A program made the translations under genes and the position numbers. From a bacterium (GTDB lineage: Bacteria; Bacteroidota; Ignavibacteria; UBA10030), in assembly GCA_043803945.1 (NCBI GenBank), contig JAZDJN010000048.1, positions 1 through 64,000 of the forward strand: a stretch of DNA of 64,000 bases, in the 5' to 3' direction. Shown piece after piece: positions 1-64,000 of this stretch; the stretch's first letter is position 1; every line of letters begins with the position of its first letter. The notes under the pieces were generated by a model, which saw only the letters and a list, made by a program, of their open reading frames with translations, did no database searches and was not told the DNA's origin.

Positions 1-2319
1 GAATTGAAATAATGTTAAATGAATCACTCCCCTTCATTGTGTACCTGATTCAGTCGAACCAGAGTGGAATTGAAATACGCCTCAACTTCAGGTGGTAAGT
101 AAAGTTCATCCAGATTCAGTCGAACCAGAGTGGAATTGAAATACAATCTTACCATCGGCGATTCATTAAGGTTGACAAGATTCAGTCGAACCAGAGTGGA
201 ATTGAAATTTTTACTGAGCATATAAGCGAGATTAAGATTGTAAAGATTCAGTCGAACCAGAGTGGAATTGAAATGCGATCGCGGATACAAAGGGATGGTG
301 TTGGAATATAGATTCAGTCGAACCAGAGTGGAATTGAAATCTTTTTTCGATTGCACATGTTGATGATTTTGATGAAGATTCAGTCGAACCAGAGTGGAAT
401 TGAAATTTTGAATATTCCTTCGCGTGAATACTCCGGTAGAGGGATTCAGTCGAACCAGAGTGGAATTGAAATAATATTCAAAGTTGAAAACAAGTGACTC
501 TCGAATCGGATTCAGTCGAACCAGAGTGGAATTGAAATCGAATCATAGATAGAGTAAACTCCGTCAATTCCAAAGATTCAGTCGAACCAGAGTGGAATTG
601 AAATGTTGCGTATTCCTTCGCAAGGATAACGATGTTCTGCGATTCAGTCGAACCAGAGTGGAATTGAAATGTCGCGTCGTTGTATTTGTAAGTGAAATCT
701 TGAGCGGATTCAGTCGAACCAGAGTGGAATTGAAATATATCAACACCTTCCGAGGCTATGTATAAATAATTAGATTCAGTCGAACCAGAGTGGAATTGAA
801 ATTCGCTTTGTCAACAACGGTATCATCCGTAGAAGTTAGATTCAGTCGAACCAGAGTGGAATTGAAATGCCTCTACCGTCGGCGTAGACGGAACAGTAGA
901 TACAGATTCAGTCGAACCAGAGTGGAATTGAAATCTCGCACTTGTTGCCGATAGTGTATCACCCGGGAATGATTCAGTCGAACCAGAGTGGAATTGAAAT
1001 TTTGACAAGGCTGTGTTGACATGCTACAACTTTACAGATTCAGTCGAACCAGAGTGGAATTGAAATCGGGGGGGTTTAGTGGACTGAGCGTCAGTGTTAC
1101 GGATTCAGTCGAACCAGAGTGGAATTGAAATGCTACGTTCTTCAGCGCGAATATCACAGGAATACACGATTCAGTCGAACCAGAGTGGAATTGAAATTGT
1201 TTTTTACTGTGCATATCCTCGATTGACGAATATGGATTCAGTCGAACCAGAGTGGAATTGAAATTTCGTTTTGTCATGTCATTTCTCCTCATCGTTTGTA
1301 GATTCAGTCGAACCAGAGTGGAATTGAAATGCCCCATTCCACGAGGCTATCGACGTCACCTAAATCGATTCAGTCGAACCAGAGTGGAATTGAAATACTT
1401 TTACAAGCTGGCCCCGCTTGGTTTGTGATGTCGATTCAGTCGAACCAGAGTGGAATTGAAATTATTCTACCGGTAAGGTTTGTGTAAACTCTTACATCGA
1501 TTCAGTCGAACCAGAGTGGAATTGAAATAATGCTTCGGCATTGGTGATAATACCACCGATTCGGATTCAGTCGAACCAGAGTGGAATTGAAATACTCTTC
1601 TTTAATTATTCTTTGACCACATGTCTCAGATTCAGTCGAACCAGAGTGGAATTGAAATTGAATAATCCCCGCCACTTGCCGTATAGGTCAATGTTGATTC
1701 AGTCGAACCAGAGTGGAATTGAAATGATACAAGTGGAATAGTTGCTTTAACATTAAATTTGGATTCAGTCGAACCAGAGTGGAATTGAAATTCCTTTCTT
1801 ATCGCAAGCCAAACTGCGGCATCGCCTGATTCAGTCGAACCAGAGTGGAATTGAAATTATCATGGGATGATGGCATTGCTATACCTTCTTATTGATTCAG
1901 TCGAACCAGAGTGGAATTGAAATCACGAACGCATAACAAGCGTAAGCACGACAATTACTGATTCAGTCGAACCAGAGTGGAATTGAAATCGTATGAAGCG
2001 AACTTCTCCCTTCATCACAAAGTCAGATTCAGTCGAACCAGAGTGGAATTGAAATCACTCCTGACAACACAAGCCCCTATACCGCTTTATCGATTCAGTC
2101 GAACCAGAGTGGAATTGAAATTCACCTACGCCCGCCGGTATGCTTATTCAGCTATGCGATTCAGTCGAACCAGAGTGGAATTGAAATAACGGAAAGAATC
2201 ATTATTTTGATTTGGTGCAATATGATTCAGTCGAACCAGAGTGGAATTGAAATGATATATGAACCTGTAATGACCTTTATCCATAATTCGATTCAGTCGA
2301 ACCAGAGTGGAATTGAAAC
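1..2319 (+). CRISPR. CRISPR array (trailer part); repeat GATTCAGTCGAACCAGAGTGGAATTGAAAT
   Basis: Partial repeat at 1-10, then 35 complete 30-bp repeats (47-76 to 2290-2319) separated by 35 unique spacers of 35-37 bp, mostly 36. The ATTGAAAN 3' end is typical of Cas6-processed class 1 (I-B/III) repeats. Only the last repeat differs (ends ATTGAAAC), consistent with a trailer end. Confidence 0.99.
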
Positions 2320-2664
2320 TCACTTTCCGATTTTGGGATTGATGTAGACCCAGGATTTCGATGAATTTCCAGTTGATGCGACTCCGCCATTTACACCAAT
2401 TTTTATCGTGGGTGTCGTATGTTCGATCGAAACGGCGGCGTCACTAAATCCAATGGCATCGACTCCAGTGATATTGCTGGAGCAATCACGGTTGACATGA
2501 GCATATTGTCCTCTACCGGCACCGAATGACACAATGGTGCTCGATGTGTCGGCAGGATTAGGTGAAAACCCCACAACATAAAGAAATGTAAATGAAGGAT
2601 AGATGACGATTGAGAAATATCATCGGGGAATAAAATGTGAGTGAGATGGTTGATACTTGGTCAT
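2320..2664 (-). pseudogene. Disrupted gene for a putative exported/beta-rich protein, ending at the terminal CRISPR repeat
   Basis: AAAGGA RBS then ATG at 2664, in frame with the 84-aa ORF 2320-2574. In-frame TGA at 2620-2622. Final TGA (2320-2322) directly abuts the last repeat. Confidence 0.55.
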
Positions 2665-2886
2665 GGGATGTTCCTTTCAAAATGTCTACAGCAACATTCG
2701 AAAAATTCCCATCAACACTTGTCATGATTATGTCAAAGAGAAGTTAAAATTTGAGGATAATTTCGAGGAGTACGAGTGGAGTAATATTTGTCCAAGAGGG
2801 GAAAGTCTCAGACTCGGTGGTGTATTCCCCGTATCGATTCCATTCGGTCGAGGTCTTCTTGTGAACTAAAAGCACTTCACTGGCGG

Positions 2887-3657
2887 TTAGAGAAAGAATT
2901 TCTCTCCGTTCTTTAAAATGTGGACCTGTTCCGAGACTCCATATTCTACCGCCTCACTTCTAAGCCATTCCGGCGGCTCGCTCATCAGCTCATCACTGAT
3001 CTTGAATGTCCCCCAGTGAATTGGCACCAGATGCTTCGCTCTCAAGTCCGCCATCGCCTGGATTGCGGTTTTCGGATTCAGGTGAATATCCTTAAACCAA
3101 TCAAATGGTTTGTATGCTCCGATAGGAAGAAGAGCTACATCGATATTGAACTTCTCTCCCAGCGCCTTGAAGTCGGGTGAATATGCAGTATCGCCGGCGA
3201 AGTAGATACATGCTCCTTCATACTCTATGCAATACCCGCAGGCGATTGAACGGTTTCGATCCCAGAACATCCGTGTCCCTCGATGCTTTGCAGGAACACA
3301 TGTGATAGTGAGGTTCTCAAATTCCGATCGTTCCCACCACTCCATTTCCTGTACTGTTGAGAACCCTGCACGCACTCCATAGTTTTTCAATCCCCTTGGA
3401 ACAAGTACAGTCGACTGATTTTTTCGACTCAATTGCCGCAAGGTTTTCATATTAAGATGATCATAATCGTTGTGCGAGAGAAGAATGAAATCGATTGGCG
3501 GCAATTCATCGAATGGAATGCCGCGTTTTCGCAACCTGGGAATGTAATACGAAATCGCTAATGTATACACGGGATCGGTAAGAATGGTATAATCCTCAAA
3601 TTGAATTAACACTGTCGCATGATTGATGTAAGTAATTGTATTCAATGCAAAATTCAA
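2887..3657 (-). CDS. MBL-fold metallo-hydrolase (RomA/NAPE-PLD-like)
   Basis: SHNDYDH metal motif, AGDT, PIGAY and PIHWGTF motifs; start uncertain (TTG 3657 or 3645). Confidence 0.9.
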   Translation of the reverse strand: MNFALNTITYINHATVLIQFEDYTILTDPVYTLAISYYIPRLRKRGIPFDELPPIDFILLSHNDYDHLNMKTLRQLSRKNQSTVLVPRGLKNYGVRAGFSTVQEMEWWERSEFENLTITCVPAKHRGTRMFWDRNRSIACGYCIEYEGACIYFAGDTAYSPDFKALGEKFNIDVALLPIGAYKPFDWFKDIHLNPKTAIQAMADLRAKHLVPIHWGTFKISDELMSEPPEWLRSEAVEYGVSEQVHILKNGEKFFL

Positions 3658-3734
3658 AAGGAAAAATTCAAAAGGAAAAATTCAAAAGGAAAATAATTGG
3701 CAAATCGTAAATCGTCAATCGGAAATCGAAATTC
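3649..3734. repeat. Short tandem repeats: 3 x AAAATTCAAAAGGA, then degenerate AAATCGN heptamers
   Basis: Read directly: 14-mers at 3649-3690, heptamer run at about 3702-3734. Confidence 0.85.
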
Positions 3735-3900
3735 ATCAACCTCTGTGTTTATTCGTGCCCCTTATTGGACTTATTATGAGTGAGACGCTTCAATCTACGG
3801 AGAAATAAGAATGCCATGCAACTGTGACTCCATATCCCCTGGAGCAGGAAGAAGAAACCCGTTTCTTTCAACGGCATTTTTTTTTTACCTTCATACTACT

Positions 3901-4860
3901 ATGAATACCGAACAATCACCTCATGTCATTGGGATTGATTTAGGCGGCACAACGATTAAGGGCGGTTTGGTTGCGGCCGATGGTTCGATCCTCTATCAAA
4001 ATAAATTTCCCACCCTTGCCGATCAGGGCCCTCAGAGCGTGATCAGCCAAATTGCACTCTCGATTCGGGATGTAAGGGATCACGCAAATGGAGCGATCAT
4101 AGGCGGCATCGGCATCGGAGCACCTGGTGTTGTTGATGACGAGGGCGTCGTGAAGGCACCCCCCAACTTTTCTGATTGGGATGAAGTGCGGCTCAAAACT
4201 GAGATCGAGAAGCTTTTTCCGGGCTTCCCTGTTGGTGTCGAGAACGATGCAAATGCCGCGGCCATTGGTGAGGCGAAATATGGAGCCGGTATCCATCATC
4301 CGAACTTTCTCTTTGTTATCTGGGGCACGGGAGTGGGGGGCGGGATAATTCTCAATCATAAAATTTTTCGCGGCCCAACAGGTGGAGCCGGCGAGATTGG
4401 GCATATTTCCATCGACCATCAAGGCCCTCCATGCAACTGCGGAAACATTGGCTGCGTAGAAGCGTATGTTGGCCAGCGCTATCTTTCGCAGCGAACTGCT
4501 GAGCGGTTGAATGAGCATCCTGACTCGAAGCTTCTGGAATTCGTCCAGGGTGATGCGAGCAAAATTGAGCCATACTACATATCGCAGGCGGCACATGACG
4601 GGGATGCCTTTGCCCGTGAAATTCTTATTGAAGCCGGAACACTTCTTGGTGTTGCACTTGCTGCCGTGATGAACATTCTGGATCTTCGGGTCAGCATCAT
4701 CGGCGGGGGGATCTCCGCTGCCGGGGATTTTGTGATGCAAGCGGTTGAGGATTCTGTGCGCGCCCATGTGCTCAAACCGCTGCGGAATGAAATCCGTGTC
4801 CTGCCCGCACAGTTGGGAAATACTGCCGGGATTCTTGGCGCAGCCGGACTCGTGCAGTAA
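3901..4860 (+). CDS. ROK family sugar kinase (glucokinase-like)
   Basis: GIDLGGT, ENDANAAA, GTGVGGG, GEIGH and CNCGNIGCVE motifs; ATG 3901 preferred over 3811. Confidence 0.93.
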   Translation: MNTEQSPHVIGIDLGGTTIKGGLVAADGSILYQNKFPTLADQGPQSVISQIALSIRDVRDHANGAIIGGIGIGAPGVVDDEGVVKAPPNFSDWDEVRLKTEIEKLFPGFPVGVENDANAAAIGEAKYGAGIHHPNFLFVIWGTGVGGGIILNHKIFRGPTGGAGEIGHISIDHQGPPCNCGNIGCVEAYVGQRYLSQRTAERLNEHPDSKLLEFVQGDASKIEPYYISQAAHDGDAFAREILIEAGTLLGVALAAVMNILDLRVSIIGGGISAAGDFVMQAVEDSVRAHVLKPLRNEIRVLPAQLGNTAGILGAAGLVQ

Positions 4861-4923
4861 ACGAGAGGTTCATAAACTCTTCCTTGAGGACTTGGTCGAA
4901 ATGTATAGAAAATATTTAACCAC

Positions 4924-5046
4924 GAAGGACACGAAGGCAAAGCTGTAAAAATGAAAAAATATCAAATCAATATATTTTCATTTTATCCTTTGTATTCTTG
5001 GTGTCCTTCCCGCCTGCCAAAAAGGATTCTTTGCGGCGGGCAGGCG
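4924..5046. repeat. Small intergenic inverted repeats (REP-like)
   Basis: GAAGGACACGAAG (4924-4936) vs CTTGGTGTCCTTC (4997-5009); CGCCTGCC (5011-5018) vs GGCAGGCG (5039-5046). Confidence 0.5.
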
Positions 5047-5079
5047 TGGTTGGACTTTTTGTCCAAGTTTCTCGGCACA

Positions 5080-7641
5080 TTGAAGATTATTGTTCTCCTC
5101 CTCATCGCCGGAAGTGTTTCTCTCTTCTCTCAAACTCAACAGAAAGCGGTCAGCGATACATCGCGCTCCACTGCCTCTGCTCAAACCGATTCACTGAAGT
5201 CGACTAAATCTGGAATTGATACAACGGTAGTCTACTCGGCATCGGACTCGATCCTCTATTCAATGCGTACGCGCACCATGCAGCTCTTCGGTAAAGGAGA
5301 CCTCTCCTATCGCACGATGGGATTGAAAGCGGAACGGATTCAGATCAACTGGGAATCCTCAAATTTATATGCAGAAGGCATCAAAGACACTGCCGATAAA
5401 TCAGGCAGGAAAATGACCGGCACTCCACTTCTTAAAGATGGCGGAGAAGAATATAAAGGCAAGGAGGTCAGTTATAACTTTAAAACAAAAAAGGGGAAGA
5501 TCGACGTCGGCGATACCGAAATCGAGCAGGGGTACTACCACGGCGAAGCAATCAAGAAGGTGGAGCCTGAAGTGCTCTTTGTCGCCAATGGGCGCTATAC
5601 TACATGCGATGCCGAACAGCCGCATTACTATTTCAGCAGTTCGAAGATGAAAGTTGTTATGCACGATCATATCGTTGCCGAGCCGATCACCTTTTATATC
5701 GCCGATATCCCCGTCTTCGCACTGCCGTTCGGGGTCTTTCCAAACAAAGCAGGGAGGCGTTCGGGTTTGATCGCGCCGGCGTACGGTGAAGACTTTCGCC
5801 GCGGCCGTTTCCTCAGCCATTTCGGTTACTACTGGGCAATGAATGATTACATGGATCTTGCCAGTTCGTTCGACTGGTATATGCGCGGCGGCTGGCTTAA
5901 TCGGACTGCCTTCCAGTACAATGTCCGTTATCAATTCAGCGGAATGGTGCGGATGGAATATTCCGATCTCTATACCGGTGAATCCGGCGATCCGGGCAGA
6001 ACGCGCCAGAATGATTACTATCTGAGCATCAATCACAATCAGCAATTCAACCCAACGATGAGGCTCGATGTTAACTTCTCCTTCTCGTCAGGCACACACT
6101 TTCAGAATACGAGCTTCAATCTTGATGAATTGTTGAGACAAAACATTGTTTCGACGGCGACATTGACAAAGCGATGGGAAGATGGGGATCGAAACCTCAC
6201 CGTAAGCATATACCGGGACCAGAACCTCCAATCGGGAGATGTTGCTGAGCGGATGCCCTCCATCTCGTTTTCACAAGGGCTCTGGTTTCCATTCCGGAGA
6301 GCTTCGAAAGGGTCTCAATCGGGGAGTGAATCGGATTATGGCTGGTATGAAAATATCGGAATCAACTACAGCGGAGAGGCGCAGGGCAATCGTTCGAAAC
6401 TCTCAACGTTGAATTCTGCTAACGAAAAACAAACAACTATCAATGAAAACTATGGTGCAAACCATTCACTCTCATTTTCATTCTCACCGAAAGCAGGGTA
6501 TTTCACCATCAGCCCGACTTTTGGGTACAATGAAAAATGGTATGTCAAGAAAATTGATCGCGACAGCACAGGTGATCATAAAATTAATGGATTCTTTCCC
6601 GTGCGGACATTCAGCAGTGGTATCGGATTATCGACACGGCTTTTCGGAATTTTTCAACCCCAGGTATTCGGTATTACCGGAATCCGGCATACGGTAACAC
6701 CGACCGTCTCATTCAGCTATACACCGGATTTTTCCAGCACGAACTTCGGCTACTGGGGAACCTATGTGGACACCAATAAGAAGGTTGTCCAGTATGATCA
6801 TTTTGAGAAGGAGATCTACGGCGGCGCGCCCAGAGGATTAACCCAGAGTTTGAACTTCAGTGTCGGCAACCTCTTCGAGATGAAATATCAATCAGCAGAT
6901 ACGGCGGAGAAGGAAAAGAAAATTCAGTTGATGAATATCGGAGCCAATCTCTCCTACAATTTTGCCGCGGATAGCATGCGCCTTTCCGACCTGTCAATTT
7001 CTTACAGAACCGATATTGGCAGCATCCTGAGTCTGAGCGCCGGTACCACGCATAACTTTTATGTGTTCGATACGACAGCAGGAAGGAGAGTGAACCGGTT
7101 TTTGTGGAGCGACCGTCGACGGCTCTTCGATGTCACCAGTGTGTCATTTAATGTTTCCACATCGTTAAGCGGAGAACGAAAAACTCAGACCCAATCCACT
7201 TCCAAGAGCCAGCCTGCCGGCGATCAATCAACGCTCAAACAGATGAATCCTCAACAGGGCATGATGCCGGGCGTTCCGCGTGTCGTCGATGAGAACGCTT
7301 CCGATTTCAGTATTCCATGGAATCTCAGTTTGAGTTATACCTTCTCGCAGAGCACGCCGAATCCCAACCAAACATTTCGTTCCTCCTCGATGAACGCAAA
7401 TCTTTCCTTCAACCTCACTGAGTATTGGAGAATCACAGCATCGGGGAATTATGATTTTACGATGAAGCAGTTCTCGGCACCCAGTGTCTCGGTTCTCCGC
7501 GATCTCCATTGTTGGGAGATGCGGTTCGACTGGGTTCCACTCGGACCCTACCGCTATTACCGCTTTGAGATTCGCGTTAAAGCACCTCAGCTTCAGGATA
7601 TCAAACTGACAAAGCAGGGAAGTGAACGGGGTGTGTACTAA
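5080..7641 (+). CDS. Putative LPS-assembly outer membrane protein (LptD/OstA-like)
   Basis: Signal peptide from TTG 5080; YTTCD..PHY motif; beta-barrel-type sequence; C-terminal RDLHCW motif. The ORF is open from 4951. Confidence 0.85.
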   Translation: MKIIVLLLIAGSVSLFSQTQQKAVSDTSRSTASAQTDSLKSTKSGIDTTVVYSASDSILYSMRTRTMQLFGKGDLSYRTMGLKAERIQINWESSNLYAEGIKDTADKSGRKMTGTPLLKDGGEEYKGKEVSYNFKTKKGKIDVGDTEIEQGYYHGEAIKKVEPEVLFVANGRYTTCDAEQPHYYFSSSKMKVVMHDHIVAEPITFYIADIPVFALPFGVFPNKAGRRSGLIAPAYGEDFRRGRFLSHFGYYWAMNDYMDLASSFDWYMRGGWLNRTAFQYNVRYQFSGMVRMEYSDLYTGESGDPGRTRQNDYYLSINHNQQFNPTMRLDVNFSFSSGTHFQNTSFNLDELLRQNIVSTATLTKRWEDGDRNLTVSIYRDQNLQSGDVAERMPSISFSQGLWFPFRRASKGSQSGSESDYGWYENIGINYSGEAQGNRSKLSTLNSANEKQTTINENYGANHSLSFSFSPKAGYFTISPTFGYNEKWYVKKIDRDSTGDHKINGFFPVRTFSSGIGLSTRLFGIFQPQVFGITGIRHTVTPTVSFSYTPDFSSTNFGYWGTYVDTNKKVVQYDHFEKEIYGGAPRGLTQSLNFSVGNLFEMKYQSADTAEKEKKIQLMNIGANLSYNFAADSMRLSDLSISYRTDIGSILSLSAGTTHNFYVFDTTAGRRVNRFLWSDRRRLFDVTSVSFNVSTSLSGERKTQTQSTSKSQPAGDQSTLKQMNPQQGMMPGVPRVVDENASDFSIPWNLSLSYTFSQSTPNPNQTFRSSSMNANLSFNLTEYWRITASGNYDFTMKQFSAPSVSVLRDLHCWEMRFDWVPLGPYRYYRFEIRVKAPQLQDIKLTKQGSERGVY

Positions 7642-7705
7642 GTACGGACTGGCTTCTCCGACCGTATTGTCTCTCTATGCAGGTACTGAAATGAGGTGAA
7701 ATCCA

Positions 7706-8965
7706 TCAGGCGGATTTTCGTTCCTCGTAGAGATAGATCGGCTCTTTTGACTTTATAATGGTTTCCTTGGTGATGATACATTTCGAGACATTCTGCCGGG
7801 AGGGCAATTGATACATAATATCGAGCATGATATCTTCGATGATGGAACGAAGTGCGCGAGCACCTGTTCCCCGCATCATCGCCCTCTCAACAACCGATTT
7901 CAGCGCCGCCGGCTCAAACTCGAGATCAACACCTTCCATCATAAACAATTTCTTGAACTGTTTCACCAGAGCGTTCCGCGGCTCGGTCATGATATTCAGG
8001 AGAGCTGACTCGTTCAGAGAATGCAGTGAGGTAATAACGGGCAGGCGGCCGATAAATTCCGGAATCAATCCGTACTTCAACAGGTCATCGGGCTCAACCT
8101 GTTCAAGGTAGACGTCCACCATCTGTCCTTTTTTCTCTCTGATGTCCGCTCCAAATCCCATTGGATTCTGACTGACCCGGCGCTCGATAATTTTGTCGAT
8201 CCCTTCAAAGGCACCGCCGCAAATGAACAGGATATTTCGTGTATTAATATTGATCAGACTCTGTTCCGGATGCTTCCGTCCTCCTTTGGGTGGAACACCG
8301 GCGACCGTCCCCTCGAGAATTTTCAGCAGGGCCTGCTGAACACCTTCACCCGAAACATCTCTCGTAATGGAGGCGCTGTCGCTCTTCCTTGTAATCTTAT
8401 CAATTTCATCGATGTAAACAATGCCCCGTTCGGCTTTCTCAATATTGTATTCGGCATTTTGCAGCAGGTACACAAGAATCGTCTCGACATCATCGCCGAC
8501 ATATCCCGCTTCCGTCAATGTTGTGGCATCGGCGATGGCGAAAGGAACATCGAGGATACGTGCCAGCGTTTGGGCAAGGAGGGTCTTGCCGGTCCCTGTG
8601 GGACCAAGGAGCAAGATGTTGCTTTTTTCGATCTCCACTTCATCGAGGTTGTGAAACTGATCACGGGACTCGAGGCGTTTGTAATGGTTGTAGACGGCAA
8701 CGGCGAGCGAGCGCTTCGCATGCTCCTGCCCAATCACATATTCATCAAGGGCTTTCTTTATCTCAATCGGGGTAAGGGTGCCGCGCGCAGCATGCTTCTT
8801 TGCGCTGATGGCGGCCATGTTGTTCTTGATGATATCGATTGAACTCGAAACACACAGATCACAAATGTACACATCCGGGCCGGCGATAATACTGCTCACC
8901 TCTTCTGAGGATCGGCCGCAGAAGGAACACGCGATTTTATCCCCTTGTCTCGATTTTTGACTCAT
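7706..8965 (-). CDS. clpX: ATP-dependent Clp protease ATP-binding subunit
   Basis: N-terminal CSFC..CDLC zinc finger, [19 protein letters not shown]. Confidence 0.98.
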
Positions 8966-8989
8966 ACGATTCCCCTGATCTTCATCCCG

Positions 8990-9625
8990 TTATTTCTTAG
9001 CCTCGATAATCCGTTTTACAAGAATATTATCGATGAGACCGTATTCCTTTGCTTCCTGAGAGGAAAGATAGTAGTCACGGTCAGTATCTGTTTCAACCTG
9101 CTGAACACTCTTGCCGGTGTGGAACGCGAGAATCTCATTGATGCGCTTTTTCGTTTTGAGGATCTCTTCCGCCTGTATGCTGATGTCGGATGCAGTCCCT
9201 TGCACACCACCCCACGGCTGGTGGATCATCACACGCGAGTTTGGAAGCGCAGTTCGTTTGCCTTGCGCACCGCCTCCCAGCAGCACTGCAGCCATGCTTG
9301 CTGCCATGCCGATGCAGATTGTGGAAACGTCAGGCCGAATGTACTGCATCGTATCATAAACCGCAAGGCCCGAGGTGACACTGCCGCCGGGACTGTTGAT
9401 ATAGAGATGGATGTCCTTATCGGGATCTTCCGATTCAAGAAACAAAAGCTGGGCAATGGTCAAACTGGCGATGGTATCGTCAATGGCTGTCCCCAGAAAT
9501 ACAATGCGCTCTTTTAAGAGGCGTGAGTAGATATCGTATGCGCGCTCTCCTCGGCCCGTCTGTTCAACAACCATCGGTACGAGTTGATTGTATAATTCGA
9601 ATTTCCCTGCCTTCATCTTCTTCAC
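8990..9625 (-). CDS. clpP: Clp protease proteolytic subunit
   Basis: [28 protein letters not shown]. Confidence 0.98.
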
Positions 9626-10914
9626 GATCCTTCCTCAAGCGTATTATTCAGTGTGGAGTCGTCGATTTCAGTAATGGTTGCATTCTTTACCAGCAATTCC
9701 ATTAATACATCGCTGACCAATCGATTCTTGATGTGGTCAGACGATTTATAGTAGTTGATTAATCGTTCTTTATCAATACCGATCTTCGGTGCTTCCCGTT
9801 CCGCCAGAGTGACCAGGGCATCCTCGCTGGGTGTAAGATTTTCTTTGGCGATAATCTCCTCACGGAGCAAAGCCCATTTGGATTGGTAAATTGCGTAAGT
9901 GCGGTTCTGTTCAAAAAATTTCTCCTTGTTGAAATCGGGAGGAAATTGCTTATTGGGCTGTTGATTTTTGACATCCTCCAGCAGGTTTTCCAGAACGCTG
10001 CGGGTGAGTGACTCGGGGATCTGGAAATCGTGCATGCGAATCAACTCGCCGATCACACTATTCGTCACGCTCCTGCGGTTCTTTTCTTTCCAGTACGCAT
10101 TAATGTCCTCGCGGATACTGCTTTGGAATTCATCGATCGTTTTGATTTTTTCCTTCGTCACCGTTAGCGCGAAAGCATCATCGAGTGGAGGGAGAAGAAC
10201 TTTGTCCACTTTCTTCACAAATGCTTTAACGTCGACCTTATGGGTGCGTTCGCCATGCTGATGTTCAAATTGAATTCGCAGCTCCTGATTCTTCTCCGCC
10301 GATTTCAAGGCATCCTTGAAGGGTTGTTCGAGCTTCGGATCTGCCAGGTAGAACCGGACATTATCGTTCTTCTTACCGATGATCGGTATTCCCGTATCAT
10401 CCAGGTCCTGAAGGTCGACGGTCACAATAAATTCAGCATCTGTCACGCGATCCGCTTCTTCGGTCGTACTATTGGCACGCTGCAACCTCAGCAGTTCATC
10501 CTCAACCTCAGACTCTTTCATCGTATGAACGACGGTTTCCAGCTTCAGGCCCTTGTATTCTTTGAGCTCGATAGTGGGGCGTACGTCATACTGGATCTTG
10601 AAGCGGAAGAATTCCCCCCGTTTGTAACTCCTATCGACAAGTGTCGGTTCGCCAATGGGCTTGAGCTCCTTATCCTTGATCGCCTGCCGATAAAGTTCGC
10701 CGGCAACCTTATCGAGAGATTCCTCCTCAATCATGTCGCCATAGAATTTTTTTATCAGCTCCAATGGGGCTTTGCCCTTCCGAAAGCCTTTTAATTCAAC
10801 CTTCGGTCTATATTCCTTGTAAGCCTTTTCGAAATGTGGTGTCAGCTCTGCGGCATTTGCCTGAATCTCTACTTCGCATGACACCTCCGATATGGTGTTG
10901 ACAGTAATCTCCAA
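9622..10914 (-). CDS. tig: Trigger factor
   Basis: GFRKGKAP ribosome-binding motif; TTG start at 10914 with AGGAG RBS; conserved tig-clpP-clpX order. Confidence 0.95.
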
Positions 10915-10941
10915 CGATGTACTCCTAAGTATGTATAATGG

Positions 10942-10969
10942 AAAAAGGCAGCCTCCATAGGGAGGATGC
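10942..10969 (-). terminator. Terminator-like hairpin after tRNA-Leu
   Basis: GCATCCTCC-CTAT-GGAGGCTGC (one mismatch) followed by CTTTTT on the minus strand. Confidence 0.55.
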
Positions 10970-10990
10970 AAGGCAATACTGTTGCCGTTG

Positions 10991-11072
10991 TGGGCGGAGG
11001 GGGAGTTGAACCCCCACGGGTTACCCCACTAGCTCCTAAGGCTAGCGCGTCTGCCAGTTTCGCCATCCACCC
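10991..11072 (-). tRNA. tRNA-Leu (anticodon TAG), intact, CCA not encoded
   Basis: Acceptor stem GGGTGGA/TCCGCCC, anticodon arm CTAGC-CTTAGGA-GCTAG, long variable arm, T arm GGGGG-TTCAACT-CCCCC. Confidence 0.96.
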
Positions 11073-11077
11073 GTGAA
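11006..11077 (-). repeat. att direct repeat overlapping the intact tRNA (tig-proximal junction)
   Basis: Identical to 17589-17660 except 11023 A vs 17606 T. Confidence 0.93.
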
Positions 11078-11093
11078 AAATAATCAAAAAACG

Positions 11094-11121
11094 TATATAA
11101 AAAAGGGGGACTCAATAGCAA
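11094..11121 (-). promoter_or_regulatory. Candidate element-borne promoter for the intact tRNA
   Basis: TTGCTA-16 nt-TATATA about 20 nt upstream of the tRNA 5' end; imperfect consensus. Confidence 0.4.
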
Positions 11122-11345
11122 ATCTATTAGCAATGAGTTCCCGTCCGATACTAATGGAATGCCCCTCACACTCATTCCGGCCTTCCGTTGCCTTGCAGTA
11201 TGTGAAGGGCACTCACACTTGTTGCTTTCGGAAGTTTTGAATGATAAACTGCGCTGCAAATATACACAACAATGCTGGCCATTGCAAGATAATGATTCCA
11301 GGTTACCTCGTTCCTCTGTGCGTGCAGAACTTTTTCGCTACCACT

Positions 11346-11630
11346 TCACCAAAGCCCCTGTATCGTGCCTTTCCAATATTCGATTGCCCTCGAAACATTC
11401 TCCTGATAGAATGTTTCCTCTTCCGGTTCAAGGGGGTCAAACTCTTCCGGCCCGCGTGTCTTTTCGTAACAAGGAAACATAAATTCAAGTTCACCGTGAA
11501 AAGAACTCGGATCCGTGCCCGTCTTTTTTAGATACAACCCATAAATTCGACCGGCAACCTCTGGAGTGCATGGGGGCAAATTCACCGGGATAGCCCTCTC
11601 AAGATTCTCAACTCTTTGCTTAATGTTCAT
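11346..11630 (-). CDS. Hypothetical element protein
   Basis: ATG 11630 with AGGGA RBS, overlaps the upstream gene; last gene of the operon. Confidence 0.7.
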   Translation of the reverse strand: MNIKQRVENLERAIPVNLPPCTPEVAGRIYGLYLKKTGTDPSSFHGELEFMFPCYEKTRGPEEFDPLEPEEETFYQENVSRAIEYWKGTIQGLW

Positions 11631-11880
11631 ATCGTTCCCTTGCTGTTGTTTCAAGTTTTTCTATTCGCTCTTCAAGCTCTGTTACTTCGAGAGCCTTTAT
11701 AAGCATCGAAGCCATCATCACACGCTTATAGAATGTATTATCCCCCCCTCCCTGCTCAGCTCTTCGAATACAGGAAGAAATATACCGGCAAACATCCCTT
11801 GCGCTTTTCAAGCGAATTCGCTGCCGGGGCTTTGGTAGATGCTCTGATGTTGCTTTCTTCCGTTCTTTTTTAGATGCCAT
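11620..11880 (-). CDS. Small helical element protein (C-terminal ELEERIEKLE coiled coil)
   Basis: Operonic, AAGG RBS-like sequence; motif reminiscent of small proteins in integrated elements; function unknown. Confidence 0.75.
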   Translation of the reverse strand: MASKKERKKATSEHLPKPRQRIRLKSARDVCRYISSCIRRAEQGGGDNTFYKRVMMASMLIKALEVTELEERIEKLETTARERYEH

Positions 11881-11915
11881 TTTCTACCTTTAAGCTATCA
11901 ATAATTGCCTTTTAC

Positions 11916-12845
11916 TTATGCAAATATTGCACCCTGTTGCATTGCTTCACTTGCCCTCACCTTGAAGCTGATTTCTTGTGTGAGATTTTTCCCTGTGTGT
12001 GAGAGCATCTCTGCTCGCTCAGATTCTGAGAGATACGGTGCAAGGCCTGCTATTCGGATATACTCAACCCCGGAATCTACTTCTGTTTTGAATTCATCTA
12101 TCATCACTAAAATCTTTTCGATGCCCGCAACCTTGCTCTGGATTTCTTCCAGCTTCTCATTGCCCTTGAATGAGTTTACTATCTCGTTGATACCGGCAAT
12201 TAAACCCTTCTGTGTTTCGCTTGGCTTAGGTTGCCCGCTTATATCTCTTGGAATATTTGAAAGGATGTTTTCTATGAGGGTGAAAGCAAAATCATTTCTT
12301 CCAAGATCAAAAGCGTTTTGAATTGCTTTTGTGATTGCCTCCGAAGTATGAGGAGTAGAGAGAAAGAGGAGGGCTGAATTGACTTGAGCTTCTCCCATAG
12401 CTTGAAGGGTTGTATCACCGTTCGTGAGGTTTGGATATTTAACCTTTTGGCTATTTCGAAGAAGATTCTTTTTCTCATTCAAGATGTTTGTTGCTAATGA
12501 ATTCACCTTCGACTTGTATGCCTCAACGGTTGAACTCTTTGCCTTTTTAATTTCCTCGCTCTGATAATCGGCTGTGTAGTTTTGGAAATTCCTGTTCTCC
12601 TTACTGAGCCTGGCAGGAATGCCTTGCATTTCTCTGTTGAATGAATTGCGAAGCTCTGCGAGTGATTTTATATTTGTGTTCATAAAACCTCCATTGAAAT
12701 GAATTGATGTATTGATTAGGGTTTGGTTTTTGATTCTTTGAATTCTATTGAGTTGTTGATACTCATCAAACGACAATTCTCCCATAGTGAACAAATCATA
12801 GAGCTGTTCGGGATCATCAATATCTAACCTTGTTGAGTAGTTCAT
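11916..12845 (-). CDS. Hypothetical alpha-helical element protein
   Basis: 309-aa ORF; second start at ATG 12683 with GGAGG RBS. Confidence 0.75.
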   Translation of the reverse strand: MNYSTRLDIDDPEQLYDLFTMGELSFDEYQQLNRIQRIKNQTLINTSIHFNGGFMNTNIKSLAELRNSFNREMQGIPARLSKENRNFQNYTADYQSEEIKKAKSSTVEAYKSKVNSLATNILNEKKNLLRNSQKVKYPNLTNGDTTLQAMGEAQVNSALLFLSTPHTSEAITKAIQNAFDLGRNDFAFTLIENILSNIPRDISGQPKPSETQKGLIAGINEIVNSFKGNEKLEEIQSKVAGIEKILVMIDEFKTEVDSGVEYIRIAGLAPYLSESERAEMLSHTGKNLTQEISFKVRASEAMQQGAIFA

Positions 12846-13275
12846 CTTCGAGATAGAAATGTTTGATTGAGATTCTTTTAATATCTTGTAAAGGAATTAT
12901 TTTCATGAGACTTGCATCATAATCGCCACCGGCCTTTACCTTGCCACATTCGAAACACAACCTTATGAGATCTACGGTATTCATCTCATAGCACTGGATA
13001 CCGTTTCCATCTGGAACAAGATGTAACCATTTAGAAGCCTCCGTTTCGAGTATTCCCGTTGCTTTGTTTCTTCGAGTATCCCAATACTCTATGGCTGCGT
13101 TTAGTGTTGAACGTGCCATAGAATCAAATTTTATCTCCCAGGTGCTACCATCGGAAAAGCGAATGTCCCACTTCGGAGCGAAGCCAATGCTCACCGTTGA
13201 TGCACCATGCTCACCTTCGAAATACCGGGCAATAATACACTGTAAAATATCCGCTGATGTAAATTGACTACGCAT
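12817..13275 (-). CDS. Putative PD-(D/E)xK-type nuclease
   Basis: WDI...WEIKFD motif followed by N..IEY; overlaps both neighbours. Confidence 0.55.
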   Translation of the reverse strand: MRSQFTSADILQCIIARYFEGEHGASTVSIGFAPKWDIRFSDGSTWEIKFDSMARSTLNAAIEYWDTRRNKATGILETEASKWLHLVPDGNGIQCYEMNTVDLIRLCFECGKVKAGGDYDASLMKIIPLQDIKRISIKHFYLEDELLNKVRY

Positions 13276-13636
13276 GACAAGTGCAAACCTTAAAAGTGTC
13301 ATCTACCAACTTACCGCAATCACAACAAATGTACGAACGGAGCCACCAAGCTCGCTGGCGTAATTCCTGGAGACGCTCTTCCGTCAACGGATTGCCATTT
13401 TCATCTGTAGCTTTTCTAGAATTTGACACGTTTGCAGTTTCAGATTTATTGAACGGTGCACTAACCTCCAGGCTCTTCTTCAAATATTGCATTGGATGAA
13501 GAACAGATGGAGTGAGCTTCGATGCAATTTTATGAACCGTTGCCTTGCCGTATGTCTCAATAAATTCCGTTAAAGCTTTGAGGTCATCGGCAGCGAGGGT
13601 TTTTTGTGTGTTCGTCTGAATAATGTTAACTAACAT
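13268..13636 (-). CDS. Hypothetical protein with C-terminal Cys cluster (CCDC..CTC)
   Basis: 122-aa ORF overlapping the DUF4373 gene end; possible Zn ribbon. Confidence 0.65.
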   Translation of the reverse strand: MLVNIIQTNTQKTLAADDLKALTEFIETYGKATVHKIASKLTPSVLHPMQYLKKSLEVSAPFNKSETANVSNSRKATDENGNPLTEERLQELRQRAWWLRSYICCDCGKLVDDTFKVCTCHA

Positions 13637-14210
13637 TCTTCACCTGCAAGGAATTCATGATGGTGGCAATGTGGAGCGGTTCGTTTGTTCTTCGAAGAGA
13701 ATTAATATCAACATCAACGCTTCTGTCTGTTGTTTGATTTTCCTTTTCTGTTTTGTTTGATGTTGTTTGATTTTCTTTTCTTTCCTTTTCTTTTATTTCC
13801 TCCGTTTCTGTGGTGGTTTCTGCGTTTGAAACTCGTTTCGAGTAGGAAATACGGGCGTTTTCTCGTTTTCCGGTTACCGCTTTCTTCCTTCGTTCTGTAC
13901 CCAATGAAAAAATAACTCGTTTTAATGTGTACTTTCTCTCGTTAAAAAGGTGAAGTGATAGACAAAGTTTGAGTATCGAATTGAACTCTTCGGGCGTCAA
14001 TCCGAGGAAGGCAGAGAGAACATCAATTGAATTTCCATTCGAAAGATCTAAGCGACAACCGGGTGAACGGTAGATTCTTTCGAGCATAGCAAAATAAAAA
14101 CCGTAACCCTTCAAGCCGTAGATGGAGCGAAGTGCAAGTATCTTATCATCGGTGAGTGCATCGCAATCATGCGGGAAATAATCTAATCCGTTTTTTCGTG
14201 GTCGTGCCAT
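13626..14210 (-). CDS. DUF4373 / Lin1244-like phage replication initiator-type protein
   Basis: N-terminus MARPRKNGLDYFPHD...YGLKGYGFYFAMLERIY; GAGG RBS. Confidence 0.8.
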   Translation of the reverse strand: MARPRKNGLDYFPHDCDALTDDKILALRSIYGLKGYGFYFAMLERIYRSPGCRLDLSNGNSIDVLSAFLGLTPEEFNSILKLCLSLHLFNERKYTLKRVIFSLGTERRKKAVTGKRENARISYSKRVSNAETTTETEEIKEKERKENQTTSNKTEKENQTTDRSVDVDINSLRRTNEPLHIATIMNSLQVKNVS

Positions 14211-14225
14211 TTAACCCTCAAAATG

Positions 14226-14339
14226 AAAAAGCCGAGAAGAAGGAAACGGAGTAGAAACCTTCTTCCCGGCTGAATGTTGAAATTATATTTTGAATGATTT
14301 CCAATACTTGCTCCGTTATTTTAGCCAGAGTAAGTATTG
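14226..14339 (-). promoter_or_regulatory. Structured leader with terminator hairpin upstream of the DUF4373 operon
   Basis: Hairpin 14231-14270 followed by TTTTT; second hairpin 14302-14339; AACGGAG/CTCCGTT complementarity between them. Confidence 0.6.
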
Positions 14340-14352
14340 CATTCTCTATGCC

Positions 14353-14452
14353 ATTCGGAGTGGCAATAAAAAACCCCTAGAAAAATCAGGGGTTATATAT
14401 CTCCGAATAAAACTATTTCGGAACGTGCAAACTCCGAATAATATTATTCGGA
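14353..14452. promoter_or_regulatory. Operator-like palindromes built on TCCGAA half-sites
   Basis: Perfect 20-bp palindrome TCCGAATAATATTATTCGGA (14433-14452), imperfect copy 14402-14422, lone half-site 14353-14360. Confidence 0.65.
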
Positions 14453-14454
14453 AT

Positions 14455-15228
14455 TCATTTTCGCCTTAATTTTCTTACCCATAATTGATGTTGTTCTGCA
14501 TGTATTTTAGCTGTGTCTGGATCAATATGAAACCTTTTTCCAATTTGAGACCAATTTGGCTCGCCATTTGGTAACTTCAATTCATTGATTGCGCGCTGGA
14601 GTTGTGTTTTATCTGTAAGTATGGGAGGCCTTCCTAATCTTTTAATTGGAATTTCCGGTTTGGCTCTACTCTTATACTTCTGAGATTCTAATATCCGCTC
14701 TAATTCGATTTTGTTTTCTCTTTCTTCATTGTAGAACCCTTTCAGCTTATCAAGTGCTCGCTGCGCAGCCCTATAATTATCGCTCGGTATTAAATCTTCC
14801 TGCTTAATGAATTCTATAAAGTTGCTCATTCCTTCACTACGAGCTTTTGATGCAGTCTCAAATAATATATTAGCGTAACTTGAAAATATATTGATGATTA
14901 TTGAAGCATTCTTCGTTGAGAATGGTACAGATTCCAAAAGGATGCTCATTTGAATGAATATCGTTCTCCATTTATCGATAATCCAAGCTTCAGCTTTTTT
15001 AATTCCTCCATGTTTTAATTCTTTTTGAAATTCCCTGTTTCTTGGTACGCCCAAAGCATCAGCCCAAACATTGAGAATATCCTTCTCTAATTTGGTTAGA
15101 AGATCTTTGGTTGTTTTGATCCCGCTGAGATAATTTTCAATTTCTCTTTTACCATGTATGACAGGAGTATTTATTATCCATTTGCTTCGTGCAAGTATTT
15201 TCCATGAATCCATCTTTTTATCGGCCAT
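14455..15228 (-). CDS. Hypothetical protein with C-terminal helix-turn-helix
   Basis: GRPP followed by NWSQIGKRFHIDPDTAK HTH-like segment; TAATG coupling to the upstream gene. Confidence 0.7.
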   Translation of the reverse strand: MADKKMDSWKILARSKWIINTPVIHGKREIENYLSGIKTTKDLLTKLEKDILNVWADALGVPRNREFQKELKHGGIKKAEAWIIDKWRTIFIQMSILLESVPFSTKNASIIINIFSSYANILFETASKARSEGMSNFIEFIKQEDLIPSDNYRAAQRALDKLKGFYNEERENKIELERILESQKYKSRAKPEIPIKRLGRPPILTDKTQLQRAINELKLPNGEPNWSQIGKRFHIDPDTAKIHAEQHQLWVRKLRRK

Positions 15229-16274
15229 TACATTTCTCCAAAATATTTGTAATTATTTGGTAATATCAAGTTACAGCCGATACCATTTTGAAGTAAATGA
15301 ATGAGCGATTGAGGAGAATTATATCTTTCACCATTCACTTTTGAAGCTATTTCACCCGCTGTTCCCCAATATTTACCATTTACATGCCCGCGAACCATAT
15401 TTAATATTCTTCCATCAGTAGTCTTCCCCTTTATAGCTCCGGGACCATTCGCTTGATAGAATTCTCTATGTGTTGTAGTGCTTTGGCCTTGCGCACTCAA
15501 GCTGCCATCCTCTAGAAAATAAAGACATGGATTAAATGTTCCGAACGAAACGGTTACTGACAAAGTATCTTTGAAAGTATAGGTCATATTGAACGTATAG
15601 GTATATCCCTGATAATGAAAAGTTGTGGATAGTTTTTGGCTGTCATTAATCTTCCAAAGATTTTTCATATATGGTATTGGTATATCAAACATTATTCTAG
15701 ATTCGCCATGGGGGGTAAAACCACAATAACCATTTTCGTTATAGTAATATAAATCCCCACCATTGATCTCCATAACAATGTATCTATACCCGGATATTGT
15801 CTCGTATCGCTTAAATTTCTCCCATGAATTATCAGACCATGTCTTTGTATATAAGCTGTCAAATGTTTGACCATACGCACGTATATCAATGGGTGGTCTA
15901 GAGTTCTTGATAGTCACTGAAATTAAGCTTGAAGAACCAATGTTGTTCATAGCATCATAAGCTAATACGAAGATAGTATGTACACTATTATCTGCCAATT
16001 CAGGGAAATACCATTTATATTCCCACGGACTGAGTGCTCTACTAAGTCTTAGATCACCGTCGATATAGAACTCCACTTTCTCAACCTTAATATTATCTCT
16101 TACATCAACAATAATTGTTATCGAATCTGAAATAACTTGATTGTAGTAGGGAGAGACTACGGAAACGTTTGGGGGAGATTTATCTGTTGTGTCTACTGGA
16201 TTACTCTTTTCAGAATTGCAGTTCAGACATAACACGGCAAATAATGCAATCGCATAGATTATAAAAGATTTCAT
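15228..16274 (-). CDS. Putative lipoprotein with bacterial Ig-like domain (element cargo)
   Basis: Signal peptide ending at Cys (LCLNC); DKSPPNVSVVSP...VEKVEFYIDG...HTIFVLAYDAMNNIG Ig-like pattern; GGGGGA RBS. Confidence 0.82.
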   Translation of the reverse strand: MKSFIIYAIALFAVLCLNCNSEKSNPVDTTDKSPPNVSVVSPYYNQVISDSITIIVDVRDNIKVEKVEFYIDGDLRLSRALSPWEYKWYFPELADNSVHTIFVLAYDAMNNIGSSSLISVTIKNSRPPIDIRAYGQTFDSLYTKTWSDNSWEKFKRYETISGYRYIVMEINGGDLYYYNENGYCGFTPHGESRIMFDIPIPYMKNLWKINDSQKLSTTFHYQGYTYTFNMTYTFKDTLSVTVSFGTFNPCLYFLEDGSLSAQGQSTTTHREFYQANGPGAIKGKTTDGRILNMVRGHVNGKYWGTAGEIASKVNGERYNSPQSLIHLLQNGIGCNLILPNNYKYFGEM

Positions 16275-16406
16275 TTCAATCCCCCTTCCTGTAATCCGTT
16301 AAGCACAAAATCCTCTTTCATCGCTCGTCACGAATTCAGAGGTTTCCTCATTCACCACGTCCGTCCCTTCACCCTGAAAACGCCGTGGAATAATTTTGCT
16401 TGCTTT

Positions 16407-16435
16407 AACTTAGCCATTAACTATTCATCTGTCAA
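16407..16435 (-). promoter_or_regulatory. Sigma70-type promoter for the lipoprotein-HTH operon
   Basis: TTGACA-17 nt-TAAGTT. Confidence 0.6.
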
Positions 16436-16505
16436 GTATGCATGGGATAGCCTGTATTTACACCATATTCCTTCCATATATCGCTTATAGGGAAAGATCT
16501 CACCC

Positions 16506-17531
16506 TCAGTTGAGTTCTATGTGTAACCTGTTCACTGTTTTGTGTAGCTCGCTCGCTGCCAGGTGAGAATAAATTTGAGTAACCGCTATGCTGCTATGGC
16601 CTAATAACTTTTGAATCTCGTATATTGGCACTCCGTCCTGAACGAGCCACGTTGCAAATGTATGCCTCAATGAATGGAAATGTAAACGCTTGTCAATCAA
16701 TTTTGCCGAAATGACAGCATCCTTAAAAGCATGTGTAAGCCAGTCCTCACTTATTTTTTGTCCATTCAAAAGGAATACATACTCACCATAAACTTTGCTG
16801 CACTTCGAATGCAATAAATATATTGCGGTCTCGCTTAATGGTATTACTCTTCGTTTGCCTTGCTTTGTTCTGAATGTAGGATTGCTTTGAACTGTGATAA
16901 CCTTCCGTGGTAAGTCAACATCGCTCCAACGTAAGTTTATTATCTCGCCCCTGCGCAATCCGGTCAATGTGGCAAAGAGCACAACCTCCCTGAGGCATTG
17001 TTCTTTAATGATGTTCATCAATTTCTGAAAATCGTCACGGGTAAAGAAAATCGGAGTCTGTTCCGGCACCATCACAAGCTTGAGCCCGGAGAAGGGATTT
17101 TTTTCAATGAGATTCCAACGCAATGCGGTATTGAGAAAAGCTCGAAGTGTCCGCAGCTCAATGTTTACAGTGACCGGTGAAATTGCCTCTAATCGTTTGA
17201 TGCGGTATAAATCGAAATGTTTTGCGGTGACCTTCGAGAGGGGTATATTTCCTGTCACCACTAAAAAATGATTGAGGGCTAACTCATAGAGGTATACCGT
17301 TCCGGGTGAATAGTTTCCCCTGGCATATTGGAGAAACTCACGAATGAATTGTTCTAAATTTTTGGGGATTTGTTTTGCACGGAGCAAAGTCTCAAACTCA
17401 GTGAGGGCTCGGAGTGCCTCTCGTTTGTGAGTTTGTCCGGTGGATTTCCAACGGATCTTACCCTCATCGGTAAAGAGGATATACCAAAATCCGTTTGAAC
17501 GCTTGAAGAGTGAAAGCTTGCTGATGGCCAT
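16506..17531 (-). CDS. Tyrosine recombinase/integrase with N-terminal arm-binding-like domain
   Basis: TGLRRGEI, HSLRH, LGHS and terminal Tyr (TQIY); ATG 17531 with AAAGGA RBS (ORF open from 17567). Confidence 0.95.
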   Translation of the reverse strand: MAISKLSLFKRSNGFWYILFTDEGKIRWKSTGQTHKREALRALTEFETLLRAKQIPKNLEQFIREFLQYARGNYSPGTVYLYELALNHFLVVTGNIPLSKVTAKHFDLYRIKRLEAISPVTVNIELRTLRAFLNTALRWNLIEKNPFSGLKLVMVPEQTPIFFTRDDFQKLMNIIKEQCLREVVLFATLTGLRRGEIINLRWSDVDLPRKVITVQSNPTFRTKQGKRRVIPLSETAIYLLHSKCSKVYGEYVFLLNGQKISEDWLTHAFKDAVISAKLIDKRLHFHSLRHTFATWLVQDGVPIYEIQKLLGHSSIAVTQIYSHLAASELHKTVNRLHIELN

Positions 17532-17588
17532 TGCTAACATCCTTTCTATTAGCAATTCCATTAGCATTCGGAAGGAATCTTAAATTTT

Positions 17589-17660
17589 TTGAACCCCCAC
17601 GGGTTTCCCCACTAGCTCCTAAGGCTAGCGCGTCTGCCAGTTTCGCCATCCACCCGTGAA
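17589..17660 (-). pseudogene. 3'-truncated tRNA-Leu copy (integrase-proximal att junction)
   Basis: First 67 nt of the tRNA plus 5 nt of leader; breaks off in the T loop (GGGGGTTCAA then AAAATTTA). Confidence 0.92.
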
Positions 17661-17667
17661 TGTAAAG

Positions 17668-17706
17668 AAAAATCCTCAGCGTCCAATCGACTTGAGGATT
17701 TTTTTT
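17668..17706. terminator. Terminator-like hairpin just upstream of the truncated tRNA
   Basis: AAAAATCCTCA...TGAGGATTTTT inverted repeat with T-tracts on both strands. Confidence 0.55.
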
Positions 17707-17778
17707 GGCCGGAAAATATATAAAGAATTGACGCAAAAACAAAGAGTTGAGGCAAATTGAGGCCGGTTGTCTGGGATG

Positions 17779-19695
17779 CTACCTCGCCTGCTTCTGAATT
17801 TCATTCAACTTTTGGAGAAAATCGACAGCATCCTGCCGGAGTGGATCGATGGCAATTGCCTTGTTGAAATATTCCCGTGCTTTCTGATAATCCTTCCCTG
17901 TCTGGTAAGCCAGCCCGAGTTGGATATTGGTCAGATAACTCTTCGAATTTAATTCGAGCGCCCGTAGGAAATGCTCGATCGCATGGACGGGATCGCCATC
18001 TCCCATATATCCAAATCCGAGGTTAATGTTAATTTCCCAGTAGTCATTGCCGCGGAGAAGAGCTTCCGACAGGACCTCGATCATTGGTTTGTAATTGCCG
18101 CCTTTGCGATAGAGCGTGAACGCTTCACGGTATGCACTGAGGTACATCGTATCGGCCAGATACGCCTGCTGAAAAAAAGTCAATGCACGGATGGGATCGT
18201 TCGCCTGCGCATAATATTTTCCAAGGGAGTACAAACTATATGCAAATCCAGGTGCTAGAGTAATGCTCTGCCGATATTTTTCCTGTGCCGCTTCATTGTT
18301 CCCTATGCGTGCAGCTTCACCCGCTTCACTCAACAGCTTCAGAATATCGGGGGGGATTTTTTTCTCCCGGATATCCATGAGAACCCGAAGGAAATCGAAT
18401 CGCTCAGATAATTCCGGTTCGTACGAGCTGGTGAAGATCTTTATAATTTCCTGACGTGCTGCTGGAAAATCGCCTGCATAGAAATCACTCACCGTTTTCA
18501 GCATAGAATAATAGGGCAGAGGGAAGGTTGAATCCTTCTGGACGTTCGCGAGAAATGGATCGGGAAAGATTGCCTGCCGGTTGCGAAGCCGTTGGTTTGC
18601 AAGCTGCAGGAAGGTGTAATAGGATTCTGATACTTCGTACTTTGTCAATTGTGTCTGAAGTTCTGCGGGGAGAACCGGCTTCCACGCTGCCGTCGTATCG
18701 GAGAAATTGAGAGAGGAGAATGCATGAGCAAGAGCCTCAATCATATAGTGATAGACGTAACTGGGCTTCTGACCGATACGGGCATCGATGATCCATTGAA
18801 CATTTTCATTGTCAAGTGCACGTTTAAGGGAGTCGCGGGTCAATCCCGTTTTTCTTATTGCTTCGTTTGCCTGATCGATGATTGCCTTGACACTGCCTTC
18901 CGACTCAGAGATTCGTAACAGAGGGATGGGAAGAGAATCCACCACGAATTGAAACACCGGGCGGAAGAGATCGACCTGCGCAATTTTCTCCTTGAGCTTT
19001 ATGCTCTCGCTGGCAATCGTGGCTGTAAAGAATGCGGTATTCTCTTTGAGATATTCGGCAAAGCATGTTGTTCGCAAGTTCTGGATCGCTGCATACTGCG
19101 GAAAAATATCCAACTCAGGTTTCTTCAGAAGCTGTTCATAGTATCCCATGGCCTCTTTGTACTGTTTTGCGCCCATGGCTTTTTCCGCACTACTGAGAGT
19201 GGAAATCAGGAAAGAGTAGCCGGGCCATAACTCTTGCGGTACTTTAATTTCCCCCTGACTCTTTGCTTCGCCCAGTTGAAATTGAACAAGGAACAATTGA
19301 TGGATCTTGACATCCTTCGGAAAACCGATCAGGATGGAGGTGCGGTTGCTGTCGGTAACAATGTCGCCCTTGAAGGCGGCGCCTACAGTTTTTTCACTCT
19401 GGTAAAGAGTGAGTTTTGGAAGTTCTTCCTTGAGAAAATCAGGGTCCAGTTTCCAATCCCCGATTGAGCGGAAGATGAAATAGAAGTACTGGCCGTCATT
19501 CACATTCTCACTTGTTAAGGGAAATGTGCGGGATTGGTTGGAAAGATCGACCTGGGCGAATCGTTCCCCGCTCATTCCAAAAAGGCCGGACTTCTCCTTG
19601 ACTTTCAATTGCACAGATTGTGCCTGAGCAAGTACGGGAAGAATGGAAAAATAGATGATCAGAAAAGCGAGCGCAATTTTATTCGTGGTAACCAT
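17779..19695 (-). CDS. Exported tetratricopeptide-repeat protein
   Basis: Signal peptide after ATG 19695 (alternative 19719); several C-terminal TPR repeats such as LGLAYQTGKDYQKAREYFNKAIAIDP. Confidence 0.85.
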   Translation of the reverse strand: MVTTNKIALAFLIIYFSILPVLAQAQSVQLKVKEKSGLFGMSGERFAQVDLSNQSRTFPLTSENVNDGQYFYFIFRSIGDWKLDPDFLKEELPKLTLYQSEKTVGAAFKGDIVTDSNRTSILIGFPKDVKIHQLFLVQFQLGEAKSQGEIKVPQELWPGYSFLISTLSSAEKAMGAKQYKEAMGYYEQLLKKPELDIFPQYAAIQNLRTTCFAEYLKENTAFFTATIASESIKLKEKIAQVDLFRPVFQFVVDSLPIPLLRISESEGSVKAIIDQANEAIRKTGLTRDSLKRALDNENVQWIIDARIGQKPSYVYHYMIEALAHAFSSLNFSDTTAAWKPVLPAELQTQLTKYEVSESYYTFLQLANQRLRNRQAIFPDPFLANVQKDSTFPLPYYSMLKTVSDFYAGDFPAARQEIIKIFTSSYEPELSERFDFLRVLMDIREKKIPPDILKLLSEAGEAARIGNNEAAQEKYRQSITLAPGFAYSLYSLGKYYAQANDPIRALTFFQQAYLADTMYLSAYREAFTLYRKGGNYKPMIEVLSEALLRGNDYWEININLGFGYMGDGDPVHAIEHFLRALELNSKSYLTNIQLGLAYQTGKDYQKAREYFNKAIAIDPLRQDAVDFLQKLNEIQKQAR

Positions 19696-19892
19696 CGATT
19701 GTGCCTGGGCGGAGTTCATAGATTGGTAACTTTTACATTCTGTCGAAATATAGAGAATGCTCTGAGGAGAAGCAACAGATGCCTTCTCCTTGACATTCAA
19801 CTGGAAAATACCGAACATTCTACCAGCCCGATTGAGATATCGGGCGCAATATCCAACCAGCGATGCTGAAGAAGTCTGAAGGGGGACATACA

Positions 19893-22292
19893 ATGTGGCT
19901 GATCCGAGGAAATAGCCTGCTGATGCTCGTTGTGATTGTTTTGAATCTCACCCTAGCACAGCAAGAGAGTGTTCTTACAAACCAACTGTTCATTGAACGA
20001 ATAGGATCGCTCCCCTTATTTGCTCCCTCGCCCCGACTTGTTACGGCCAGTTCCGGACAGTTCCTTGCTCTTGCTTCACAAAAACAACTCAAGCTGATTG
20101 ATCTCGGTTCCTTTTCTGAATTCGCTTCGATAGACGGAATTCCACAACTCGTCACCAGTCTGAGTTTTTCAGCCGATGGTAAACAACTGTTTGTGGGTAA
20201 GGTTGATGGGCATATCACGATCTGGGACGTCTCCACCCGCAAGTGGCTTGAGGATTTTTCCATTCATTCATCAGCCGTTGTTTCTATAGGGATCTCATCA
20301 AAGAAGTTGGTACTCACTTCGTCGTTCGATAAAACCATGCGGCTGAGCGATCCAACGATGAAAAATGCAATTAAATCGATTTCAAGGTTTCCGTATCCCT
20401 GCGTTGGGTTTTACCTGAATCCAACGGAATCTGCACTCTCCGTTGTTCGAGAGAGCGAGATACGGATTTTCTCATTTCCAGCATTGGAAGATCTTGGCGT
20501 GCATTCTCTCCAGAGTACCATCACAGTCTCTGCGGTAAGCCCCCAGGGATCCACTATTGCCCTGGGCAGCACCGATGGCAAAGTTCACCTCTGGAATCTT
20601 GAATCAAAATCGGTGAAAAATGTTTTCAAGATTTCGAACGCAGCAATTACCGCTCTTGCTTTCGATAGCACGGGCAAATGGCTTGCATGCGGAACGCTCG
20701 ACAGTCTTCTCTCCATTATCACACCCGGTTCCGGCGCCACGCTTGGAAATAAAAGGGAAGAGAAGTGCTATTACACGTCGCTTACATTTAGCGGAGGCAA
20801 GTCCTTAGCGGCAGGCACCTCAACTGGACAGGTAGTACTCTGGAAGGTTCTCGAAGAACCGCCTGACAAGGATGCTCCGGTCATCGTGATCGCCGAACCG
20901 GAAATTCAGAATCGCTCAGTGTTAAAATTATTCGCCAAGGAAGTTTCTGTAAGCGGGCTCGTATCGGATAAAAGTATTGTGACCAGTATTTCGATCAAAG
21001 GATTTGATGGCCCCATGCAGATCACAGAAGCCGGGAAGGTTGAAGGGCCGCAGGGAAGTTTAACCGGCAAACGGTTCAGTGCTCAGGTGCCTTTGAAGAA
21101 AACCGGGTTGAATGAATTTGAAATTACAGCGACTGATCAATACGGTAACAGAAATTCGACTCCATTTGCCATCCAGAGACTCTCGAACGACGAAGCGTTG
21201 GAGATTCTCAGCCCGTTGCCGAACACAGAAACCGATAGCATTGCTGCACGGCTTCGATTCAGAACTTGGTTCGATGTTGAATCGTACCAGGTCATCGCCA
21301 ACATGCAGGAGATGATTACCAACCGTTCTCCGGTGAAATCCAATGGAGTATACAGCGATAAAATTCCTCTCGTAGTTGGCTACAATCAAATTCAGATCGT
21401 GGTGAAAAGCCTGACGGGAGAAAAATTTACACGGACGCTGGGTGTGACAAAAAAAGTGTTAGGGCCGCTCACGACACAAACAAACCGTGTTGAGAGTAAG
21501 GGGCGAACTTCGGAACCGCAAAAATGGGCTGTCATTGTCGGTGTCTCCGAATATCAGAATCGCGGTATTCCTTCACTAAAATATGCCGATCGTGATGCAC
21601 AGGCCTTCGCCGAATTTCTTCAAAAGCCGGAAGGCGGCGGGTACGAACCCAGCCATATGCGCATCCTTCTGAATAAGGATGCGACAGTGAGCAATCTCAA
21701 GGAGGCACTGCTCGATTTTCTTACACAGGCCATCGATAAGGATCTGGTGATGATCTACTTTGCCGGTCATGGCGCACCCGATCCGGCTCGCCCGCAGAAC
21801 CTGTACCTGCTCACCCACGATTCTGATCCAGCCAGGCTCGGACTCACCGCGTTTCCGATGTGGCAGATTGAAGATGTCCTCAAGCGCTACATTTCGGCCC
21901 GGCGCATCGTCGTTTTCTCCGATGCATGCCATAGCGGCGGCATCAGTGCCGACTTTGCCTCGCGGGGCCTCGATGTTACCAAGACTAATCTGATCAATCA
22001 ATTCATGGCCGACCTGTCGCGAACGAAGGAAGGAACGATTGTCTTCACTGCGAGCGCAGCGGGCGAGGTCTCACAGGAATTTTCGGAATTTAGCCACGGT
22101 GCGTTCACCTATTATTTGCTGGAGGGGATGAAAGGGGCTGCCGATTTCAATAACGATTATACAGTCACGATTAATGAACTCATGCAATACGTCGAAGATC
22201 AGGTTAAGCGGAAAACAAAGGGTGCACAAAATCCCACTCGCAGCCAGACGACGTACGATAAGGAACTAACGATTTCTCTCATTGCCCACTAA
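19893..22292 (+). CDS. Exported WD40 + Ig-like + caspase (peptidase C14) protein
   Basis: Signal peptide, WD40 repeats, KWAVIVGVSEY, FAGHG and DACHSG catalytic His/Cys. Confidence 0.92.
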   Translation: MWLIRGNSLLMLVVIVLNLTLAQQESVLTNQLFIERIGSLPLFAPSPRLVTASSGQFLALASQKQLKLIDLGSFSEFASIDGIPQLVTSLSFSADGKQLFVGKVDGHITIWDVSTRKWLEDFSIHSSAVVSIGISSKKLVLTSSFDKTMRLSDPTMKNAIKSISRFPYPCVGFYLNPTESALSVVRESEIRIFSFPALEDLGVHSLQSTITVSAVSPQGSTIALGSTDGKVHLWNLESKSVKNVFKISNAAITALAFDSTGKWLACGTLDSLLSIITPGSGATLGNKREEKCYYTSLTFSGGKSLAAGTSTGQVVLWKVLEEPPDKDAPVIVIAEPEIQNRSVLKLFAKEVSVSGLVSDKSIVTSISIKGFDGPMQITEAGKVEGPQGSLTGKRFSAQVPLKKTGLNEFEITATDQYGNRNSTPFAIQRLSNDEALEILSPLPNTETDSIAARLRFRTWFDVESYQVIANMQEMITNRSPVKSNGVYSDKIPLVVGYNQIQIVVKSLTGEKFTRTLGVTKKVLGPLTTQTNRVESKGRTSEPQKWAVIVGVSEYQNRGIPSLKYADRDAQAFAEFLQKPEGGGYEPSHMRILLNKDATVSNLKEALLDFLTQAIDKDLVMIYFAGHGAPDPARPQNLYLLTHDSDPARLGLTAFPMWQIEDVLKRYISARRIVVFSDACHSGGISADFASRGLDVTKTNLINQFMADLSRTKEGTIVFTASAAGEVSQEFSEFSHGAFTYYLLEGMKGAADFNNDYTVTINELMQYVEDQVKRKTKGAQNPTRSQTTYDKELTISLIAH

Positions 22293-22310
22293 CGATTTGA
22301 GGAATATGAC

Positions 22311-23009
22311 ATGATCTCTTCACCCATCATTCAACGGTCGACATTTCTGTTTCTTCTCCTAACTACCCTGCTTCTTCTTCCGTGGAATATAACGGTACGT
22401 GCGCAAGAGAAAGAAAATGTTAGTTTCGAATGGGGATTTGGCGTAATCTCCAGTTCGACGGCCGAAACAAAGCTCACTCCGGTCCTGAAAGACACCATGC
22501 TCAAATCTGGCGACCAGATCAAGATGGTTGTCAAACTAAAACGGGCATGCTTCGTCTATGTGATTCACGAATCCCCGGATGGTGAGCTTATCCTTCGATT
22601 TCCCTACGACTTTAACCAATTCACAACCGATTACACATTGGCAAAGAACTACTACATCCCTAAGGGCCGCGACTGGTTCAAACTCGATAAGGATATTGGC
22701 AGAGAAACTTTCTATCTTCTCGCGTCAGCCGAGCGTCTGACGGATCTTGAAAAGATGCTGCAGCAATACAAAGCGGCTGATGCATCGGCGAAGCCGGCTC
22801 TTGCCAAGGATATTGTCACCGAGATTCGGAATGTGCGAAAGCGGTATAAAACATTTACCACGTACGCCGAACGGCCAATTTCCATAGGGGGAAATGTACG
22901 GGGAGTTGAACGGGCGCCAAGTGCATCCCGTCCCGATGTCGCTTCCATAGCAACGGAAATCTCGGCTAACAACTTCTACGGAAGAACATTCACACTTGAC
23001 CATAAGTAG
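22311..23009 (+). CDS. Exported DUF4384-like protein
   Basis: Signal peptide; LKSGDQIK..FVYVIHESPDG..FP..G.ETFYLLAS pattern. Confidence 0.8.
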   Translation: MISSPIIQRSTFLFLLLTTLLLLPWNITVRAQEKENVSFEWGFGVISSSTAETKLTPVLKDTMLKSGDQIKMVVKLKRACFVYVIHESPDGELILRFPYDFNQFTTDYTLAKNYYIPKGRDWFKLDKDIGRETFYLLASAERLTDLEKMLQQYKAADASAKPALAKDIVTEIRNVRKRYKTFTTYAERPISIGGNVRGVERAPSASRPDVASIATEISANNFYGRTFTLDHK

Positions 23010-24978
23010 AGTCAGAACGCTGCGGGCCATACTTTTCATCGTTGTGGCCACATTTCTATTCGTTCACCTTCTGTTTGTGCTCTTTCCCAATGTGTTTGAG
23101 CCATGGAATGCACAGATGGTTGACCAACTGTTTTCCATGAGAGCACGCTCCGAAACCTTCCAACCGGTATACGACAGCACAATCGTTCATGTCGATATTT
23201 CCGATCAGACATTTGCAGAGCTTGAACACTCCTATCTGAATAGAACGCAGTATGCCCGTGTCATCACCAATCTTGCTGGGATGAACACGAGACTGCAAAT
23301 CTGGGATTTTATTCTTCCAGCACGGACTAACGCTATCGAGGACAGCTCACTTATCAGTGCAGTTGCCAATTCAGGCAATACCTATTTTGGAATTGCCTTC
23401 AAAATAGAAAAGGAAAAATCCCGTTCTCACACACCGATCACCAGTGAACGAACAACGCAGTACCTGCAAATGACACTCTGGCAGATTCAGGTCGAAGGCG
23501 ACGTCTCAGGAATACCGGACGCCTACCAACCGAAGATGACATTCTCCGCTCTCGCGTCAGTGTCGCGCGGGCTCGGCTTCATCAACCTGGATTTCGACCG
23601 TGATGGTGTTTATCGACGGGTTCCGCTTCTCTACCGCCATGGAGGCGGCTTTTATCCGAGCTTCTCCTTCCGGGCTGCGTGCGACTATCTGGGTGTTACG
23701 CCCGACCGCGTGGAACTGCGCGCAGGTTCATCCGTAACATTGAAGGGAGCGAAGCGCCCCGGGGGCCAGCCTCATGATATTGTCATCCCGATTGACGAAA
23801 AGGGGGAAATGCTTGTCAATTATATTGGGCCTCTCCATCGCAACGATAGTGTCTCAACGATGCAGCACATTGATTTTGCGGATGTGCTGCGTGCCTCTGA
23901 TGATCGGACGGATTTTGAAAATATGAGTGAAGCCCTCCAGGGCAAGCTCATTGTCGTTTCCGAGGTAGCCACCGGTGCATCCGATGTCGGTCCAGTGCCG
24001 ACCGATAACCAGTTTCCGCTGAGCGGAGTGCACTCGAATGCCATTAATACAATATTGACGGAGAACTTTCTTACGGCATTTAACTGGGCGGAGATGGCAC
24101 TGGTAGAAATTGTTCTGCTGGCGATTATTGTGATGCTCGCTCTTCAGTTCTCTTCACGCAATTTTTCTTTTGGGGCTGTCCTTCTGATGCTCGGCTATAT
24201 GCTGCTTGTGGTTCTCCTCTTCCTGATTACCAATACCATTCTCGTGGTTCTGCGCCCTGTCCTTCACATTGCTCTTGCTGCCTTTGGCATTATCGCGTAT
24301 CGCTACATCAATGAACAGAAAGAAAGGCAGGCCTTACAGCGTACCTTTGAAGCGTACTTTCCACCGGGTGTTGTGAAGAAGATAATGGAGAACCCTGCAC
24401 TGATCACCGAGAAAGGTCAGAAGAAAGAGCTTACAATTCTCTTCAGCGATATTAAAAAATTCACAACCTATTCGTCCACCATGACTCCCGAACAAATCCA
24501 GCGCCTGCTCAATGAATATTTCGACGCAATGGTCGAGATCGTCTTCAAGTACGAGGGAACGGTTGATAAGTTTATCGGCGATGGGCTGATGGTCTTTTTT
24601 GGTGATCCCGAAGATCAACCGGATCATGCTCTTCGCTGCGTGCAGGCCGCGGTAGAGATGCAAAAGAAATGCCGCGAGTTAAAGGAGAAATATCAGCATG
24701 AATATAATTTCCCTTTGAAAATCAGGATCGGCATTAACACAGGAACAGTTGCCGTGGGGAACATGGGATCCGAGAGGCGTCTTTCTTACACTGTCCTCGG
24801 ATCGGATGTGAATCTCGCCCAGCGCCTTGAATCGAATGCTCCGGTGGAAGGGATTATGGTTTCCCGACGGACCTACGATCTGATCGCGGGGAAGGTTTCC
24901 ACACGGCCACTTGAACCGATACGGGTAAAAGGGCTGGAGGAAACACCGATTGAGGTTTACGAGGTGATGGTAGAATAA
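22996..24978 (+). CDS. CHASE2-domain class III adenylate cyclase
   Basis: CHASE2 motifs (DRDGVYRRVPL, SGVHSNAINTIL), TM helices, ILFSDIKKFT, KFIGDG, YTVLGSDVNLAQRLE; start approximate. Confidence 0.92.
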   Translation: MTISRVRTLRAILFIVVATFLFVHLLFVLFPNVFEPWNAQMVDQLFSMRARSETFQPVYDSTIVHVDISDQTFAELEHSYLNRTQYARVITNLAGMNTRLQIWDFILPARTNAIEDSSLISAVANSGNTYFGIAFKIEKEKSRSHTPITSERTTQYLQMTLWQIQVEGDVSGIPDAYQPKMTFSALASVSRGLGFINLDFDRDGVYRRVPLLYRHGGGFYPSFSFRAACDYLGVTPDRVELRAGSSVTLKGAKRPGGQPHDIVIPIDEKGEMLVNYIGPLHRNDSVSTMQHIDFADVLRASDDRTDFENMSEALQGKLIVVSEVATGASDVGPVPTDNQFPLSGVHSNAINTILTENFLTAFNWAEMALVEIVLLAIIVMLALQFSSRNFSFGAVLLMLGYMLLVVLLFLITNTILVVLRPVLHIALAAFGIIAYRYINEQKERQALQRTFEAYFPPGVVKKIMENPALITEKGQKKELTILFSDIKKFTTYSSTMTPEQIQRLLNEYFDAMVEIVFKYEGTVDKFIGDGLMVFFGDPEDQPDHALRCVQAAVEMQKKCRELKEKYQHEYNFPLKIRIGINTGTVAVGNMGSERRLSYTVLGSDVNLAQRLESNAPVEGIMVSRRTYDLIAGKVSTRPLEPIRVKGLEETPIEVYEVMVE

Positions 24979-25048
24979 CTTTCCGTCATTCCTCTTTGAG
25001 AAAGAAGAAAGACACCCTTCTTCCATCCGAATGTAGCCGTCCTGCAGT

Positions 25049-25246
25049 CTACTCCTTTGTAAGATACTCTTTGGCTTCCTCCAACGATTTGCAATGAACG
25101 ATCTGTTCTTTAGAGAACATGTTGATGGCATTGAGAAATACCAATTTCATTCCGGTCATCCCGAGCACTGCACGCTTCCTCACATGCTTTTTCGATTCCG
25201 CTGCAGTTTTTTGGAGAACTTCCAGTACCGCCTGATTGATAAAACT
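25049..25246 (-). pseudogene. C-terminal fragment of a SpoIIAA-like (STAS/SEC14-type) protein
   Basis: Manual translation SFINQAVLEVLQKTAAESKKHVRKRAVLGMTGMKLVFLNAINMFSKEQIVHCKSLEEAKEYLTKE*; preceded by an in-frame TAA with no start at the 5' end. Confidence 0.55.
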
Positions 25247-25304
25247 TTACCAACAGGATTGAGACTAAAAATCAAACTGAAAGTAGCAAAAAGACAATTC
25301 TGTC

Positions 25305-25808
25305 TTATAGATCGATTTCAAGCGGATCTTGTTCCATTGCGTTAACCCGCCACTCCTGTGCATCAACATCGAAATCCGCTATTTTTTCAATCGGCATCTT
25401 CAGATATTTCCCAAATGCTGAAACTCCGATGGTGCCATCCTGCAAGGGGATCTCTCCAGTCCCTTCGAAGATCCGGGAGGTATTCTTCGTGATCCGTCCG
25501 ACCACGCGCAACTCCTGGTCTAATGGAATGGGCTTATGGTATTTCAGACTCAATTCGATAGTAACGCCAAAGACCTCATTATCGATGATTCTGATTGCCC
25601 GACCCACGGTCTCGTCGAGCAGCGCTCCCGCAATACCGCCATGCAGTCTGTTGGGATAGCTCTGATGCTGGTTCAACGGTGAGTAGATCGCAACGAGCTC
25701 GCCATGGGCCAATTCGTAAAACGATGCCTTCAATCCAAACTCATTTTTTAAACCGCATACAAGACAGTGAGCACTGTTTTCCTGCTTCTTAACGACTGCA
25801 TGTTTCAT
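25305..25808 (-). CDS. PaaI-family (hotdog) thioesterase
   Basis: CLVCG..N..GL and HQSYPNRLHGGIAGALLDE motifs. Confidence 0.9.
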   Translation of the reverse strand: MKHAVVKKQENSAHCLVCGLKNEFGLKASFYELAHGELVAIYSPLNQHQSYPNRLHGGIAGALLDETVGRAIRIIDNEVFGVTIELSLKYHKPIPLDQELRVVGRITKNTSRIFEGTGEIPLQDGTIGVSAFGKYLKMPIEKIADFDVDAQEWRVNAMEQDPLEIDL

Positions 25809-26092
25809 AAGATCCTATCTCCGGGGTGTCGAACAAGTTGCGTAAAACTATTGATTGTGAAACTGAAAGGCAAGGCAAAATATTATTGGTCAATCTTTTA
25901 TACTCCGCTGCCTTTGAAGCTCCATTCCTTGTGATGAGTATTATTCATTTGAACCAGGCAACTTGATTTTCGATTCCCCATTGTTCATATTTAAGAAAGA
26001 AAACGAGAGTAATCCGATATCGAGAAAACGACGCAACTAATTGAAAGTTGATTCCGTCTAACAAATCAAGAATGCTTACACGAAATCTCCAT

Positions 26093-26950
26093 ATGGAGCA
26101 GCGGAAATGGTCGCCCGAAATGGCGTTTCAGTTCTGTGAACAACTGGCAAGCAATCACTACGAAAACTTTCCGGTGGCCTCATTTTTTATTCCTCGTGAT
26201 AAGCGCCGCTACATCGCCGCCATCTATGCCTTTGCACGTATTGCGGATGATTTTGCCGATGAACCAGGCCTGACTCCTGCGGAGCGCATCGACAGCTTGA
26301 ATGACTGGGAAGAACAATTGATGGCTTGTGTGCAGGGGGAAGCCACACACCCGGTGTTTATTGCAGTCCGTGAAACGATAGAACGGTTCGAAATTCCATG
26401 GCAGTTGCTCAGAAATTTGTTACAGGCTTTTCGCACGGACGTCACTATGCATCGCTATGAATCCTTTGAGAGCGTGCTTGAATATTGCCGATTTTCCGCT
26501 AATCCGGTGGGACGTCTGTTGTTATTGCTCTTTAATTATCGCAGCGAGTCAATGCTGGCACAGTCGGATGCCATTTGCACTGCCCTGCAGCTCACAAATT
26601 TCTGGCAGGATATTGCCGTTGACCTTGAGAAAGATCGCGTGTACATTCCATTGGAAGATTTGCGGGAGTTTGGCTATACTGAGAGAGATCTCTTTCAACG
26701 GCGGTACAATAAGGGCTTTCATGATCTCCTCCGGTTTGAAGTAGAACGGACCGAACGCCTGTTTCAACATGGCAAGCCGTTGCTGAACCAGCTTGGAAAC
26801 GACCTCCGCCTCGAGATCAGAATGACCTGGAACGGAGGGATGCAAATTCTCCGGAAGATTCATAAACAGAACTACGATGTTTTTAAGAAACGGCCGACGT
26901 TGACGAAGTTTGACAAAGCGAAAATTTTGCTGACCTCATTACGGGCATGA
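26093..26950 (+). CDS. hpnC: Squalene synthase HpnC
   Basis: HYENFPVAS, ADDFADE, SANPVGR, QLTNFWQD; start uncertain (26072 or 26093). Confidence 0.92.
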   Translation: MEQRKWSPEMAFQFCEQLASNHYENFPVASFFIPRDKRRYIAAIYAFARIADDFADEPGLTPAERIDSLNDWEEQLMACVQGEATHPVFIAVRETIERFEIPWQLLRNLLQAFRTDVTMHRYESFESVLEYCRFSANPVGRLLLLLFNYRSESMLAQSDAICTALQLTNFWQDIAVDLEKDRVYIPLEDLREFGYTERDLFQRRYNKGFHDLLRFEVERTERLFQHGKPLLNQLGNDLRLEIRMTWNGGMQILRKIHKQNYDVFKKRPTLTKFDKAKILLTSLRA

Positions 26951-26954
26951 AACG

Positions 26955-27845
26955 ATGAGCGCTCATACCATTGATACGGTTCTTCCTGATTTCTCGCAAA
27001 ATCGGCAGAGCAATTTCTTTTTCTCATTCCTGCTTCTCCCGCCCGTGAAGCGCGATGCCATTGAGACGATCTACGCATTCTGCCGCTATACCGATGATAT
27101 CGTCGATGAAGAAACGGATGTCAAGGAGAAATATTCGCGGCTTCACCAGTGGACAGCGGAACTCCAGAAAGCGTTATATGGCGAATCCCGGTTTACACTT
27201 CTGAATCGGTTGAATATCATCATCAATCGGTTTAATATCCCCGTGAATCATTTCCATGAGTTGCTCAAAGGTATGGAAATGGACTTAACGAAGAATCGCT
27301 ATGAGACATTCGACGAGTTGGAGGTGTACTGCTATCGCGCTGCATCGACAGTCGGTCTGATCTGTGCGGAAGTCTTCGGGTATCATCATGCCACAACGAA
27401 AGAGTACGCAATCAACCTTGGCATTGCACTGCAGTTGACGAATATTTTGCGCGACATCAAATCAGATGCCAAAGGTGGGCGGATTTACATTCCCCGGAAA
27501 GATATGGAACTCTTTGGCTATGCAGAAGAGGAACTGCTGAACTCCGTCTACAACGACCGGTTCCGGGCCCTGATGAAATTTGAATGTGATCGCGCACACC
27601 AATATTTCCGGAAAGCGAAACGTAATTTAGCGGAGGATGACAAGCCTCTCTTCTGTGCTGCCAGGGTCATGGGCAATATCTATTATTTACTGCTTCGACG
27701 AATTGAGCGCGCAGACTACGACGTTTTTTCCAGGCGCATCCGGTTGACCTCATTGGTGAAGCTGCTTGTTGCAATGGTCTTGCGTCTCCGCAACAAGCTC
27801 CCCAAAAATTTCCATCGCTACATCCGAACTGAACTCCCTGCCTGA
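26955..27845 (+). CDS. hpnD: Presqualene diphosphate synthase HpnD
   Basis: YAFCRYTDDIVD, LQLTNILRDI, GRIYIP. Confidence 0.9.
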   Translation: MSAHTIDTVLPDFSQNRQSNFFFSFLLLPPVKRDAIETIYAFCRYTDDIVDEETDVKEKYSRLHQWTAELQKALYGESRFTLLNRLNIIINRFNIPVNHFHELLKGMEMDLTKNRYETFDELEVYCYRAASTVGLICAEVFGYHHATTKEYAINLGIALQLTNILRDIKSDAKGGRIYIPRKDMELFGYAEEELLNSVYNDRFRALMKFECDRAHQYFRKAKRNLAEDDKPLFCAARVMGNIYYLLLRRIERADYDVFSRRIRLTSLVKLLVAMVLRLRNKLPKNFHRYIRTELPA

Positions 27846-29203
27846 TGACCTACGATGCCATCATTATCGGTGGCGGTCTCGCCGGTTTAAGCGCGGCTGT
27901 TGATCTTTCTGCGAAAGGATGTTCTGTTCTCCTCCTGGAGCAGGCGCCGCATCTTGGTGGTCGTGTATACTCCTTTATCGATTCCACAACTGGAGATCGC
28001 GTCGATAACGGCCAGCACTTGTTGATGGGGTGTTATCACGCGACACGCCGATTTCTCCATGAAATCGGTTCGGCACATCTTGCTGTTCTACAACCGCAGC
28101 TTCGCATCGACTACCTCGGTCCCGATGAAGAAACGGCACTATTAAAGTGCACAGCGCTTCCTTCACCGTTCAATCTCTTATCGGGGTTATTGCGGCTTCA
28201 ATCGCTGAGCATACGGGAGAGAGGAAACTTGCTCAGGGTTGGTATCGCTCTGCAAAAGCCGCCAGACATCGTTGAACCCTTATTGAGGGAAATGACGGTT
28301 GAAGAGTGGCTCATGCAGCTTGGGCAATCGGAACTTGCACGATCGCGATTCTGGAATATCGTTGCGATCGGTGCATTGAACAACGATCCAGCGACGGCAT
28401 CGGCGCTCCTGTTTTATCGGGTGCTACGAGCGGTCTTCTCGGGAGACTCAAGCAATGCCTCACTCATGATTCCTGCGGTTGGACTGAGCGAACTCTTTTC
28501 AACTCCAGCACTTCATACGCTTCGTAACCATAATGCACAAGTGTTGATGGGAACACGAGTATCTCAGTTTCGTACTGAAGGCAGAAAAATAGTTGGAGTA
28601 CAGTGTGCAGATGGCAGTGTGTTCCGGGCAAGAACTGTGATTGCTGCAATACCTCCGGCATCGTTGCAGAAACTTCTCCAGACAAGCGGACTCGCCTCAT
28701 TGCCGCTCTTCAATACTCTACAATCATTTCAAGCCTCTTCCATTCTGGGGATCAATCTCTGGTTCGACCGAGAGGTGATGCAGCAGGAATTTGTCGCGCT
28801 CCTCGAATCCCCAATCCATTGGATCTTCAATAAAACAAGAATCAGTCGCCATGGGTCACTAGTTCCGCAACATCTTGCTCTTGTTATCAGTGCTGCGGAT
28901 GAATATATGGGAATGGAGAAACAACAGATCCTTTCTTTGGTGACCGATGAGCTCAAGCGGTATCTGCCACTCTCGCGGGGGGCGAACCTGGTTCAATCCA
29001 TTGTAATCAAAGCAAAGCGTGCGACATTTTTGCAAACTCCCGCAGTGGAATCGTTGCGCCCTCAGGCGGCAACCCCAATCAGCAACTTGTTCCTGGCAGG
29101 CGACTGGATGGATACCGGATATCCGGCGACAATTGAAGGTGCTGTGCTCAGCGGAGTTACAGCGGCACAGTTGGTGATTAAATCCGTACCTGTGGTTAAC
29201 TAG
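27845..29203 (+). CDS. hpnE: Hydroxysqualene dehydroxylase HpnE
   Basis: GGGLAGL FAD motif, DNGQHLLMGCY, LAGDW..TGYPATIEGAVLSG; follows hpnCD. Confidence 0.9.
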   Translation: MTYDAIIIGGGLAGLSAAVDLSAKGCSVLLLEQAPHLGGRVYSFIDSTTGDRVDNGQHLLMGCYHATRRFLHEIGSAHLAVLQPQLRIDYLGPDEETALLKCTALPSPFNLLSGLLRLQSLSIRERGNLLRVGIALQKPPDIVEPLLREMTVEEWLMQLGQSELARSRFWNIVAIGALNNDPATASALLFYRVLRAVFSGDSSNASLMIPAVGLSELFSTPALHTLRNHNAQVLMGTRVSQFRTEGRKIVGVQCADGSVFRARTVIAAIPPASLQKLLQTSGLASLPLFNTLQSFQASSILGINLWFDREVMQQEFVALLESPIHWIFNKTRISRHGSLVPQHLALVISAADEYMGMEKQQILSLVTDELKRYLPLSRGANLVQSIVIKAKRATFLQTPAVESLRPQAATPISNLFLAGDWMDTGYPATIEGAVLSGVTAAQLVIKSVPVVN

Positions 29204-29299
29204 CATTGACCGCATCATTCACAGAGTTGGGTATAATAACTTTTTAAAGATTACTCCCCGACTATCAGTTGATTGGTCAATTCTGTAAATTAGGTCTGG

Positions 29300-30883
29300 A
29301 TGAAGAGGATTGATGAAATAGTGCCATTGAACGATGAACTCCCAAGCTCATTTGCGGATAGGCTTGGCGTTCTCTACTCTTCCCATGTCACAGAAATGCA
29401 CAAGAAGAAGCACGGTCAGTTTTTTACTCCTGTTGATATTGCACATTTTATGGCAGGTCTGTCTGATTGTCAAAAATCTATCGTGAGAATCCTGGACCCA
29501 GGCGCTGGTACTGCTGTCCTGTGTTGCTCGTTAGTCGAGAGGCTAGCGAAAGAGAATCGCAACTTGTCTCACGTTGAAGTTATCGCCTATGAAACAGACG
29601 AGAACCTTGTTTCACTAGCCCAGCAATCACTATCCTATTTGAAGAGTTGGGCTGCACTTCAAAAGATTCAACTTTCCTTCATTCTCCTGGTATCTGATTT
29701 CGTCCTAGCCAACTCGGACACACTAGAAAACCAGGATCGGCAACAAGAATATTTCGATATAATAATTTCCAATCCGCCTTACTTCAAGCTGCCAAAGTCT
29801 GATGGCAGAGTGAGAGCAGCATACTCCATTGTTCATGGGCAACCAAACATCTATTCAATTTTCCTTTTCACGGCTGCCACACTCTTGGACCAGAACGGAC
29901 AACTTGTTTTCATTACTCCCCGCAGTTTTGCATCCGGATCATATTTCAGACTTTTCCGGGACAGGTTCTTCTCACTGGTTCAACTTAATGCAGTCCATCT
30001 TTTTGATTCACGGAAAGAAGCGTTCCAAAGGGATGAAGTTCTCCAAGAGAATATAATCATTTCGGCACATCGTAAAATGTCTCACGGTGACCGTACGAAG
30101 CTTAGAGTGTCGTTCTCACACGGGTTCAAAGATTTGCAGCAGCGACAAACGAGAGAATTCTATCTTGACGAGTTGCTTGACGCAAATTCATACCAGAAGA
30201 TACTGCATTTGCCAGCCTCCGACCTCCAAACAAAGGTTATCCGTCTTTTCAAGTCCTGGCAAGGCAGTCTGAATGATTACAACATTCAGATTTCCACCGG
30301 TCCAGTCGTTTCATTCCGAGCCAAGAGATTCATTCATTTTCATCCCAAAGATAGACTTTCGTTGGCTCCCCTTTTTTGGATGCACAATACTTCGAAGATG
30401 CAGTTGAGATGGCCGCTAAACAAGACTGGCAAAGGAGAGTATATCCAAGTTTGTGAAGAATCCCTTTCTCTTCTTATATTTAACAAGAACTACATTTTTC
30501 TTCGGCGCTTTAGTTCTAAGGACGATGCAAGTAGGCTCATTGCAACTCCCTATTTTGCTGATACTGTTGAGGCTGACCTGATCGGCGTGGAGAACCATCT
30601 GAATTACATTTACCGACCAAAGGGGCATTTAGAACGAAACGAAATTCTCGGTCTCGCTGCCCTGCTGAACAGCAATCTTTTTGACACCTATTTTAGAACA
30701 TTCAACGGCAACGTTAACGTGAGTGCAACAGAATTGCGACAGATGCCTCTACCGCCACTTGAGACTATCAAGCAAATTGGCAACGCCATCATTCTTCAGA
30801 ACGATTTTTCACAATCAAATGTTGATGACATTATCGAACAGTTCTTTGAACTAGAAAAGGAACTCTCTCCTGCATATGAGTAA
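29300..30883 (+). CDS. Type II N6-adenine DNA methyltransferase (BsuBI/PstI-like)
   Basis: GQFFTP, LDPGAGTA, NPPY, GVENHLNY, FRTFNGNVNVSATEL. Confidence 0.9.
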   Translation: MKRIDEIVPLNDELPSSFADRLGVLYSSHVTEMHKKKHGQFFTPVDIAHFMAGLSDCQKSIVRILDPGAGTAVLCCSLVERLAKENRNLSHVEVIAYETDENLVSLAQQSLSYLKSWAALQKIQLSFILLVSDFVLANSDTLENQDRQQEYFDIIISNPPYFKLPKSDGRVRAAYSIVHGQPNIYSIFLFTAATLLDQNGQLVFITPRSFASGSYFRLFRDRFFSLVQLNAVHLFDSRKEAFQRDEVLQENIIISAHRKMSHGDRTKLRVSFSHGFKDLQQRQTREFYLDELLDANSYQKILHLPASDLQTKVIRLFKSWQGSLNDYNIQISTGPVVSFRAKRFIHFHPKDRLSLAPLFWMHNTSKMQLRWPLNKTGKGEYIQVCEESLSLLIFNKNYIFLRRFSSKDDASRLIATPYFADTVEADLIGVENHLNYIYRPKGHLERNEILGLAALLNSNLFDTYFRTFNGNVNVSATELRQMPLPPLETIKQIGNAIILQNDFSQSNVDDIIEQFFELEKELSPAYE

Positions 30884-31823
30884 AATCAAGGAAGCTCAAA
30901 CAATCCTGAAAGAATTTGGCTTGCCTGCAGCGCAGCAGAATGATATCTCCGCTTTGACTCTACTTGCACTGTGTGGTGTCACAGAGGCCAATACTTGGAA
31001 GGATGCCCAGAGGTCTAGTCTTACGGCTACCAAAGGAATAATGGCGTTTATGGCCAAGCGGTACAAACGGCGATATGCCCCTAATACCCGAGAGACTGTC
31101 AGACGACAGGTTCTTCATCAATTTGTCCAAGCGAGGCTCGCTGACTACAATCCGGACAACCCTCAACTGCCAGTTAATAGTCCAAACGCGCATTATGCTG
31201 TATCTAAGCCAGCGTTGGAAGTCATCAAAACTTTCGGAACGAAGAAATGGCAGTCGGCAGTGACAACATTCAAAGCGGAGGTTGGCGAACTCAAGAAGCG
31301 GTATGTTAAAGACAGAGACCTCACGTTGATTCCTTTGAAACTATCGGATGGCAGGATTATCCGCCTCTCAGCAGGGAGACACAATCAAGTCCAGGCAGCC
31401 GTCGTCAATGAGTTCGCATCTCGTTTCGCAAAGGGTTCGATACTTCTCTATCTTGGAGATGCAGCAAAGAAAGACCTCCATTTGGATTCCAAGATGCTGA
31501 AGAAGCTGGGCATTCCGATCGATCAACACAATAAACTTCCAGACGTTGTCATTTATGAGCCTAACAAGAATTGGCTATACCTTATCGAAGCTGTAACGTC
31601 CCACGGCCCAATTACTCCAAAGCGCATTCTTGAACTCGAAGAGTTCCTAAAGAATTGTTTAGCTGGAAGGGTGTACGTCTCGGCTTTCCCTGACTTTGCA
31701 GAATTCAAGAGACATACTTCTGACTTGGCTTGGGAAACAGAGGTTTGGATTATGGAACATCCGGATCATATGATTCACTTCAACGGCGACAAGTTCATCG
31801 GGCCAAGATCGTCCAAGGTATAG
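30876..31823 (+). CDS. BsuBI/PstI-family type II restriction endonuclease
   Basis: YAPNTRETVRRQVLHQFVQA, KLPDVV..IEAVTSHGP, LAWETEVW..PDHMIHFNGDKF. Confidence 0.92.
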   Translation: MSKIKEAQTILKEFGLPAAQQNDISALTLLALCGVTEANTWKDAQRSSLTATKGIMAFMAKRYKRRYAPNTRETVRRQVLHQFVQARLADYNPDNPQLPVNSPNAHYAVSKPALEVIKTFGTKKWQSAVTTFKAEVGELKKRYVKDRDLTLIPLKLSDGRIIRLSAGRHNQVQAAVVNEFASRFAKGSILLYLGDAAKKDLHLDSKMLKKLGIPIDQHNKLPDVVIYEPNKNWLYLIEAVTSHGPITPKRILELEEFLKNCLAGRVYVSAFPDFAEFKRHTSDLAWETEVWIMEHPDHMIHFNGDKFIGPRSSKV

Positions 31824-32070
31824 CTTCGATAAGTTACTGGGCATAACACGATCGACAAAGATACCCCCGTTGTTGATAGAGAATAGTGGTGGTCGCTCAG
31901 GTTTTTTGCTCGCGAGAAAATGAATCCTTCATAGCTCTTACCCCTGCGTTGATGGGCGAACCATTGCATCCGTCCGTTCACTTTAATACATTTGCTCCCA
32001 CAGTGCCTCGATCCCTGAGACGATTCTCTGTTGAACCATTCATCTCAGACAACAGAAAGGATGGTGCGTC

Positions 32071-32364
32071 ATGAAAGCCGGCCTCTTTTTTACAGGCTCA
32101 GGACCTATTCTCATTCTCACCTCATACGATTCCCTGATCAATCCAAATCTTGTGAAGAAACTGCATGGGAAAGGAATAAAGAAATACCTTGCATTTGAGG
32201 TCCCAGAGGAAGTTGTGAAACAGCAATATGGGACACATTACGATTTGACTCTGAGCGATCTGAAGCAGGAAGATGATTTGCGGGTGCTCGATTACGACGG
32301 GCATCATATCTTCAATCATTTTTCCTTGAAACAACTTCAGAATCCTCTTGTGTTTGAACCATAG
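32071..32364 (+). CDS. Small hypothetical protein
   Basis: AAGGA RBS, 97 aa, followed by an inverted repeat. Confidence 0.75.
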   Translation: MKAGLFFTGSGPILILTSYDSLINPNLVKKLHGKGIKKYLAFEVPEEVVKQQYGTHYDLTLSDLKQEDDLRVLDYDGHHIFNHFSLKQLQNPLVFEP

Positions 32365-32378
32365 GTCAATGGTTCAGA

Positions 32379-32428
32379 AGAAGTCCGTCTTTTTTCAGAG
32401 ATCAAACCATGGGAAAAGACGGACTTCT
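32379..32428. terminator. 15-bp inverted repeat between convergent genes
   Basis: AGAAGTCCGTCTTTT (32379-32393) / AAAAGACGGACTTCT (32414-32428). Confidence 0.7.
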
Positions 32429-32429
32429 A

Positions 32430-34766
32430 TTACTCAGAGGCGTTGGAGTTTCGTTTGAGGAGTATGATCGTTCGATCATCACTCTGCATGGCTTCACCCG
32501 CAAATGTGTCTACACTGGAAAAGACTGTTTCGACCAGCCCGGCTGGAGAATTGTCAATTGAGCGCTGGATAATCTCCATCAATTGCTTGACCCCAAATTC
32601 CTCCATGCGTTCATTCATCGCTTCGGATATGCCATCTGAGTAAATCAGCAGCGTCGCTCCTGGAGCAAGTGCAATCTCGCCCTGTTCATAGGTGACTTCC
32701 TCCTTCATTCCCAGAGCAATTCCTCTTGTGGTGAGAATTATCGGATTTTGACCCGGTGAAAAGAGAATGGGAAGATTTTGACCGGCGTTCGCATATTGCA
32801 GGAAATGTCGTTGGGTGTCCAGAATGCCGTAAAAGAGAGAAATGAATGTTCGTGCATCGGTGCTTCTGAAGAGAAGAGTATTGGCCCGTTCGAGGCACGG
32901 TTTCGGATCTACCTGAAAGAGCGCTTGTCCGCGAATAGTTGCCTGCAGGTTTGCCATCACCAGCGAGGCGGCGAGTCCGTTGCCGCTGACATCACCAAGG
33001 CCAAGGACGAGCCGGTGATCGTCCAGGTGCATGAAGTCGTAATAATCTCCTCCGACGTTCATCGCGGGTACGCTCTTTCCGGCAATTTCATAACCGGCAA
33101 GCGCGGGGTTGGACTTGGGAAGGAAATTCATCTGAATATTGCGCGCCATTCTCGCTTCTTCGCGCATCTGAATCCGAACCTCTTCGGCTCTTTTGTGCTC
33201 GCTGATATCGCGATAGATGGCGTACACCCCCATCTGTGTTCCTCCATGGAGAATCGGTGCCCCAAGAATCGACACGTCGATGAGTGTACCATCCTTATGT
33301 CTCCGTTTTGAGTCCGCCTCGACTCTCTTTCCATGAACAACCCAGTTGGAATAGAGAGCTGCTTCTTTTTTGAATTCATCCGGTGCCAAAAGCTCGTTGA
33401 TTGGTTTTCCGATCGCTTCCTCGCGTGTGTAGCCGAATAACCTGACAAATTCCTCATTCACATTGATAATGCGGTCGTTCGTATCATGCAGGGCTATTGC
33501 TTCAGGGGCATTATCGAACAGCCGCTCGAAGTACGTCTTCTGAAGGCGAAGTTCCTCCTCGGCCAATTTTCTGGAGCTAATATCCCGGTAGATTGCATAA
33601 TCACCGATTTGTTTTCCATCATGAAGAATCGGTGCACCAAGAATCGAGACGTCGATGAGCGTTCCGTCTTTTCGTTTCCGCTTTGAATCAAGTTCGATCC
33701 GTTCTCCCTGCAGCACCGAGGCGGATATCTGTGACGCTTCATCCTGATACTCCTTTGAAGCGACAATCTCGTTTATCGGTTTGCCAATCACTTCCTCGAG
33801 TGTATATCCAAACATCCGGACAAATTCATCGTTGACGTTGACGATACGGTCTTCATTATCATGGAGAACGATTGCTTCGGGTGCGCTATTAAAGAGTCGC
33901 TCCAAGTACGTCTGCTGAATCCTAAGTTCTTCCTCACCCTTCTTTCGCTGAGAAATATCGCGGTAAATAGCATACACGCCTAATTGCCTGCCGTTATGGA
34001 CAATGGGCGCTCCGAGAATGGAGACCTCAACTAGCGAACCATCCTTTCTCCTTCTCGTCGATTCCGATTCGACTCTTCGGCCGTGAATAACTTCATCGGA
34101 GAGATGTTTAGCATGCCGCAAATACTCCGGCGGAGCAACGAGCGTGTTAATCCGTTTCCCGATGGCTTCCCCGCGTGAGTAGCCGAACATTGCGGTAAAC
34201 TCGGCATTCACATCGATCACCCGATCGTTCGTATCGTGCAGGATGATTGCCTCCGGGGCGCTGTTGAAGAGTTGTTCGAAGTAGGATTTCTGAATGAGCA
34301 GCTCTTCTTCCGCTTTCTTCCGCTTGGTGATGTCTTCGATGATCCCTGTAAAATACTCGATCTTCCCTTTGGTGTTCCTGACGGCAATGGCTGACTCAGA
34401 GATGATGATCGGTTTTTTATTCTTTTTCAGCAGTACCAGTTCCTTGCGTTCGACGAATCCTTCACGGGAAATCTGTTTGCTGAATGAAAGCCGATCTTTC
34501 GGTGAATGATAGAGGTTGGCAATTTTTTTCGAGAAGAGTTCTTTTTTCGAACGGTACCCGAGCATCTTCATCAAGGCCGGATTGAGATCAAGAAATCTTC
34601 CATCGCGTCCGGGTGTGCTCCGGAATATACCCACGGGAATATTCTCTATGAGTATCCGGTACATCGCTTGATACTTACTAAGCGATTGTTGGATTTTTGC
34701 CAGTGAGAGCTCGTGAGTCGGTTGATTCAATTCTTTTTCAGTGAGTTGCTTTTCTTGCTTTTTCAT
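32430..34766 (-). CDS. PAS x4 - PP2C (SpoIIE/RsbU-type) serine phosphatase
   Basis: Four PAS/PAC units; VGGDYYD, GDVSGNG, YSDGISE, DDRT. Confidence 0.93.
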   Translation of the reverse strand: MKKQEKQLTEKELNQPTHELSLAKIQQSLSKYQAMYRILIENIPVGIFRSTPGRDGRFLDLNPALMKMLGYRSKKELFSKKIANLYHSPKDRLSFSKQISREGFVERKELVLLKKNKKPIIISESAIAVRNTKGKIEYFTGIIEDITKRKKAEEELLIQKSYFEQLFNSAPEAIILHDTNDRVIDVNAEFTAMFGYSRGEAIGKRINTLVAPPEYLRHAKHLSDEVIHGRRVESESTRRRKDGSLVEVSILGAPIVHNGRQLGVYAIYRDISQRKKGEEELRIQQTYLERLFNSAPEAIVLHDNEDRIVNVNDEFVRMFGYTLEEVIGKPINEIVASKEYQDEASQISASVLQGERIELDSKRKRKDGTLIDVSILGAPILHDGKQIGDYAIYRDISSRKLAEEELRLQKTYFERLFDNAPEAIALHDTNDRIINVNEEFVRLFGYTREEAIGKPINELLAPDEFKKEAALYSNWVVHGKRVEADSKRRHKDGTLIDVSILGAPILHGGTQMGVYAIYRDISEHKRAEEVRIQMREEARMARNIQMNFLPKSNPALAGYEIAGKSVPAMNVGGDYYDFMHLDDHRLVLGLGDVSGNGLAASLVMANLQATIRGQALFQVDPKPCLERANTLLFRSTDARTFISLFYGILDTQRHFLQYANAGQNLPILFSPGQNPIILTTRGIALGMKEEVTYEQGEIALAPGATLLIYSDGISEAMNERMEEFGVKQLMEIIQRSIDNSPAGLVETVFSSVDTFAGEAMQSDDRTIILLKRNSNASE

Positions 34767-35031
34767 TTTTGTATTTGACGAAGTATCTGTATGTCATGTT
34801 CCACTGCAAGGGCATGCATCTCGTGGGCTGAAAGGCGAAGAGCCTTCCACTGAAAGGGAACATAGCTAATCAGAGTAGAAGAATCAAATTCCTGTTAGCA
34901 GTATACCTGGAAACGCTCTTAAAAAGAGATAGCGCCTCTCCAGTGGCGTTCTGAATCAGGGGAATAAACACAGTGACTCTCGCAGAAGATGTCTGTATAT
35001 TATGCAAGTCCGAGAATGAGTACTGCAACCC

Positions 35032-35820
35032 ATGGCACAGAATTTTTCTCTCTCCAAATGGTATCTTGATTGTATTACCCCTTCAGGTGAGACGTGGATT
35101 GGCTACGCCGCGCAGTTGCACTGGCGAGCATTCTCACTCTCCTATTCATCGATGCTGCATTGCACACCCGCGGGTCACATTGCCGAACGGACGTCGATAC
35201 GGAATATCCAGATGCCTTCATTTGAAAACGATCTGCTCCTCTGGGCACCAAGGATGTTGAAGATCGAAGGATCCTGGCGTTCCGATGCAAAGCCGGTTGA
35301 GCGAGTATTGTACCAGACTGAGGAAGGCGTACTGCGTTGGTCGTGCTTGATGCCAAGAGCAAATTGCATTCTGCGTTTGCCAGACCATCTGATTCGAGGT
35401 TACGGCTATGTTGAACTGCTCCATCTCACAATTCCACCCTGGACGCTCCCGATCGAAACTCTGCGCTGGGGACGATTTCTTTCTGAGACCGATGGACTTG
35501 TGTGGATCGAATGGCAAGGGGCTGAACCGAAGAAGATCCTTCTCTACAATGGAGAAGAGGTACACGATGCCAGCATTGGCGACACTGAAATCACCTATGC
35601 AGACGGCAGGTCGGTTCTCCATCTCCTCGATCCACTCGTTCTACGGAAGGGGAGACTCATTTCCACAGCCCTGAAGAAAATTCCTGGGATCAAATCCATA
35701 GTCCCCGCTAAAATTCTGGAAACCTACGAATGTAAATGGCGAAGCCGTGGAAGACTGCAGCACTTACCGATTACCACTTCGGAGGGATGGGCAATTCATG
35801 AGATCGTGAGGTTCAAATGA
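35032..35820 (+). CDS. Trp-rich hypothetical protein coupled to the Lgt fusion gene
   Basis: 262 aa starting LSKWYLDC; ATGA overlap with the next gene. Confidence 0.75.
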   Translation: MAQNFSLSKWYLDCITPSGETWIGYAAQLHWRAFSLSYSSMLHCTPAGHIAERTSIRNIQMPSFENDLLLWAPRMLKIEGSWRSDAKPVERVLYQTEEGVLRWSCLMPRANCILRLPDHLIRGYGYVELLHLTIPPWTLPIETLRWGRFLSETDGLVWIEWQGAEPKKILLYNGEEVHDASIGDTEITYADGRSVLHLLDPLVLRKGRLISTALKKIPGIKSIVPAKILETYECKWRSRGRLQHLPITTSEGWAIHEIVRFK

Positions 35821-37751
35821 GTGATCGGATTTCGCGTGTGCTAGGGAAAATCGTTTATGGACTATCCTTCATAGTACTCTTACCTCTCTTCCTTGTGCGT
35901 TGGGCTGACCTTACAGAGTCTCTCATCAATCTCCCCGTTCCAGGTTCACCCATCGTGGGAATGGAGATATCGATGTTCGGCGCAGTGGTCATGCTTGCAG
36001 GCTTGATGACGTTAATGGTGTACGGAAATGGCCTTCCCATGAATGCGTATCCGCCAAAGCTCTTTGTGACTCAAGGGATCTATAAATTTCTTGCTCACCC
36101 CATCTATTTCGGCTTTTCGTTGTTATCTCTTGGTGTTTCGATATGGACAGGATCGGCGAGCGGCTTCTGGCTCATCACACCCTGTGTTATTCTCGGATGT
36201 GTAACCTTGGTAGCAGGGTATGAGAAGCATGATTTGCAGGAACGTTTCGGAGTGTCTCTGCAAAAACCGCTGATTGCTCTTCCGGCAGATGAGAACCGGA
36301 AACCGACAATCGCAGAGCGTTGCTCGGTCTATGGAATGATTCTCCTTCCATGGATTCTTCTTGCTGCCGCTCTGGGGCGGACCGGAATTCCCAACGATAC
36401 ACTGTTGACTGATTTTTCTTTTGAGCAACATCTGCCCGTGATACCATTCACAATGGTCATGTCGGGAAGCACACTTCTCGTTGCACTTCTGATACCCCTC
36501 ATAGCACGTTCCGCGCGATCGCTGCGTGAATTTTCCTTTCAAGGGTTAATCACAATTTGTTTCATGATTCTGTCTGTTATTGCAATTCCGCTCGTAAGCG
36601 TTGTACGATTCAATTCGATAGAAACTGTTAGTCGTTTCCAGTTACCATTCGAGTGGTTACCACAGTCGATCATGATTCGGTTCCCCTCTTTCTGTATTAT
36701 CTGGATGCTTCTTGGGGCAGCGTATGTATCACATGAGTTCCCACGATTCCGTGCAATCTCCTGGTTATGGGGTCTTGTCGTTCTCTTGAGTTGTCTGTTC
36801 TCAGGAAGGCACTCGCTGATCAACCTTGTTGGAGGCCTGGTAATCGGATTGGCCATACTCCGAATAAAAACAGCCTGGGCTTTTCTCCGCAAGAGCACCG
36901 AACGAATCGCTAACTCATGGAGAGAGTGGCACTTCGGTAGTGTCCGTATTATTAATCATGGTGTATATGCCGGTGTGGGTGTTGTCCAGGGATTATTGAT
37001 GATTGGACTCTTGCTCGGGCCTGGCGTCATTCTGCCGATGCTGGTGATCACAAGTTCGTCTCTTGTAATGGCGGCACTCTGGGCACAGGTGATTGAAGGA
37101 TCTCCAATCCTTCTGCGCCCCTACGGATTCTACGGAGGAGTGCTCGGTGTCGTTCTTGGCTCGATCGTCGCTCAATTTTTCGGGATGGACATTGTGCTGC
37201 TGCTGGCAGGCTTCAGCGTTGCCGGGCCATGGGTTCAAGCATGGGGGCGCGTCCGATGCCTGGTGCAGGGCTGTTGTCATGGCAGCGAGGCGCCTGCCGC
37301 AGTGGGAATCCGTTATACCCATCCGCGAACGCGTGTGTGCCGGTTATCAGGATTAAGCAATATCCCCATACATCCAACTCCATTGTACTCGATTCTGTGG
37401 AATTGTGTTACGGGAGTAATGCTGATCCGGCTCTGGTCCCTCAGTCTCCCGCCAACATTTATCTGCGGCACCTATCTTCTCCTGAATGGCCTCGGAAGGT
37501 TTGTTGAAGAATCGTACCGGGGCGAACCACAGACTCCGATCTTCGGCAAACTCCGGCTTTATCAATTGATAGCCCTCCTCAGCATCATTGCCGGTGCGGT
37601 TATGACCACAATCCAAACCGAGGTACAACTACCAAGGCCGCAATTTGATTGGATGATTATTCCGGCAGCCCTGGGATTCGGCTTGATTACCTGGTTTGCC
37701 CTTGGAGTTGATTTCCCAAACTCAAATAAACGTTTCTCCCGCCTCGTCTAA
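35817..37751 (+). CDS. Membrane fusion: PEMT/ICMT-like methyltransferase + PAP2-like + Lgt-like domain
   Basis: PP..FVTQGIY..HPIYFG; FPSFC..W and SGRHSLIN; FYGG, GRVRC..GCCHG, HPTPLY, GRFVEE.YRG. Confidence 0.78.
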   Translation: MSDRISRVLGKIVYGLSFIVLLPLFLVRWADLTESLINLPVPGSPIVGMEISMFGAVVMLAGLMTLMVYGNGLPMNAYPPKLFVTQGIYKFLAHPIYFGFSLLSLGVSIWTGSASGFWLITPCVILGCVTLVAGYEKHDLQERFGVSLQKPLIALPADENRKPTIAERCSVYGMILLPWILLAAALGRTGIPNDTLLTDFSFEQHLPVIPFTMVMSGSTLLVALLIPLIARSARSLREFSFQGLITICFMILSVIAIPLVSVVRFNSIETVSRFQLPFEWLPQSIMIRFPSFCIIWMLLGAAYVSHEFPRFRAISWLWGLVVLLSCLFSGRHSLINLVGGLVIGLAILRIKTAWAFLRKSTERIANSWREWHFGSVRIINHGVYAGVGVVQGLLMIGLLLGPGVILPMLVITSSSLVMAALWAQVIEGSPILLRPYGFYGGVLGVVLGSIVAQFFGMDIVLLLAGFSVAGPWVQAWGRVRCLVQGCCHGSEAPAAVGIRYTHPRTRVCRLSGLSNIPIHPTPLYSILWNCVTGVMLIRLWSLSLPPTFICGTYLLLNGLGRFVEESYRGEPQTPIFGKLRLYQLIALLSIIAGAVMTTIQTEVQLPRPQFDWMIIPAALGFGLITWFALGVDFPNSNKRFSRLV

Positions 37752-37807
37752 TTCCAGAGATTCAACGAGTGAAGTTGCTACGCTCCTTATTCTTCTTGGC
37801 GAGCTGG

Positions 37808-40357
37808 CTACATCATTCCCTGCGGATCGACATCAGTGATCATCTGAATTTTTCTATTCGAGGTAAGTGCCGAGTGTGCGTACTGGTCTTGAGCTTTAAG
37901 GAGCGCTGCGCGAAAAACTGCCCCCGTTGGGTCGGCCTGCTTCAGGTTCTTGATGATGATGTGCTTCCGGAATTGATTTTTGACCTTGGAGATTGCGGCA
38001 TCAGCCGGTCCGAGAATGAGAAAATGCTTTCCGGTGCTCTGTTGTGTTAGAAATTCCGCAAACTTTACGGCATGGTGTTGAACCTCGTTCTCTCGCTCTC
38101 CCTTGAACTCTATCAGGATGATGCGGGAGAAGGGAGGATAATCGAGCTCGCGGCGGAATTCCAATTCCTCGCGATAGAATCCCCGAAAATCATGAATAAG
38201 GACATGTTTAAGACTATAGTGATCCGGTTGGTAGGTTTGGATGACAACTTCACCCTCCAGGGTGCTCCGCCCGGCACGTCCGGCAACTTGCGTGAGCAGT
38301 TGAAATGTGCGTTCGGATGATCGGAAATCGGGAAGCATCATTTGTGTGTCGGCCGATATCACACCGACGAGCGTTACGCGGGGAAAATCCAGTCCTTTAG
38401 CGACCATCTGGGTGCCGAGGAGGATATCGGCTTTGCCATTGCCAAATTGGCTGAGGAGTTGATCGTGAGCCCCTTTGTGCGTGGTAGTGTCGCGGTCCAT
38501 TCGCAGAATCACCAATGCGGGAAAAAGCTCCTGAAGTTCCTCCTGGACCTGTTGAGTACCGAAGGAATGAAATCGCAATTCAACGCTATGACAGATCGGG
38601 CATGTCGTCGGCGGTTTTTTTACAAAACCGCAATAGTGGCACCGGAGATGCTTCTTCACGGAATGGAAGGTTAGTGTTACTTCGCAGTTATCGCATTTCT
38701 CCACATAGCCGCATGCGAAGCATTCCATGAAATGCGAGAAGCCGCGACGGTTCTGAAGGAGAATAACACCCTCATGCTTCTCGATCCGTTCGGTAATTTC
38801 GGCCCGGAGGACTTTCGAAAGCGAAGAAACCGGAAATTGTTTCGGGTACGGTTGAGCGCTCTCCTTCAATTCTTTCCGTTTCTCAGCCAGCATCTGCTTA
38901 CGCTCTTTCACCATGTCGACGATTTCGATTTTCGGGAGTTTGGCCTGATCGATACGAACAGGAAGTTCCAGCACCTCATATTTTCCGTTCAGAGCGTTGT
39001 AATAACTTTCGGTGGAAGGCGTCGCCGATCCCAGGATGACAACGGCATTGCTCAGTGTTGCCCGTACAATCGCAACATCGCGGGCGTTGTAACGCGGTTG
39101 TGCGTCGAATTGTTTGTACGAAGCTTCATGCTCCTCGTCAACCACAATCAATCCAATGTTGGCGAGCGGTGCGAAAATTGCCGAGCGGGGCCCGATCACA
39201 ATTTTTACCCGACCTTCATGCGCAAGGCGCCATGCGTCAAACCGTTCTCCCGTTGACATCTGGCTATGCATCACCGTTACATCATTGCTGAAATGTGACT
39301 TGAATCGACGTACTGTTTGCGGTGTGAGGGAGATTTCAGGAACCAGCACGATGGCTGTTTTCCCTTTCTCGATAACTTTGCGAATTGCATCAATGTAGAC
39401 TTGCGTTTTCCCGCTGCCCGTGATGCCGTGGAGAAGGAATGTCTTATAATGCATCGAGTCAATTGCAGTGGAAATCTGCTGCAATGCGTTCAACTGGTCA
39501 CTATTCAATTCAAAAAGAGGTGGTGGTTCAACGGGTTGGTGCTCACCGGAGCGTACGACCTCCTGTTGGGTGATAACGAGAAGCATCTTCGATTCGAGCA
39601 CTCGAATTGTCGAGGCCGAGGTGTGCAGTTTCTTCAGCAAAGGTTCCAACGGCTGGGGAGTCGGTGCGGACAAAAGCTCGGTGAGAATGGCTCGTTGCTT
39701 TTCCATCAGCCGGGTGGAGTTGCCTTCTTCACTATTCTGCGCAGAACTTATCCACTCCTTTCCAAGCTCAGTCAGGCTGATACTTTTTACATGCTTGATC
39801 CGTATCGCAGGCCGGGCAAGTGCTTCTGCTTCTCCGATCCATCCCTGCGATTGCATGGCATGAAGCATCGCCGTGATACTTTTTACACCAATTTTTTTCT
39901 GCAATTGCAGTGTCGATAAGGGACCCTGGTCTTGCAATGCGAGAAGAATTGCGTGCTGTTTTCGTGCATGCCCTTTGGTTGCCTGGAGTGCTTCCTCTAG
40001 TTTATCATCAACAAGACGAATGATCCGTTTGCTCTCCCGGCCCACACCCTGCGGTGTAGCTGCCTTCAGTACTTCTCCCCATGATGAGAGATAGTATTCC
40101 GCAATCCATTTCGTGAGTTTCAGCATTTCGCCAGAAAAGGAGGGGGAGGTATCGAGAAGATCGGTGATGGGTTTGAGGGATTTTATGGTGCTCTGCTCGG
40201 GAAATCCGACAACAACGCCGGTTAGTTTTTTATGTTGAAAGGGTACGATAACCCGTGAACCGAGTCGAATCTGATCCTGAAGATCAGGAGGAACAAGATA
40301 CGTAAAGATCCTATCGAGAGGTACTGGAAGTGCGATATCGGCTAATGATGGTGCCAT
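37808..40357 (-). CDS. priA: Primosomal protein N'
   Basis: GITGSGKT, DEEHE, two Cys-rich zinc motifs, GTQMVAKGLDFP, QVAGRAGR. Confidence 0.97.
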   Translation of the reverse strand: MAPSLADIALPVPLDRIFTYLVPPDLQDQIRLGSRVIVPFQHKKLTGVVVGFPEQSTIKSLKPITDLLDTSPSFSGEMLKLTKWIAEYYLSSWGEVLKAATPQGVGRESKRIIRLVDDKLEEALQATKGHARKQHAILLALQDQGPLSTLQLQKKIGVKSITAMLHAMQSQGWIGEAEALARPAIRIKHVKSISLTELGKEWISSAQNSEEGNSTRLMEKQRAILTELLSAPTPQPLEPLLKKLHTSASTIRVLESKMLLVITQQEVVRSGEHQPVEPPPLFELNSDQLNALQQISTAIDSMHYKTFLLHGITGSGKTQVYIDAIRKVIEKGKTAIVLVPEISLTPQTVRRFKSHFSNDVTVMHSQMSTGERFDAWRLAHEGRVKIVIGPRSAIFAPLANIGLIVVDEEHEASYKQFDAQPRYNARDVAIVRATLSNAVVILGSATPSTESYYNALNGKYEVLELPVRIDQAKLPKIEIVDMVKERKQMLAEKRKELKESAQPYPKQFPVSSLSKVLRAEITERIEKHEGVILLQNRRGFSHFMECFACGYVEKCDNCEVTLTFHSVKKHLRCHYCGFVKKPPTTCPICHSVELRFHSFGTQQVQEELQELFPALVILRMDRDTTTHKGAHDQLLSQFGNGKADILLGTQMVAKGLDFPRVTLVGVISADTQMMLPDFRSSERTFQLLTQVAGRAGRSTLEGEVVIQTYQPDHYSLKHVLIHDFRGFYREELEFRRELDYPPFSRIILIEFKGERENEVQHHAVKFAEFLTQQSTGKHFLILGPADAAISKVKNQFRKHIIIKNLKQADPTGAVFRAALLKAQDQYAHSALTSNRKIQMITDVDPQGMM

Positions 40358-40404
40358 GGCATCCTGCTCTCCAGGTCAGCGAGAGATGGTTGATTCTTCG
40401 TAAG

Positions 40405-41568
40405 CTATCCGATTTCCCGTTCAAGAATTTTGTACACTTCGAGGAGCGGCAATTTCTTTTCCGATGCAATGCGTTTGCATTCTTCAAACTCAGGGACAAG
40501 CGATTCCCTTCCGTTTCGAACAATCGATTTAACGTTCACGGTGCCGAATGAGGTCGTGACGGTTTTCTCCCCCCGTTTCAGTTTTCGCCGTTCCAGCGTG
40601 TGAATCCGAACCCCGAGTGTTGATGTCTCATTGAGGATGATCTTCACCACCGGATCGAGTTTTGACCGCTCCACCAGCGTTGTCAGCAGTATACCAGGAC
40701 GGCTCTTCTTCATGAGAACCTGTGTCATGAAAACATCCAATGCTCCGGCGGCGAAGAGTTGTTCCGCAATCACTGGCAGAATTTCTGGATTCATGTCGTC
40801 GATATTTGTCTCGATGCTGTGAACCTCGTCATACTCAGAAGGGAGGTGGAGTTCTCCGATCATTACACGAAGAAGATTGGGAACTTCGGCAATCTCTCTT
40901 GTTCCTGCACCATACCCTATCGCTTCGATACGAAGTTGTTCGGTTGAAAGTGTACCCTTCGATAACGCCTTCACGATCGCTGCACCGGTTGGCGTGGTTA
41001 GTTCATGCGGGATCGTGGTTAGTATCGTTGGATATCCTTTAAGAATTTCCAGTGTGGCTGGTGTTGGAATCGGCATCGTTCCATGTTGAGTCTGGATAAC
41101 ACCGCCATGGCCGAGTTTCACTGGAGACGAGTAGACCTGCTCAACACCAAAATACTCGAGGCAGATTGCGGTGCCGATGATGTCGACGATAGAGTCGATG
41201 GCACCCACTTCGTGAAAATGTACTTTCTCAATAGTTGAGTTATGGACTTTTGCCTCAGCGACTGCCACCTCCGCGAATATCGCTTTTGCATCGCGTTTGA
41301 CTCTTTCGCTCAGCGTGCTGTTATCGATAATCGCGTTAATATCTTTGAGATGGCGGTGATACTTTGACTGTTCGCTGATCACAACATTGAGTGCAGTGGC
41401 CGTAATCCCACTCCGCACATGATGCCGAGCCTCAACTTCGAATCCGGAGAGCGATAATTTTCTGAGCTCTTCAATAAGCCGGTCGATGCTCAATCCAGCA
41501 CTCACAAATGCAGCGAGGGTCATATCCCCGCTGATTCCACTGATGGTGTCTAAGTAGGCAATTTTCAT
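40405..41568 (-). CDS. larC: Nickel pincer cofactor biosynthesis protein LarC
   Basis: SGISGDM, VHFHEVGAIDSIVDI, TPTGAA, ETNIDD, MKKSRPG. Confidence 0.93.
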   Translation of the reverse strand: MKIAYLDTISGISGDMTLAAFVSAGLSIDRLIEELRKLSLSGFEVEARHHVRSGITATALNVVISEQSKYHRHLKDINAIIDNSTLSERVKRDAKAIFAEVAVAEAKVHNSTIEKVHFHEVGAIDSIVDIIGTAICLEYFGVEQVYSSPVKLGHGGVIQTQHGTMPIPTPATLEILKGYPTILTTIPHELTTPTGAAIVKALSKGTLSTEQLRIEAIGYGAGTREIAEVPNLLRVMIGELHLPSEYDEVHSIETNIDDMNPEILPVIAEQLFAAGALDVFMTQVLMKKSRPGILLTTLVERSKLDPVVKIILNETSTLGVRIHTLERRKLKRGEKTVTTSFGTVNVKSIVRNGRESLVPEFEECKRIASEKKLPLLEVYKILEREIG

Positions 41569-41643
41569 CTCAACTCAGTCTTTCGTGTGTTCATCCAACG
41601 GTACCGATCATCCTATCGCTGTGGACGATCTCAGACTTTCAAC

Positions 41644-42930
41644 TCACAGGGTAACATAATGCGCGAGCTTTGCAATAAATTTCTCTGTCGCACCAACACT
41701 TTGTTCAACCAGTTGTAAGCATTCCTGCCCGGCTCGCTTCCTCGATTCGGCATCGCTGAAAAGTCTTTCAAGCTGCCTGGAGCATTCCTCCACTGAGGTC
41801 ACCAGGCTGGCACCTCCGCGCTGGAGAAGAATCTTTGCTTCGTGAGAATTTTCATGTTTTGGCCCATACAGCAGCGGGATTCCATACACTGCCGGCTCGA
41901 GCACATTATGAATGCCTTGTTTAAAGCTGCCGCCGACATAGGCTACAATGCCATATTGATAGAGCCCCATTAAGATGCCGATGCTATCTACAAGAATAAC
42001 ATTTTCATTCGAATAATCGTTCAGGCAGGAGAATCGGATTGACCTCAGTTGGTGCGCTTCAAGCGTTGTCTCAAGCCGTTCAAGTGTGGAGAGCGTCGGT
42101 TCATGCGGTACAAGAATCATGATCGCATGAGGATCCTTGTTGGCAAGCCTGCTATACGCCGGAATGAGTATTGTTTCGTCCTCCTCCCAGCTGCTCCCGA
42201 CTATAAAAACTTCTTTTTGGTTCAGAAGAGATTCGGGGATGAGATGTTTTGTCCGTGCCTCTTCCCGCCGCCGCACAACCTGATCGTAACGGGTCTCCCC
42301 GATTGTCTCAACTTCTGTGTTCGGAAGGTTCAGCTGCTTGTAGGCTGCATAGTCTGAAGCGGAGACAGTGAGAATTGCTTTCACTGGAGCATACAGGTAA
42401 TGATGGAAATTTCGTATCACGGGAAGCAGTCGGGAAGAATTTGCCCTCATCGCTCCATTGGCAATAAGAATGGGGATCTTCCGGCGCTCAAGCTCCCAGA
42501 TATGGTTTGGCCAAAGATCGTACCGGATCATAATGGCGACCGAAGGGGAGAGAACATCGAGGAATTGACGGGCATTTGAAACGGAATCGAACGGGAGGTA
42601 CGTAATAAGTGATACCGTCTTGATATTCTTTGAATGTTCATAGCCCGAGGGTGAAAAAAAACTCACGATGATATCGACTTTGGGGTGCCGTTGTTTAAGT
42701 GCGGTAATAATCGGTTTTGCCTGCTCGAATTCTCCGAGCGAGGAGACATGGACCCACACCCTTGCTGCCTTACCCAGATTGGCTGCATTTTTCCTCAAAT
42801 CCTCAAAGAGCGATTTACGAACCTCTAACCCCTTCCGGATTTTAGGATTGAAGATGGAAAGGATTCGAAGCAGACTCCAGAAAATTGGGAGAACGATGAT
42901 ATTATAAATGAGAATCCAGATTGCCTTCAT
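41644..42930 (-). CDS. waaA: Kdo transferase
   Basis: WVHVSSLGEFEQ, FFSPSGY, YLPFD, VGGSF..HNVLEPA. Confidence 0.92.
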   Translation of the reverse strand: MKAIWILIYNIIVLPIFWSLLRILSIFNPKIRKGLEVRKSLFEDLRKNAANLGKAARVWVHVSSLGEFEQAKPIITALKQRHPKVDIIVSFFSPSGYEHSKNIKTVSLITYLPFDSVSNARQFLDVLSPSVAIMIRYDLWPNHIWELERRKIPILIANGAMRANSSRLLPVIRNFHHYLYAPVKAILTVSASDYAAYKQLNLPNTEVETIGETRYDQVVRRREEARTKHLIPESLLNQKEVFIVGSSWEEDETILIPAYSRLANKDPHAIMILVPHEPTLSTLERLETTLEAHQLRSIRFSCLNDYSNENVILVDSIGILMGLYQYGIVAYVGGSFKQGIHNVLEPAVYGIPLLYGPKHENSHEAKILLQRGGASLVTSVEECSRQLERLFSDAESRKRAGQECLQLVEQSVGATEKFIAKLAHYVTL

Positions 42931-43178
42931 TAAGCTGTTTCTTTATCGGTTGCCGAATGGCATAGGAAATTGTCCAGTGTCTCTGTCAATTACGATCCAA
43001 CCTGTGAGATAATTAGGTCATTCTCGAGAGCCTATTGAGGTTTCTGCTGTTCCATTGATGAGACGTGTCAATCCGTACAATGAAAAAATGGCAGTCTACA
43101 GTTTGATTTCGTCATCGTGAGAGAAAGCGTGAGAATTGTAGAGAGTTTTTCACGGAAAAGCAAGAAAGCGGACATTTC

Positions 43179-43207
43179 TTGACTAAGTGACTGAATCTTA
43201 CTATTAT
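43179..43207 (+). promoter_or_regulatory. Sigma70-type promoter upstream of the cNMP kinase
   Basis: TTGACT-17 nt-TATTAT. Confidence 0.6.
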
Positions 43208-43389
43208 TCTAAAAGTCAACGGTGACTCTCGTGCCGTTTCCAGCGAAGAAAGTTCTTTTCAGAGACATCGGACAATCGCAGGAGACGAATCCCGACAGTG
43301 TGCGGTGAAGCACGCGTTCTCAGATTGCGTCGAAGAACAATCGACAAGTAACTTTGCATATGGTATGAGTATCTTCCCGGAGAAGAGTA

Positions 43390-45015
43390 ATGGCAAATCA
43401 TCAGGTTGAAGCACTTCGAGCATGTAACATCTTCCAGGGGGTGCCCGATCAGGATTTAGAAAACCTGGCAAGCTCCCTCGTTGAAAAAGAATATCCAGCA
43501 GACACCCAATTGATGGACATCGATGCTGATGCCGATCGGGTGTATTTTATTATTAATGGCGCGGTAAAGATTTCCCGGAAGACCCATTATGGAGATGAAA
43601 CAATTCTCAGTATTCTCTCCAAAGGTCAAATTGTGGGCGAGTTAGGTGTCGTTGATGGCAAAGCGCGGTCCGCTCGGGCCACATGCATGACACTGACCAA
43701 TGTCCTGGAAATGGAGCGAAGTGCGTTTGAAAAGCTCCTCTTAAGCAATTCGACCATCGGCTGCAATGTGATGCGCGAACTTACCGGCCGGCTGCGCGGA
43801 GCCAACGATAATATTGTGCATCAACTTGAAGATGAACGGAAAAATTCTGAAGCCCGATTTGCGAAGCTGCATCAGCTCATCGAAGCCAGTAAAATTGTGA
43901 ACTCCACACTGGACCTTGATAAGCTTCTTGGTCTGATTCTCAATTCAGCGGTGAAAAGCATTGAAGCCGATCGCGGAACACTCTATCTGGTCGACAGCAT
44001 CAAGCAGGAACTTTGGTCGAAGGTCTTACAAGGAGACAACATGGAGGAGATTCGCCTCCCGGTTGGAACGGGGGTCGCCGGGTATGTTGCTCAGACTGGT
44101 GAGACTATCAATATCCCGGATGCCTATAATGATCACCGATTCAATCCGGATTTCGATAAGCGAACGGGATACCGGACGCGGAATATGCTTTGCATGGCGA
44201 TGAAAAACAAAGACGGTAAAATCATCGGAGTGTTTCAGCTGCTCAATAAAAAGGTTGGCTCATTCACAACAGATGACGAGCAATTTATCGATGCTTTTTC
44301 AGCACACGCCTCGGTCGCCATTGAAAATGCGCGGCTTGCCCAGGAGATGGTGAGCAACGAGCGGCTGTCAGCGGTAGGGCGAATGGCAAGCACCATTATC
44401 CATGACATTAAGAACCCGATGGGGACACTTCGCGTGTATGCTCAGGTGATGAAGCGAAAATCGGGGAATGACGAAGCCGCGAAACTTGCCGATGAGATGA
44501 TCCATCAGGTTGATCGTTTCGTGAATATGGCACAGGAAATTCTCGATTTCAGCCGCGGTGTCAGTTCGATGAATGTCCAGGAATATGATTTTGAAGAAGT
44601 GATGAACGGTGTTCTGGATTTCATCGAAAAGGATTTAACGAAGAACAATGTGCAGCTTATCAGGAAAACTGAGTTTTTAGGGAAGGTCAAACTCGATCAG
44701 GACAAGCTGGTCCGGGTGTTCTATAATATTGCCAGCAACGCCCGCGACGCCATGCCTCAGGGAGGAGCATTGACGGTTCTCACTGTGGAGAACGATGGAT
44801 TTGTCAAGATCGAATTTACCGACTCGGGAACTGGAATGCCCGAAGAAGTAAAACGCAAGATCTTCGAACCGTTTATGACGTACGGCAAGAAGCATGGAAC
44901 CGGCCTCGGGATGTCGATCGTGAAAAAAGTGATAGACGATCATAAAGGCAAAATCGAAATCGATAGTGAAATGGGTAAGGGAACGACGATCCGCATCCAA
45001 TTACCTATTGCGTAA
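43390..45015 (+). CDS. cNMP-binding + GAF sensor histidine kinase
   Basis: GELG...RSA cNMP pocket, NKFDE-type GAF (FNPDFD..TGYRT..NK..FT.DDE), HDIKNP, DSGTG, GTGLG. Confidence 0.93.
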   Translation: MANHQVEALRACNIFQGVPDQDLENLASSLVEKEYPADTQLMDIDADADRVYFIINGAVKISRKTHYGDETILSILSKGQIVGELGVVDGKARSARATCMTLTNVLEMERSAFEKLLLSNSTIGCNVMRELTGRLRGANDNIVHQLEDERKNSEARFAKLHQLIEASKIVNSTLDLDKLLGLILNSAVKSIEADRGTLYLVDSIKQELWSKVLQGDNMEEIRLPVGTGVAGYVAQTGETINIPDAYNDHRFNPDFDKRTGYRTRNMLCMAMKNKDGKIIGVFQLLNKKVGSFTTDDEQFIDAFSAHASVAIENARLAQEMVSNERLSAVGRMASTIIHDIKNPMGTLRVYAQVMKRKSGNDEAAKLADEMIHQVDRFVNMAQEILDFSRGVSSMNVQEYDFEEVMNGVLDFIEKDLTKNNVQLIRKTEFLGKVKLDQDKLVRVFYNIASNARDAMPQGGALTVLTVENDGFVKIEFTDSGTGMPEEVKRKIFEPFMTYGKKHGTGLGMSIVKKVIDDHKGKIEIDSEMGKGTTIRIQLPIA

Positions 45016-45068
45016 CGTCGCCGTCAGATTTGTTAAACAGCGAGAACAATCCAACCGAACAAATCTCC

Positions 45069-45611
45069 ATGAACATCCATATCGGCAGTGGAGAAATTTC
45101 AATTGTCAAAGGAGATATTTCTGCACAAGAGACCGATGCCATCGTCAATGCTGCCAACAACCATCTCTGGATGGGATCTGGTGTAGCGGGGGCAATCAAA
45201 CGCCGGGGCGGAAGTCAAATTGAGCAGGAAGCGGTCTCCCAGGGACCCATCGATGTGGGACAAGTTATCCTTACAACCGCAGGATCCCTGAAGACGAAAG
45301 CAGTCATTCATGCTGCAGTGATGGGGCAGGATCTTCATACCAGCGCCGAACTCATCAAGCGGTCAACTCATGCAAGTTTTTGTCTCGCCGAACAAAAACA
45401 ATTTCATTCCATTTCAATTCCTGCCCTCGGAACTGGTGTCGGAGGATTTTCTCTTCACCATTGTGCCACGCTGATGATCGGTGAGGCGATTGAGTTTTTG
45501 CTCGGTGCCCGGAATCTTCATCAGATTCGTTTTGTACTCTATAATGACGAGGCAAAAACCATTTTTGAGCATGAATTGAAAGACCGGTTCAGCGCCGCTC
45601 GGCATCATTAA
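45069..45611 (+). CDS. Macro domain (ADP-ribose) protein
   Basis: GDI, DAIVNAAN, GSGVAGAI, PALGTGVGG. Confidence 0.92.
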   Translation: MNIHIGSGEISIVKGDISAQETDAIVNAANNHLWMGSGVAGAIKRRGGSQIEQEAVSQGPIDVGQVILTTAGSLKTKAVIHAAVMGQDLHTSAELIKRSTHASFCLAEQKQFHSISIPALGTGVGGFSLHHCATLMIGEAIEFLLGARNLHQIRFVLYNDEAKTIFEHELKDRFSAARHH

Positions 45612-45697
45612 ACCGTCTCGTTCCAGAAAACTGTTCACCTACAGCCATCCTTCTATCGCTTTTAACAGAATCATCAACTTATTATGGGATTTCAGTT

Positions 45698-46090
45698 ATG
45701 TCAACGTCAGAACAACATAGTGAAGATCGTCTCCCGCATCGGCTTGTACGCTGGCGTGAATTTTTCTTCGCCCAGAAATACCGCTTCGACCTCGGTCAGT
45801 CCTTTCTTGTGATTGTCAACTTCATGCTGCTCATCATCACCGCCAGCGACAAACTGCAGCTCTTCTTTGGTATTCCCCGCCTTCGATCCCTGCTTGTGAT
45901 CATTCTGCCGGCCAGTTTCGTGGGTGTCTGGCTCTTTGGATACTTCATGGATAGAATAGTTCGTGCAGCACAGATGGCGGAGCGCCAGTCCATAAAACGC
46001 AGTGAAGTCTGGACAAAGCATAACGAGCAGATGGAACAGCTTGAACTGGAGATAAAGGAAATTAAAACACTTCTCCAGCATCGGGAGTAA
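45698..46090 (+). CDS. Hypothetical membrane protein
   Basis: Two hydrophobic segments and a C-terminal coiled coil. Confidence 0.65.
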   Translation: MSTSEQHSEDRLPHRLVRWREFFFAQKYRFDLGQSFLVIVNFMLLIITASDKLQLFFGIPRLRSLLVIILPASFVGVWLFGYFMDRIVRAAQMAERQSIKRSEVWTKHNEQMEQLELEIKEIKTLLQHRE

Positions 46091-46117
46091 TACAATCGAA
46101 CTTTTGCTCGATCAATC

Positions 46118-47059
46118 TCAGTCGATAAGAGCTTTGAGATGATGTTCTACGCTAGTCGCCAACGCGTGTGGATTGTAACCACCCTCCAGCACGGAAATGA
46201 TCCGCTTGTTGGCCGATTTCGCCGCGGTGTCAGTTAACAGCGTGGTGAATTTTGCGTATGATTGTTCGGTAAGGTTGATGCTCGCCAGGGGATCGTCCCG
46301 GTGTGCATCAAACCCAGCAGAAATCATGAGGAGTTCAGGTTTGAACTTCTTCAAGGCAGGGAGAATGGTTTCTTTGAAGGCGTCGAGATATTCCTTTTCC
46401 GTGCTGCCGGGGTGCATCGGACAATTCACTGTAAATCCTTCTCCCTTATCAATCCCCCGTTCGACCGCTGTTCCTGTCCCCGGCCACAGCGGCAATTGAT
46501 GCAGGCTGATATACAAGACAGAATCATCATCATAGAAAATTTCTTGAGTCCCGTTCCCATGATGAACATCCCAATCGACGATCGCGATCCTGATCACACC
46601 ATACTTCTCCTGGGCATAACGGGCTCCGATAGCCACGTTATTAAAGAGGCAAAATCCCATTGCCGAAGAGGACCCGGCGTGATGGCCTGGAGGTCGAACG
46701 GCACAGAACGCAGTGTGGATATGGTTGTTCAGGACCTCATCGATAGCTTGAGTGACAGCACCGACAGCAAGCCGGGCGACTTCAAACGATTCTCTGCACA
46801 CATGAGTATCGCCATCATCGAGAATATGGATTCCGGAAGTGCATTGCTGTTCCACCCACCGGATGTACGTGGAGGGGTGCACATGCTCCAGCCAGGCCAT
46901 TTGCGCCGGTAAAGGCTGATAGTGCTGCATCTTCGACCATAGTGGAGTTTGCAGTAAATGCTGAAAAACAGCCTCAACACGCTGTGCCCGCTCGGGGTGT
47001 CCCTCTCCTGTCTCATGCTTGAGAAAATCTGGATGGTAGAAAAAACCGAGTGTGTTCAT
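46118..47059 (-). CDS. Zn-dependent histone deacetylase-family protein
   Basis: HPE, RPPGHHA, GFCLFNN, DWDVHHGNGT, SAGFDAH, LEGGY. Confidence 0.95.
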   Translation of the reverse strand: MNTLGFFYHPDFLKHETGEGHPERAQRVEAVFQHLLQTPLWSKMQHYQPLPAQMAWLEHVHPSTYIRWVEQQCTSGIHILDDGDTHVCRESFEVARLAVGAVTQAIDEVLNNHIHTAFCAVRPPGHHAGSSSAMGFCLFNNVAIGARYAQEKYGVIRIAIVDWDVHHGNGTQEIFYDDDSVLYISLHQLPLWPGTGTAVERGIDKGEGFTVNCPMHPGSTEKEYLDAFKETILPALKKFKPELLMISAGFDAHRDDPLASINLTEQSYAKFTTLLTDTAAKSANKRIISVLEGGYNPHALATSVEHHLKALID

Positions 47060-47102
47060 TGCGTATTCTCCTCTCGATGATTAAACCAATGAGTTCCAAT
47101 TC

Positions 47103-47531
47103 TCAAAGCGCATGGTCTAATGCCTTCAACGCAAACCAGAACGAAATCAGGACAAAGATACAAAACAAGCTTACTTCAACAATGATGATGGATTCCCGAT
47201 CCCAATTTTGAAAATTATTCCAAACGGAAAGATACTGCTCAATGGCATCCTCCTGAAGCACAACGCAAATCCGTTTCCGGATCTGAAGCGGATCCATCTC
47301 TGCGTTGAAACCAAGAACATGAACGGAGCCGGATGTCGAACCAAGGAGTGTGGTGAGAACTTTGATTGTTGTAGATTTTCCGGCGCCATTGGGACCAAGA
47401 AGCCCGAAAATTTCGCCCGAACGAACCTGGAAAGAGATGTCATCCACAGCTCGTACCGGGATAGTCCGTTTGCGGTCGTAAATCTTGACCAGATTCTCAA
47501 CTCGTATGGCGGCTTGTTCGGAGCTTTTCAT
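47103..47531 (-). pseudogene. Truncated ABC ATPase fused to a hydrophobic tail
   Basis: Walker A GPNGAGKST and Q-loop present; no signature or Walker B motif; ends in a TM-like helix. Confidence 0.7.
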
Positions 47532-47660
47532 GGCAGTGTCGATGCTGTTGACGGAATCTACCAACAATTTTTAACACTTGCATACCTTCTTTGTGCTTTG
47601 CTTTTCCACTGACGCGTCTCTATATTCAAACCAGGATACCAGAGGAAGAGAGTTGCGAAG

Positions 47661-48566
47661 ATGAACTCAACACAGGTGATTTCAGTTCCAGAAGATTTTA
47701 ATTTTTGGCGGACAGTGTACAGTCATGGCTGGTGTTCGCTTCCTCCTTTCAACGTTGACAAAGATCGGGAAAGGTTGAATTGCGTCCTCGACGTCGGGAA
47801 GAGGATGATAGTCGATTGCGCTCTATCACCAAGCCGAGCTTCACTTGTTCTAATGTTGATGAGCAACCGTAAGCTGAACCGGCTTCAGACACTCAGCGCC
47901 ATTGCTCAAATTAAGGATTGTCTGCGTCTGAAGGAGGATTTTTCACAATTTTATCGCGATGCCCGAAAGCAGAAAGAATTTCGCTGGGTATCCCGTACCG
48001 GTTCAGGGCGACTTCTCAGAGCACCAAGTGTTTTCGAAGATGTTGTGAAAATGATCTGCACGACGAATTGCAGCTGGGCGTTCACGGAGAATATGGTAAA
48101 AAATCTTCTGGATCGTCTTGGAAGTGTTTCGCCTGCCGGTGTGCGCTGCTTCCCCGCACCGGAAACAATTGCGGCAATGACCGAAAGAGAAATGAGGACT
48201 GAAATCCGGGCAGGCTACCGATCACCTTACCTTCTGGAATTCTCTGAAAGGGTCGCTGCCGGAAAACTTGATGTCGAATCATGGCGATTATCTACGTTGC
48301 CGACACCGGAACTGTTCAAGCAGGTGATCTCGATAAAAGGTGTGGGTGAGTATGCAACCGGAAACATTCTTAAACTGCTCGGACGATATGACTATCTCGG
48401 CCTCGATTCTTGGGTCCGCGGCCGTTACTATGAATTGTACACCAATGGCAGAAAAGTGAGTGATGCGAGGATAGAAAAACAGTACGCCAAGTACGGTCAG
48501 TGGAGGGGACTTTTATTCTGGCTCGACATGACGAAGCACTGGTTTGGCAGGAAGTTTCCATTCTAA
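47661..48566 (+). CDS. HhH-GPD DNA glycosylase (OGG/AlkA-like)
   Basis: FEDVVKMICTTNCSW, AGYR, IKGVGEY..D motif. Confidence 0.85.
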   Translation: MNSTQVISVPEDFNFWRTVYSHGWCSLPPFNVDKDRERLNCVLDVGKRMIVDCALSPSRASLVLMLMSNRKLNRLQTLSAIAQIKDCLRLKEDFSQFYRDARKQKEFRWVSRTGSGRLLRAPSVFEDVVKMICTTNCSWAFTENMVKNLLDRLGSVSPAGVRCFPAPETIAAMTEREMRTEIRAGYRSPYLLEFSERVAAGKLDVESWRLSTLPTPELFKQVISIKGVGEYATGNILKLLGRYDYLGLDSWVRGRYYELYTNGRKVSDARIEKQYAKYGQWRGLLFWLDMTKHWFGRKFPF

Positions 48567-48592
48567 ACAAGAAGATAGAACATACTCCAGCG

Positions 48593-49420
48593 ATGCTTAT
48601 CCAATTCCTTCATCGACTCATGCAGCTTCGCTATCGATTCTATGGGATCGAGAACCGCCGTCTCGTTCTCGAACGGTGTACTCTTCATTATTATTGTAAT
48701 CGCTGTGCAAATCCAAAAGGGATTCTCATTTTCCTGCATGGACTGGGAACATCGTCGAGTACATGGTTTCGTATTCTCCCATCGTTTACAGATCAGTATC
48801 AGTGCTATGCCATTGATTTGCCGGGATTCGGATTGTCCAGTGTGAACGGCAAGGGATGGTTTACCCTTCTGGATCATGTCCAGACTGTTTCTGCTTTTTG
48901 TCATGCCCTCGCTCTTGAATCCTATACTCTTATCGCCCATTCTCTTGGAGGATGGATCGCTATGCACCATGGAGTGCTTAACGCATCCAGGGTTGACCAG
49001 CTTATTCTACTCGATACCGCCGGACTATGGTTTGAGGGAATCGACGAACTGCAAACGGTCTTTGATATCAAGTCAACGAGAGATACACAGAGGCTGCTGG
49101 ATCGTCTCTGGTATAATTACCCATGGTATATGAAGCTTTTCACCCCGGCTGTGACCACTCACCTTCAGAAGAAGAATTGTTCAGAATTTATTCACTCGAT
49201 CTCGTCCTCGGATCTCTTACACCATGAAGTGAGCAAACTCGTTTGTCCGGTGACGGTTATCTGGGGAGAGGAAGATCGGTTGATTCCCAAGAGTGTGATG
49301 TTGATGCTTCAGCAGTTAGTACCGCATCTCCGAAGTATCACCATCCCGAAGTGCGGGCATATTCCTCAGCTTGAACGTCCGAAGGAGCTCAATTGCATAT
49401 TGCACGGAATTTTTCCATGA
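48593..49420 (+). CDS. Alpha/beta hydrolase
   Basis: LHGLG, DLPGFG, HSLGG nucleophile elbow, WGEED, CGH. Confidence 0.88.
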   Translation: MLIQFLHRLMQLRYRFYGIENRRLVLERCTLHYYCNRCANPKGILIFLHGLGTSSSTWFRILPSFTDQYQCYAIDLPGFGLSSVNGKGWFTLLDHVQTVSAFCHALALESYTLIAHSLGGWIAMHHGVLNASRVDQLILLDTAGLWFEGIDELQTVFDIKSTRDTQRLLDRLWYNYPWYMKLFTPAVTTHLQKKNCSEFIHSISSSDLLHHEVSKLVCPVTVIWGEEDRLIPKSVMLMLQQLVPHLRSITIPKCGHIPQLERPKELNCILHGIFP

Positions 49421-49436
49421 GGGATTGATGGATTAG

Positions 49437-49757
49437 TTGGATGAGATAGAAAAAGAACTTCAGCGTTCGGTGGACGCGCAACGGCTCAGTCAGGAGGGAA
49501 AAGTACGGGTCTCAGCCCGACGTGCTGCCGGATTAGCCATTACTGAGTATCAGAAAAGGGAGGGGGCAGCATGGTATGGGAATGACTTCATTCAACAGCT
49601 TCGGGCATTTGCCTTTGATCCAACAATACCTCTTCATGTCCGTGAAGCGGCGTATCGTCTTCAGTCGAGGCTCTCCCGTGACTTTCGTTCGATCTCACAT
49701 GACCCTGTGTCGGATGCCAAATTGATCATCGAGTACATCCGCCAAGTCTTACGCTAG
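49437..49757 (+). CDS. Hypothetical protein
   Basis: 106-aa ORF in operon position, TTG start. Confidence 0.65.
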   Translation: MDEIEKELQRSVDAQRLSQEGKVRVSARRAAGLAITEYQKREGAAWYGNDFIQQLRAFAFDPTIPLHVREAAYRLQSRLSRDFRSISHDPVSDAKLIIEYIRQVLR

Positions 49758-49760
49758 CTC

Positions 49761-49901
49761 TTAGAGCCCCTGCTCCGCCGCTGCGTCATTGCTGCCATAT
49801 TTCAGTCGTTCTGTCTTGAATCGATCGTGTTTCCTTTTGAGGATGAAAATCGGGACCGCGACCAGCAAGAACAAACCTGTGTATAATGCAAACCGTTTCA
49901 T
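49761..49901 (-). CDS. Small single-TM protein
   Basis: MKRFALYTGLFLLVAVPIFIL... with AGGGA RBS; 3' part of ORF 49761-50102. Confidence 0.5.
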   Translation of the reverse strand: MKRFALYTGLFLLVAVPIFILKRKHDRFKTERLKYGSNDAAAEQGL

Positions 49902-50183
49902 AAAAGAGTTCCCTGCAAATTGGTTCCAATAATTAAGAATCGGGGGAGATATTGAGCATTGATCTTCAACTACTCCAGTAAAAGATAACATTTCTGGGGG
50001 TACTCCAATGTATTGACGGTCACACAGATGGATCTCCTGCGCATGTCCACACTGCTTCCGGATTTCTCCTTGACTTTCATTACAACACGAAATATATTTC
50101 ATTCAGTGGGTGAGGATTACGTAGAGAGGAGACTCTCCAAAACATCCATTCACAATGGTTTATCGCCAAAACAACGATAGTCA

Positions 50184-50867
50184 ATGACCGAAGAAATAAA
50201 CTTTTTACAAAATGTTCCTCTCTTTGAGGATTTAGGTGTGGACGAGCTCAACAAGATTGCCAAACTTGGCGTCCGGAAAAAATATAAGAGGGGAAATATT
50301 GTCGTTCTTGAACAGGAGATGGGAGCAGCGCTCTTCATTATTATCTCCGGCAAAGTGAAAATTGTACGGACCGATGAAGAAGGACGAGAGGTCATCCTCT
50401 CAATTTTTGGTCCCGGTGAATTTTTTGGTGAGATGTCATTATTGGATGGTTTAGCGAGATCGGCAAGTGTTGTCGCGTTAGCAAAAGCAGAACTGTTCAT
50501 GATTCATCGCAGGGATTTCCTCAAGCTCTTACACGAGCATCCACAAGTGGCTATCTGCCTTCTTGGCGAATTAACCATGCGTCTTCGGAAAGCAGACAGC
50601 CAGATTAAAAGCCTCTCTCTCAAAGATGCAGCAGGCCGCGTAGCAAATGTTATTCTCATGCTCGCGGACGATATCGGTGTTTTCCGTAAAGGAAAAGTGG
50701 AGATCGATGAACTGCCGTTACAGCAGGACATGGCTAATATGGCCGGTACCTCGCGCGAGACAGTTTCCCGGATGATCCATAAATTTATAACCGATGGTCA
50801 TCTGATTCTCAACGGCAATAAGCTCATCATCAATGATTACGACGAATTCCGTCGAATGCATCTCTAG
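50184..50867 (+). CDS. Crp/Fnr family transcriptional regulator
   Basis: FGEMSL...RSA cNMP pocket; HTH GTSRETVSR. Confidence 0.95.
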   Translation: MTEEINFLQNVPLFEDLGVDELNKIAKLGVRKKYKRGNIVVLEQEMGAALFIIISGKVKIVRTDEEGREVILSIFGPGEFFGEMSLLDGLARSASVVALAKAELFMIHRRDFLKLLHEHPQVAICLLGELTMRLRKADSQIKSLSLKDAAGRVANVILMLADDIGVFRKGKVEIDELPLQQDMANMAGTSRETVSRMIHKFITDGHLILNGNKLIINDYDEFRRMHL

Positions 50868-50877
50868 TACCTGATCC

Positions 50878-51070
50878 AGGAACTACGTTTGCGTTTGATC
50901 CAATAAAGCCGTCACTGGAGACGAATCCCGCCTCGAGGCAGGGTGCGGGCTTCGCATGGAGGCGGGGATAAAGAATCGCAAGACGGTTTTCAGACGGCAC
51001 GCGCTGCGTTGACAAGCAGCAACCCTTCCGCTCTGGGCAAACAAATCGAGCGCTGATAAAAGGAAATTTC
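50878..51070 (+). ncRNA. Probable 6S RNA (ends approximate)
   Basis: Outer stem GCGTTTGAT (50891-50899)/ATCGAGCGC (51045-51053), asymmetric central bubble, inner stem GCCGTC (50908-50913)/GACGGC (50993-50998), about 190 nt. Confidence 0.55.
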
Positions 51071-51098
51071 ACATGTCAAACTTTGAACAACTATACTC

Positions 51099-51992
51099 AT
51101 GGCACAATCGGTGGAGTCGGGGACTCGTGAAGAAGCCCGCGCAGCGGGCAGGTCCGCTTTTCAGTCCGCATCGGGTCGCGCTGATCTGCATACGCATACC
51201 GTGTATTCAGATGGTGCTTTATCATCGCAAGAACTGGTGACGAAGGCACACGAAGCGGGATTTGCCGTCATTTCGATTACGGATCATGACAACATTGGAG
51301 CGCTTGATGAAGCAATAGGATGTGGGACGCAGGTTGGGATTGAGGTCATTCCGGGAGTTGAGTTAAGTGTTGCATTCAACGACCGAGATATCCATCTGCT
51401 CGCCTACTTCATTGATTTCAAGAACAAGGATCTTCTCGACTACCTCACGTTCTTTCAAGTCGAGCGATTCAAGCGTGCGGAGCGCATCGTTGGAAAGTTG
51501 AATAAGCTCAACATTCCCATCACGATGGACGGCATTCTCAAACAGTCAGGACTGGGTTCCGTGGGAAGGCCGCATATCGCTTATGCCTTGCTGGAGGGAG
51601 GATGGACGTCCACTTACCAGGAGGCGTTCGAACGATTTATCGGTGTGGGCGGGCCTGCGTACGAAAAGAAGTATCAATTAGCACCACATGAAGCATTGCA
51701 GCTCATCAGCCAAGCAGGCGGCTTATCATTTCTTGCTCATCCCGGGAAGTATACGAGTGAATTTGAAATTTCACAGTTCATCAAGCTCGGCCTGGATGGA
51801 ATCGAGGTTGTTCATCCATCCCATGATGAACGGCGTAAGGAATATTATCGCAGCGTGATCAACCAGTATTTTCTTCTGGAAAGCGGTGGTTCGGATTTCC
51901 ACGGCGGCAAGAAAAACGATGACTATGCTTTCGGTACCTTTACCGTCTCCATGCAAGTCGTCGAAGCGATGAAGAAAAGATTGTTTTGTTAA
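51099..51992 (+). CDS. PHP-domain phosphoesterase (YciV/TrpH-like)
   Basis: DLHTHT..SDG, ITDHD, GRPH, LAHP, GGSDFHG. Confidence 0.92.
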   Translation: MAQSVESGTREEARAAGRSAFQSASGRADLHTHTVYSDGALSSQELVTKAHEAGFAVISITDHDNIGALDEAIGCGTQVGIEVIPGVELSVAFNDRDIHLLAYFIDFKNKDLLDYLTFFQVERFKRAERIVGKLNKLNIPITMDGILKQSGLGSVGRPHIAYALLEGGWTSTYQEAFERFIGVGGPAYEKKYQLAPHEALQLISQAGGLSFLAHPGKYTSEFEISQFIKLGLDGIEVVHPSHDERRKEYYRSVINQYFLLESGGSDFHGGKKNDDYAFGTFTVSMQVVEAMKKRLFC

Positions 51993-51998
51993 TCATCT

Positions 51999-52502
51999 AT
52001 GAATAGAGAACGTTCGAAGGCTGAGTTGCCAAAGCGAGCCGCTAAAGGTGTCTCGATTGCAATCGTTGTGAGCCGGTTCAATGAGGAGATTACAAGTCAG
52101 CTTCTCGAAGACGCCTTGAAGTGCCTTTCCCACTATGGCTGCCGACGAATTGATAACGATGTATTCTTCTGTCCGGGTGCTTTTGAATTACCTCAGGTTG
52201 CGAATCGTTTATGTGCAAAGAAGCAATGGGACGCGATCATTTGTCTCGGTGCAGTCATTCGGGGTGAGACACCGCACTTTGAATATGTTTCTTCAGAGAC
52301 TGCCCGCGGATTGCAGCATGTCGCACTGAAATTCGCGATTCCGATCGTTTTCGGAGTGCTGACAACCAATACGATACAGCAGGCACGTGAACGGGCAGGA
52401 GGAAAGCACGGTCATAAAGGCTGGGATGCAGCCGTTACGGCACTTGAGATGGTCGCGTTGTTTCGGACAATTTCCCGCACTGGAAAAACTCATGCAGGAT
52501 AA
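51999..52502 (+). CDS. ribH: 6,7-dimethyl-8-ribityllumazine synthase
   Basis: SRFN, PGAFELP, LGAVIRGETPHFEYV, FGVLTT. Confidence 0.96.
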   Translation: MNRERSKAELPKRAAKGVSIAIVVSRFNEEITSQLLEDALKCLSHYGCRRIDNDVFFCPGAFELPQVANRLCAKKQWDAIICLGAVIRGETPHFEYVSSETARGLQHVALKFAIPIVFGVLTTNTIQQARERAGGKHGHKGWDAAVTALEMVALFRTISRTGKTHAG

Positions 52503-54840
52503 GAAATCAATTGACCGTCGAATGAATCTGACTCTGCCTCTTTCTCTCCTTGCTTCCTTGCTCTGCCTCCACCACGCGTTCGCCCAAAACGGAGCAACTC
52601 CACTGCGCCTTGATCTTGGGAAATGGAAAAGTTATACGACGATGAGTAACGCACGAGCAGCCTCCTGGAGTAACGATAGTCTCTGGTCGGCAACGGAAGG
52701 CGGACTTTTATTGTACATCGCTTCTTCCAATCGCTATGTGAAGTACACAAATAGCGACGGATTGAGCACAAACGATCTTACCGCACTAACCATCGATCGG
52801 CTTGGCAGAATCTGGATCGGTTCTTCCGATGGATATTTGAATATGCTGAATCCTAAAACGGGAGAATGGAAAGAGTTCACAGGGATCAAAGACTCACCGA
52901 AAATCCAGAAAGCTGTCAGAACACTTTCAACGTCCGGCGATACCGTGTTTGTGGGGACGGATTTTGGGATTGTCCTGTTTCTCATGAATCGATCTGAATT
53001 CGGCGACACCTATTCCAGTTTCGGTTTTTCAACACAAACCCGTGTTCATGAGATTCTTGTCGTCAGGGATCGGCTCTGGGCTGCTACTGACTTCGGTGTA
53101 ATCAGTGCAATGCGCCACGAAGGTAATCTCTCTTCGCCATCATCCTGGAAGCGATACGAATCGGCTGGAATCCAATCCCTCCAGTCGGCAAAAGCGCTCT
53201 GTCTTTTCCGCGACACCCTTCTTGTCGGAACGAACTCCGGAGTCGCATACTTCAACGGCAGTGTTTTTTTACCCTTGACTGCCTTCGATGGCTCAACAAT
53301 CATTGACCTGGATGCCGGAGCGGGTGATGTTACTGCATTGCAAACCAGCAGCACGAATTTCATCATCAAGCGAATCCAGAGGGTCTTTGGGCCTATGGTG
53401 ATTGTCGCCTCGAATGAGACTTCGGGAGCAGCCGGCTTAGCTCTTCATCGTCCGAAGAATGAGCTTTGGATTTCTACTTCCTCGTTCGGGATGATGCAGT
53501 GGTCAGGCACAGGCTGGATCTCATTTCTCCCGAACGGTCCACGCTCGAACCTCTTCAGCACTATGGCGATTGATCCTGCAGGCGTTGTATGGACCGCTAC
53601 GGGATCTAGTACCAGAGGTCAAGGCTTTTACCGTTTTAATCCTGCGCTTCCGGAAGGTTCGCGGTGGAAAAATTTTTCGGTCGATCAGTATCCACTCATG
53701 CACAACAATGACTATTATAGAATTTCGATCGCTGGGAATTCGGTTTGGGCCAGCGCTTGGGGGTATGGTGCGGTGGAGTTGAGCGGTGATTCTATTGTCC
53801 GAAGGCTCGATGAGACGACCACTCCGGCTCTTGCCGGTATTACTGGCTATCCTTCCTACGTGGTAGTGGGTGGGGCTGCTCAGGATTCCAAAGGACATAC
53901 ATGGCTTGTTAACCGTGGTGCAGTCAACGGTAACCATCTATTAGAATTCCTTGATGCCCAAACTGTTATCTATCGATCCGCTATCGGTTCGGGGATTCTT
54001 CATGGGGTCGTAATTGATGGGAATGGCACAAAGTGGTTTACCAATGCGGAGACCTATGTAAAACATTCTACTGAGGGATTGATTTTTTTTAATGAAGGTA
54101 AGATCATATCTGGTACAGAGAATACGAATGGTTGGGGAGTATTGCGGAAAGAGGATGGATTATTGCCAGCAGTGGGAGCGAGCAATGTTATCATTTCGCT
54201 GGCAGTTGACCTTGAAGGCGATCTCTGGGTGGGCACGGATGCCGGGCTGGTTGTGATCCGTGAGCCGCGGGCCCCTCGGGCAACAAACTCAACCACAGCT
54301 ATTTTCTCTTTTGCCAATCAGGTCATCCAGGCAATTGCAGTCGATGCAGTGAACAATAAGTGGATCGGAACAAAAGAAGGCATTGTCGTAGTCAATCAGG
54401 ATGCGACGCAGATTCTTGGACAGTATACGGTCAGCAACACGCAGGGAAAATTACTCGATAACGATGTCCGCTCGATTGTGATTGATCAAAAACGTGGCAT
54501 CATTTATTTTGGGACAGAGAAAGGATTATCTAGTCTGGAGATTGCGCCGGTGGCAACGGAGCGGTCCTTCTCAACGCTTGACCTTGGGCCAAATCCTTTT
54601 TTACTTCCAGCACTCCAGCCGCTCAGCATCCGGAACCTTATGGCAGAAACCTCCATAAAAATTCTAGCGGTGGATGGTACCCTTGTTCGGGAATTCAGGG
54701 CACAGGGTGGCGGCAGGGCGTACTGGGATGGGAGAGATGTCCGCGGAGAGTATGTCTCTTCGGGTATCTACTATATTGTCGCGTATGCCGAAAATGGGAA
54801 TGAAGTCACGACAGGGAAGGTTGCCGTGGTTCGAAAATAA
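52492..54840 (+). CDS. PorZ-like beta-propeller protein with C-terminal Ig-like domain
   Basis: Signal peptide, propeller repeats (IAVDAVNNKWIGT, IYFGTEKGL), PNPF..WDGRD..G..VSSGIY. Confidence 0.78.
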   Translation: MQDKKSIDRRMNLTLPLSLLASLLCLHHAFAQNGATPLRLDLGKWKSYTTMSNARAASWSNDSLWSATEGGLLLYIASSNRYVKYTNSDGLSTNDLTALTIDRLGRIWIGSSDGYLNMLNPKTGEWKEFTGIKDSPKIQKAVRTLSTSGDTVFVGTDFGIVLFLMNRSEFGDTYSSFGFSTQTRVHEILVVRDRLWAATDFGVISAMRHEGNLSSPSSWKRYESAGIQSLQSAKALCLFRDTLLVGTNSGVAYFNGSVFLPLTAFDGSTIIDLDAGAGDVTALQTSSTNFIIKRIQRVFGPMVIVASNETSGAAGLALHRPKNELWISTSSFGMMQWSGTGWISFLPNGPRSNLFSTMAIDPAGVVWTATGSSTRGQGFYRFNPALPEGSRWKNFSVDQYPLMHNNDYYRISIAGNSVWASAWGYGAVELSGDSIVRRLDETTTPALAGITGYPSYVVVGGAAQDSKGHTWLVNRGAVNGNHLLEFLDAQTVIYRSAIGSGILHGVVIDGNGTKWFTNAETYVKHSTEGLIFFNEGKIISGTENTNGWGVLRKEDGLLPAVGASNVIISLAVDLEGDLWVGTDAGLVVIREPRAPRATNSTTAIFSFANQVIQAIAVDAVNNKWIGTKEGIVVVNQDATQILGQYTVSNTQGKLLDNDVRSIVIDQKRGIIYFGTEKGLSSLEIAPVATERSFSTLDLGPNPFLLPALQPLSIRNLMAETSIKILAVDGTLVREFRAQGGGRAYWDGRDVRGEYVSSGIYYIVAYAENGNEVTTGKVAVVRK

Positions 54841-54971
54841 AATTTGGTGGGGTGTTGGTTGACGGTGCAATCCCAGTTCGCGCACAATTCGGATTGCTGC
54901 AATCCAGCGATAAGCGCAGGTGCACAGGACTAGTTCAACAATTATCTCATACGAAGGGAGAACGTTCTACC

Positions 54972-55259
54972 TTGGAAACTATCTATAAGGACGAAATCTA
55001 TACGAAGCGTGTCCGGGCTGGAAAACGAACATATTTCTTCGACGTCAAATCAACACGTTCTGAAAAGGATTTCTACATCACCATCACGGAAAGTAAACGT
55101 GTAAGTGACGAGAAATTTGAAAAGTATAAAATATTCCTCTACAAAGAAGATTTTGAAAAATTTCGGGATGCATTGGATGAGACAGTAGATTTCGTCCAGG
55201 GAAAATTGCAAGCTCGATGTACCGAGTTGGAAGCAGTCGAAGTAGCTGTTGAAAAGTAA
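54972..55259 (+). CDS. DUF3276 (PUR-like nucleic-acid-binding) protein
   Basis: VRAGKRTYFFDVKST..YITITESK..KIFLYKEDF; TTG start with GGGAG RBS. Confidence 0.88.
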   Translation: METIYKDEIYTKRVRAGKRTYFFDVKSTRSEKDFYITITESKRVSDEKFEKYKIFLYKEDFEKFRDALDETVDFVQGKLQARCTELEAVEVAVEK

Positions 55260-55384
55260 TTTACCAGACGAGAGTATCAGACCTACCTGTGCAACACCTG
55301 CTTGTACCTGAAGTGCATGCAGGTTCTGCCGGTTTACCTCCTAAACGTTCCGGAATCTATGGCGTATTGTTGTGAAGCTTCAGG

Positions 55385-56863
55385 TTATCCTGCGTTGTTT
55401 TCGAGAGGAATGATAAGGGTAAACGTACTTCCCTTCCGCAATTGACTCTTCACTTGAATTGACCCGTGATGGGCTTCGGCAATCCACTGTGCAATAGAGA
55501 GGCCCAGGCCGCTTCCTTCCATCTTGCTGCTGGTCTCTCCCTTGACACGATAAAAGCGATCAAAGATTTTTGGCAGATCTTTCCGCGATATTCCAATTCC
55601 CGTATCCTTTATGCTGATCATGGCCTGTCCATTAGTGCAGGTCAATGAAAGGGTCACGGTGCCCATGGGAGGGGTGTACTTCACGGCGTTCTCAACGAGA
55701 TTCAGTAGCAACTGCCGCAGCCGCGGGGCATCGCCCCGAACGATGGCGCTTCCAATCCGATCGACCTGGACCTTGATCTGTTTTTTCTCAGCAAGCACTC
55801 GGGTGTCTTCGGTGATCTCGTCAACGAGATGATCCAACTGAACATTATCGAACTGGAATACGAGTCTGCCGGTTTCGGATTTCACGAGTGTCATCAGACT
55901 CTCAACAATCGATGAAAGCCTCACCAGTTCATCATAGATACTCTCGAGCAGTTCACGGGTAGCAGGAGGGATTCGCTTCTTCCGCAATGCCACTTCTATT
56001 TCTCCGCGCATAATGGTCAGCGGGGTGCGAAGTTCGTGGGATGCATCAGCCGAGAATCGCTCGATTTGCGCAAACGATTCACGCAGCCGTCCGATCATAT
56101 TATTCAATGTTGCTGTGAGTCTTCCCAATTCATCATCCACTGTGCGGGCGGGCAATCGTTGATTGAGGTTCTGAGCGGTAATCATTTGTGCAGTTCGGGT
56201 AATATCATCGACCGGTTTCAGGGAATTATGAGCCAGGAACCATCCGCCGATCACCGAGATTAAGAGCGCAAGTGGGGAGAGATAGCCGAAGAGGGAAAAG
56301 ATCTGATCGAGAATTTCGTTCAAATCCTGTAACGGATAAGCGACGAAGATTTTCACATAATCGTTCTGCATCACGGCGAGGCGAAGTTCGCTCTTGTTTT
56401 CTCCGGGTATCGTCGCGATTGAAATCGATTTGTAGGGAATCGCATTGGATTGCAGTACGAGAGAACCCAGATTGGGCGATCCATAAAGCAGATCCCCGTT
56501 GCGGTCAAGTATTTGGATAAAATGCTTACGGGGACTCATCAGTGTATGCTGATAGATTTGAGACCAGATTTGATCGATCTCAGCCTCCTCCCGCTGCAGG
56601 GTATCGGGAGGCTGTGCACTCGCTATTTTTCGTAATTCCTGCAATTCAAGAATCGCCCGACGTTTCAAGCGGACTTTCTTCGCCTTCGGCTCGATGAATC
56701 CGTTGACCCACCATATTTCATTTTGCAGTGAGAGATCGAGCGAGTTGGAAAGCGAGGAGCGCGTAAAGAGATATGCCGTACTTCCAAATCCGAGCAGGGT
56801 GATCGCAACAAGAGCCGTATAGGCAAGAGTCAGTTTAGTGCGGATCGAGTGTAGAAACTTCAT
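55385..56863 (-). CDS. HAMP sensor histidine kinase (CusS-like)
   Basis: Two TMs, HAMP, ASHELRTP, NLVENAVKY, GSGLGL. Confidence 0.94.
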   Translation of the reverse strand: MKFLHSIRTKLTLAYTALVAITLLGFGSTAYLFTRSSLSNSLDLSLQNEIWWVNGFIEPKAKKVRLKRRAILELQELRKIASAQPPDTLQREEAEIDQIWSQIYQHTLMSPRKHFIQILDRNGDLLYGSPNLGSLVLQSNAIPYKSISIATIPGENKSELRLAVMQNDYVKIFVAYPLQDLNEILDQIFSLFGYLSPLALLISVIGGWFLAHNSLKPVDDITRTAQMITAQNLNQRLPARTVDDELGRLTATLNNMIGRLRESFAQIERFSADASHELRTPLTIMRGEIEVALRKKRIPPATRELLESIYDELVRLSSIVESLMTLVKSETGRLVFQFDNVQLDHLVDEITEDTRVLAEKKQIKVQVDRIGSAIVRGDAPRLRQLLLNLVENAVKYTPPMGTVTLSLTCTNGQAMISIKDTGIGISRKDLPKIFDRFYRVKGETSSKMEGSGLGLSIAQWIAEAHHGSIQVKSQLRKGSTFTLIIPLENNAG

Positions 56864-57549
56864 CGCTTACTCTGCGGTACTTCTTTCTCCGACAGACAAT
56901 ACCCTTTCCCACGAACTGTCTGGAGTAATTTTTTCTCCTGTCCTTCATCGATCTTCTTGCGGACATGGTTGATGTACACATCGACGATGTTGGTACCCGG
57001 GTCGAAGTTAAAACCCCAGATCTCCTTCGCAAGCTGCTGGCGTGTAACAAGCTTCGGTGAATTGCGCATGAGGTATTCAAGCAGTGCATATTCCCGAGCA
57101 GTCAACTCGATGGGCACTCCGCTGCGCGTGGCCTTATGGGTAACGGTATTCAGAAGGAGCATGCCGATTTTCAAGACGTTGCTACTCCTGCTTTCGCGAC
57201 GGAGCAGCGAACGGATGCGGGCAAGCAGTTCGTTGAATTTAAATGGTTTGGTGAGGTAATCATCGGCTCCGATATCCAAACCCTGAATAATATCTTCAGT
57301 CGTTCCGCGAGCTGTCAGCATCAACACCGGCAGTTTGCTTCCCTCCTTGCGCAGGGTCTTCAGCACTTCGAAGCCGTCTTTCTTCGGAAGCAGTACATCG
57401 AGGAGCATCAAATCGTAATTACCGCTCAATGCTTTTTTCTCTCCGACGAGACCATCAGGCGCCACATCGACCTGATAGCCTTCTGCTTCAAGCCCTTGCT
57501 GGATGAAGCGCGCTACCTTGACTTCGTCTTCTACTAACAGTATGTGCAT
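56860..57549 (-). CDS. OmpR-family response regulator
   Basis: LLVEDE, LLDVLLP, DYLTKPF, winged helix VDVYINHVRKKID..TVRGKGY. Confidence 0.96.
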   Translation of the reverse strand: MHILLVEDEVKVARFIQQGLEAEGYQVDVAPDGLVGEKKALSGNYDLMLLDVLLPKKDGFEVLKTLRKEGSKLPVLMLTARGTTEDIIQGLDIGADDYLTKPFKFNELLARIRSLLRRESRSSNVLKIGMLLLNTVTHKATRSGVPIELTAREYALLEYLMRNSPKLVTRQQLAKEIWGFNFDPGTNIVDVYINHVRKKIDEGQEKKLLQTVRGKGYCLSEKEVPQSKR

Positions 57550-57806
57550 AGCTCAAGCACTACTTGGTGATCAATATGCGAGGAACTCAAATCGATGAAA
57601 CGCCATCGCGTCCAACCCGAGAAAATGGTACAATAAACAGAACTGAAAAACAATAGCTTATCATAGAATTCATCGAATCAAGAGAATCTGCGAGTACTTG
57701 TATGGCCTGTGCAGAAATATGGACGATCAGCTTAAGAATTCTTCATTTGATAGTCTCTCTTTTTTCCGTATATTTTTCCAGATAAAAAAATAAACTAAGA
57801 CACGCG

Positions 57807-58664
57807 ATGAAAAAAACGTTATTCATTCTTCTCGTTGTTCTCCTTCTCCCCGGCTGTGTTGAGACGATCGCAATTCGAACCGTCGGTGGGATAATGGATT
57901 ACGGCTTCGAAGCCTTCAATGAAGAAGCGGATCTGCAGCTTGCCCATGAAGCCCTCGGCAGCAATCTCAAGTTGATTGAGGCGCTGATTAAAGGGGATCC
58001 CAAGAATCAGAAACTCCTTCTGCTCGCAGCGCAGGGATACAACGCTTATGCCCTTGCGTTTGCAGAAGATGACAGTGTTGAGCGGGCCCGAATGTTTTAC
58101 CTCCGTGCGAAAGAGTATAGCCTGCGAATTCTCAACCGAAACGCCCGTTTTCGCGATGCACATCAGAAATCTCCGGATGAATTTCAAGCAATGCTTCGAA
58201 CGATGTCAAAGTCTGACGTTCCTGCGATTTTTTGGACGGCATTCGCAGCAGCAAGCTATGTGAATATCTGCCTTACCGATTTGGAAGCAATGGCCGACGT
58301 TCCGAAGATTATCGCGATGATGGAATTCGTCATCGCCAATGAACCGACCTATTATTACGGGGGAGCGTACCTGGCGCTTGGAAGCATTGAGGCGACAAAG
58401 CCGCCGGCACTTGGAGGAAGGCCAGAAAAAGCCAAAGAATATTTTGAAAAAGCCATCGCTGCTTCCAATGGGAAATTTCTTCTCGCCACTGTGTACTATG
58501 CAAAAACATATGCTGTGCAGGTTCAGGATCAGGAATTATTCCTCTCGTTGTTGAAGAAAGTCGAAGAAGCGTCGCCCGATATACTTCCTGAGGCTCGGTT
58601 GCCGAACAGCGTGGCGAAGCACAAAGCTCGCGTACTCAGTACGAGAGTGAATGAACTGTTTTAA
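57807..58664 (+). CDS. TRAP-T transporter TatT lipoprotein
   Basis: Lipobox LPGC; P..LGGRPEKAKEYFE motif; first gene of a TRAP operon. Confidence 0.88.
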   Translation: MKKTLFILLVVLLLPGCVETIAIRTVGGIMDYGFEAFNEEADLQLAHEALGSNLKLIEALIKGDPKNQKLLLLAAQGYNAYALAFAEDDSVERARMFYLRAKEYSLRILNRNARFRDAHQKSPDEFQAMLRTMSKSDVPAIFWTAFAAASYVNICLTDLEAMADVPKIIAMMEFVIANEPTYYYGGAYLALGSIEATKPPALGGRPEKAKEYFEKAIAASNGKFLLATVYYAKTYAVQVQDQELFLSLLKKVEEASPDILPEARLPNSVAKHKARVLSTRVNELF

Positions 58665-58695
58665 CCCTACCAACCATCATGAATGTGGAGTTCCT

Positions 58696-59703
58696 GTGAA
58701 GCGTATCGTTTCTCTTGCCTTGCTCAGTTTTATTATGACAGTCGTTGTGTTTGGCCAGCAATACACAATAAAGTTTGCTACTGTCGCTCCTGAAGGGAGT
58801 ACCTGGATGAATGTTATGAAGGAGTACGACGCGGCGATCCGCAAGGAAAGCGGCGGTCGGCTCGGATTCCGGATATACGCTGGAGGTGTTCAGGGGGATG
58901 AAAAAAACATACTGAGGAAAATCAAAGTCGGACAATTACATAGCGGCGGATTTACCGGTGTTGGCATGGGCGAAATAGCACCTAATGTCCGAATTCTCGA
59001 CTCCCCTTTCCTGGTCCGCAATGAAGAGGAGATTGACCTCCTCTATAAAGAGTTCGGAAAGGAGTTCGAACAATCGTTTGAAGAGGGCGGCTATGTCCTC
59101 CTTGGATGGGCAGAAGTTGGTTTTGTCTATGTCTTCACAAATACACAGGTCAAGACAACTGCAGATTTGAGAGGTATGAAAATGTGGACGTGGGAAGGAG
59201 ATCCCGTGGCAGAGACCGCATTTCGTACCCTCGGCATCAATCCCATCCCGCTTTCCATCACCGACGTGATGACCTCGCTGCAGACCGGATTGATTGATGC
59301 ATTCTACACAACTCCCTATGTTGCCATTGCACTGCAGTGGTTTGCCCGGGCAAAATACATGGTCGATGTACCACTGGCCAATGCTGCCGGATCAGTTCTG
59401 ATCTCAAAAAAATATTATGACCAGATGCCCAAAGATCTTCAGGATATCTTGATGAAGAATGGCCGTCTTTATATCTCGAAGCTTACTCAACTCAGCAGGC
59501 GTGATAACAAAGAAGCCATGAAGGAACTGAAGAAACGGGGACTCATCTTCCTGGCTGTCAGCGAAAAGGATTTGCAGGAATACATTCAGGTTGGCAACAA
59601 GTCGCGCAGAGCGTTGGTTGGAAAACTCTATTCCGAAGAATTCCTAAACCGGATCGAAAAAACCATCTCCGAGGTACGAAAGAATCAACAAGGGTCGAAA
59701 TGA
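58696..59703 (+). CDS. dctP: TRAP substrate-binding protein
   Basis: Signal peptide, KFATVAPEGSTW, GGVQGDE, LQTGLID. Confidence 0.9.
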   Translation: MKRIVSLALLSFIMTVVVFGQQYTIKFATVAPEGSTWMNVMKEYDAAIRKESGGRLGFRIYAGGVQGDEKNILRKIKVGQLHSGGFTGVGMGEIAPNVRILDSPFLVRNEEEIDLLYKEFGKEFEQSFEEGGYVLLGWAEVGFVYVFTNTQVKTTADLRGMKMWTWEGDPVAETAFRTLGINPIPLSITDVMTSLQTGLIDAFYTTPYVAIALQWFARAKYMVDVPLANAAGSVLISKKYYDQMPKDLQDILMKNGRLYISKLTQLSRRDNKEAMKELKKRGLIFLAVSEKDLQEYIQVGNKSRRALVGKLYSEEFLNRIEKTISEVRKNQQGSK

Positions 59704-60197
59704 ATTGGTTAAAGAAGATCGATTTCTTCATGAATAAGATCGAGGGATACCTTCTTATTCTCCTCCTTTCGGTCATGGTCGTGCTGGCGTTTGCACAGGT
59801 GGTTCTCCGCAATCTCTTTTCGGCGGGAATTTTCTGGGCCGATATTCTGCTGAGGAATTTGCTGCTCTGGGTAGGGTTCCTCGGTGCCGCCATAGCGACG
59901 AGTGAGGAACGGCATATCAATATCGATGCCCTAAGGAGGTTTTTTTCCGTCCGAGTACGATCCGCCGTCGATGTCATAACAGATTTATTTGCAGCCTTCA
60001 TCTGTTTTCTCCTGATGAAAGCTGCATGGGTGTTTGTGCAATCAGAGATTGCCGACAAGCGAACGGTCTTTGAGGATATTCCATCCTGGTACTTACAGAT
60101 CATCATTCCGATCGGATTCGGATTGCTGGTTGTTCATTTTATTATACGGTCAATTCTGCGCGCGCACACTGCACTCTCGCGAGGTGCCTCCGTATGA
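59700..60197 (+). CDS. dctQ: TRAP small permease
   Basis: Four TMs, QVVLRN, HINID. Confidence 0.9.
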   Translation: MNWLKKIDFFMNKIEGYLLILLLSVMVVLAFAQVVLRNLFSAGIFWADILLRNLLLWVGFLGAAIATSEERHINIDALRRFFSVRVRSAVDVITDLFAAFICFLLMKAAWVFVQSEIADKRTVFEDIPSWYLQIIIPIGFGLLVVHFIIRSILRAHTALSRGASV

Positions 60198-61471
60198 ATA
60201 TCTGGGTGATACTTCTCATTCTCCTTCTTGCTTTTCTGGGGGCTCCCTTATTCACCATTATTGGTGCCATCGGAGTTTACGCGTTTTTCTCGGCCGATAT
60301 CGATACCTCAGCGCTCATCATCGACCTCTATAGTAAAATTGCCGATCAACCCACATTGATTGCCGTGCCCCTCTTCACGTTCGCCGGATACCTGCTGGCA
60401 GAGAGCAAGGCACCGAAGCGCATGGTCGATCTTGCACAGGCACTCTTTGGATGGATGCCGGCAGGATTGGCGATTGTTGCACTGCTTACCTGCGCACTCT
60501 TCACGGCATTTACCGGAGCGTCGGGAGTAACCATCGTTGCGCTCGGCGGCCTCTTGTATCCGGTCCTGTTGAAGGAGCATTATCCGGAACAATTCTCTCT
60601 GGGCCTGGTTACCGCATCCGGGAGTATCGGATTATTATTTCCGCCGAGCCTCCCAATTATTCTTTATGGATTCGTGGCAGGGGTCAGCATCGACAAACTC
60701 TTCGTCGCCGGCCTTATTCCCGGACTCATCCTCATCGGTTTCCTTTGTGTGTACAGTTTGCATGTGAGTATCAAAGCAAAAGTGCCTAAGACTCCGTTCA
60801 AATGGCGCAATGTGTGGGTCACCTTAAAAGCAGCGGGCTGGGAAGTGCCGCTCCCGTTCATTGTGATCGGGGGCATTTACGGCGGTGCGTTTACTGCCTC
60901 GGAAGCTGCGGCAATTACGGCCTTCTATGCCTTCATCGTCGAGGTTGTTATCTATCGTGACCTTCATATCATTCGGGATATCCCACGGGTGATGAAGCGA
61001 AGCATGGTGCTGGTCGGTGCCATCCTGATGATTCTAGGGTGCGCGCTCGGTTTAATGAACTACCTGATCGATCAACAGGTCCCCCAACGATTGTTTGAAT
61101 TTGTGCAGGCTCATGTTTCCAGCAAGTTCATGTTCCTCCTGATCCTGAACGTCTTTCTCATCATCATCGGGATGATGATGGAGATTTTTTCGGCCATCGT
61201 CTCCGTGCCGCTTATATTACCGATCGCCCAGCAATTTAATATTGATCCGGTGCACCTGGGCATTATCTTCCTGACAAATCTCGAGCTCGGGTATTTAATG
61301 CCGCCGATGGGATTAAACCTCTTTCTCTCGAGCCTGCGTTTTGAAAAATCTATCTTCCACCTCTCGAAAGCTGTTATCATGTTTATTGTTTTTGAGGCGG
61401 TTGCGCTGATGGTTATCACGTACGTCCCAGAATTCAGCCTGTGGTTGCCGAATCTGTTGGGAACCCAGTAG
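60194..61471 (+). CDS. dctM: TRAP large permease
   Basis: AVPLF, GLLFPPSLP, IDPVHLG, PPMGLNLF. Confidence 0.93.
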   Translation: MNIWVILLILLLAFLGAPLFTIIGAIGVYAFFSADIDTSALIIDLYSKIADQPTLIAVPLFTFAGYLLAESKAPKRMVDLAQALFGWMPAGLAIVALLTCALFTAFTGASGVTIVALGGLLYPVLLKEHYPEQFSLGLVTASGSIGLLFPPSLPIILYGFVAGVSIDKLFVAGLIPGLILIGFLCVYSLHVSIKAKVPKTPFKWRNVWVTLKAAGWEVPLPFIVIGGIYGGAFTASEAAAITAFYAFIVEVVIYRDLHIIRDIPRVMKRSMVLVGAILMILGCALGLMNYLIDQQVPQRLFEFVQAHVSSKFMFLLILNVFLIIIGMMMEIFSAIVSVPLILPIAQQFNIDPVHLGIIFLTNLELGYLMPPMGLNLFLSSLRFEKSIFHLSKAVIMFIVFEAVALMVITYVPEFSLWLPNLLGTQ

Positions 61472-61520
61472 AGTCAGAATTTGTTTTTCATCAACTCTCA
61501 TAATGAAAGGAATTACCATT

Positions 61521-62009
61521 ATGTTATCCAAAAATATGCTCGATGCGTTAAATCTACAAATTAACCATGAGCTGTACTCCTCGTACCTCTATCTTTCGAT
61601 GTCTGCCCATTTCGAGGCGGAGAATCTTTCCGGATTCGCCCAGTGGATGTCGGCTCAAGCGAAAGAAGAGAATGAACACGCAATGAAGTTTTACCGCTAT
61701 GTATTTGAGCGTGGAAGCAAGGTGGTGCTTGAAGCGATCGATAAACCGCCGACGGATTTTAAGACTCCTCTTGAAGTCATGAAGATGGTACTCGAACATG
61801 AAAAGAAAGTCACCGCTTCAATCAATGCCCTCTATGAGCTGGCTCTCAAGGAGAATGACTATCCAAGCCAGATCAAGCTTCAATGGTTCATTACTGAGCA
61901 GGTTGAGGAAGAGAAGAATGCTGCCGATATCATCGAGATGCTCAAGATGATCGGGGATGCACCTGCTGGATTAGTCATGGTCGATCGGCAGCTCGGGGCA
62001 AGAAAATAA
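61521..62009 (+). CDS. Non-haem ferritin
   Basis: QINHELYSSYLY, EENEHA, QWFITEQVEEE. Confidence 0.95.
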   Translation: MLSKNMLDALNLQINHELYSSYLYLSMSAHFEAENLSGFAQWMSAQAKEENEHAMKFYRYVFERGSKVVLEAIDKPPTDFKTPLEVMKMVLEHEKKVTASINALYELALKENDYPSQIKLQWFITEQVEEEKNAADIIEMLKMIGDAPAGLVMVDRQLGARK

Positions 62010-62023
62010 CTTGATCTGATCAT

Positions 62024-63580
62024 TTATGCAATGCTGGCTGTGATGCTCAGGAGTGAGAGGGGCGGCAAGATAAACTGAAGCGATGACTCACTTGTTATGA
62101 TGGTATACGCTTTTGGAGTAATGGCATCAGGCTGATGAAATGTGTTTGCTGTATTAAAATCATCATGCGAGAGTATTTGTGCGCTGGCGATCTTGAGGTT
62201 TCCTCCGCGAATGGCACAGGTGACGCTGATCGGACGTTCAGGAAACGGATTGACAGCGGTGACGATAAGTTCCTTCTGGTCCCGTGAAGCAGAGATGGAG
62301 AGATCACATTCTGAAGCGGGCGCATGATCGACTTTCAATGAATGTCGTGACTGATGCGCCTTGCACATCATGAACGCCCAGTATGCAGGTGTGCGGATAC
62401 ACTGCTCATTGTGGGTGAGGAGCAGAGCGTGAAGGACATTGGCGATCTGCGCGACATTGCACATCACAAGCTTGTCGGCATGACGGTGAAAGATATTAAG
62501 GGCCAATCCGGTAGCAACAGCCTGGCGCATCGTACTCCACTGGAATAACATGCCAAACCGTGATTCGTCTTCCGGCGACGATTTATCCCACAATCCCCAC
62601 TCATCAATCATCAATCCTGTGCGTCGCTGTGGATCCGCAACTCCAGTGTTAATCTCATCCAGGAACTCACCCTGCTCAACAATGGCCCTCTCCAGGTCAG
62701 CAAAGGTGGCGAGCTGTTCCTGAAGCGTAGAGGTAGTATATGAGCGTGAAGTGCTCTTTCCCCAGGAATAGAAGTGCATTGCATAGCCATTAATCCGTGC
62801 GGCATATTTCCGCTTATGTGCTGCGAAAAACCGGCGTGTCCATTCCATGTCGCTGCTCTCAGGCCCGCATGCGATGAGAAAGGGATTGACACCGCCGTAG
62901 GCTCGAAGATAGGCAGAGAAGCGATTATACTGGGCTGCATATTCTTCGGGAGTCATCTGACCGCCGCAGCACCAGCTTTCATTGCCAATGCCCCAATAGG
63001 AAACACCAAAAGGCGCGACAGAGCCATTGGCAATTCTCTCATTCGAAAGAGTACTCCCACCTGGAAAATTACAATACTCGATCCAGTCGCGCAGTTCCTG
63101 CGGTGATCCGGAACCGACGTTCCCAGCCAAGTACGGTTGGGCGCCGATGAGGCGGCACAGGTTAATGAATTCATGAGTACCGAAGGCATTATCTTCAATC
63201 ACCTGGCCCCACCACAGATTGACGCGTTTCGGCCGTCGTTCTGAAGGACCGATACCATCGCGCCAATGGTAGTCGTCGGCAAAGCATCCGCCCGGCCAGC
63301 GCAGGACAGGGACACCAAGCTCCCGGAGATATTGGATGGCCATGGAGCGGAATCCATTGATGTTTGGAATTGGCGACGATGGCCCAACCCACAAGCCGCC
63401 ATAGACACAGCTCCCAAGATGTTCGGCGAAATGTCCATGGAGTTCCGGTTTGATGATTCCAATTTCCTGGTCCAGGTCGATGATCAGTTCGCGCTTTTCA
63501 TAGGCAAGCGGATTGAACTGCTGCGGTTCATTCATTCCGGATGCCGGATTCAGATTCCACTGTGGGGGTGTAGTAGCCAT
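62024..63580 (-). CDS. Alpha-L-arabinofuranosidase (GH51)
   Basis: GHFAEHLG, RWPGGCFAD.YHWRDGIGP, WGIGNE, IDEWG. Confidence 0.93.
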   Translation of the reverse strand: MATTPPQWNLNPASGMNEPQQFNPLAYEKRELIIDLDQEIGIIKPELHGHFAEHLGSCVYGGLWVGPSSPIPNINGFRSMAIQYLRELGVPVLRWPGGCFADDYHWRDGIGPSERRPKRVNLWWGQVIEDNAFGTHEFINLCRLIGAQPYLAGNVGSGSPQELRDWIEYCNFPGGSTLSNERIANGSVAPFGVSYWGIGNESWCCGGQMTPEEYAAQYNRFSAYLRAYGGVNPFLIACGPESSDMEWTRRFFAAHKRKYAARINGYAMHFYSWGKSTSRSYTTSTLQEQLATFADLERAIVEQGEFLDEINTGVADPQRRTGLMIDEWGLWDKSSPEDESRFGMLFQWSTMRQAVATGLALNIFHRHADKLVMCNVAQIANVLHALLLTHNEQCIRTPAYWAFMMCKAHQSRHSLKVDHAPASECDLSISASRDQKELIVTAVNPFPERPISVTCAIRGGNLKIASAQILSHDDFNTANTFHQPDAITPKAYTIITSESSLQFILPPLSLLSITASIA

Positions 63581-63581
63581 C

Positions 63582-64000
63582 TCAGTGCTTCTTGGACTTT
63601 TCTTCAACAAATGGCTGATGCAATATTACCGGAGCCGTTTTTGTCCGCCGCATCTTGAGATTCAGCATCTCAACGAATACCGAGAATGCCATAGAGAAAT
63701 ATATATAGCCTTTCGGAATGTGCTGGTCGAATCCTTCCGCAATCAGAGTTACCCCAATGAGCAACAGGAAGCTGAGTGCCAGAATTTTAATCGTCGGATG
63801 CTGATCGACGAAATTGCTAATGGGTGAGGCGATGAACATCATGCAGGCGACCGCGATGACAATGGCAGCGATCATGATCTGTACATTATCAACCATACCC
63901 ACAGCAGTGATAACCGAGTCAAGCGAGAAGACGATATCGAGCAGCAAAATTTGAACGATTGTGCCAGCAAAAGAAATCTTTGCCTTTGTTGAAATTGAGC
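63582..64000 (-). CDS. TerC-family membrane protein (5' end outside window)
   Basis: DIVFSLDSVITAVG, HPTIKILALSFLLLIG, IPKGYIYFSMAFS. Confidence 0.93.
   Translation of the reverse strand, partial: SISTKAKISFAGTIVQILLLDIVFSLDSVITAVGMVDNVQIMIAAIVIAVACMMFIASPISNFVDQHPTIKILALSFLLLIGVTLIAEGFDQHIPKGYIYFSMAFSVFVEMLNLKMRRTKTAPVILHQPFVEEKSKKH

Follow-up and report, generated by a model that had tools for sequence, protein, structure and literature searches.

ICEclc, a large conjugative element that integrates at the 3′ end of a tRNA-Gly gene, has a promoter at its far end (Pcirc) that reads into the integrase only after circularisation. Recombination on the 5′ side of tRNA genes, which is rare, has also been reported for archaeal elements in archaeal hosts. 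The Islander report counts 159 islands with a 5′ tDNA fragment among 3919 tDNA islands (Hudson, Lau & Williams 2015, PMC4383910); the reversed layout is therefore rare but already catalogued, and the locus described here is not new in kind. Such islands share with this locus a tyrosine integrase that lies between an intact tRNA gene and a cognate fragment of like orientation. The element size of 6583 bp falls within the 2–200 kb range given there, and the fragment is a 5′ end fragment that starts from tRNA base 1 and lies upstream. Relative to those 5′-fragment islands, the host lineage appears to be new, as does the target, a tRNA-Leu(UAG) gene heading tig-clpP-clpX. Unlike in ICEclc, an outward-reading candidate promoter would here also have to serve the tRNA. 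The same integrase family also includes 3′-type islands (L077 at tRNA-Asp, and contig C103 of the same genome at tRNA-Lys), with homologous integrases at 49–54% identity. As here, the integrase of these islands is just downstream of a tRNA-derived segment on the same strand, and short repeated motifs lie between att and integrase. In contrast to our locus, what stands before the integrase is either an intact tRNA or a 3′ piece of one, so that the host promoter keeps the working tRNA.

The locus lies in a 64,000-nucleotide stretch of DNA (the window). On the minus strand the genes follow one another as the initial annotation had them, from a TPR gene through a tRNA fragment, the integrase, seven or eight element ORFs and the intact tRNA to tig-clpP-clpX. 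The principal features are as follows.

7706..10971, minus strand: host tig (true start near 10914), clpP and clpX, downstream of the intact tRNA
10991..11072, minus strand: intact tRNA-Leu(UAG), called by ARAGORN and Rfam; the only Leu-TAG gene in the assembly
11006..11077, minus strand: attR identity block, five leader bases plus tRNA to mid T loop (repeat search)
11078..17588, minus strand: element-unique DNA, 6511 bp, between the repeat copies
16506..17531, minus strand: tyrosine integrase, 341 aa (PF00589, phrog_1)
17589..17660, minus strand: attL identity block, a 5′ piece of tRNA-Leu that was displaced, lacks the 3′ part and is still joined to native upstream DNA (repeat search)

The account that we favour, with a probability of roughly 0.88, is that a 6.58-kb integrative element recombined into the single-copy tRNA-Leu(UAG) gene at the head of tig-clpP-clpX, using an attP that would carry the 5′ part of the tRNA (five leader bases to the T loop) and not the usual 3′ part. 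Because attP would carry the 5′ part, integration would have put the host promoter, the leader hairpin and a dead 5′ fragment before the integrase. The block ends suggest that the strands were exchanged in the T loop, where the identity block has its 3′ edge; the overlap region is predicted to fall within about the last 7 bp of the block (GGTTCAA). By such a crossover the working tRNA would have been rebuilt at the far end of the element, which would have contributed bases 1–67 (linear numbering), the host supplying the final 16 nt. The tRNA would then be transcribed from element DNA, through a proximal or a distal candidate promoter or by read-through from co-directional element genes, and the integrase would depend on the host tRNA promoter in the integrated state and on the element end in the circle.

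The insertion lies in tRNA-Leu(UAG). The tRNA gene is the sole ARAGORN tRNA in the window (10990–11072, minus strand) and is matched by Rfam at 10991–11072 with 54 bits. The element is bracketed by a direct repeat of 72 nt (11006–11077 and 17589–17660; spacing 6583; 71/72 positions, or 99%, identical), which, as had been proposed, reaches from five bases of leader into the T loop: on the minus strand it reads TTCAC (the leader bases) and then tRNA base 1 to GGGGGTTCAA, the latter comprising the 5′ strand of the T stem with five bases of the T loop and ending at linear position 67 out of 83. In the copy at 17589–17660 the final 16 nt of the tRNA are missing, and no tRNA was called there by ARAGORN or Rfam. 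The sole mismatch is in the loop of the variable arm, where the intact gene has GTAA and the fragment GAAA. It was considered as a crossover marker and dropped; relatives have GTAA, GAAA or GCAA, and it therefore does not discriminate the crossover position.

The genome is a 5.54-Mb draft of 118 contigs, which leaves some room for the repeat being an assembly artefact, or else a chance segmental duplication unrelated to the integrase. Both copies, however, are within one 88-kb contig, they differ by one base, their flanks are unrelated on both sides, and the same order of fragment, integrase, cargo and tRNA recurs at seven other loci, all of which makes such an origin very improbable. A second Leu-TAG gene, suggested earlier as something to look for, was not found among the 47 tRNAs of the assembly, which also has no Leu-CAG gene.

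Which side of the element is native was assessed at 19 tRNA-Leu loci of relatives from related genera, and the following features bear on it.

17672..17699, minus strand: leader hairpin ATCCTCA-N14-TGAGGAT plus T run, −16.6 kcal/mol, conserved and marking the native upstream region of tRNA-Leu
17779..19893, minus strand: host TPR protein, native upstream neighbour of tRNA-Leu (synteny in relatives)

In 12 of the 19 loci the gene immediately upstream of tRNA-Leu(TAG) is an orthologue of the TPR gene, and in eight of the 19 a promoter with the hairpin ATCCTCA..TGAGGAT precedes the tRNA. In the genome of the window the hairpin motif occurs once, at 17672–17699; it matched no Rfam family in a search over 10800–18000. 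Judged by this sequence comparison, the DNA at 17661+, beside the truncated copy, is the native upstream side. Since the TPR gene, promoter and hairpin are found there, the intact single-copy tRNA lies behind element DNA; it is thus parted from its native promoter, which faces the integrase. The arrangement is that of a 5′-type island, with native upstream DNA joined to the fragment and element DNA before the intact gene. The initial annotation had claimed that the tRNA is severed from a host promoter now aimed at the integrase, and the relatives agree: they carry DNA of the 17661+ type upstream of the gene, and not that of 11078–11160, which by the annotation's own criterion would have refuted the claim.

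An ordinary 3′-type island could in principle have been misread here, with the native promoter at 11078+ and 17589–17660 representing a displaced downstream piece of another element. Most islands are of that kind (3760 of 3919 in the Islander totals, PMC4383910), and other members of the integrase family sit behind an intact tRNA, in the usual layout. Yet the fragment holds the 5′ part and not the 3′ part of the tRNA, the upstream neighbourhood of the relatives is found at 17661+, and element ORFs had no match at the 19 tRNA-Leu loci of the relatives. We consider this misreading extremely improbable.

The predicted circle, counting one copy of the repeat, is 6583 bp. GC content is 0.405 in the element, with dips to 0.34–0.43 inside, against 0.46–0.50 in the flanks. 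The integrase belongs to the tyrosine recombinase/phage integrase family, its Phage_integrase domain (PF00589) scoring 133.3 bits against a Pfam cut-off of 27.1 (E 1e-38; phrog_1, E 4e-79). Its open frame extends back to 17567 (ORF 16506–17567), and 17531 is the probable start, with an AAAGGA ribosome binding site 8 nt upstream and in agreement with the N-termini of homologues. Further features of the element are listed here.

13626..14210, minus strand: replication-initiator-like protein with a Lin1244_N domain (PF14297, 2.5e-19; phrog_2562, 5.7e-35)
15228..16274, minus strand: 348-aa ORF with a bacterial Ig (Big_7) domain (Pfam)
11916..12845, minus strand: 309-aa ORF (element-to-element comparison)
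17548..17566, minus strand: doublet ATGCTAAT-N3-TTGCTAAT, candidate arm-type integrase site between the fragment and the integrase start
11114..11133, minus strand: doublet TTGCTAAT-N4-TTGCTATT, candidate arm-type site of the other arm, 37–56 nt upstream of the attR block

In PHROGs, the integrase and the replication initiator alone match named families, one more ORF weakly matching the unnamed family phrog_13596, and Pfam adds only Big_7. NCBIfam and PADLOC yielded nothing on the cargo ORFs except one weak CARF match, on the Rep-like protein. The 309-aa ORF is the only cargo gene common to other 5′-type elements (L073 and L074, 24–26% identity). Virion structural or packaging genes, by which a prophage would be known, were found by neither PHROGs nor Pfam. 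No relaxase, coupling protein or type IV secretion gene was detected among the nine ORFs by Pfam, PHROGs or NCBIfam, a result that leaves room for novel or distant relaxases.

These properties bear on whether the element is still mobile. It is possible, if somewhat improbable, that a real 5′-type insertion is now an immobile remnant, with the tRNA expressed by incidental read-through from element genes and a layout without regulatory meaning for integrase, tRNA or tig-clpP-clpX. Consistent with a remnant, searches with Pfam, PHROGs and NCBIfam brought up nothing resembling an excisionase, most cargo ORFs belong to no known family, terminator-like hairpins are present before the fragment and after the tRNA, and three related 5′-type elements have no clear promoter at their end. 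Against it, the repeats are still nearly identical, the candidate arm-type doublets are intact on both arms, and the integrase frame is intact and contains the R..HxxR..Y motifs (LRRGE, HSLRHT, GHSS and IYSHL, read in translation). These presumably occupy the catalytic positions, going by the customary motif order rather than a structural alignment. Also against a remnant, integrase pairs that are 81–90% identical occupy different elements, some pairs sharing a target tRNA and others not, and this implies that the family has been mobile recently. Doublets of the kind found at 17548–17566 are present in L021, L026 and L027. TTGCTAWT is not enriched in the window (5 observed, 4.03 expected), and the doublets are suggestive by placement only.

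Returning to an element that recombined through a 5′-carrying attP, the signals that would govern transcription at its two ends are the following.

10952–10965: terminator-like hairpin between the tRNA and tig (sequence scan)
11094..11121, minus strand: candidate proximal element promoter TTGCTA-N16-TATATA, read from sequence, overlapping the second arm-type repeat
11259..11287, minus strand: candidate distal element promoter TTGCAA-N17-TATATT (consensus scan, 9/12 matches), 186 nt upstream of the tRNA
17715..17742, minus strand: candidate native tRNA-Leu promoter TTGTTT-N16-TATATT, read from sequence, now facing the fragment and integrase

Promoters of tRNA genes in the same genome have the form TTGnnn-N17-TATATT, and their −10 hexamers end 12–21 nt (or 47–56 nt) from the tRNA. 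The −10 hexamer of the proximal candidate ends 21 nt before the tRNA 5′ end, a geometry like that of these promoters, and the distal candidate has the same form as the tRNA promoters of the family. The position of the native candidate corresponds to that of TTGCxT-N17-TATATT in relatives. The consensus scan, which called 25 sites in total against 16.0 ± 4.1 in shuffles, called neither the proximal (11094–11121) nor the native (17715–17742) candidate. As to the earlier proposal that the element supplies the promoter of the intact tRNA, the topology supports it, and the promoter itself is represented by sequence candidates only. The companion proposal for the circle holds as a matter of topology, as anything reading out of 11078–11290 would enter the integrase. 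In the integrated state, transcription from the host promoter could be stopped short of the integrase by the conserved hairpin and T run that precede the fragment, and the hairpin at 10952–10965 could insulate tig. The chaperone/protease operon begins 22–54 nt after tRNA-Leu in several relatives. Promoter use, excision and control over tig-clpP-clpX would be predictions from this arrangement.

An att-site survey of homologous integrases, advised in the initial annotation, covered 31 classified integrase loci and revealed the reversed layout to be a habit of the integrase family. At eight of the 31, the window included, the integrase has a 5′ fragment 58–190 nt upstream in the same orientation, and the opposite end of the element bears the intact tRNA. 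The eight complete 5′-type loci are listed by target and size.

Leu-TAG: 6.6 kb (the window)
Pro-TGG: 3.8 kb
Arg-TCT: 14.8 kb
Val-CAC: 8.6 kb
Gln-CTG: 6.8 kb and 7.2 kb
Ala-CGC: 15.7 kb
Arg-ACG: 63.5 kb

The seven loci outside the window have exact repeats of 39–117 nt and come from different genomes and one metagenome; four more loci have the 5′ fragment only. The Leu, Pro, Arg-TCT and Val blocks stop in the T loop, whereas those of Gln, Ala and Arg-ACG stop at the anticodon loop. The eight complete att pairs offer material on crossover-site choice and on the restoring arm. The blocks of the two Gln elements also take in upstream DNA, 58 and 78 nt long, that contains TTGCCT-N17-TATATT; these elements would exemplify captured host upstream DNA with a promoter. 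Nearly all called ORFs are co-directional with the integrase and the tRNA in the seven elements compared (the 63.5-kb Arg-ACG element being left out). Three 5′-type elements (L026, L072 and L086) have no obvious promoter at the tRNA-proximal end, which keeps a dedicated promoter from counting as a demonstrated trait of the family.

In the integrase tree, 5′-type loci and loci with an intact tRNA before the integrase are interleaved, even inside one tRNA-Pro clade, and the family spans nine tRNA isoacceptors, five in the usual layout and four more only in the reversed one. In the usual layout, L077 has a 14-nt repeat of the tRNA-Asp 3′ end 16.3 kb downstream (E 0.008). No distal repeat above noise was found at L021, L081, L082, L084, L085 or L087, where an intact tRNA stands before the integrase, and the layout type of these six is thus one that we infer.

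That attP carries the 3′ end and the host promoter is kept is thus a habit and not a constraint, as seen here in an uncultured lineage. Island finders that seek 3′ fragments alone would miss 5′-type elements. At our locus, a physical gap now separates the conserved promoter and leader from the only tRNA in the genome able to read CUA and CUG. Given that this sole reader is off its own promoter, and that the operon is close behind in several relatives, imprecise loss of the tRNA-proximal end of the element should be costly. A broader proposal would be that the integrase family repeatedly switches the tRNA half carried in attP, becoming 5′-type by capturing host upstream DNA with its promoter, so that an essential single-copy tRNA-Leu, and perhaps tig-clpP-clpX, becomes hostage to element signals, in effect an addiction, while the strong host promoter is donated to the integrase; we regard this as speculative and rather unlikely.

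Two further loci of the survey deserve mention. The fragment of L045, whose intact tRNA partner was not found in its genome, is tRNA-Leu-like by eye only. L025, a contig of 3994 nt that encodes a 51%-identical integrase, has a terminal repeat of 123 nt and is probably a 3871-bp circle; searches with ARAGORN and Rfam detected no piece of a tRNA in it.

The only tRNA gene in the window, tRNA-Leu(tag) (10990/10991-11072, minus strand; hereafter the intact tRNA), shares a 72-nt direct repeat with a truncated copy of itself (the fragment), at 71/72 identity and a spacing of 6583 bp. Read on the minus strand, the repeat consists of TTCAC, five leader bases, and the tRNA from base 1 to GGGGGTTCAA, that is, the 5′ strand of the T stem and T-loop bases 1-5. 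The fragment is without the final 16 nt of the tRNA and was not called as a tRNA, and the sole mismatch falls in the variable-arm loop (GTAA in the intact gene vs. GAAA in the fragment). The genes tig, clpP and clpX lie downstream of the intact tRNA, and a gene for a TPR protein lies upstream of the fragment. The initial annotation had described the repeat, truncated tRNA and gene order accurately, in agreement with the repeat, tRNA and ORF calls. Divergent from the TPR gene, 19863-22292 (plus strand) encodes an 809-aa protein with WD40 beta-propeller repeats and a C-terminal caspase (Peptidase_C14) domain.

Repeat copies and the ORFs between them
11006-11077 and 17589-17660: the two repeat copies
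16506-17567, minus strand: integrase ORF, probable start 17531 with an AAAGGA site in front
Between the copies, minus strand: other ORFs of 348, 257, 194, 122, 161 and 309 aa, plus two small ORFs

A tig-tRNA query matched 39 of the 41 genomes searched, the window's own included, and 19 loci were retrieved for comparison, every one of them belonging to another genus or family. tRNA-Leu(TAG) adjoins tig in 18 of these 19, and TPR orthologues (45-56% identity, reaching the C-terminus) stand directly upstream of it in 12; two element ORFs tested against the same loci had no match. In 8/19, a TTGCxT-N17-TATATT promoter is followed a few bases on by the hairpin ATCCTCA-N(4-14)-TGAGGAT with a T run, and then by the tRNA. 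The 5.54-Mb genome has this hairpin motif at one place only, 17672-17699, where TTGTTT-N16-TATATT precedes it and the fragment-bearing repeat begins 11 nt after it. GC content is 0.34-0.43 inside the element vs. 0.46-0.50 in the flanks. Because of the TPR synteny, the leader motif and the drop in GC, 11078-17588 is, on sequence grounds, an insertion into a native order of TPR gene, promoter and hairpin, tRNA-Leu, and tig. The proposal that the native upstream side starts at 17661, rather than being 11078-11160, held up: upstream of tRNA-Leu, relatives carry the TPR gene, promoter and hairpin, and not the 11078-11160 DNA.

The 341-aa product next to the fragment is a tyrosine integrase (PF00589, 1e-38; phrog_1, 4e-79), with SAM-like N-terminal domains together with R, HxxR and Y motifs. 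The ORF at 13626-14210 encodes a Lin1244_N domain and scores against families of phage replication-initiation proteins (phrog_2562, 5.7e-35); its N-terminal ~120 residues are ~30% identical to Bacteroides/Firmicutes phage replication initiators and plasmid DUF4373 proteins. One further ORF has a Big_7 domain; the remaining ones matched nothing in Pfam, NCBIfam or PADLOC, and PHROGs relates one of these weakly to a family without a name. Searches of the element ORFs against Pfam, PHROGs and NCBIfam turned up no recognisable excisionase and no virion or conjugation genes. By its predicted content the element is small and integrative, carries a replication module, and is recognisable neither as a prophage nor as an ICE.

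The topology of the insertion puts the native promoter out of reach of the intact tRNA, as the initial annotation had argued. It had also asked whether another Leu-TAG gene exists: the assembly, rated 100% complete, has 47 tRNAs, with no second Leu-TAG gene and no Leu-CAG gene among them. Under standard wobble rules, the Leu-TAG tRNA alone would have to read CUA and CUG, and it should therefore be indispensable for both codons.

An element-supplied promoter for such tRNAs was reportedly argued for by Zhao and Williams. In this genome, 28 of the 47 tRNA genes have TTGnnn-N16-18-TAnnnT within 200 nt upstream, vs. 266 of 2000 random 200-nt windows, and the clear tRNA promoters read TTGnnn-N17-TATATT, ending 12-21 nt or 47-56 nt ahead of the tRNA. 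Two candidates lie at the element end.

Candidate element promoters
11121-11094, minus strand: TTGCTA-N16-TATATA, ending 21 nt before the tRNA, a typical geometry; last base of the -10 off consensus, missed by the promoter scan, overlaps an arm repeat
11287-11259, minus strand: TTGCAA-N17-TATATT, scan match 9/12, 186 nt upstream of the tRNA

Two related elements at tRNA-Gln (L073 and L074) contain a copied host tRNA promoter: upstream DNA, 58 nt in one and 78 nt in the other, lies within their identity blocks and includes TTGCCT-N17-TATATT; weaker similarity runs on past the block. Three other elements have no obvious promoter at the tRNA-proximal end, so that read-through from co-directional cargo into the tRNA is a live alternative to a promoter of the element's own. 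Called ORFs are nearly all co-directional with the integrase and tRNA in the seven elements compared (L078, of 63.5 kb, was outside this comparison). Because the 57 nt between the fragment and the integrase start hold no promoter-like or terminator-like site, the integrase would, in the integrated state, be placed for reading from the host promoter through the hairpin ahead of the fragment (-16.6 kcal/mol, T run); in the circular state it would be read from the element end. Relatives with an intact tRNA before the integrase have the same arrangement as fragment and integrase here. The scan gave no minus-strand promoter in the gap that separates tig (true start near 10914) from the tRNA, and a terminator-like hairpin lies at 10952-10965; tig begins 22-54 nt behind the tRNA in five relatives, and its co-transcription with the tRNA is plausible.

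Integrase homologues were drawn from genome contigs (4 loci), metagenome contigs (15 loci) and 401 genomes of the phylum, 37 of which have one at E ≤ 1e-40, in about 100 places. Flanks were taken for the 20 best of these (the best-scoring fifth), and 31 loci were classified overall, leaving out L029 (a shortened near-copy of L027), L076 (which coincides with L021), L030-L040 (partial matches at 25-32%) and ~80 lower-scoring places. The survey of att sites suggested by the initial annotation found the window's two-ended layout in 8/31 loci, the window counted: a 5′ tRNA fragment 58-190 nt upstream of the integrase on the same strand, and an intact tRNA beyond the cargo at the far end (5′-type).

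Elements with the two-ended 5′ layout
Window: Leu-TAG, repeat 72 nt, element 6.6 kb
L026: Pro-TGG, repeat 61 nt, element 3.8 kb
L071: Arg-TCT, repeat 56 nt, element 14.8 kb
L072: Val-CAC, repeat at least 55 nt (cut by the contig end), element 8.6 kb
L073: Gln-CTG, repeat 97 nt, element 6.8 kb
L074: Gln-CTG, repeat 117 nt, element 7.2 kb
L086: Ala-CGC, repeat 42 nt, element 15.7 kb
L078: Arg-ACG, repeat 39 nt, element 63.5 kb

A fragment alone is visible at contig ends in 4/31 loci, called by reading the sequence without a paired repeat: L075 and L046 (Arg-TCT), L088 (two tandem Ala fragments) and L045 (Leu-like, judged by eye only; no partner tRNA found). An intact tRNA directly precedes the integrase in nine of the 31 (intact-type; Pro-GGG twice, Glu-TTC four times, Asp, Leu-TAA, Phe), with a distal repeat in one only (L077, where 14 nt from the 3′ end of the tRNA recur at +16.3 kb, E 0.008). 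A 3′ piece does so in two (L053 and the own-genome contig C103, tRNA-Lys), two distant loci have a convergent tRNA, and six have no recognisable tRNA-derived feature. In a maximum-likelihood tree with many unresolved deep forks, 5′-type and intact-type loci are interleaved; a Pro clade (support 92/93) mixes L027 (intact), L026 (5′-type) and L021 (intact). Cargo of the related 5′-type elements includes DnaB-like helicases, a Rep-O-like protein, Eco57I-type methylase/restriction, an SNF2/PLD protein, and Mrr, RelB, Gp49/HTH and HNH genes. One 3994-nt metagenome contig (L025), with a 51%-identical integrase and a few small ORFs, has a terminal 123-nt direct repeat implying a 3871-bp circle, and may represent an element of this sort in its free state; no part of a tRNA turned up in it.

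Identity blocks stop in the T loop for Leu, Pro, Arg-TCT and Val, and at the 3′ edge of the anticodon loop for Gln, Ala and Arg-ACG. These are the same two sublocations that the Islander catalogue of tDNA genomic islands describes for tRNA attachment sites (PMC4383910), except that the restoring sequence here runs 5′, not 3′. Strand exchange would occur at the 3′ edge of the block, within the last few bases (GGTTCAA in the window), in which case the first 67 nt of the functional tRNA, GTAA variable loop included, would come from the element. The variable-loop mismatch, considered as a marker, cannot place the crossover alone; relatives have GTAA, GAAA or GCAA. Short direct doublets lie beside the core on both arms.

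Doublets
17548-17566: ATGCTAAT-N3-TTGCTAAT, between fragment and integrase
11114-11133: TTGCTAAT-N4-TTGCTATT, upstream of the intact tRNA

Both are candidate arm-type sites for integrase binding, by analogy with integrases that bind such arms. Exact TTGCTAWT occurs five times in the 64-kb window vs. 4.03 expected, which is no enrichment, and three of the five fall in doublets. Doublets of like kind occur in L026, L021 and L027, and those of L071 and L072 have their own sequences.

Table 1 of Islander assigns a 3′ tDNA fragment to 3760/3919 islands and a 5′ fragment to 159/3919, and its filters expressly permit a 5′ fragment upstream (PMC4383910). By every Islander criterion the window element counts as an island, of the 5′ type. 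What it adds is a new lineage and a new target; at the family level, the predicted att sites add both orientations and both sublocations within one integrase family, and examples of an attP that has captured its target's promoter. We infer from sequence both the mobility of the window element and any effect of it on tig-clpP-clpX.

Further paralogues and possible scars were seen in the same genome. Contig C103 (1590-2965) carries a second integrase, 54% identical, behind tRNA-Lys(ctt); between the two a 52-nt unit occurs twice, 106 nt apart, both copies starting with the tRNA's last 10 nt, which points to a 3′-type site bearing a tandem scar. Contig C95 has a third paralogue (37% identical), with no tRNA nearby. 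On contigs C1 (~445-515) and C27 (~1575-1640), 5′ tRNA-like fragments immediately before the intact genes for tRNA-Thr(cgt) and tRNA-Arg(tcg) may be more scars of 5′-type events. Elsewhere, downstream of the element-bearing tRNA-Pro(TGG) of L026 (13703-13995), there are three tandem copies of a 110-nt unit (90-99% identical) that opens with the final 18 nt of the tRNA, from the T loop to its 3′ end; they resemble an array of 3′ fragments at this one gene.

The leader before tRNA-Leu(TAG)-tig is conserved across genera (window 17661-17745, minus strand; relatives L002, L003, L004, L006, L008, L009, L017 and L020): TTGCxT-N17-TATATT, at most ~15 nt to the terminator-like hairpin, and the tRNA 10-40 nt on. 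A second promoter has no room in it, and tRNA transcription must therefore pass through the hairpin, which had no Rfam match; the leader might act as an attenuator or be a small RNA. In six relatives (L005, L011, L012, L013, L016 and L017), the intact tRNA-Leu(TAG) is flanked by parts of another, nearly identical tRNA-Leu: a 5′ part that ends in GGCAGAC ~25 nt upstream and the matching remainder, sometimes broken again in the T loop, 20-50 nt downstream, with GC-rich complementary sequences (CTGCCCGCC / GGCGGG) flanking the inserts. The pattern resembles one tRNA gene sitting inside another that has been split, or the scars left by repeated integration. In L003 (G002:C291), a 28-nt leader and the first 27 nt of tRNA-Leu are duplicated upstream of the intact gene, with an N stretch between the copies, which may reflect another 5′-type insertion at the same gene.
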